A stretch of 32,000 nt of DNA from an uncultured archaeon (GCA_964354495.1 CAYHAA010000011.1:30001-62000); one strand, 5' to 3'. Counted from the stretch's first letter, positions 1-32,000 are shown. Made by a program: numbers and translations. The notes: generated from the sequence alone by a model not told the origin.

Positions 1-554
1 CGGAGAAAACGACTTCCTAATACTGACTCCTCAAGTTTCGATACGTCCAGCTTTCCTCTGCTGAGCTTCGGCCTAGCCTTCTTGAAGATCTCCCATTGAG
101 CTTCCTCTACTCTTGAAACCAAGAAGGCGAAGTCATCGCGTCTGAGTGATGTGGGCATCAAATAGCGAAGGTCCCCTTTTGCAATGAGCCCGTCGGCTGT
201 GTCAAGGCACATGTTCCGGACCCTTCTTCTGCCTGCATTCCAACTTGCTTCGCTGGTCATCGCAGTCACGACATCTGGCGTAGATATCTCCGATATCAGA
301 CCAAAAGAGAGAATGTCAAGGGCTCCAAACACTGCCTCTCTAAGTAGGAGAAGGGTCTCTGCGACATCCTGCTCTGGGTTCTCCTTGTTCCAGTAGGTCT
401 GAATATCCTTGTACATTCGATGCCAAGGATTCTCTTCTCGGTCCCTGTAGTATCCCTTCATTAGTTCTGCTACCGCGTTCATGTCACCTCGCCTGCTCAG
501 ATCACAGACTCTCTGAACATAGGCCAAGTGTGTTATTCCTTTGCTGCGGCGCAT
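1..554 (-). CDS. Hypothetical protein, 3' end runs off the left edge (at least 184 aa)
   Basis: Absent from the ORF track because it is truncated. Hand translation from ATG at 554 is open to the edge: MRRSKGITHLAYVQRVCDLSRRGDMNAVAELMKGYYRDREENPWHRMYKDIQTYW...SVLGSRFL. Helical, protein-like composition; no family recognised. Confidence 0.75.
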   Translation of the reverse strand, partial: MRRSKGITHLAYVQRVCDLSRRGDMNAVAELMKGYYRDREENPWHRMYKDIQTYWNKENPEQDVAETLLLLREAVFGALDILSFGLISEISTPDVVTAMTSEASWNAGRRRVRNMCLDTADGLIAKGDLRYLMPTSLRRDDFAFLVSRVEEAQWEIFKKARPKLSRGKLDVSKLEESVLGSRFL

Positions 555-647
555 TGTGCTCAGGGACTGCAGCCTCCCGACTCAATCACACGAGAAGAGG
601 GCTATTTGCCTTTTGTGTTGTTGTATTAGCAGCAGGTCTGATAGACG

Positions 648-687
648 AAAAAAAGGAAAGAGGAGATGCTGATTGCGACAGCATCTC
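648..687 (-). terminator. Hairpin plus U-tract terminator of the surface-protein gene
   Basis: Perfect 9-bp stem GAGATGCTG (663-671) / CAGCATCTC (679-687) with a 7-nt loop, starting 7 nt after the TAA. On the minus strand it is followed by CTCTTTCCTTTTTTT (T7 at 654-648). Confidence 0.75.
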
Positions 688-694
688 TAATGGA

Positions 695-3193
695 TTACTT
701 GCTCTTCTTCTTCATCACAATGACGATGACTACAATGACTGCAGCAATACCACCGACAATCGCGGCGATCAGCAATGGGTCAATGCCAAACGGCCCTGGT
801 GCAATGTACTCTGTCACGTTCAGAACTACTAGATCCGAAGCGCTATAGCCAAGTCTATCATAGACAGTGAGCTGGTACTCTGTGCTGGATGCATTCAAGC
901 CATCTACATTGACTGTGATGTTGCCACCGCTCCAGTGTGTAGCGGCTAGTGGAGTACCATTGACACTCAAGACATACTCCCATGCACCAGCTGCTGTAGT
1001 TGGGGCCCATGTAATCTCGTTTCCAGTTTCTGTTTCCATGTAGATGACGTCAGCTGGATGATCGATGGTAGGTCGAGCGTAGTATACGAACGCGATTTCG
1101 TTCTCCCACAGCTCCCAGTTGTCCGCGTAGGTCGAGTCATCGAGGTCTCCATCGAACTCATCTATTAGGTATGCATTGTAAAGTGTTCTCCCATTATTCG
1201 ATAGCACAATGGTTGCATTACCGGCCGCTGGATTTGTTGTCCATCCAGCAAGAGCTGCCCCCTCCATGACTGTGACTAGGTCTCCTTCGTCACCATAGTC
1301 CCCGGTAGGCGTGAAGTTGTTCGCAGAGTAGGAGGCCGGCAGGTTGAATATGCCATGAGCTGGGCTCCAGATGTGCATTGGAGATGAGTCTGGTGCGTCA
1401 AGTGCGAATTCAAACCCAAGGGACACCCACAGCGGGCTTGCTGGGTAGTTATCGACTTGGAAGCCGCTCATGATGAACTTGCCTCCGCCATCAACATAAT
1501 CCGCGAAATCCTGATAGTAGCTGCCTATACTGAACCATGGATTGTCAACAATCACCATGGCCCATGTGCCAGCATACAGAGAGAGATTCAGGTAGCTAGC
1601 GTCGCTGGTAATGTAATACTTGATACCCAAGTCATTTAGCGCCTTCGCGACGGGTGTTACAAGACTACTGTAACTATTGGGCTCATCAGTGTAGACCAAG
1701 ACATCTGCAGTCCCTGATGATAGCCAATTGATAACATTCACTGCAAAAATCCTGTTGTCATCATTATCGATGTTGTTATGGTCTAGGAAATTGATGTCGC
1801 CTGAAACAATGACTCTACCGTAACCAACTTCAGAACCAGCGACTGCGATATTAGGTCCTTGCCTGATTACTGAGTACGCAGCTCCTGTGATATTGATCCA
1901 CTCGCCACCCGCGATGTAGATGTCGCTGATGCTCTCAAGAACGGGATGGTTGTCGAGATCTGTCGCTGTGAATGTACCCATTGGATCGTAATCACCTGTG
2001 ATGTTGAAACCCCAAGGAGCTATGAGCTCATTCATGTTCTCATGGCCCTCTGGATTGATGCTATTGTAGTCCGTAAGATAAAAGAGACCTCCTCCGTTCG
2101 CAACAAACGGCCTGATAACATTCGTCATCTCGCTCGTTGAGTAGTTGTACGCTGGAAGATTGATTACCAGCACATCAAAGGGTGCAATGTCCGAGGCAGT
2201 AAGCGTTCTATCGACTGATGGATACAGCTTGTCAACGGTATAAGAACGATTCACCAAGAAGTCTCTCCAGATATTGTATCTGGGCACATGACTCACGTTC
2301 TCGTCCCATTCGTCAACGCCATAGTAGGACATCTTTGAGAAATCAAAGGCTATCCTTGCCTTCGGTCTTGGAGCAAGCCAGTCAATCGAGTCAATGATGA
2401 TTGGACTCAGCCAAGAAGGAATAGGACTGCCACTTGTCGGCACTTGCACAATCTTGCCTCCTCTATTAGGATTGTCGAAAGCTACTACTAACGGTATGAC
2501 AGCAGATGCATTCCAAACCACTAGCGAACGCATTCGATCTCCAACGATAGGAGGAAGATTGATGCCGTTGACTATTGTGAAATTCCCAGAGGGCATAGAG
2601 AACTCAACATCGAGAGCGTAGGCTCTTGTGACAGGATGACGCTCATTCACCCTGACCTTCAGAACATCTTGGCTCATTGCCCAATACCCAGGGACTGCTG
2701 GCGGAGTCAACTCAAAATCACCTTCTAGACTTGAGTCGATCATCCCAGCATAGAAGCAGTATCCAATACTGGCATCGAAGCTAAGGATTCCTCCGCCTCC
2801 AAGCCAGTAGTCTTTGATGTGGTTGACTATGCTCTCTCTTGGCAATTGATTTGGCAAGACAAAGGCATCGTAGTCAGCAACCATCAGTTCGCGATCTAGA
2901 ATGTCCTGAGTCGTCAATGCTGTCACTGTATACCCTGCCGACACAAGGAAATTGATGACGTTCTGATAGTAGCCAGTATACACACCTCCCGTTGCGTATG
3001 ATGGCAGAGTCGTATTCGACTCTGCGTATACTGCAACTCTCAAGGTCTCCTGAGCAAACTGAGCTGGTACAGAACTATCAACTTGCATCAGATTGGCTTG
3101 AGTGTTATTCATTCCTGGAACCATCGCTGGTGCAAGAATGAACAACGGGAGGATCAAAATACTTAGGATAAAGACGTGCTTAACACTCGTCAT
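695..3193 (-). CDS. Large membrane-anchored cell-surface protein: signal peptide, three tandem alpha/beta (DUF4350/GIFT/class I GATase-like) modules, Ig-like domain, C-terminal TM
   Basis: Hydrophobic N-terminus (VFILSILILPLFILA). Three modules each contain D-x-h-h-h and a 'YW/FV/YV-xx-GGG-h' motif. Ig-like unit PTIDHPADVIY...YQLTVYD...V. C-terminal TM LLIAAIVGGIAAVIVVIVIV followed by MKKKSK. About 15 N-x-S/T sequons counted by hand. Confidence 0.9.
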   Translation of the reverse strand: MTSVKHVFILSILILPLFILAPAMVPGMNNTQANLMQVDSSVPAQFAQETLRVAVYAESNTTLPSYATGGVYTGYYQNVINFLVSAGYTVTALTTQDILDRELMVADYDAFVLPNQLPRESIVNHIKDYWLGGGGILSFDASIGYCFYAGMIDSSLEGDFELTPPAVPGYWAMSQDVLKVRVNERHPVTRAYALDVEFSMPSGNFTIVNGINLPPIVGDRMRSLVVWNASAVIPLVVAFDNPNRGGKIVQVPTSGSPIPSWLSPIIIDSIDWLAPRPKARIAFDFSKMSYYGVDEWDENVSHVPRYNIWRDFLVNRSYTVDKLYPSVDRTLTASDIAPFDVLVINLPAYNYSTSEMTNVIRPFVANGGGLFYLTDYNSINPEGHENMNELIAPWGFNITGDYDPMGTFTATDLDNHPVLESISDIYIAGGEWINITGAAYSVIRQGPNIAVAGSEVGYGRVIVSGDINFLDHNNIDNDDNRIFAVNVINWLSSGTADVLVYTDEPNSYSSLVTPVAKALNDLGIKYYITSDASYLNLSLYAGTWAMVIVDNPWFSIGSYYQDFADYVDGGGKFIMSGFQVDNYPASPLWVSLGFEFALDAPDSSPMHIWSPAHGIFNLPASYSANNFTPTGDYGDEGDLVTVMEGAALAGWTTNPAAGNATIVLSNNGRTLYNAYLIDEFDGDLDDSTYADNWELWENEIAFVYYARPTIDHPADVIYMETETGNEITWAPTTAAGAWEYVLSVNGTPLAATHWSGGNITVNVDGLNASSTEYQLTVYDRLGYSASDLVVLNVTEYIAPGPFGIDPLLIAAIVGGIAAVIVVIVIVMKKKSK

Positions 3194-3199
3194 ATCAAA

Positions 3200-3236
3200 C
3201 TCCTCGAGGTTCTAAATGAATGTGAGTGATTATAAA
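3200..3236 (-). promoter_or_regulatory. Archaeal TATA box and Shine-Dalgarno of the surface-protein gene
   Basis: Minus-strand TTTATAAT at 3236-3229 and GAGGAG at 3205-3200, 6 nt before the ATG at 3193. Confidence 0.6.
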
Positions 3237-3291
3237 GCTTCAAAGAAAACTGACCCACAATCAAGAACGACAAAAAAGGGGAAAGCGGAAT

Positions 3292-3798
3292 CTAACCTGC
3301 CAAATCCCTATCGAACTCTGCTTTCTCTCTGAGCAGATTCTGTCCCTCCTCCACCAGCGCCTTCATTCCTGTATCATATTCATCCTTGGTTATCTTTTTT
3401 CTCTCTAAATGGAGTTCGAGCAGAGCTTTTCTATCCTTGACATCTTGAAGTTGACCATGGATGGCCTTCTCCCGGGCCTTCGTCATGATGCGATTCCGAC
3501 TCGCTTTGCTTTTCGACGTAGTTCGCACTTCGTCGCCTTTCTTCTTTCGTGAAGAAACCAATGGCTCTCGAAGTTCAGTCTTGCTTGGACTTACAAGCAT
3601 CTGAGGCGGCCTTATGTTTTCTTTCGGAGGTGTTGTAGTCGTCGTAGGTGGCACGCTAACGATTGTGATTCCATTGGCAGATTTCTGGGAATCTATTGGG
3701 CTTGATGATTTGAGTTGTTTTCCCTCTGAGAGAGCCATCTTGGCTAGTTCTTCCTTGTATTTCTTCAATCGTGCTTCGGGCGTTGACTCATTTGCCAA
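3292..3798 (-). CDS. Hypothetical protein, 168 aa, low-complexity linker and C-terminal coiled coil (possible SHOCT-like segment)
   Basis: TTG start. Charged helical N-terminus, PPTTTTTPP linker, C-terminal LERKKITKDEYDTGMKAL. Confidence 0.75.
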   Translation of the reverse strand: MANESTPEARLKKYKEELAKMALSEGKQLKSSSPIDSQKSANGITIVSVPPTTTTTPPKENIRPPQMLVSPSKTELREPLVSSRKKKGDEVRTTSKSKASRNRIMTKAREKAIHGQLQDVKDRKALLELHLERKKITKDEYDTGMKALVEEGQNLLREKAEFDRDLAG

Positions 3799-3943
3799 GG
3801 CTCAATCTCTCACTTCGATTTCTTATATCTGACTAATCCTAATGTCGAGGGAAAGGGATTCCCAACCTCTTCTCCTTCTGGATTCACTATTAACTATTCG
3901 TCGTGTGCCTAAACCCTCAATAGCGCTTTTACGCAGCCTCCAG

Positions 3944-5137
3944 CTAGAAGAAAGTGGGTTCGGTTTCGCTTACATGCTTTGGGGGTTTCATCTTCATCGT
4001 CTTCGAAGGAGAGAGCAGTTCAACAAGCTTGTATTTGCGAGACCCCATTCCAAGTTTTTCCGCATATCGAAGCGCAATGTATGGGGACTTCATAGCTCCA
4101 TGGAGCTGTTCAAACGGATGCAATCCTGGATCTTTGTGGACCCTGAAGAAAGGTGGAATCATACTCTCTACGATTCCTTCCTTGGCAATCAGGTCAAGTG
4201 TAGCTGTTTCCACTGCCACTATATCTCTGCTTCCGAGTACACCTATGTCATTTACGATATTTGGTTGCCCAACTCCCCAGCAATCGCAGTAGGCTGTTAT
4301 TGATATGGCAAAATTGATGAAGAATCGCTTTGTTTCATCGAATGTTTTCAGGACGTTGTCTGCCGCGATTGCCATCAGTTCCAGAAAGAGAGCGTAGTTC
4401 TCCGGTCTGAGTGTAAGACATTCGACCTCTCGGTCTGCCTCTATACAGTCTAGACATTGATGGCACATGCCAAAGTCAAGAGTCAGTTCGTGGTTCTCTT
4501 CCTTGTACGAGATGCAGTGATTCTTACATGCTTCAACGAGTTTCTTTGCATGTTCTGGCGTACATTTCTTTGCATCCCAGTAGGGAATCGATCTCTCGAT
4601 TCCATGAATCCTGCGCCACCTTGTTTGAGCCGAATAGCCACCAATGGCAATGTTCTTTATTGCCCCTCCTAATCCGCAATTATTATGCCCCTTCACGTGT
4701 GAAAGGTCAATAAGAGCATCTGCATCGTGAAGCACCCCGCTCATATCAAGAGACTGGATGCCATGAAAGTCAACCCTTGATTCATAGACATACTTGTCTT
4801 TCACGCCTGCTATCGGGATAATGGGGCACCCGCATGTTTCCTGTGTGTATCCTCTATTCACAGCATTATAGACAGAGGTGGGATTATCAGTGACAAATGG
4901 AAACGCACCAGTTTTCTTGACTGCATTCACAATCCGTCGCACAAAGAACACTGGGACTGTCTGGTATCCATCTTGATATCCCAGATGCATTTTGATTGCT
5001 ACCTTGTCTTTCTTCTCGATTGTTGAGAGATCGAGTTTCTTTACAACTTCATCTACCTTCGCTGCAAACGAGGCGAATTTGCCCATGTTCCCTTGCTTGA
5101 CAGAACCAAAGTAAACAACGGGAGTGTCCGAACTCAT
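3944..5137 (-). CDS. DUF362 domain Fe-S protein with a ferredoxin-like insert
   Basis: VAIKMHLG motif, HVKGH-x3-G-x-GGAIKN-x-A-x-G, Cys insert CKNHC...CHQCLDC, then YCDC and GVLGSRDIVAVETA. TATA-like TTTTATTT lies 22-29 nt upstream of the ATG. Confidence 0.88.
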   Translation of the reverse strand: MSSDTPVVYFGSVKQGNMGKFASFAAKVDEVVKKLDLSTIEKKDKVAIKMHLGYQDGYQTVPVFFVRRIVNAVKKTGAFPFVTDNPTSVYNAVNRGYTQETCGCPIIPIAGVKDKYVYESRVDFHGIQSLDMSGVLHDADALIDLSHVKGHNNCGLGGAIKNIAIGGYSAQTRWRRIHGIERSIPYWDAKKCTPEHAKKLVEACKNHCISYKEENHELTLDFGMCHQCLDCIEADREVECLTLRPENYALFLELMAIAADNVLKTFDETKRFFINFAISITAYCDCWGVGQPNIVNDIGVLGSRDIVAVETATLDLIAKEGIVESMIPPFFRVHKDPGLHPFEQLHGAMKSPYIALRYAEKLGMGSRKYKLVELLSPSKTMKMKPPKHVSETEPTFF

Positions 5138-5191
5138 GCGCTAGAGCTGTGACTTGTCAAATAAAACAGTTCCTGAATACGTTGAGATTTG

Positions 5192-5323
5192 GAGAAAGGA
5201 TGCAAAAACGAAAGAAAGCTAGGGATGATACATTGATTTCCGAGGTCGCATCCTTTCTCGTCCCTCTGTCGAGTAATCGACGGAGTTCCGGTGGGGAAAC
5301 TCAAGTATGCTCTAGATTCTTTC
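5192..5323. ncRNA. Candidate structured RNA or cis-regulatory element (unassigned)
   Basis: Perfect 12-bp inverted repeat 5192-5203 / 5248-5259. GTCGA-GTAA-TCGAC hairpin at 5268-5281. GAGTT..AACTC hairpin at 5283-5302. Imperfect long-range pairing 5210-5222 / 5312-5323. Confidence 0.3.
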
Positions 5324-5397
5324 AATAAAAGGTGGATGTCCTAGGTATTCAATGCGCAAATACCGCAAATCAAAGCGCGCAACACAAACGGCACTCA

Positions 5398-5973
5398 TCA
5401 TGTTGTCATAGACTGGCCGAAAGGCTTCCTGAGAAGATTTCCAAGTCCAAAACCGACCAGAAGGTAGAAACCATAGAAGGTCAGACCAAATCCTTCAGCG
5501 GTTGGCTTTCCCAGTATTCCTGTGAGAAATGGCAGAGCTTTTTCGATATTGAAAGGCAAGACTGCGACAATCCCGCCTTGAAAGATCGCCCCCAGAATTG
5601 TGAAGGCCAATATGAACGGGATATAGAAATAGCACATTGGCTTCATTCTAGCGCTCATCATTGAACTATTGATACGCATGATTCTGCCCTGATCACTAGC
5701 CAATTCTTGGAGCGCTACTGGATCCTTGCTTTTCCTTGCAGCTTTCAACTTATCCTGCCATACCTTCACCTCTGCCATGTCTTGCTTCATCTTCTCGACA
5801 TCGGTGAACTTGTTCGTGGCCCAAATAGACATCAGTGCAAGTCCAACATTGACGAGGACGACAAGAATGGCTGACCACGGAGGAGTTGCCATTGGCTGGA
5901 AAAGATTGGCGACAAATTGCAGGAAATCGCTCCATGGATCCATTTCTGAAACACTCAAACTGCTGAACAACAC
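5398..5973 (-). CDS. DUF106 / EMC3-TMCO1 family (Oxa1 superfamily) membrane insertase-like protein
   Basis: TM1, then a cytosolic coiled coil (DVEKMKQDMAEVKVWQDKLKAARK), then MKPM-x3-IPF TM2 and a C-terminal TM with Y-x-L and LLRKPFG. The real start may be the ATG at 5943. Confidence 0.88.
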   Translation of the reverse strand: MLFSSLSVSEMDPWSDFLQFVANLFQPMATPPWSAILVVLVNVGLALMSIWATNKFTDVEKMKQDMAEVKVWQDKLKAARKSKDPVALQELASDQGRIMRINSSMMSARMKPMCYFYIPFILAFTILGAIFQGGIVAVLPFNIEKALPFLTGILGKPTAEGFGLTFYGFYLLVGFGLGNLLRKPFGQSMTT

Positions 5974-6043
5974 GGTGCCATTTTAAAGTTATAGCTTGGG
6001 GGAGAACTCACTCTACACAGAATTGTACTGCATTTGAGAGGAA

Positions 6044-6468
6044 CGTGTACTTTCTTGAATTGATGAATCGTTCTATCCCTGTTTAATTCACCTTGGTTTC
6101 TGATGGAAGAAGTCGTTGCACTAATACAGCCATTCGTCCCGCTTCGTCCATGCTATTGAACCTGCAAGTGAGTACACGCAGCATCTCAAAGAATGTACAC
6201 GTTAGCCTCTGCGAATCATTTCACTGAATACTCGAAATGTACACGTCGATGCATTTCGCGCGCTTTGGAAGCTGATGGAAGCTAATAATATGTCAAGATA
6301 GCTCTAATGTTCTATCTTTGGCATAGAACGTGCATGTTTGTTCTCAAATCACATCACAGATGTTACATTTGTTCCGTCATCATACTCAATCATACTCAAA
6401 TGTGTGGCGCGAAATAGCGGCGTTTACCAGTCAAAACCGTATATGTTTATATTATGGTAAGCGTGTAC
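6044..6468. repeat. Cluster of five GTACACGY motifs
   Basis: GTACACG on + at 6172, 6195 and 6239; on - at 6044-6050 and 6462-6468. Confidence 0.75.
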
Positions 6469-6493
6469 TCTCCCTGTCTGACCGCCGGGAGGT
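6446..6493 (+). promoter_or_regulatory. TATA box and Shine-Dalgarno of the 88-aa ORF
   Basis: TTTATATT at 6446-6453 and GGGAGGT at 6487-6493. Confidence 0.6.
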
Positions 6494-6505
6494 AAAGACA
6501 CTTTG

Positions 6506-6772
6506 ATGATGTTCAGCAGAATGCTCAGAAGACAGGGTTTCTATCGTGTTAAGAACCAGGAAGAGCCTGTTTACATGAAACATGGTGTTGGCCTGGGAGG
6601 AATATATGTACGAATCTGTGAGAAGAAAGCTTTGGTACAGGTTCGTGATCTTGGTATTCAAGAAGAGTTCACAAAGGTCAAGAAGCTTGAGAATTTTATC
6701 AACAATCTCGATGACCAAGCCTATCGCGAAAAGTGTTTCATTGTCCACCGAATGCGCGGGTCAGGATCATAA
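6506..6772 (+). CDS. Small basic hypothetical protein (about 88 aa)
   Basis: Has its own TATA box and SD. Alpha/beta-like sequence GFYRVK...VYMKHGVGLGGIYVRI. Start could be TTG 6503, ATG 6506 or ATG 6509. Confidence 0.8.
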   Translation: MMFSRMLRRQGFYRVKNQEEPVYMKHGVGLGGIYVRICEKKALVQVRDLGIQEEFTKVKKLENFINNLDDQAYREKCFIVHRMRGSGS

Positions 6773-6886
6773 GTTCATCTCTCTTTTCTCTATCCCGAGG
6801 TATGGCGGGCATACAATGTGCTCGCCTACCTCTTCATTATTGAGTTACATTGAAATACGACTCTCTAATTTTGGTTGTGAAGTTGC

Positions 6887-8239
6887 TTGAAAGACATAGT
6901 CAGTGGCATACAGAAAGCAATAGTTGAGAGGAATTTTCCTGCAAGCAGTCATCTTCTCGACCATGCGAGAAAGAACAACCAGATTGCTGATGTTGCGAAA
7001 CTGCTTGAGGTTGACTATGACCCGTATCCACAGCACACGCTCGAGCTAAGAGACCATGTCACCTATTACCTAGGAATGTGGGACGTGTACTTTGCAGTAC
7101 AAATATCATCGACCAATATGCTTAGACTGTTGACGGATCATGTTGAGGGCGACGTTCAAGTATTCATGATTGATTTTGTAAAATGGCTTCTTGATCAGAG
7201 GGATTCCCGGTTCAATCAGTTCTATGCTTCCGTTGAGATCATTAGCAAAGGGCACTATGCTGTCGTGTTGCCCCAGATTCTCACTCTAAGGTCCGAAGAA
7301 CTCGAGAACTGTATTATCTACTACAAACGCGGGTCCGTCCCCCTCTGCTGCACTGTCAATCTACTGCAGACCTACTATGGCCAGAAGATCGTTTCCGCAA
7401 TATCGAATGATGAAATCTTTGAAAGTGTGGTCAGTGAGAAGACCTTTGGCATCATCGCAGAGAGCCTGCAAAGTGCAGGACTGGATGTTTCAAAAATGCT
7501 TGTGGGCGTCGATTCAGCGGAGTGGGAGGATATCGTATGCAAAGTGGGCAAAATCGAGTCACACAATGAGGACGCCAAAGAACTGAGAACTCTCCATAGG
7601 GTGCATGCTGCTCGGTCTGAGATTTTCCTTGACAGCTTCAGAAAACAGGCTGCAGCGTTGGATACTATTCTCAATGCCAAGACTCAACTATGCAATGATG
7701 TATTGATGATGGTTGCCTCCGATGATGGGCACGATATGCGTCTGCGCGCGTTGAAGGGTTTGGGCGATAATGGGGATTCCAATACCTTAGAGTTTCTGTC
7801 AGGTATGTTGAATGATGGAGAGCCAGCAGTTCGCAATGTTGTCGCCAGAGCCATATCCACCCTTGCATCTCATAGCAAATGGTCTAGCATTGGTCACAAG
7901 ATTCCTCAGAGCAAACTCAAAGCACCGAGTCTGGATATATCAAAGATAAACCGAATCCTAACCACCCTGGTAGCCAAAGGGATGCCCATCGCGATGATCG
8001 AAGACACCTTGATAGCAGTGGCAACACAGGGTGGCAGAAATGCTGTAGATATTCTCACGCGGCTTCTTGCAAAACCTGACGTCAGTATCAAGAAGGCTGT
8101 CATCAAGTCCTCGAGGCTACTGGAACGTGATGCTGCTGCTTCGATAATCCGGACGGCTCTTGATGATGAATCACCAGAGATTGTAACAATGGCAGAGGAA
8201 GAGCTGAACTCTCGATGGTCCGACGAGGTCTGGAAATGA
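6887..8239 (+). CDS. HEAT-repeat (PBS lyase-type) domain protein
   Basis: C-terminal repeats MRLRALKGLG, VRNVVARAIS, IKKAVIKS and DDESPEIVTMAEEEL. The N-terminal ~280 aa are unassigned. TTG start. Confidence 0.82.
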   Translation: MKDIVSGIQKAIVERNFPASSHLLDHARKNNQIADVAKLLEVDYDPYPQHTLELRDHVTYYLGMWDVYFAVQISSTNMLRLLTDHVEGDVQVFMIDFVKWLLDQRDSRFNQFYASVEIISKGHYAVVLPQILTLRSEELENCIIYYKRGSVPLCCTVNLLQTYYGQKIVSAISNDEIFESVVSEKTFGIIAESLQSAGLDVSKMLVGVDSAEWEDIVCKVGKIESHNEDAKELRTLHRVHAARSEIFLDSFRKQAAALDTILNAKTQLCNDVLMMVASDDGHDMRLRALKGLGDNGDSNTLEFLSGMLNDGEPAVRNVVARAISTLASHSKWSSIGHKIPQSKLKAPSLDISKINRILTTLVAKGMPIAMIEDTLIAVATQGGRNAVDILTRLLAKPDVSIKKAVIKSSRLLERDAAASIIRTALDDESPEIVTMAEEELNSRWSDEVWK

Positions 8240-8267
8240 GTATTGAGGATTTTCCATCAGTCGGAAC

Positions 8268-9458
8268 CTACACGAACTTCGATCTTATGTAACGAGGCGC
8301 GGCTTTGAGGATGGCATTTCTGACTGACCTCTTCCCGACCAACATCTCTGCGATTATTCGTGATGTTTCTTTGGACATGAGAAAACCTGAGCCCATGGAT
8401 TTCGAACCTGAATCAGTGAATTTCCTCTGGAGATAGAGACCCCATTTCAAATCTGAACCCATGGAATCTATCCACACTCTTTCATATTGCGATAACGCAG
8501 CATCAGAGAAGTCATTCTTCTTGATACATGCCGCAGCTGTCTTGGCTGCTTCGCGACCCCCAACCATTGCATAGAATATTCCTTCACCGCTCAGAGGTGA
8601 ACACTGACAAGCTGCATCACCTGCAAGGAGAATTCTTCTACCATATGAAGGTCGAATGACTCCTGCAAGAGGCATCAGGGCGGCCTCTCTCCTGATCAGT
8701 TCTGCTCCATCGAGATCAGTTCTAGTTGGTTCCACCTCCGATATCAGGTGTCTGAGGTAGTCGTCTATTCGTGCATTGTTCCCACGAACTCGGTCGATGA
8801 GTCCACCGCTTCCAACGACAGATATCTTCCCGCATGGAAACACCCATGCATAGCCGCGTGGAGAGTACTCATGTCCATAGTAGAAATCATTCACTTTCTG
8901 AAACTCAGTGTCGCGTTTCAAGTGGTACTGGATTGCATAGCCTAGATGCGAATTCGATGGTCTCTCCCTTAGGGGGACAAACCTTTGAGTTACTGGATTC
9001 ACGCCGCTTCCATCAATAATAAGATGAGATGTCAGCTTTTCAGAATCCGAGCCATACGAAAGAGTCACACTGCACCCTGACTCGGATACCTTGACGTTAC
9101 TAATCTTTGTCGCTAAACGAATGTCACCATGCTTCTTGTCAATCCTTCTAATCAAGCAGTCAGCAAGATCCTCTCTTCTAACATTGACTCCTACTACATC
9201 ATCAAAGTCGACTCGAGTGACATCTAGTCCAGGGAACTTCATACGTAAGGATACTATTTCATACTGACTCTTGATATGTTCCACTTCAAATTCCTTGAGT
9301 GCCCGAGAAGGAATGAAACCTCCACAAGCTTTCTTCTCTCCGGGTTTCTCATTTCGATCAAAGAGTGTGTACCGCACGCCCAACTCAGATAAGGTGACAG
9401 CTGCGATGAGACCAGCTGGTCCTGCACCAATAATGATTACATCGGTATCCTCAGACAT
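8268..9458 (-). CDS. Geranylgeranyl reductase family FAD oxidoreductase (DGGR-like, archaeal lipid saturation)
   Basis: IIGAGPAG dinucleotide motif, ACGG, YAWVFP (YxWxFP) and LLAGDAA-x4-PLSGEGI. Confidence 0.92.
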   Translation of the reverse strand: MSEDTDVIIIGAGPAGLIAAVTLSELGVRYTLFDRNEKPGEKKACGGFIPSRALKEFEVEHIKSQYEIVSLRMKFPGLDVTRVDFDDVVGVNVRREDLADCLIRRIDKKHGDIRLATKISNVKVSESGCSVTLSYGSDSEKLTSHLIIDGSGVNPVTQRFVPLRERPSNSHLGYAIQYHLKRDTEFQKVNDFYYGHEYSPRGYAWVFPCGKISVVGSGGLIDRVRGNNARIDDYLRHLISEVEPTRTDLDGAELIRREAALMPLAGVIRPSYGRRILLAGDAACQCSPLSGEGIFYAMVGGREAAKTAAACIKKNDFSDAALSQYERVWIDSMGSDLKWGLYLQRKFTDSGSKSMGSGFLMSKETSRIIAEMLVGKRSVRNAILKAAPRYIRSKFV

Positions 9459-9557
9459 GTTGCATACCAGAGCATAGCGGCTTCCCTATTAATTTTGGCT
9501 CATCTCATTGAGCGGCATAATTGATGTGGAGCTCGATGCAACGATGGGAAGAAGGAG

Positions 9558-9684
9558 CGTGTACCGTTCATTGGCAATCATGCTCGCTGATTTGCTTTGA
9601 TGCGGTTTTAGTTTGCTTCTCTTGGTTGGTACACGCTTGTTGTCTTCTTGCCAAAGAGTACACGTCTGCCCGATGGAGTACACG
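9558..9684. repeat. Cluster of four GTACACGY motifs
   Basis: On - at 9558-9564; on + at 9629, 9658 and 9678. One-mismatch copies at 9816 and 10462. Confidence 0.75.
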
Positions 9685-10690
9685 TGTAGGAAGGAGAGAG
9701 GAAGGAAAGGAGGAGTATGCTAAGATTCACTCTTGAAATCCATTGTTGGCCCGATCTCGTACTCTTGGATTCAGAACGCAGCTGTTCCTTCGAGCGTTTA
9801 CTTCATAGTATGTACGTACACCTTAGTATATCCGACCTTGTAATACCCTAAATCGAGTATGGCAACCCAGTATGAACGCAGTTTGGCGGCACCCTATTTG
9901 GCTCACCTACGATGCAACTGTACCAATACTTCGTCTGTCCCCTTCCTGGGTCTTGCAAGCGATCCTTGCTTGAGTTCACTTGTCCTATCTAGCCTATCTA
10001 GCCAGCACGTGCACTTACACTGCAAGAACACTGGAGTTATTCTGCATTCGAGTTTGACTCAGCAGAATCCTCTTTGATCTCTTTTAGGCCCTTTAGGTTC
10101 AGATTCTAGAATTCACCATTGTTATTTATTCTTCTATCCCATCACTCAATACCCGTCGCTTTTTCGACAGTCAATATATAATCGGTGTCTATATTTATCG
10201 ACGTCCGTAATAGGTATGGGATGCCGTTACATGGAACACAATGTACCATCACACGGCATTTACAGCTATTCTAAAACAAGAGTGTATGTCGTGTTGAACC
10301 GTCTTTTCCAGGAAATCTCTGCTTGTCTTGTGACTTACGGATCGTGGTATCATACGCGTTTTGCTGCTAGTGATTCTTGTCATACCCAGAAAGTGAGTCA
10401 TACTATCTGTGCACCGGAAAAGCTAGTGAAGAAGCAGGGTTATCCACGCGAAAAGGTAGCAGTACACACTATTTGAGTATGGTAGTTGCCCTTTGAATGA
10501 TTGCTGTCTAGTACCCGTACTCGAATAGCGAATACAGCTTATTGTGTCACTTTTCAGTGATTTTGTATGTATAGTAGTAGTATTCCTGAGGATGGAAGGT
10601 TCCATTGATTGACAATGAGGCTTGCAAGAAGAGAAGTAGTTGTGAACTGCCGCTACATATGTACTATTATGTTATATGATGGGGCAAGAT

Positions 10691-10708
10691 AGTATTATAT
10701 ATAATACT
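10691..10708. promoter_or_regulatory. Perfect 18-bp palindrome in an AT-rich tract
   Basis: AGTATTATATATAATACT equals its own reverse complement. Bases 10661-10740 are about 76% A+T (hand count). Confidence 0.55.
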
Positions 10709-10847
10709 TGTAAAACTAAAAATACAATAGCAGTAACAATCCTCACCTAATGTGTATTGACGAAAACTCGAAAGGTAACTGGGAATGTAACATAGAGAAC
10801 AGCAATTGATGATTCGTGCATTCATAGCGGGTGCCACCATCTGATGG

Positions 10848-11015
10848 ATGATTGAGCCCCGAGACCTCTCTCGACTCGGTTGGCTTTGCGAAGTGTGCCT
10901 TGATCTAGCTAACTTGGCAGAATCGTTCCATCAGGAGCACAGGACAAATGAACAGCAGGAATACAGACCTCGCCTTGGCATAATCATGCCTTCTAACGTG
11001 AAATTCCTTCAGTGA
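10848..11015 (+). CDS. Possible small protein, 55 aa, single CxxC
   Basis: Below the track cutoff: MIEPRDLSRLGWLCEVCLDLANLAESFHQEHRTNEQQEYRPRLGIIMPSNVKFLQ. No clear SD. Confidence 0.3.
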   Translation: MIEPRDLSRLGWLCEVCLDLANLAESFHQEHRTNEQQEYRPRLGIIMPSNVKFLQ

Positions 11016-11173
11016 TTAGAGCCTAGTCACACATCATTTATATCCATAGGTAAGGAATTGATTGGACAGATACAGTAACAGGTCTGTGCGCTCCTTTCGT
11101 GCAAGTTCGAATAAGTACTTCTCGTTCGTGCATGCGCTGGAATGCTGCATCCGAAGAAACAAGAGGCTAGCCA

Positions 11174-11536
11174 ATGGCGACGATCTTCATTGTCGATGAT
11201 GAAGTCATACTACATCGATTGTACAAAGATGTTTTTAGCATCAAAGGACATGAGGTCATCGCGGATGCTTACGATGGCGCAGAAGCCGTAGAGAAGTTCA
11301 TCGCTCTCCGTCGTAAGCCTGATGTTATCATTCTAGACCATAGAATGCCAAACAAAGATGGGATGCAGACGATGAAGGAAATACTGGCAGTAGAGGCCAA
11401 TGCAAAGATTGTATTCATCAGTGCTGATGCGAATGTACGAGAGCAGGCAATGAGCAATGGTGCAGTAAGTTTCGGATTGAAACCCGTTACGATTCGGCAC
11501 ATGCTAGACCTCGTTGAAAGCGCTGTATCTGAATAA
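11174..11536 (+). CDS. Single-domain response regulator (CheY-like receiver)
   Basis: IFIVDDE acidic pair, phosphoacceptor in IILDHRMP, conserved S (FISA) and K (LKP). No output domain. Confidence 0.95.
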   Translation: MATIFIVDDEVILHRLYKDVFSIKGHEVIADAYDGAEAVEKFIALRRKPDVIILDHRMPNKDGMQTMKEILAVEANAKIVFISADANVREQAMSNGAVSFGLKPVTIRHMLDLVESAVSE

Positions 11537-11585
11537 TCAATAAACCGTAGGTTGACCTTGCTGTCTCCAAGTGGGGGTTTGAGTC

Positions 11586-11963
11586 CTGAAAAAGAGTGGC
11601 CATTCTGGAGTAATCGTTGCAGGGGAAGTCCCGCTTCTGAGAGTACTTCTTAAAATGGCTCTCGAAGACTCAGGTCTTGATGTAATCGGAGAAGCAGAAA
11701 ATGCAGAGAGTCTTCTCATTCTGTGCCAAGGCAATAACCCTTCGGTGGTACTGATTGACTTCAATATCGACCAACAGGATATTGCCAGGCTGATCGAAAA
11801 CCTTCTGGATATAGATCCTATTGTCGCGATAGTTGTGATTTCTGATCTCATAGAAGGTCAGAGCGAGACTGTGCTTGCCGCAGGAGCAAGAGCCTTTCTT
11901 CAGAAACCTTTCAGTATGTACGATATGACTGATATTGTGAAGAAGGTGAAACCTGTCGTCTAA
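11586..11963 (+). CDS. Atypical single-domain receiver (degenerate acidic pocket), probable CTG start
   Basis: The frame is open from 11583 (TGA at 11580) and encodes beta1/alpha1 GVIVAGEVPLLRVLLK upstream of the ATG at 11655. It keeps VLID, VVIS and QKPF. A G-run at 11573-11577 lies 8 nt before CTG 11586. Confidence 0.85.
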   Translation: MKKSGHSGVIVAGEVPLLRVLLKMALEDSGLDVIGEAENAESLLILCQGNNPSVVLIDFNIDQQDIARLIENLLDIDPIVAIVVISDLIEGQSETVLAAGARAFLQKPFSMYDMTDIVKKVKPVV

Positions 11964-11978
11964 TGTTCCAGGCACGAG

Positions 11979-12314
11979 CTAGGAATCCTCGAAACTCCAA
12001 AGCATTACCATCGATAAGCACACTATGAGTGATGCATACAGTGCCATCACAATACAGTATGGTGACCAAAGGGCCGCCGCAAAGCCACTCAGAATGATGC
12101 AGAAGTACGAAATCATCATATGTTTCCACTCTGATGTAGACAAGACGAGTGCCAAACCTACAAGGATGTGGGGTATTCCCAGAAACGCGATACATGCCAA
12201 CAGAACTGACAAGTACAACAAGCCTGTTGCATAAGGGAGGACCAAAGGCTCTAGAATACCAAAGAATATTGTAATCACTGCCAATGTATATCTAAGCGCT
12301 TTTGCGTAAGACAT
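11979..12314 (-). CDS. Small integral membrane protein (about 4 TM), unknown function
   Basis: 111 aa, almost entirely hydrophobic. Confidence 0.75.
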   Translation of the reverse strand: MSYAKALRYTLAVITIFFGILEPLVLPYATGLLYLSVLLACIAFLGIPHILVGLALVLSTSEWKHMMISYFCIILSGFAAALWSPYCIVMALYASLIVCLSMVMLWSFEDS

Positions 12315-12336
12315 ACTCTACTCCGTCACCCCTGCT

Positions 12337-12362
12337 CTCGTCAGTCTGGAAATCCTGACGAG
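12337..12362. promoter_or_regulatory. 8-bp inverted repeat, possible operator
   Basis: CTCGTCAG-N10-CTGACGAG, 22 nt upstream of the 12314 start. Confidence 0.35.
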
Positions 12363-12614
12363 GAATTGCCCCAATGTCTGTGTCCCCTGCAACGCGTTAC
12401 AGTGTCCAGCTACATACTACATTGATTGACTTATGTATGCCGATTTGATTCTTCATGCGGGTCTCCAGGAACAAAGAAACACACATGATAACTTTATCAC
12501 TTGCGAACTATGAGTATGCGAAGAGAACCACTAGAATCCTTCTGAAACGAAAAGAATGGGAAAGCCATGGGAGACTGGCTCCGAATACCCTTGAACAGAG
12601 ATATGGACTGATGC

Positions 12615-14198
12615 ATGTTGTCTAATAGCCCAATCATTCCTGAATTCATGATGTATGAATCAGGCCTGGACAAGTCTGAGATACAGGAGATTGGGAATAG
12701 GCTTGCTGCATACGGCCGAAGCGCCGTGGACCGTTTCCTGGTTTTCACAGATATCTTGATCGAATACGTCGGGGGTGGAGAGTGGCGGAACAGAAGCCAA
12801 GCCTTCTTGTCCATGTGCGGGAAAGCCTGTTTCCTGAGAGGCAAATATGGGTATAATCAGATACTTGGCCGTGAGAGCCAGAATCTCAGCTGCAGAGGCT
12901 ATGCTGCGGCAGCCTATTGCAGACAAAGTCTCGACCCACGCTGGTTGAATAATCTACGCAACATCACTAATCAGACTTGGCAGACTAAGGACTATGTCGT
13001 TTTTGCCGAGCTCTCTGGCGAGCTGGCATCCGTGCTGATGGACCTAGGCTATGCAGATCACGCTCGTGACACCGCATCCGAAAGTATTGAGAAAGTCACT
13101 CTTGCTACAGCTCAAGACCACGCTATTCGCACGATGGTACAAGCTGCTCTCCTTAGACCAAGGATTATTCTTGCCTTCATATCTGGCTATTCTGACTCCT
13201 ATGAAGAGTCATTGATTCGACTTGATTCTGCATATGATACCGCAACTCTTCTTGACCACCAACTGGCATTGAACGATATACGATACTATCGAGCTCGCGC
13301 GCTCGAGGAAACACTTGAGCATGACCGCGCATTAGCTTTGGTAGGCACATCACTTCGCCAGTATGAAAGGATGGGGTATCTCAAAGGTGTTGCAGATGCA
13401 CGCAACCTCCGAGGAGTGATTCATATCAACATGGGAGAGTTGCAGGATGCTAGAGATCAATTCGAAGAGCTGCTTCTTATCCAGCAGCAGCTGAACAACC
13501 AAGTTGGGCTTGCCTCTACTCTAATCAATGTGGGCGAGATTGACAGAACTCTTGATCAAATCGACCAAATGGAAATCTACAATCGTCGGGCTCTTGAAAT
13601 AAGTCAAGAGGCTGAATACATGCGAGGGATTCTCATTGCGACAGTCAATCTTGGCGATGTTGCACTCCGGAGAGGCAATATCCCGGAAGCTCTTGGCCTT
13701 TATGAAGCTGCAATGAAACTGGCAGAAGGAGCAGGCATGAAGCAGATTCTATCGCTTTCATACTCGCAGGCCGGTGATGCCTACTACCTATTGCAGAACA
13801 TGAACTCGGCAATGCAAAGCTATGAGCGGGCCAGAGATGTGGCTATTGAAGTAGCACATAGACTCTATGCATTCACTGCAGAAGTGAGCCTATTGGTCAC
13901 AGGATGGTCCCGGAATGACACTTCTGATACTGGGCTGCAGAGCAAGATTCAGCAAGTTATCGGTCCAAGTTCTGAATGGCTCTCTGCTGATGATTCGCGG
14001 TTGATGGCAAGTGTTCGCAGAACTGTCTTAGATGATTCAGCCTCAGAAAGTGAACTATGCATTTTCTATGATGGCGAGAAGAACTTTGTATGCAGGGTCG
14101 AACGTCAGGGACTTAAGAAAGAGTGTTTCGGAAATCTCTTCTGGATGGGCTCTCTATGTCCGCACTTTCGTGATTTCTTGACAAAACTCGAAGGATAA
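12615..14198 (+). CDS. Tetratricopeptide-repeat protein (~40-aa TPR_12/MalT-like repeats) with a Cys-rich C-terminal domain
   Basis: Repeats such as GVADARNLRGVIHINMGELQDARDQFEELL, GLASTLINVGEI, GILIATVNLGDVALRRGNIPEALGLYEAAM and ILSLSYSQAGDAYYLLQ. C-terminal C-x10-C-x10-C-x10-CPH. Confidence 0.9.
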   Translation: MLSNSPIIPEFMMYESGLDKSEIQEIGNRLAAYGRSAVDRFLVFTDILIEYVGGGEWRNRSQAFLSMCGKACFLRGKYGYNQILGRESQNLSCRGYAAAAYCRQSLDPRWLNNLRNITNQTWQTKDYVVFAELSGELASVLMDLGYADHARDTASESIEKVTLATAQDHAIRTMVQAALLRPRIILAFISGYSDSYEESLIRLDSAYDTATLLDHQLALNDIRYYRARALEETLEHDRALALVGTSLRQYERMGYLKGVADARNLRGVIHINMGELQDARDQFEELLLIQQQLNNQVGLASTLINVGEIDRTLDQIDQMEIYNRRALEISQEAEYMRGILIATVNLGDVALRRGNIPEALGLYEAAMKLAEGAGMKQILSLSYSQAGDAYYLLQNMNSAMQSYERARDVAIEVAHRLYAFTAEVSLLVTGWSRNDTSDTGLQSKIQQVIGPSSEWLSADDSRLMASVRRTVLDDSASESELCIFYDGEKNFVCRVERQGLKKECFGNLFWMGSLCPHFRDFLTKLEG

Positions 14199-14233
14199 TC
14201 TATTTACCCTCAAATACACAGAGGCCTCAGTCT

Positions 14234-14620
14234 ATGAACAGCACTGAGAAAAAGAAAATACTCGTCGTTGATGATGAGCACCTTACAACAGAGCTTGCAA
14301 AGGTCATCCTTGAAAAGAACGGTTTCATGGTTGTCATTGCCGGAGATGGAGAGACTGCCCTATCCTTGGCTCAACATGAGAATCCTGACCTGATTCTGCT
14401 TGACGCCATATTGCCTAGCATAGATGGATTCGCTGTATGTAAGAGGCTTAAGGAGAGCAGGAAATTCAAGGACACTCCAATACTCATGCTAACTGCTAGA
14501 GGTTTCAGTAGTGATATCGAGGAAGGCAAAGCTGCTGGAGCTGACGAGTATATTGTCAAACCCTTCTCTGGCAAGGCGCTTGTAGCCACAATTAGAAGAC
14601 ATCTAGGAATGGACGACTGA
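14234..14620 (+). CDS. Single-domain response regulator (receiver only)
   Basis: ILVVDDE, LILLDAILP, MLTA and YIVKPF; all catalytic positions are canonical. Confidence 0.95.
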   Translation: MNSTEKKKILVVDDEHLTTELAKVILEKNGFMVVIAGDGETALSLAQHENPDLILLDAILPSIDGFAVCKRLKESRKFKDTPILMLTARGFSSDIEEGKAAGADEYIVKPFSGKALVATIRRHLGMDD

Positions 14621-14645
14621 AGAGAAATGTGCAGAGATGCGAATG

Positions 14646-14668
14646 GCACCTGATATGGATCAGGTAGC
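14646..14668. terminator. Hairpin between convergent genes
   Basis: ACCTGAT-ATGG-ATCAGGT (14648-14665) in the 49-bp gap between the receiver and ArsR stop codons. Confidence 0.45.
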
Positions 14669-14669
14669 A

Positions 14670-15395
14670 CTACTCAGGGTCCAGGACAATTTCGTCATCT
14701 TCTTCAGAACCATTGGATTCCTCTTCTGATGAGGTCCGAGCGTCAAGCGATGCAAATAGCTTCTCAAAGAGTATCAGAGCTTGTTTTACGGTGGACGCCC
14801 ATACATCCGGCTGATCTTCATCGATGGTTGTAGCTGTGTCTCTTACGGGATCGAGAAGTGTTCTGACCTCCTGACAGCTCTCTTCGCTCCAGGAACACTG
14901 ACTCATGACCGCTTCGATTTGCTTGATAATCTGTCCTCTCACAGATGCGAAGCGCATTCGTTCATCGTCAAGGTCCGCAAGGCGTTTGTTGACTTTTCCC
15001 AGTTCATTAAGAAGACGACGCACAGCAGCAACATCTTGTCGAGCTTCTGGAATGACGAATTCCTTCGGAACAATAGTCCCGCTGGATGAACGTGTAATGA
15101 GACGAACCACAAACGCATTAGGCAGAATTGTCGTTGATAATCCGAATCTTGCATTCAACCGATAGTACACTCTATCTGGGCCAAGGTCGCTTTCTCCTGA
15201 CTGCCTCTCTATTAGTCCTGCCTCTTGGAGTGCTTCTAGGTGTTTAATTACCCCTCGTGGAGTGAAACCCAGGGTCTTGCTCAACTCATAGGGATATCTC
15301 TGCCCTTGAGCAAGAAGTCGAAGAATCCTCCTTCTTGTATCGCTGCTCAGAGCTCTGAACATTCTATCCAGTTCATTTGGACCTTCTTGTGACAT
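14670..15395 (-). CDS. ArsR-family winged-helix transcription regulator with a C-terminal coiled coil (COG1777-like)
   Basis: FRALSSDTRRRILRLL...ELSKTLG...KHLEALQEAGLI...RVYY. Start placed at ATG 15395 behind GGGGT; the track starts at 15410. Confidence 0.9.
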   Translation of the reverse strand: MSQEGPNELDRMFRALSSDTRRRILRLLAQGQRYPYELSKTLGFTPRGVIKHLEALQEAGLIERQSGESDLGPDRVYYRLNARFGLSTTILPNAFVVRLITRSSSGTIVPKEFVIPEARQDVAAVRRLLNELGKVNKRLADLDDERMRFASVRGQIIKQIEAVMSQCSWSEESCQEVRTLLDPVRDTATTIDEDQPDVWASTVKQALILFEKLFASLDARTSSEEESNGSEEDDEIVLDPE

Positions 15396-15444
15396 GATAT
15401 ACCCCTTCATTCTGGATCCATGGCTTCAGAACTCATTTTCAAGT

Positions 15445-15588
15445 CTAGAGGTAGTCTACCTTCTCCCAGATCGCGTAAAGGAATGAAGTCCATTCGATGT
15501 ACAGTTTATCCGGTTCCCAGAATCCCAGTCCGGATGAAGATAACCAGTCCGGAAAAGGACCCGCATCGTTGTTTTGGTCTGTTAGCAT
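15445..15588 (-). CDS. Possible 47-aa aromatic-rich small protein upstream of the ArsR gene
   Basis: MLTDQNNDAGPFPDWLSSSGLGFWEPDKLYIEWTSFLYAIWEKVDYL, with GGAG 8 nt upstream of the ATG. Confidence 0.45.
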   Translation of the reverse strand: MLTDQNNDAGPFPDWLSSSGLGFWEPDKLYIEWTSFLYAIWEKVDYL

Positions 15589-15679
15589 CCAGTCATCTCC
15601 TTTGTACGAGCTTTGACCTGATTCTAGTTCTGTTTCACAGAGATAATGAATCATTCACACTCTATCTAGTGTACCAATC

Positions 15680-15706
15680 GGTATAATAATACCATATGGT
15701 ATAATA
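15680..15706. promoter_or_regulatory. Operator-like palindrome nested in a direct repeat
   Basis: ATACCATATGGTAT (15689-15702) is a perfect 14-bp palindrome. GGTATAATA is repeated at 15680 and 15698. Confidence 0.55.
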
Positions 15707-15728
15707 GAATAATCGAATTTAAGGATTA

Positions 15729-16070
15729 TCACAGGGACGCTCTGGATGTCGGAATTCTCGACCTCTGTGAGGGCTCTGTGAGTGCAGGGGTGCCTTCACC
15801 TTCGGGTGGGCGGCTTCGATATCTGTTCAGTAGGGTTTCACCCTTATCGTAGATCGGACCTTGTCCGGTTAGAAAGCCCGTGGCAACCCCGTCTTTGGCA
15901 CTGATGACCGGCCGAGTAGCTCTCATGAGGAGGTATCGCAAGAACTCAAGATCTGTGACCTTCTTGCCCATTTTCCGCTGGTAACGCATTTTTTCTTCCT
16001 CCCAGGTGAGAATATCGTGTTCTGTCAGACCTTTGAAGAGCTTGTTCTTGAGTTGTTCATGTTCGACCAA
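15729..16070 (-). CDS. Hypothetical protein, 113 aa
   Basis: TTG start. Helical N-terminal half (WEEEKMRYQRKMGKKVTDLEFLRYLL) and a Pro/Ser-rich tail. Confidence 0.7.
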   Translation of the reverse strand: MVEHEQLKNKLFKGLTEHDILTWEEEKMRYQRKMGKKVTDLEFLRYLLMRATRPVISAKDGVATGFLTGQGPIYDKGETLLNRYRSRPPEGEGTPALTEPSQRSRIPTSRASL

Positions 16071-16164
16071 TCGTGATTCTCCTTCTGAGAGTTAAGCAAG
16101 TTAGGGAACGATGGTTGCTCCTATATCGCCTTGTGATACAGGGAGAATACTACATGAATGCAAT

Positions 16165-17292
16165 CTATGATTGAGTACTATTGTTTTCCGAAGGGGCTGT
16201 TTCAGCCTTCTTGTTCGGCTCTTCTTCTTTTGGTGCAGGCGTAGAAACAGTAGCCTCTTGGGATCTCTTCTCGGGAGAAGGATGATGATACAGGGTATCT
16301 GAGCGAGGAACTCGAAACTGCGTCACAGCTGTCCATGTTGCTGACCGCTTGGCAATAGCTGATACCTTCTTCAATCGAAATATGAACATGGCTGAAAGAT
16401 CTATCATTACGATGTTCATTGCCAATAACATGAATGAACCTCCACTGATGCTCAGGATGCCTAGGTGCCCTGTCATAACACCGAAGACTAGTGTCATTGC
16501 TGCATTGACAGCAGGAGGCATGATCGAAACTGAAATGGCCGCGCCAACTAGGGCAGACATATTCCCTCGGGTTATTGAGAGCGCAACACCAGCGCCCGAG
16601 AAAATGGCAATCCCTACATCAAGTGAAATGAAACTTCCGCGACGCGTTATCTCTGTTAAAGTACTGCTATCGACATCTCCTATTATGTCTGTAAGCTTGC
16701 TCGGTACTAATAGTGATATTATTAGCGCTGTTATGATGCCTACTGAGATGGCAACCAGAACACCAATCAATTCGTTCTTTGTGCCTCTTAGAAAGAGTGC
16801 TTTGTCTTTGACAACGTACCCTAAGGCCACGCCCATCAATGGTCCCATGAGCGGAGATAGGAGCATCGAAGCAACTATAACAGTGACGTCGTTTTGGACC
16901 AAGCCCAGCCCCGCCATGAGAGAGGCTAGAATGATGAATGCAAAGAAATCGAAGCTCAGCAAGGCTTGCTTCTTCACATTCTCGTATATCTCTTCGACAG
17001 CAAGAGCTGCTTCACGCTGCATCTTCGATTCCGCTTGCGCTTCTTCTTCCGTTTCACTTGGGAGAGATGCCTTCAAGTCAAGGATGTCGACAAATCCGTA
17101 CTCAACTCCAACGCCTTTGCGCTTGAGACCCTCCATAGTCGCGGTCACTGTTTCATCTGAGATTCTGAAGTGAAGGACGATGGCGTTATCAGCATTGAAC
17201 TTCATGACATTCTTGACCTTGAGGCCATCGAGAAGAAAATCATAGACTGCTTCGGTCTTCTCGTAGGGTACCGTTATCTGTACCTGTTTCAC
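16165..17292 (-). CDS. TIGR00341 / DUF389 family membrane protein
   Basis: Soluble N-terminal domain, then LASLMAGLGL-x3-D-x2-VIVASMLLSPLMGP and GAAISVSIMPPAVN. Confidence 0.9.
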   Translation of the reverse strand: MKQVQITVPYEKTEAVYDFLLDGLKVKNVMKFNADNAIVLHFRISDETVTATMEGLKRKGVGVEYGFVDILDLKASLPSETEEEAQAESKMQREAALAVEEIYENVKKQALLSFDFFAFIILASLMAGLGLVQNDVTVIVASMLLSPLMGPLMGVALGYVVKDKALFLRGTKNELIGVLVAISVGIITALIISLLVPSKLTDIIGDVDSSTLTEITRRGSFISLDVGIAIFSGAGVALSITRGNMSALVGAAISVSIMPPAVNAAMTLVFGVMTGHLGILSISGGSFMLLAMNIVMIDLSAMFIFRLKKVSAIAKRSATWTAVTQFRVPRSDTLYHHPSPEKRSQEATVSTPAPKEEEPNKKAETAPSENNSTQS

Positions 17293-17459
17293 AGACTCAC
17301 TGCTCCGTATTCTTGGCGAAGGCCTGTTGGACCGCTATTAAGCATTTCTGGGCATTCTTTAGCATGGACTTGTAATACAGATATTACATTGCTTCTAGGA
17401 CCTGTACGAATCGCCATGCTTTTCTTTGGTCCGCTTCAGTATCGGTAGGGCGGCTGAAC

Positions 17460-18137
17460 ATGGGCGTCTTTGAGATACTGGCTGCTTGGTTTGTATTATC
17501 GCTCACTGGTGCTCTTGCACCTGGGCCACTTACTGCAGCTGTCATTATGCAAAGCAGCAAGCATGGACGACTACACGGTATCTTGCCCATGGTTGGACAT
17601 GCCATTGTTGAAGTTGGCATCATTGCAGCAATAATTCTCAGCGTGCAAGCCTTGACACTTTCGCCAATAGTAATAGATCTTCTTGTTGGATTTGGGGGCG
17701 TGGTCATCGTCTTATTTGGGGTGCTCGCTCTACGCGACTATCGATATAACGACGATGAGCGACCTGATGATGCTACAACATTGACAGCGTCCTCTGTGGT
17801 TGAAGCGACCGCACAAGGAGCAGCTGTGAGTATCCTCAGTCCTTACTTCCTGCTCTGGTGGTTTGGTGTTGGTCTTGCCAATGTGACAGTCTTGGTTGGA
17901 TCCCTGCAGATTGGCGTTGGAACAGTCTTTCTAGCCGGGGTCTTGATCTACATCACGCACGTTTCAACTGATTTCATTTACGGAGCTGTACTGACCTTCG
18001 GAACTGATTTTGCCACAAAGAAGGCGAACGTTGGCGATGTCAATTGGGTGTGTGTCGTGATAGGCATAGTTCAGATTGGCCTGGGGATGTGGTTCATAGT
18101 TCTCGCCGCTCCGGGTTTACTCTCAGCTCTCATATAA
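17460..18137 (+). CDS. LysE-family translocator
   Basis: LSLTGALAPGPL, GHAIVE and SPYFLLWWFGVG motifs; multiple TM segments. Confidence 0.9.
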   Translation: MGVFEILAAWFVLSLTGALAPGPLTAAVIMQSSKHGRLHGILPMVGHAIVEVGIIAAIILSVQALTLSPIVIDLLVGFGGVVIVLFGVLALRDYRYNDDERPDDATTLTASSVVEATAQGAAVSILSPYFLLWWFGVGLANVTVLVGSLQIGVGTVFLAGVLIYITHVSTDFIYGAVLTFGTDFATKKANVGDVNWVCVVIGIVQIGLGMWFIVLAAPGLLSALI

Positions 18138-18194
18138 TCAAACATGATCTTCAGCAAAAGCCTTTGGAGATAATCATTGACACTCTTGGCTGAT

Positions 18195-18947
18195 TCAGGT
18201 TTCTACCTCATTGCCAATGAGTTTCAGAACAACGAAGCCAAGCAGCGACCCTACTAGAGTGGCGATGGTTCTCTCAATCACCATTGCAGGAAAGATTCCA
18301 AAGCCAAAGACGACAGCGGGTATTTCGAGGAGATACACCGAACCCATCGCCATCATGGAATGGTCTATCATTGCACCCATGAACGTCAAGGGGATCAGCT
18401 GGACATAGCTTCGATTCGGATCGAAATCGAATTTCCTGACTTGAAGAATGAATGCCACAATCAATGCCAGCACGTATGGCAGCATGAACCACCAAGCATC
18501 GTAGACACGAATTTCGTAGAAACATATGATGACGATGAGATAGACTGCTGTGAAAATCGGACCTGGAATTCTGAACCCACCAACCTCGGTAGATCTCCTG
18601 AGAGAGAGGCCTGTAAATAAGGCTGCGACAGCTGGACCCATTATCGTGGTGGGGATGATGAGATAGACGCCTCCTCCAATGGGCAAGCTCACCGCAGTGG
18701 CTGCGATTCCCGCAATCAGGCCAAACCCAAAGCCTCTCCAGGGTCCGAGTATGATTCCTATGAGAGGTGCGACGCAGATGGCGAAACTAAGAATGCTGCT
18801 AAAGCCTGCTGCTCCAATAAAGCCACTCATAGGTAGCAATGCAAGGATTGCGTACAATGCTACTAGAACAATCCCAACAGATGTCCTCTTGGTTTCACCT
18901 GGAGCTCCAATTAGCTCCATATCTTGAGCATCCTTTCCTTCTGACAA
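18195..18947 (-). CDS. ECF transporter S-component-like membrane protein
   Basis: APLIGIILGPWRGFGFGLIAG pattern typical of S components; about 7 TM. TTG start. Confidence 0.7.
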   Translation of the reverse strand: MSEGKDAQDMELIGAPGETKRTSVGIVLVALYAILALLPMSGFIGAAGFSSILSFAICVAPLIGIILGPWRGFGFGLIAGIAATAVSLPIGGGVYLIIPTTIMGPAVAALFTGLSLRRSTEVGGFRIPGPIFTAVYLIVIICFYEIRVYDAWWFMLPYVLALIVAFILQVRKFDFDPNRSYVQLIPLTFMGAMIDHSMMAMGSVYLLEIPAVVFGFGIFPAMVIERTIATLVGSLLGFVVLKLIGNEVET

Positions 18948-19011
18948 TCATCATCCCTCTCCGGACCGAGTGTCGGTTTCGGGCACCTTAAGACGCTTGT
19001 GGTGTGCCGGG

Positions 19012-19992
19012 CTAGATGGGGTAGAAGTCAAAGAAGTGCGTCACTTTCCAGTCGTTTCCTACCTGCTTGTCATCCTTCAAGTCCACTAGTTTGCCATCCT
19101 CAAAAGGATAGAACCATAGATCATTGCTGCCATTGACTGTTATGAGATCTGGTCGACCGGGCGTTCTCCAATAGCCAACAAGATATGTCCAGTCCTCCCT
19201 GAAGTCCTTCTCTGTTTCCATCTTTGGCTTTTCAGTGAATTTCAATTCGTTCCTTTTCGGGTCTACCATGCAATAGGGATATAGGTGGAGCCTCTTATCA
19301 CGATAGGCAAGAAGATCCGGTGTCATGTTGCCGAGCCAATCGCCCACAAGTAGATGTGGATAGTCCTTGGGCTTGAAGCCATCCCCGACCTTGATTTTGT
19401 CCTGCCCATAGAAGCTCTTGTTTCTAAACGGAAATACAAAGAGGTCTCCATTCTTCTTTCTAATGAGAAGGTCTGGCGTCGTTCCTCCTGTCCAATACCC
19501 AGGATAAAGGTCAGGTACGTCATCTCTCCCGAAACCATTTCCCACCTTCTCCTTTTGGCCGAGGTCTCTGAAATCCTTGCCATCCCACGGGTACAGTCTT
19601 AGGTCTCCATCCTCATCCCTGACCAAGAGGTCCGATGTTCCATTACCGGTCCACTCCGCAACATAGTAGTCGAGGGTGTCTCGGAATCCTTTGCCGACCT
19701 TATCACCTGTTCCCCTGTGCATGAAGGTCTGGTCTCTGAACGGGAAGTACCTAAGATCACCATCTTCGTCCAAGACCACAAAAGAAGAGCCTCCGCCGAT
19801 TCTTCTGCGAAATGTGGGCACTTGGGTAGGCGTCCAGTATCCAGGCAGATACTTCTTGAACTGCCAGTCACGTCCTACATCAGTTCCCGTCTTCTCACCC
19901 TTTGGAGCGTAGAACTTGTATTTTCCATCGGAGTAAAAAAGTGGAAACCACTTCATATCACCATTGTTCATTCTTACTACTAAACCGGACAT
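19012..19992 (-). CDS. Six-repeat FG-GAP/VCBS-like beta-propeller protein with no signal peptide
   Basis: About 52-aa repeats with consensus G-x-W-x5/6-DLL-x-R-x3-GDL-x2-(Y/F)P(F/W)-x~13-VG-x-(G/D)(F/W). An in-frame TGA 9 codons upstream excludes an N-terminal extension. Confidence 0.85.
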   Translation of the reverse strand: MSGLVVRMNNGDMKWFPLFYSDGKYKFYAPKGEKTGTDVGRDWQFKKYLPGYWTPTQVPTFRRRIGGGSSFVVLDEDGDLRYFPFRDQTFMHRGTGDKVGKGFRDTLDYYVAEWTGNGTSDLLVRDEDGDLRLYPWDGKDFRDLGQKEKVGNGFGRDDVPDLYPGYWTGGTTPDLLIRKKNGDLFVFPFRNKSFYGQDKIKVGDGFKPKDYPHLLVGDWLGNMTPDLLAYRDKRLHLYPYCMVDPKRNELKFTEKPKMETEKDFREDWTYLVGYWRTPGRPDLITVNGSNDLWFYPFEDGKLVDLKDDKQVGNDWKVTHFFDFYPI

Positions 19993-20112
19993 CGTGAATT
20001 CCTCTCGCGCGAGTATGAGTCATTCTCTCATAACTGTTTATCTGATATGAACCAAGGAAAACGTTTTAGAGGGGCCGAGTTGCAACCGCAATGAACCACG
20101 GAGGCTTTTGCT

Positions 20113-21426
20113 GTGAGCGAAGAGACCTTTGATGTCATCATTGTAGGTGCTGGCGTGCTCGGAGTTGCCACGGCATACTACATGCAGAAGAACAGCCCAG
20201 ACAAACATGTCCTTCTTGTCGAGAAGGCACTTGCTCCGGGACAAGGCAATACTGCTATGAGTGCTGCCGCTGTCCGGAATATGTTCGCTTCTTCAACTAA
20301 CCAGATACTCACAGATACGTCGATAAAATACTTTGAACATGTGCAGAATGAGCTTGGCCATGATCTTCTCTTTGAGAAGACTGGCTATCTCTGGCTCTTG
20401 AGCGAGTCTCAGTTCAAACACGAGAGTGTCCAAGTATGGATGGAGCGCATGAAGAAATCCGGTATTCACTACAGGGTCTATACTAAGAAAGAACTGAAGA
20501 AACTCATTCCTGGTCTCAATGTGGACTTCATAGGTGACGAAGAGGCTCAGCTAATGAATCTCCAGCAGGTTGACTATGGTCTCTTTGGCGGGGACTGTGG
20601 TGTCCTAGACCCGACACGGCTCGTAGAGCATTACTTCGAGGAATTCAAAAAGATTACCCATGTGAAGCCTCGTTTCGGCGTATATGTGCAGAAGTTGCTC
20701 CTCGAGGCCAATCCTAAACTGGACCTTCCTGGAGAACCATATGTCTGGCAGGACAAGAAGATTACCGGTATTGTTACAGACAAAGGAACCTACAGAGCCA
20801 AGACAGTTGTGCTCGCTACAGGCGCTTGGGCAAATGAACTGCTTGATCCAGTTGGCATTGACAGCATGACGAAGGCAAAGAAACGTCAGCTCTTCGTCGT
20901 TCATGCAGGAGACAGGCCGAAGCTTAAAGCACTTCTGAATACGAAAGGATTCAATGAGATTGGATGCATTCCATTTACTATTGTGCCCTCTACTGGTCTC
21001 TACTTCAGGCCTCAGTTGCAGGAACATGGCTTCTGGATCGGCTGTGGAGACAAACTCGGTCGCGAATACAAGTACTTCCAGACGGATGAGATGATGGTCC
21101 CTGAGAGCGCATACTATGAAAACAGCGTATACCCAGTTCTCTCGAAATATTTCCCAGCGTTCGAAGGGGCTCGTCCCGCGAACAGCTGGGCCGGCGGATA
21201 CTCCTACTCTCCGGATAAGATTCCGTTCGTCTATACTGAATGCGGTGTGCTTGTTATCAACGGTGCTTCGGGCTCAGGCATCATGAAATCTGACGCTCTT
21301 GCAAGGATTGCTGATGCTCTCTACCGTGGACTGCCTGAAGCAGAGCTCTATGGCGGGAAGAAAGTGCACTCAAATATGCTGAGTGTCAAAGACCGCAATG
21401 TAGAGATTGAGAGCGTTATCATATAG
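20113..21426 (+). CDS. FAD-dependent oxidoreductase, DAO / sarcosine-oxidase-beta family
   Basis: IIVGAGVLG, LATGAWA and GASGSGIMKS motifs. GTG start. Confidence 0.9.
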   Translation: MSEETFDVIIVGAGVLGVATAYYMQKNSPDKHVLLVEKALAPGQGNTAMSAAAVRNMFASSTNQILTDTSIKYFEHVQNELGHDLLFEKTGYLWLLSESQFKHESVQVWMERMKKSGIHYRVYTKKELKKLIPGLNVDFIGDEEAQLMNLQQVDYGLFGGDCGVLDPTRLVEHYFEEFKKITHVKPRFGVYVQKLLLEANPKLDLPGEPYVWQDKKITGIVTDKGTYRAKTVVLATGAWANELLDPVGIDSMTKAKKRQLFVVHAGDRPKLKALLNTKGFNEIGCIPFTIVPSTGLYFRPQLQEHGFWIGCGDKLGREYKYFQTDEMMVPESAYYENSVYPVLSKYFPAFEGARPANSWAGGYSYSPDKIPFVYTECGVLVINGASGSGIMKSDALARIADALYRGLPEAELYGGKKVHSNMLSVKDRNVEIESVII

Positions 21427-21676
21427 ATAGAGTGGATTACACACAACTCATCAGTATCTTGCACATGCACAAGCAATTCCTACTCAAGACCTCGCTCTTC
21501 AGCATCTCAGGGTTTTCACACCATTGCAAAGACCCTATAAGACGAGCAATTTTTCCCCCAAAGGCCTCGTGACTCCTACGGCCCAGCTGTACACCATGTC
21601 TTCTGTATTAAGGACTGTCTTCCAGGAAGGCAACTATCAATGCACCAACCGCATCTGCTATTGCGAGAAGGATCAT

Positions 21677-22633
21677 ATGAACAGCGAGAGTCCAGAGAAA
21701 GGAAGTATCTCCATCATGGCATTGGAGAGTGGGGTAAAATACGAGACCCTTGATGAAGCGCCGGATGTGCTCCTCCTCATAGAGCTTCTTGGCATTCGAC
21801 CCACCGACTTGGCGAAATTGTCCCAGCGCTTTGGCATTGATATTGAAGATCTTCAGGATGTACAGGATCTCGATGAACGTTCTCGTCTTCAGATAGAAGA
21901 CAACTATACAATCATTTTGCTCCGTGTGCCTGTGGACCTGAGAGCAAAGGATCGTCAGTACTCAACAATCCCAACTGCAGTGTTCACGAATGGTCGTGAT
22001 ATCATCATCATTCAAAAAGAAGATATCCCTACGCGAAAGTCCAAAGTACGTCAGAAAGTCCATCTGAGCACCACAGCGGCAGACATAGTCTATAGGTGGT
22101 GGGAAATTATCATCCATGCATTTGAATCAACACTTGACATCATCGAGACAACTATCAACGAAACTGAAGATGTCATCATGCGGGAAATGTATCCCTCACA
22201 ATTGGAGTGGTTCTTCCAGCTGTCTCGAGATGCTATCTTCATTGAAGCTGCTCTAAAATCAAACACGAGAGTCCTTCAGAAGCTTGAACAAACGCATGTC
22301 TTGGGGAAATTGATGCTTGATGTCGATCGACTTGAAGAACTAGAGGTCGACCTTCAACGGCAAACAGAATTGAGCGCTATCTATCGTGAGCTGATAGATA
22401 ATGCAATGAACGCTTATGATAGCATGGCCGGTCATAATCTGAATAGAGCTATCAGGACGCTCACATCTATCTCATTACTGGTGAGCGTGCCGACGCTCAT
22501 CGCGAGTGTCTATGGGATGAATGTAGGGCTTCCATTTCAGGAAAATCCCATGGCATTTGCGGTTGTGATGGGAGTGAGCTTTGCGACCTCTCTGATTCTT
22601 TTGTTCATACTCAGAAGGATGAACCTAGTCTGA
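21677..22633 (+). CDS. corA: CorA-family Mg2+/Co2+ transporter
   Basis: YGMN signature between two C-terminal TM helices. Start moved to ATG 21677, behind GAAGGA; the 51 upstream codons in the track look non-coding. Confidence 0.92.
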   Translation: MNSESPEKGSISIMALESGVKYETLDEAPDVLLLIELLGIRPTDLAKLSQRFGIDIEDLQDVQDLDERSRLQIEDNYTIILLRVPVDLRAKDRQYSTIPTAVFTNGRDIIIIQKEDIPTRKSKVRQKVHLSTTAADIVYRWWEIIIHAFESTLDIIETTINETEDVIMREMYPSQLEWFFQLSRDAIFIEAALKSNTRVLQKLEQTHVLGKLMLDVDRLEELEVDLQRQTELSAIYRELIDNAMNAYDSMAGHNLNRAIRTLTSISLLVSVPTLIASVYGMNVGLPFQENPMAFAVVMGVSFATSLILLFILRRMNLV

Positions 22634-22648
22634 TTTCAGAGTACTCAA

Positions 22649-23272
22649 TCACTTCCTTGCAAGCACCCAGTAGTGCGTTTCGCCACCAGTTGTCACAAGC
22701 CTTTCGAATATGACCTCAAAACCTGCATTTTTCACCAGTTGAAGGCTCTCCTCTGGTTCCGGATGGTCCCAGACCATTGGGACGCCAAAGTAGTCATCGA
22801 TTTCACTGCAATCATCTTTTCCCGTACTGACAAGCATCACTCCCCCTGGTCTAAGCCATTTGAACATCCTTCTATAAAGCAAGGCATGATGGCTTCTATG
22901 AATGTGGATAATTGCGTAGGTAGAGATGATGCCATCAAGAGATTCAGAGTCGAAATCTCTTTTCGTTACGTCTCCAAGAATCAGCTCCGCTTCAGGAACA
23001 TTTCTTCTCGCTACGTCAAGCATGGTTCTCGAGAAATCTATTCCCTTTGCCATGAAGCCTCGGTCAGCGAGCAGGCGAAGAACGGGAATCCCTCCGCCGC
23101 ATCCGACATCCAGAACGACTGCCTCTTCGGGAAGATTTGAGATGAACCTCTCAATCTGAGGTCCGTTCTCGAAAATGCTTCTCTCCTTATAATAGGCTTC
23201 AGCGATTATGTCGTAGCCGTTTCTGACGATTCTTCCGTGCTTCTCTGGATCCAAAATACAATCTCCTTCCAT
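22649..23272 (-). CDS. Class I SAM-dependent methyltransferase
   Basis: VLDVGCGGG, GIDFS and LRPGG motifs. Alternative TTG start at 23254 behind GGAG. Confidence 0.92.
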   Translation of the reverse strand: MEGDCILDPEKHGRIVRNGYDIIAEAYYKERSIFENGPQIERFISNLPEEAVVLDVGCGGGIPVLRLLADRGFMAKGIDFSRTMLDVARRNVPEAELILGDVTKRDFDSESLDGIISTYAIIHIHRSHHALLYRRMFKWLRPGGVMLVSTGKDDCSEIDDYFGVPMVWDHPEPEESLQLVKNAGFEVIFERLVTTGGETHYWVLARK

Positions 23273-23342
23273 CGCATTGGTTTAGCAGACCTATTTGTTT
23301 TGTAAGTCGAACTTATTTACCTGAAGTATCATAGGATTGACT

Positions 23343-24308
23343 ATGAAAATAGGAGTCCTCACAAGTGGCGGCGACGCTCCCGCAATGAATGCTGCTATCC
23401 GAGCAATCACTAGGGTTGGAATTCATCGCGGCTGTGAGATCTATGGTATATTCGGCGGGTATCAAGGAATACTCAGTCCGCAAATCCACGAATTCAACTC
23501 TCTATCCGTTTCTCGAATACTGCATAGAGGTGGCACAATCCTTACGACTGGTAGATCTGAGGAATTCAAGACGGAGGAGGGACTAGAAAAAGCTGCCAAG
23601 ATACTGTCTGAACATGGTCTTGATGCACTGATAGCCATCGGCGGAGACGGTACTATGCGTGGACTCGCTGAACTAGGCAAATATTGGAAGGGAAGATTGA
23701 TTGGTCTACCTGGAACCATTGACAACGATATGTACGGAACAGATTACACGATTGGTTTTGACACGGCGGTTAACAATGCTCTGGACGCCCTAGACAAGAT
23801 TCGAGATACAGCTGAAGCGTTCAGCCGTGTCTTTCTTGTTGAAGTGATGGGACGTCGCGCAGGATTCATTGCTTTTCATGTGGGCGTCGCAACGGGTGCA
23901 TCAGCAATACTCATGCCAGAAACCAAGACAACCATAGAAGAACTTGCTCAGAAAGTCATTAGGGCAAAGGAGAGGGCAAAGTCGAGTGTTCTTGTAGTTG
24001 TTGCGGAAGGCGATGAGCTGGGAAATGCTGACTCCATTGGGAAAGCACTCTCTGAGAAGATTGGAGAGAAGTGCAGAGTATCAGTTCTTGGCTATATTCA
24101 GAGGGGAGGAAATCCTACCCATTTTGATAGAATTCTGGCCACTCGTCTCGGAGCATTTGCTATTGAATGTCTCTTGAGCGGAAAACAAGGGGGCATGGTT
24201 GGCGAGGTGAATGGCAGGCTCAAATTGACACCATTTGAGGATACATGGACGAAGAAGAAACCCCTAGACAAGTGGATGTTGGGACTTCTTGATGAGTTGT
24301 CCGGTTAG
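23343..24308 (+). CDS. pfkA: ATP-dependent 6-phosphofructokinase, bacterial PfkA type
   Basis: IGVLTSGGDAP, GGDGT, PGTIDND, EVMGR and QRGG. Gly at the two positions that distinguish ATP- from PPi-dependent enzymes. Confidence 0.96.
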   Translation: MKIGVLTSGGDAPAMNAAIRAITRVGIHRGCEIYGIFGGYQGILSPQIHEFNSLSVSRILHRGGTILTTGRSEEFKTEEGLEKAAKILSEHGLDALIAIGGDGTMRGLAELGKYWKGRLIGLPGTIDNDMYGTDYTIGFDTAVNNALDALDKIRDTAEAFSRVFLVEVMGRRAGFIAFHVGVATGASAILMPETKTTIEELAQKVIRAKERAKSSVLVVVAEGDELGNADSIGKALSEKIGEKCRVSVLGYIQRGGNPTHFDRILATRLGAFAIECLLSGKQGGMVGEVNGRLKLTPFEDTWTKKKPLDKWMLGLLDELSG

Positions 24309-24407
24309 CAGCAACTTATATATTCCTAACGAGAGGAATCAACCGCCGGCCGACTTTCCAATGTCCCTTTCTCGACAGACTAATACGGCACGAAGTGTAT
24401 TGGATTC

Positions 24408-24890
24408 TTGAGGTCGAGACCTTTGGTCTTCAAGAACATCGCTGATTATCATCTTTGGGCAGGTTGGAAGATGCGAGAACTTCTCAGTGACGTTGATGCA
24501 GAAACCTTTCAGAAAGAAGTAGGCGGTCGAAGCCCCAAGGATCTTGTCCAGCATATTGTACTAGCTCTGGAGACATGCTTCTTCTATATTGATAATGGGA
24601 AGGACGACGCAGTCTTTGAGCGTGCCAAGAGATTGCCTCGACAAGAGCTTCTTCAGCGCTGGGAGGTCTTGGATACAAGACTGAGTCAGGCAATCGAGGA
24701 GATTCCTCAAGGAAAGATTGCTGTGACACACATTACAGATGCGCCGTTCGAAGTAGACCTTGTCGATTTCTTTCTTCAATATTTGATTCATACGACGCAC
24801 CATCGTGGACAACTCGCTATGGTATTGAGCAGCCTGGGCTATGATGTTCCGGGGACAGATTATCTCATGTTCCTCGGCGAAAAAGCTTGA
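24408..24890 (+). CDS. DinB/YfiT-family protein
   Basis: QHIV and HTTHHRGQL His triad. TTG start. Confidence 0.9.
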   Translation: MRSRPLVFKNIADYHLWAGWKMRELLSDVDAETFQKEVGGRSPKDLVQHIVLALETCFFYIDNGKDDAVFERAKRLPRQELLQRWEVLDTRLSQAIEEIPQGKIAVTHITDAPFEVDLVDFFLQYLIHTTHHRGQLAMVLSSLGYDVPGTDYLMFLGEKA

Positions 24891-24996
24891 TTCAAGCTAG
24901 ACATAGAATTCTCGAATTGCCGCGGTTCGTTCCACCTGCCTGATTTGACCATGGACCTAAGGGAATAGGGAGTGATAAGGGAACATCAGCAAGAAA

Positions 24997-25010
24997 GAGG
25001 CCATGGCCTC
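24997..25010. promoter_or_regulatory. Perfect 14-bp palindrome upstream of gdhA
   Basis: GAGGCCATGGCCTC, about 90 nt before the start codon. Confidence 0.4.
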
Positions 25011-25097
25011 CTGAAATGACATACCTCACTGAGCCATTCTACGCATGTAGCGATGTCCTTAAGAGCGCATAAGGTTTGCGGGCAAATGGAGATGAAT

Positions 25098-26357
25098 ATG
25101 AATCCGCAAGTCAATCCATGGGAGAATGTGTTGACGCAAATCCGTCACACCGCTGAAATCATGAAGCTCGATCCGAATATTACGAGGATAATAGAAAAGC
25201 CTCAGAAAACGGTAATAACGAACTTTCCTGTGACGATGGACGATGGTCGCGTGGAGATGTTCGAGGGTTACAGAGTGCAGCACTCGAACCACCGTGGTCC
25301 ATGCAAGGGCGGTGTGCGATTTTCGCCAACTGTAAGTCTGGATGAGGTAAAGGCTTTGGCAGCGTTGATGACCTTCAAGACCGCAGTTGTGAATCTGCCC
25401 TATGGTGGTTCAAAGGGCGGCGTTATTTGCGATCCTTGGAAGCTTAGTAAGAATGAACTAATGCGCATTACCAGACGGTTCACACACAGCCTCATGGGCG
25501 AAATAGGTCCCGAGATTGACATTCCGGCTCCCGACATGAATACCAATCCCCAAATCATGTCTTGGATGCTCGATACATACTCTATGATGGTCGGTCACAC
25601 TGAGCTTGGTGTTGTGACTGGCAAGCCTGTTGAGATTGGCGGCAGCCTTGGCAGAACCGAGGCTACTGGAAGAGGCGTATTCACAGTAATGGATGAAGCT
25701 GTCAAGCTCAAGAAGAAGAAGAAGGCGGGCCTCACGATTGCCCTGCAAGGCTTTGGTAACGTCGCCAGCAATTTTGCTAAGATTGCCCATGAGAATGGCT
25801 ACAAGGTAACAGCAATTGCTGATGCTTTCGGAGGAGTGTATGATCCCACTGGTCTTGATATTCCCAAAATACTGGAGTATGCATCCAAGCATCCCAAGAA
25901 GTCCGTGGAAGGATTCCCAAAGATTGATACGATTTCCAACGAAGACCTTCTTGAACTCGATGTAGATATTCTTGCACCATGTGCCCTTGAGCATCAAATC
26001 ACTGAGAAGAATGCAGACAATGTGAAGGCTGAGCTGATTGTAGAGGGCGCAAACGGGCCAACGACACCCGGTGCTGATGATGTGTTGAATGAGAAAGACA
26101 TCATGGTTATCCCTGACATTCTAGCGAATGCGGGAGGCGTGACAGTTTCCTACTTTGAATGGGTACAGGGGATTGCATACCTCTTTTGGGACGAGCAGGA
26201 AGTGAATGATAGACTGAAGAGAGTTATGAGCAAGTCCTTCGCAGAGGTCCGTGCATCGAAAGACAAATACAAGGTCAAGGACCTGAGGACTGCAGCAATG
26301 GCTCTCGCAGTCGAGAAGATAGCGAAAGTCATTGAACTGAGAGGAATCTTCCCGTAA
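25098..26357 (+). CDS. gdhA: Glutamate dehydrogenase (Glu/Leu/Phe/Val dehydrogenase family)
   Basis: GYRVQH, KGGVRF, GGSKGG, DIPAPDMNT, QGFGNV, EGANGPTT and NAGGVTVSYFEW. Start placed at ATG 25098, 6 nt after GGAG, giving 419 aa. Confidence 0.96.
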   Translation: MNPQVNPWENVLTQIRHTAEIMKLDPNITRIIEKPQKTVITNFPVTMDDGRVEMFEGYRVQHSNHRGPCKGGVRFSPTVSLDEVKALAALMTFKTAVVNLPYGGSKGGVICDPWKLSKNELMRITRRFTHSLMGEIGPEIDIPAPDMNTNPQIMSWMLDTYSMMVGHTELGVVTGKPVEIGGSLGRTEATGRGVFTVMDEAVKLKKKKKAGLTIALQGFGNVASNFAKIAHENGYKVTAIADAFGGVYDPTGLDIPKILEYASKHPKKSVEGFPKIDTISNEDLLELDVDILAPCALEHQITEKNADNVKAELIVEGANGPTTPGADDVLNEKDIMVIPDILANAGGVTVSYFEWVQGIAYLFWDEQEVNDRLKRVMSKSFAEVRASKDKYKVKDLRTAAMALAVEKIAKVIELRGIFP

Positions 26358-26448
26358 GAGATCCAATCAGAACAGACTCTTCCATGGGTAATCTTGGGAA
26401 ATGTATGCACTTGGGAATCAGGCAATCCCTAATGCGGAACCCGAGCGA

Positions 26449-26494
26449 ATAGGTTGGACTAAGTGGTTCAAACCAGCCAGCTGGTCCAACCTAT
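26449..26494 (+). terminator. Long stem-loop downstream of gdhA (terminator or RNA-stability element)
   Basis: Perfect 11-bp arms ATAGGTTGGAC / GTCCAACCTAT, inner hairpin TGGT-TCAA-ACCA, followed by CTCATTTT. Confidence 0.5.
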
Positions 26495-26691
26495 CTCATT
26501 TTCACAAACCATAACCTACCTAACGATATCTCAAAATCCCATAGCAGTTTTGCGAGTTCAAGCAAAACACAGAATCCGATGAGCTTCTGAACTATTAGTA
26601 GGACGAGTTGAGCGGATAATGAGGAGAGAGGAAATCAATTAAGAGAGCGCGAATGGTCCTCTATCAACCTCGTTAGATCAACTCGACAGAG

Positions 26692-27529
26692 ATGCTTCAA
26701 TTGATAGAGATGAAAGGCGAGAACCTAATCGGTGTGTTCAAGGATGCTGGTGCCGAGATTGTCAAGAGGCTTTCCAAATACAAGTCTGTTGTCGGCGCCC
26801 TGTTTACTGGAGGTATCGTACGAGGATTCGCAGACAAATACTCGGATCTCGATGTTCTGCTATTCCTCGAACACGATGATGCCACTGTCCGTTCCTCAGT
26901 TCGGGCTCTTGCCAAGGAGATTGAACATCGATTCTCTGTTGAGACGGACATTGAGGTTCATGTTTTGGATGCATACATGCAGGGCGACTGGGATGAATAC
27001 CTAAAGTGGGACTTGTCGAATAGCATGGTTGTGTTAGACAGGCATGGCAGACTCCCCGAGCTTCTCAAGAAGAAGCTAGCAGTGGCAGAGGAAGAGTGGC
27101 AACTTCGAATTGCGAAATCGATGATTTACATCTCTTGGTACTGCTTCCCTGAGAGAGAGCATGTGCCATCAATGATTGATTTGTGGTCTGACAGAGGGTG
27201 ATTCTGCATCAGCTCAGTATGCAGTGAGCTATGCGCTTGAGCTAATCCTTGGACTGCTCTACACTCTGAATCGCTCTTTTCTGCCCGCACCCAAATGGAG
27301 GTTCTACTACATTGGCCAGCTCGCTTGGCTTCCCAAGATTTGTGCTGATGCTCTGAGGGATGCAATGTTGATTCGAGAGATCTCGACAAAAGATGCTCAA
27401 CGTAGAGCGAGGAACTTAGCTCCCGTTTGGCATGAGATACTCAACCGCTTTCATGACGGATTCAGAATGGATTCTGAAGTGGCCAAGAGGCTCTATTTAG
27501 AAACAATCCTACATTTGCCGCTTGAGTAG
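26692..27529 (+). pseudogene. Pol-beta-superfamily nucleotidyltransferase with a helical C-terminal domain, split by a one-base frameshift
   Basis: GGIVRGFADKYSDLDV motif. Frame 1 stops at TGA 27199-27201. Removing one G from GGG 27196-27198 gives LWSDRG-DSASAQY...FLPAPKW, continuing to 27529. Start could be 26692 or 26710. Confidence 0.8.
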
Positions 27530-27729
27530 GTCGTCGACAATGAAGGAAGAAGGCTTTGCCATCTATGGTTTATTCGTTTGCCTCCTGTCGAGGCATGATA
27601 GACGTCGCCACGAAGCGTCTGACAATATGAAGGTCACGTCGTATGGACACAATATGAATATTAGTCACACAGTTCTAGGTGCCGATTCCCTTATCTTGCC
27701 TAGAGAGAGTATTTGCTTGGTTGGAGATA

Positions 27730-28344
27730 TTGGAGAACTCAAGTAACTCGTCGTCGGATATCCGCAAGCTTGGAAGGTACTTTGTGCATGGTTTGATCCT
27801 GGGTGTAGTGGTGTTCGCAGCTTCAGTAGGTATGATGCTAATAGGCATGGGCTATTCTTTTCAAACGTACCTGCTTCTTGGTTCCTCATTGGTTGGCGCC
27901 GCTTTCCACGCGATAATATTTGCGCTTACAGGAGGTATGAATCAAGCGCTTGCAGAGAGATTCTGGGGTATTGATTGTGAGAAGAATATAGGGACAGGAA
28001 TGAGAGATGGATTTCTCGTATTCTTCCTCTTCAATATAGTCTTCCTCCCTGTTGGTTTGACCTTCGCAATTCCTCCTTGGTTGCATTGGATGCCATCGGC
28101 CATAGAAGTAGCTATCATTTTCTTGGTTGCCATTCCAATCTACATACTCCTGCTTGGGATTATAGGAGCAAAGACTGCTGTCTTTCTACATCAGGATAAA
28201 GAACCAGTAATGCCCTCTGATTTTGTCGAACGTAGCCATGAGTGTCCTCACTGCATGGCGCGATATTACTATGGGCCGGGCATAGAGAAAGAAGGAGTGG
28301 TAACCTGTCAGAACTGCGGCAAGCAGTTCTCTATCAATGAATGA
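27730..28344 (+). CDS. Multi-pass membrane protein with a C-terminal zinc ribbon
   Basis: 4-5 hydrophobic segments, then CPHC-x17-CQNC. TTG 27730 behind GGAG is preferred over the track GTG at 27679. Confidence 0.82.
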   Translation: MENSSNSSSDIRKLGRYFVHGLILGVVVFAASVGMMLIGMGYSFQTYLLLGSSLVGAAFHAIIFALTGGMNQALAERFWGIDCEKNIGTGMRDGFLVFFLFNIVFLPVGLTFAIPPWLHWMPSAIEVAIIFLVAIPIYILLLGIIGAKTAVFLHQDKEPVMPSDFVERSHECPHCMARYYYGPGIEKEGVVTCQNCGKQFSINE

Positions 28345-28440
28345 ATATGGTCCGCCCTCTGTTGAGGTTATGGTTTAGAGAGTTAACCCTTCTAACCCCT
28401 TCTATGGGAGTTTATCAATCCGGATAGAATACAGAAGAGT

Positions 28441-28986
28441 ATGAAACGGGCTGTCCAGATGAGGCTATCTGATTTTGACGAACCGAAAACAGACGCCGCT
28501 TCATCGAGTTCCCAGTTTCAGAAGGTAGAACGGTCCAAACCTAGCACTTCAACTCCCCTAGATCAAAAGCGTTCAAAATCCCAGCTATGGAGCAAGACGG
28601 TCAAAGAAGATGAGGAATGGGGCGTCTGTAACCTGGATGACACGGTAATACTAGTCCGCATAGATAACAACCGCATTCACGCCTATGGTGAAGAGGCAGT
28701 CTGTAAATGGTGTGGAGGCGCTCTCGAAATTCGTGATGACAAGATCTTCTGCACTGGAGCCTGCAAGAGATACCAGGGGGAGTTCTCAAGAAACCTCAAT
28801 GCGTTTCTCTGGTGGGAGGGTGTCAAATCTTACACTCTCAGAAAGACAGTGGCTGAAACAGAGCACCTTGAGCTGGAGCCCAGAGACCGTGACCCAATCT
28901 CGTATGCTCCAAACTGGTCTGTACTCTACGAGTATGAGGATGAATCATATGAGGACTCCGACAATCCGGACATCTCGGAAGAGTAA
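28441..28986 (+). CDS. Hypothetical zinc-finger-like protein with an acidic tail
   Basis: CKWC-x12-CTGAC, Ser-rich N-terminus, EDESYEDSDNPDISEE C-terminus. TTTATCAA about 25 nt upstream. Confidence 0.8.
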   Translation: MKRAVQMRLSDFDEPKTDAASSSSQFQKVERSKPSTSTPLDQKRSKSQLWSKTVKEDEEWGVCNLDDTVILVRIDNNRIHAYGEEAVCKWCGGALEIRDDKIFCTGACKRYQGEFSRNLNAFLWWEGVKSYTLRKTVAETEHLELEPRDRDPISYAPNWSVLYEYEDESYEDSDNPDISEE

Positions 28987-29029
28987 TTAGAGCGATTGCG
29001 CAGCGTTGGAAACCATTTGGTGATTCAAT

Positions 29030-29383
29030 ATGAGTGAAATACCAATGCCTGGAACAAGTAAAGGAGCAAGACCAAAAGAAGTGACATACGCCGGTTTTCT
29101 TATCCTACTTGAGGCAATAGTCGGCCTCATAGTTGGCGGCATCAACTACTACATGTGGGAAGACGAGTTGGCACTCCTTGGAATTGTGCTCGCTGTGATT
29201 GCCTTTTGGCTATACACGATGATTCTGAAACAGGACTACTCCGCATGGATGATGTGTGTGATTTTCAATATCATTGCAATCTTCCTCTATGCGACAGGCA
29301 GCAACTGGCCTGGAGTGGCACTGAGCGCAATCTGCTTCTTCTATCTGATAATGCCCAACGTGAAAGTCCACTTCACGAAATGA
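29030..29383 (+). CDS. Small membrane protein (about 4 TM)
   Basis: 117 aa, hydrophobic, with GGTGA upstream. Confidence 0.82.
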   Translation: MSEIPMPGTSKGARPKEVTYAGFLILLEAIVGLIVGGINYYMWEDELALLGIVLAVIAFWLYTMILKQDYSAWMMCVIFNIIAIFLYATGSNWPGVALSAICFFYLIMPNVKVHFTK

Positions 29384-29485
29384 TAGCATAGGCTGGTCTT
29401 CCAGCCTCTCTCTTTTTCGCTTCTACCTTGGCGCAGGCAAATCCAGGTTTAGGTACGATGAAGAATCCATAATCCCTCGGTTCTT

Positions 29486-29626
29486 ATGATACTCTCGGTG
29501 ACAGTCCTGGGTTCCGGTCAGCCTTTGGACATGTTCCTTGTCGTCTGGGTCGGATCGATGACAGCTATTGCTGTTGGCGGTTTCGTTGTCGCAATGATGA
29601 GAAGGAGAACACCCAGAGGTGTCTGA
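29486..29626 (+). other. 46-codon ORF resembling an isolated surface-protein membrane anchor (gene remnant or microprotein)
   Basis: MILSVTVLGSGQPLDMFLVVWVGSMTAIAVGGFVVAMMRRRTPRGV*: beta-strand, linker, TM helix and basic tail. A hairpin starts on the base after the stop. Confidence 0.45.
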
Positions 29627-30543
29627 GGTTGAGGGTCTCGTCCCTCAACCGGATTCTTTTCATACAGTAGGAATTTGCGTCCGATGAACTCCTCATGAAC
29701 ATAGCCCAGACCGAATGCCCACTCTGAGGGACCCAGTCCGAGGAAGAACACAGCTCTGTCGGCCTTAGAAGCAATGACCTCGTCGAGAATTCTAGACATT
29801 ATATCAACGAAGACTGATCTATCAGTGGCGAAGACCGAGGAAACTACGGTGAATTCATCAGGGCGGTGTCTGTCTACTCCGTAATACAGTCCCTGTGCAC
29901 TGCCTGCCTCGTCAATAATGACCTTGAACTCTGTCTGTTTTCCAAGACGCTCAATTCCCTCTTGGTTCTTGAAGTCAAACTCCCATGCTAGCGGCATTGT
30001 GGCACTCGGCACCAAATCAGGATTCTGAGCCAAGATATCAAACAGCCGCGAAGGGCTCACTTTGAGCGGCACGATGCTAGGACTTGGTTTCGGATGCTCA
30101 GGGAATGGCTTTTCCAATCTGAGAGAGCCGACGCTGTTGGCTCGATGGAACCCCAGTTTCTCTGCAACCTTCTGTGATCCTTCATTCTGGGATCCGGTTA
30201 CATACCATAGTGTCCTCACCTGCTTCTCCACGGCACGTTGAATGATGGCCTCGGTGATTTTGGTGCCATAACCTTTCTGCTGAAACGCTTCCCTCACTCG
30301 TAGTCCCTGTACCCAAGCAATGTCTGTTCCTTCGATAGTTTCAAGGTTGCAGAGTGCAACGAGCTCCTTTCCCTCAAAGATACCTAATACATTGCCATGG
30401 GGGTCCTTGACCCACGTTGGGAAGGTAGTCGGAACATAGTCATTGCCCTCCCAAATGGTCGCGCAGAGATTGTTGACTTGGTCTTGGTCTTTGATTTTGA
30501 GCTCACGGAGGCTGCTTGGCATGCGACTCTGGTCAGCATGCAT
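29518..30543 (-). CDS. GNAT-family N-acetyltransferase with an atypical ~45-aa C-terminal tail
   Basis: WVQGLRV-x4-QQKGYG acetyl-CoA motif A. Alternative start at ATG 30522. Confidence 0.9.
   Translation of the reverse strand: MHADQSRMPSSLRELKIKDQDQVNNLCATIWEGNDYVPTTFPTWVKDPHGNVLGIFEGKELVALCNLETIEGTDIAWVQGLRVREAFQQKGYGTKITEAIIQRAVEKQVRTLWYVTGSQNEGSQKVAEKLGFHRANSVGSLRLEKPFPEHPKPSPSIVPLKVSPSRLFDILAQNPDLVPSATMPLAWEFDFKNQEGIERLGKQTEFKVIIDEAGSAQGLYYGVDRHRPDEFTVVSSVFATDRSVFVDIMSRILDEVIASKADRAVFFLGLGPSEWAFGLGYVHEEFIGRKFLLYEKNPVEGRDPQPQTPLGVLLLIIATTKPPTAIAVIDPTQTTRNMSKG
29627..29650 (+). terminator. 9-bp hairpin followed by a T-tract
   Basis: GGTTGAGGG-TCTCGT-CCCTCAACC, then GGATTCTTTT. Confidence 0.5.
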
Positions 30544-30692
30544 TGCTTAAGAACCGTATGACATGGTCTCGCATTGCAGTATCAAATTACCTTTTCGATT
30601 CATCATCGTTCACAACTGTCACGGTTGCACGAGTATGCAGCCGCCAACGTCTTATTCTCTCAGAACAGAAGGATATCCGAGGCGGATGTCAT

Positions 30693-31199
30693 ATGGAGAT
30701 CGTGGAGCTAGCTGGCATAAACAGACAGGAACTGCGAGCCTTTGTCGATGAGGTTCCATCAATATGGCAGAAGAAGAGTGGCGTCTTGGATCCGGGAATG
30801 AACCCTCTTTTGCGCAACTTTGGAGAGAAGGGTAACCTGCTGTTCGGTGTTCATGTGTACAATATGGGACCACAGTGTGTCGCAGTCATTCTAACAGAGC
30901 ACGATGACGATTCAAACAGAGGGACGATGAGAATCCACATGGCAACACTCGCAGGCTTTGGTGGTCCTTCGGAATGGGTGCGTGGAGAGAAGAAACATCG
31001 CGATGCCATTGACGCGTGCATGGATGAAACACTAGATGTAGTGAGAGCGCAGTACAGCAGAGACTCGAGCTGGCGCGGTATGAGTGTCAAGTGTCCCAGC
31101 TGCGGGGCTTCTTATTTCGTTTCTCGCCGGATGGTGGACAGAGAAGGAAAGACCAGGTGCCAGAACTGTGACAAAATCGTGTCCGCTATTGGAGACTAA
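30693..31199 (+). CDS. Hypothetical protein (168 aa) with a C-terminal zinc ribbon
   Basis: Start moved to ATG 30693 (the track start overlaps the GNAT gene). CPSC-x18-CQNC. Confidence 0.85.
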   Translation: MEIVELAGINRQELRAFVDEVPSIWQKKSGVLDPGMNPLLRNFGEKGNLLFGVHVYNMGPQCVAVILTEHDDDSNRGTMRIHMATLAGFGGPSEWVRGEKKHRDAIDACMDETLDVVRAQYSRDSSWRGMSVKCPSCGASYFVSRRMVDREGKTRCQNCDKIVSAIGD

Positions 31200-31293
31200 A
31201 ATCAGCGAAATGAGAAGCACCTGAAGAGCCTATTCAGAGCAGTAGAGATTCGAGTGGTTCTAGCAATGGCTAGCGTGGCATGGCTCTGCTGCA

Positions 31294-32000
31294 TCAAGCA
31301 GGTTTCTGAAAGATAAGGCAGTAGTGATGGTGCACATTGGATACATATGTAGTAGGGTAACCCCAACAGCCGAGCTTCTTGTTGTCTTGGCACCAGATCA
31401 TCTCTTGGCGCAGTTCATAATCTTCAGATACCCTCCTTGCCAGGTCCCATGCAATAGGTTTCAATAATCCATCAACATCTCTCATGTTTTGAACAACAAC
31501 GGTGAGATACGCCCTATCTCTTAGTAATGGCATTAGCCCACCGAACAACGAACCCAGGACCTCGATGTACTCTTTGTATGACGCAATGTTCCCAAGGTCT
31601 TTCTCAGAATCACTATAGTATTGTTTCAGTCCTTGTCGTCCCCTTGCCCTTTGAGCCGAGTCGTTTCCTCCACGAGACTTCCGAAGCATGTCCCAATAGG
31701 GTGGGGATGTGATGAGATAATCAAAGACAGGTAAAGACTCTCTGAATTCTTCAGCGATAATCCTCTCTGCCTCTCTTGTATCTCCAACAAGCAGATGCTG
31801 TTCTCCATTCCCCCTTGTTGTCAGGATTTCTTTCAGCCCAGACTCTACAAACTCTCCATGTAGCTCAATTCCAACGGCATTTCGCGATAACTCCTTGCAT
31901 GCAATAAGCGTGCTTCCAACTCCCGCGAACGGGTCCAGGACCCAACTCCCTCTCTTGGTAAAGAAACTAATGAAGCGCTGCACAAGTTCCTCTGGAAACT
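31294..32000 (-). CDS. N4/N6 amino DNA methyltransferase (5' end beyond the right edge)
   Basis: FPEELV...VLDPFAGVGST (motif I) precedes LITSPPYW (motif IV). The frame is open to the window edge. Confidence 0.88.
   Translation of the reverse strand, partial: FPEELVQRFISFFTKRGSWVLDPFAGVGSTLIACKELSRNAVGIELHGEFVESGLKEILTTRGNGEQHLLVGDTREAERIIAEEFRESLPVFDYLITSPPYWDMLRKSRGGNDSAQRARGRQGLKQYYSDSEKDLGNIASYKEYIEVLGSLFGGLMPLLRDRAYLTVVVQNMRDVDGLLKPIAWDLARRVSEDYELRQEMIWCQDNKKLGCWGYPTTYVSNVHHHYCLIFQKPA

Follow-up and report, generated by a model that had tools for sequence, protein, structure and literature searches.

An arrayed 8-bp word in two control regions of a Thorarchaeota genome and a winged-helix protein as its candidate binder

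Results

Two intergenic regions with clustered sites

The window, i.e. the whole stretch of DNA that was analysed, comprises 32,000 nt of a Thorarchaeota MAG and harbors the gene of an 88-aa basic protein with a divergent DUF106/EMC3-like gene, a HEAT-repeat gene, and a geranylgeranyl reductase family (GGR-like) gene. Repeated short sites are found in the control region of the 88-aa gene (cluster 1) and upstream of the GGR-like gene (cluster 2). The TATA boxes and transcription starts used throughout were inferred from sequence alone, and the presence of each cluster 1 site was counted over 33 orthologous loci from many genera. Cluster 1 and the genes beside it contain the following features.

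6043..6050, minus strand: site A, GTACACGT, about 70 bp upstream of the divergent DUF106/EMC3-like gene; 23 of 33 loci
6172..6179, plus strand: site B, GTACACGC, distal array; 21 of 33 loci
6195..6202, plus strand: site C, GTACACGT, distal array, 23 bp after site B; 23 of 33 loci
6239..6246, plus strand: site D, GTACACGT, distal array, 44 bp after site C; 33 of 33 loci
6420..6427, minus strand: site E, plus strand GCGTTTAC, 18 bp upstream of the TATA box; 32 of 33 loci
6446..6453, plus strand: predicted TATA box of the 88-aa gene, TTTATATT; no variation across the alignment
6461..6468, minus strand: site F, plus strand GCGTGTAC, 7 bp downstream of the TATA box and 41 bp from site E; 33 of 33 loci
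6503..6772, plus strand: gene of the 88-aa basic protein, an Asgard-wide uncharacterised family; main predicted regulated gene
7083..7090, minus strand: coding copy in the HEAT-repeat gene, common to the closest relative only

The corresponding features of cluster 2 are listed below.

8268..9458, minus strand: GGR-like gene, with cluster 2 always directly upstream
9517..9523, plus strand: decayed proximal GGR site, ATAATTG here, located by alignment with orthologues
9557..9564, minus strand: GTACACGC, about 99 bp upstream of the GGR start
9629..9636, plus strand: GTACACGC, about 71 bp from the 9557-9564 site, with which it forms an inverted pair of conserved spacing
9658..9665, plus strand: GTACACGT, 29 bp after the 9629 site, conserved spacing
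9678..9685, plus strand: GTACACGT, 20 bp after the 9658 site, less conserved
9794..9801, minus strand: third-promoter site, plus strand GCGTTTAC, 21 bp before the TATA-like TTAGTATAT (9823-9831)
9823..9848, plus strand: conserved predicted rightward promoter core, i.e. the TATA-like box and CCTTGTAATA (9836-9845)

The nine clustered copies of GTACACG reported by the initial annotation all exist on the strands given there, each followed by C or T, and the same holds for the coding copy, which probably arose by chance. Among the coordinates reported for these copies, the minus-strand starts are off by one once the Y is counted. The enrichment over chance claimed for GTACACGY is borne out, with 10 copies in the window versus 0.55 expected from dinucleotide-preserving shuffles (maximum 3 in 100 shuffles). 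A genome-wide count had been proposed as a check; it returned 173 copies of GTACACG in 3.30 Mb, among which the two clusters of the window are the only groups of at least four copies, besides one looser group on contig C20 (four copies over 1.2 kb). The word is thus real, but its degeneracy had been overlooked: the full form is GTA[A/C/T]ACG[C/T], also written GTA[A/C/t]ACG[C/T] below, and it adds two conserved sites that had been missed, 6420-6427 (minus strand) and 9794-9801 (minus strand).

The degenerate word GTAHACGY occurs 191 times genome-wide, including 30 intergenic copies, 11 of which lie within the two regions of the window, and outside these regions its intergenic density equals its coding density. 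The 529-bp spacer upstream of the 88-aa gene holds six copies versus about 0.03 expected at the genome-wide density of the word. Most sites are single non-palindromic words in either orientation, and only the 8-bp core is kept between copies while the flanks differ; the 9678-9685 site is nearly a palindrome here (GTACACGTGTAC). Direct-repeat pairs of the word were found in 69 of the 86 family genomes, typically 2-5 per genome, compared with 0-1 for the reversed control word in most genomes; outside the family, they fall to the control level. The factor that reads the word would be restricted to Thorarchaeaceae and the sister family.

Conservation and promoter geometry

In alignments of 34 and 21 loci the sites are nearly invariant and the flanks score low or diverge, with per-site presence ranging from 21 to 33 of the 33 loci; comparison with orthologous regions, suggested earlier as a check, shows that the sites keep both place and orientation across Thorarchaeaceae. 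The spacings of 20, 23 and 44 bp that had drawn attention are real, and spacings of about 23, 44, 29, 41 and 70-71 bp are found again in relatives. Most genomes have six sites in the 88-aa control region, the position of site A reading GTATACG in many orthologues. The HEAT gene is absent in four loci and is dispensable to the arrangement.

In all 32 loci that have both sites, E and F are 40-41 bp apart around the invariant TATA box. Site E lies just upstream of the predicted BRE/TATA, a position like that of an activator, and site F, kept in 33/33 loci, comes after the TATA box but ahead of the expected transcription start, i.e. in the putative repressor-like position already assigned to this copy in the initial annotation. 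This geometry is shared by several promoters. The form RCGTTTAC, read with transcription, stands 13-23 bp upstream of the TATA box in the 88-aa, GGR, ferredoxin-side and TraB-like promoters, and TATA-N7-GCGTKTAC is found in the promoters of the 88-aa gene and of a 114-aa winged-helix regulator gene (next section).

The layout of cluster 2 is kept directly upstream of GGR in all examined loci, including locus L070, where the GGR gene has moved. At 9517-9523, most orthologues beyond the closest relatives have GTAAACG (CGTTTAC when read towards GGR), placing the proximal site 12-17 bp upstream of a TATA-like box at about 9484-9498. On the other side, the rightward promoter core heads a 370-aa 2x[4Fe-4S] ferredoxin-domain gene in several relatives, and a GGR-family gene with a divergent 4Fe-4S protein gene occurs in several Thorarchaeota. 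The ferredoxin-domain gene is absent from the window, where tblastn finds no remnant of it; apart from a paralogue of 32% identity on contig C37, no relative was found. We rejected the 72-aa ORF at 9859-10077 (weak HTH_66 match) as a gene, its start codon not being conserved even in the closest relative. Rfam gave no family match anywhere in the window, and a look for RNA sequencing runs covering 5900-11200 found none.

In one genus (g15), a 20-21 bp three-site cassette is present at no fewer than five further intergenic places, where the alignment covers the three sites and no more than a few neighbouring bases. Since the flanks of these copies are unrelated, they indicate a trans-acting binder rather than a mobile repeat, and a MITE/REP-like element was rejected as the copies share no extended flanks. 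Two of the g15 cassettes sit between convergent genes, an unusual place for a promoter operator. In genome G349 a cluster of sites separates the gene of a TFB paralogue from a beta-lactamase-like gene; upstream of the G000 orthologue of this TFB (87% identity), GTAHACGY has no intergenic copy. A possible ESCRT link was also dropped: the single GCGTTTAC upstream of Snf7, in the Vps4-Snf7 spacer (G000 C1:71674), is conserved in none of 20 orthologous loci, and is therefore a chance copy.

A candidate binder encoded on another contig

The 114-aa MarR/PadR-like winged-helix gene (P0056, G000:C1:89580-89921) lies on a different contig from the window. Its own control region (G000:C1:89450-89550), a third conserved target besides the two clusters, carries a conserved pair of sites 81 bp apart in 30 of 30 loci, and the pair is also seen there in most other genera examined, while the exact word is absent at the expected place in g18, g20, g21, g24 and one g15 genome, and no site lies within 2 kb of the f2 orthologue. 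At the distal site many genomes have a perfect palindrome, GTAAACGTTTAC, although most sites of the word are non-palindromic singles. Orthologues of the protein were found in 80 of 85 genomes of family f1 (all 16 genera), in the single f2 genome and in none of the 135 f9 genomes; clear orthologues thus occur only where the motif arrays do, in families f1 and f2. An "119-aa ORF" adjoining the TraB-like gene turned out to be the antisense shadow of this gene and was discarded.

The Pfam MarR_2 match of the protein (E 2.9e-5, 24.6 bits) is below the cut-off of 27, and MarR matches with E 3.1e-4. Its AlphaFold model (pLDDT 89.5) has the order H-H-H-H-beta-beta-long H, i.e. a winged helix-turn-helix followed by a C-terminal helix, and the top 50 Foldseek matches are almost all winged-helix regulators (LmrR/PadR, MarR, YodB), the best being LmrR at a probability of 0.96 and a weak E-value of 0.013. 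The recognition helix SKQSITNAARRLEE is nearly invariant. The homodimer prediction score of 0.28, against a mark of 0.42, speaks neither for nor against a dimer. Taken from its distribution, fold and promoter, this protein is the best candidate binder of the GTAMACGY word, although the motif in its promoter could instead mark the gene as a target of another factor rather than as an autoregulator.

Discussion

The initial annotation offered three readings of the clusters, namely, an undescribed multi-site regulator, an iteron-like replication or partition element, and a methylation-sensitive site. The first is strongly supported by the conserved place and orientation of the sites and by their fixed distances to TATA boxes. 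That the arrays are instead iterons, or serve origin recognition or partition at a replication origin or centromere, might be suggested by short words repeated in both orientations and by the adjoining 1.7-kb gene-poor stretch, which has the lowest G+C of the contig (0.434). However, this stretch is not conserved and occupies the place of the relatives' ferredoxin-domain gene, and both Orc1/Cdc6 genes (Cdc6_C matches) are on contig C6. GC skew along contig C11 is too noisy to be informative, with no clear extremum or turning point beyond the noise, and the spacer between inverted sites is not markedly AT-rich. Moreover, only an 8-bp core is repeated rather than tandem 17-22 bp units, no Rep-like gene was found in the window, and the sites track individual promoters, at fixed TATA distances and along with the moved GGR gene, so that an origin is highly improbable. 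We give even less credence to a restriction-modification or methylation target with a GTAC core as the cause of the clusters. GTAC and ACGT do fall short of their expected counts in the genome (ratios of 0.70 and 0.48), and one g15 cassette adjoins a C5 cytosine methylase gene, but the 8-mer counts match the maximal-order Markov expectation from sub-words (45 seen vs 40 expected, and 33 vs 38), leaving no word-specific avoidance. A modification target would not hold conserved TATA distances either, and roughly half of the sites have no intact GTAC core, owing to the variable fourth base.

The remaining alternatives accept the sites as operators and differ in the binder. The strongest site cluster is often found at the gene of the regulator itself, and on this ground the 88-aa gene, with its six sites in most genomes, could encode an autoregulator with the largest array at its own promoter. 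The protein is small, basic (17 K+R vs 10 D+E) and extremely conserved, and its alpha-beta-alpha model matches the DNA-binding T4 MotA C-terminal domain weakly (Z ~5.3). Yet all Atlas feature matches scored below 0.85, and searches of Pfam, NCBIfam, PDB sequences and Foldseek returned no match; the fold matches are generic, and no DNA-binding family or fold is recognisable. A HicA identity, based on a weak match in 2 of 34 members (E 0.013), was judged noise. The family is Asgard-wide (237 of 400 genomes), yet outside f1 and f2 the word does not occur upstream of the homologous genes. We therefore regard the 88-aa protein as quite an improbable binder. Another factor, such as the ArsR-type winged-helix protein (14670-15410), a partner of the receiver/TPR signalling genes nearby or a further regulator, is an unlikely candidate as well: the ArsR-type gene is 5 kb from cluster 2, and receiver-TPR genes adjoin the GGR or 88-aa locus in several genera despite rearrangements, but in G349 a distance of 65 kb separates the ArsR and TPR genes from the 88-aa gene, in G342 they are on a different contig, no site cluster was seen at the ArsR-type gene, and both are tied to the motif only by proximity in some genomes. 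Among the local candidates named initially (the ArsR, 88-aa and 113-aa proteins), none fits as well as the 114-aa winged-helix protein encoded elsewhere.

GTA[A/C/t]ACG[C/T] likely serves a sequence-specific transcription factor as its operator word, and the binder is most likely the 114-aa winged-helix protein, acting as an autoregulated, position-dependent dual regulator. One array of five to six sites would then control the 88-aa gene together with its divergent DUF106/EMC3-like neighbour, and the other the divergent pair of the GGR-like gene and, ancestrally, a ferredoxin-domain gene. Archaeal activators act just upstream of BRE/TATA, and factors bound downstream of TATA block polymerase recruitment. 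By this geometry, RCGTTTAC upstream of the TATA box would be an activation position, and a protein bound at TATA-N7-GCGTKTAC, between TATA and start, would block recruitment of RNA polymerase. The distal sites point to the proximal one and probably add cooperativity or looping, and the MarR/PadR-like protein, with its long C-terminal helix, would act on its own promoter as well as on the others. Given GGR and ferredoxin as the putative targets, membrane or redox state may be what the factor responds to. In a bolder version, a lineage-specific winged-helix factor with looped arrays of a non-palindromic 8-mer is a master switch coupling the Asgard-universal, extremely conserved 88-aa protein to membrane-lipid saturation genes (GGR and its ferredoxin partner). 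The 88-aa protein, whose best structural matches are to the C-terminal domain of the Mediator subunit Med17, would then be no passive target but a co-factor in transcription or signalling that matters for Asgard archaea more widely. This version seems to us a long shot.

Position-dependent dual regulators are known in archaea, namely, SurR and TrmBL1 of Thermococcales, which belong to other winged-helix subfamilies and read the palindromes GTTn3AAC and TATCAC-N5-GTGATA. The system described here resembles them in that one word, common to several promoters, stands either upstream of BRE/TATA or downstream of TATA, but differs in that the word is a non-palindromic 8-mer in arrays of five to six copies, with activation and repression being predictions. 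The candidate has the short PadR/LmrR build of LmrR, PadR and MarR, a winged helix-turn-helix and one long C-terminal helix, and its own promoter carries the word, as in autoregulated MarR/PadR genes. In contrast, its sequence similarity is below the Pfam cut-off, and the word forms arrays at distant promoters, whereas known MarR/PadR proteins bind as dimers to inverted repeats, usually at one or two operators beside their own gene. Multi-site autoregulation is known from Ss-LrpB-type regulators of Sulfolobales, which have an Lrp fold and 15-bp palindromic AT-rich boxes. Several regularly spaced sites in one control region, which would allow concentration-dependent regulation and possibly bending or looping, are common to both; the fold is different, however, and nothing Lrp/AsnC-like is present here. 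Finally, GGR with a neighbouring ferredoxin-type gene has been described in Methanosarcina acetivorans and other archaea (PMC10821996). Compared with those pairs, a regulatory array between the two genes is undescribed, and the window is without the ferredoxin-domain gene.

Conclusions

An autoregulated winged-helix regulator with operators around TATA boxes is a familiar type of system, and no new principle is involved. To our knowledge, and from a non-systematic literature search, no Asgard transcription factor has been paired experimentally with its DNA word, and these organisms are nearly all uncultured. Our analysis offers a concrete, testable pair, in which a short word, mapped at five promoters, is matched with a 114-aa protein amenable to recombinant production. 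The proposed regulon is small: besides the Asgard-wide 88-aa protein and a TraB-like gene, it would include a GGR-family reductase together with its ferredoxin-type partner. If confirmed, the pairing would open Thorarchaeota to study at the level of promoters, and would provide a way into the function of the 88-aa family.

Distribution of the word in the host genome

The window, C11:30001-62000 of the host genome, contains 10 copies of GTACACGY, all exactly where the initial annotation had placed them, against 0.55 expected from dinucleotide-preserving shuffles. Throughout the host genome, a Thorarchaeota MAG of 3.30 Mb and 47.7% G+C, GTACACG occurs 173 times, and the clustering noticed earlier is confirmed, as the window's two regions are the only clusters of at least four copies apart from a looser four-copy group over 1.2 kb on contig C20. 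Alignments of orthologous regions indicate that the real word is GTA[A/C/t]ACG[C/T]: its fourth base is variable and not fixed as proposed, while the final Y is retained in 99% of sites, with T favoured next. The degenerate word adds to the original list two missed sites, 6420-6427 and 9794-9801. It has 191 copies in the genome versus 651 for the reversed control word; 30 copies are intergenic, 11 of them inside the window's two regions, and outside these regions its density is equal in intergenic and coding DNA (~55 per Mb). The word is rare because the genome is generally depleted in ACGT (0.48 of expectation), GTAC (0.70 of expectation), TA and CG; its 8-mers occur at their own Markov expectation.

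Conservation upstream of the 88-aa gene

Using the 88-aa protein as query, we found 37 Thorarchaeota loci with 65-99% identity, and counted the presence of each site in the 33 loci with enough upstream DNA.

Sites in the spacer upstream of the 88-aa gene (6503-6772; position from start codon, strand, presence)
Site A: about -460, minus, 23/33 loci
Site B: about -330, plus, 21/33 loci
Site C: about -307, plus, 23/33 loci
Site D: -263, plus, 33/33 loci
Site E: -82, minus, 32/33 loci
Site F: -41, minus, 33/33 loci

Sites E and F are 40 or 41 bp apart in all loci having both, and the invariant predicted TATA box (6446-6453) sits between them. The sites are kept in place among the 33 loci and stand out as peaks of the conservation profiles, the surrounding DNA having diverged. 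Direct-repeat pairs of the word were found in 69 of the 86 genomes of the family (f1), typically two to five per genome, while the reversed control word gives 0 or 1 pair in most of them; outside the family, such pairs occur only at control level.

The same spacer holds further conserved blocks (6254-6261, 6267-6283, 6334-6372 and 6407-6414), TTTCGCGC with an inverted copy GCGCGAAA ~150 bp apart, two copies each of GGAAGCT and ATTTGTKC, and GGCGC[GC]-type words (E2F-like TTTSGCGC), which families f2, f7, f8 and f15 also have upstream of their 88-aa homologue. These words show no genome-wide enrichment. In the 5' leader (6475-6501), an invariant GCCGGGAGG at 6484-6492 holds the ribosome-binding GGAGG. 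The flanking TGTC...GACA could pair, and relatives show possible compensatory changes; the leader may form a small hairpin hiding the ribosome-binding site. Family f9 (L105-L107, L120, L139-L158) has a strongly conserved region of ~300 bp upstream of its homologue with other repeated words, ATATTAC/GTAATAT and CGATGRYCAT. The 88-aa gene seems generally to have an elaborate control region.

Promoter geometry

Reading the sites in the direction of transcription, with TATA boxes and starts inferred from sequence, we distinguished a type 1 position, RCGTTTAC with a TATA-like box 13-23 bp farther on, and a type 2 position, past the TATA box but before the expected start (TATA, 7-9 bp, GCGTKTAC).

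Sites in type 1 and type 2 positions
Type 1, 88-aa gene: 6420-6427, before TATA at 6446
Type 1, rightward promoter: 9794-9801, before TTAGTATAT at 9823
Type 1, GGR gene (8268-9458, minus): most orthologues outside the window genome's closest relatives
Type 1, TraB/PrgY/GumN-family gene: elsewhere in the genome
Type 2, 88-aa gene: 6461-6468, between the inferred TATA box and the expected start, a repressor-like placement as originally described
Type 2, 114-aa winged-helix gene: own promoter

In the window and its close relatives, the type 1 GGR site has decayed to ATAATTG (9517-9523). Distal sites are oriented toward the proximal one, at 41, 81, ~120-170 or ~180-230 bp. In archaea, binding immediately upstream of BRE/TATA can allow a factor to aid recruitment of TBP and TFB, binding past the TATA box but before the start keeps polymerase from being recruited, and a single factor can activate or repress, depending on position.

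Cluster 2 and the ferredoxin-domain gene

The layout of cluster 2 (~9557-9685) common to the genera is a plus site, 41 bp, a minus site, 70-71 bp and a plus site, with 29 bp and sometimes 20 bp on to more plus-strand sites. It is always immediately upstream of the GGR-family gene, which matches TIGR02032, and is still so in locus L070, where that gene is found across the 88-aa gene, at a distance of 4.5 kb; four loci lack the HEAT-repeat gene that otherwise lies between the clusters. Since cluster 2 follows the GGR gene and the HEAT gene is dispensable, the clusters belong to two promoter regions and not to the 88-aa/HEAT/GGR block that they bracket.

The core of the predicted rightward promoter (9823-9848, including CCTTGTAATA) is highly conserved. 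At least five relatives have downstream of it a 370-aa gene, oriented divergently from the GGR-family gene, whose product carries a 2x[4Fe-4S] ferredoxin domain at its C-terminus. GGR genes are paired with ferredoxin-type genes in other archaea, and the GGR neighbour in Methanosarcina acetivorans is the required reductant (PMC10821996). The window lacks the ferredoxin-domain gene or any remnant of it, and conservation is low across the next 1.3 kb, at 78% identity even with the closest relative (versus ~90% protein identity of the flanking genes), which together explain the gene-poor stretch at 9850-11170 in the slot that the 370-aa gene occupies in several relatives. In L047 and L052, a conserved word TTGGnCCTTGTAATA is present twice, and in L047 the copies flank an inserted gene, suggestive of insertions or replacements precisely here.

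Candidate binders and alternative readings

The only other conserved multi-site locus found in the host genome is C1:89457-89544, where two sites 81 bp apart are kept in 30/30 orthologous loci, the distal one often being a perfect palindrome, GTAAACGTTTAC. The ORF first used as query here was an antisense shadow; the real gene, on the opposite strand (C1:89580-89921), encodes a 114-aa protein with sub-threshold Pfam MarR matches (MarR_2, E 2.9e-5). Its confident model (pLDDT 89.5) is a winged helix-turn-helix followed by a 30-residue helix, and the Foldseek top 50 are mostly winged-helix regulators, led by LmrR/PadR, MarR and YodB, with weak E-values. A conserved T-rich box (GGTTTTTCA) precedes the proximal site by 7-9 bp, which puts this site, ~35 bp before the start codon, in the type 2 position, as autoregulation would predict.

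Orthologues of the winged-helix protein occur in 80/85 family genomes, covering all 16 genera, and in the only genome that represents the sister family f2; f7 and f21 have weak relatives only, f5 one marginal match, and the 135 f9 genomes none. The motif arrays share this range: f1 has them, f2 has them in part, and they are missing ahead of the 88-aa homologue in f7, f8, f9, f12, f15, f21, f24 and f26. Because of this shared range, and because the near invariance of its predicted recognition helix parallels that of the word, we rank the winged-helix protein first as candidate binder, though the argument is circumstantial and we give it roughly an even chance. Its gene could instead be simply another target; in some genera the promoter of this gene lacks the exact word, and no site lies close to the f2 orthologue. 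The 88-aa protein, which is basic (mean identity 87% across the family), is a weaker candidate, since it belongs to an uncharacterised, highly conserved family far wider than the motif, with members in 237/400 Asgard genomes, all annotated as hypothetical. An ArsR-type protein or a factor of the receiver/TPR locus might also bind, but both are linked to the region in some genera only.

By record names, the family of the 88-aa protein includes Thor, Hel, Hod and Baldr lineages. The protein is modelled as an alpha-beta-alpha sandwich (pLDDT 80), for which the Med17 C-terminal domain is the top match of a wide structural search, with borderline scores (Z 8.2 and 7.3) that, on the calibration of the search itself, a common arrangement can give. 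Lower ranks hold an immunity protein, frataxins, further Med17 chains, T4 MotA and secretion chaperones.

In genus g15 (G342, G343; L129-L132, L138), three sites form a cassette, cACGTGTACTAG-N9-CTAGTACACGTATG-N10-AGTACACGT, whose first two members are an inverted pair with 11 bp of perfect inverted repeat and whose direct copy lies at 20-21 bp. It recurs at five or more extra intergenic places, and in two of them lies between convergent genes, an unexpected setting for a promoter operator. The unrelated flanks and neighbouring genes speak against a mobile repeat. Arrays serving as a replication origin, iteron or partition element, as the initial annotation also considered, are disfavoured by site geometry locked to promoters, with neither an Orc1/Cdc6 gene nearby nor a GC skew turning point beyond noise. 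A restriction or methylation target is disfavoured as well, as half of the sites are without the GTAC core and there is no word-specific avoidance relative to Markov expectation.

Two further loci deserve mention. In the complete genome G349 (L125, C1:1470830-1471390), five GTAHACG sites cluster in the spacer that separates a beta-lactamase-like gene from a TFB (TFIIB) paralogue, and the cluster reaches into the called TFB ORF at its 5' end; among the intergenic copies listed for the host genome, none lies upstream of the TFB orthologue. A Snf7 (ESCRT-III) promoter block, CTGCGAAGGTTTAAACG, is strongly conserved across Thorarchaeaceae (L206-L235; C1:71628-71780 in the host genome), and its distance from the winged-helix/TraB-like locus is conserved at 17-18 kb in several genomes.

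Among the functions first proposed, the multi-site regulator is the one strongly supported: the sites constitute a real, conserved and lineage-specific operator system, familiar in kind, with a specific candidate regulator whose binding and sign of action are putative.
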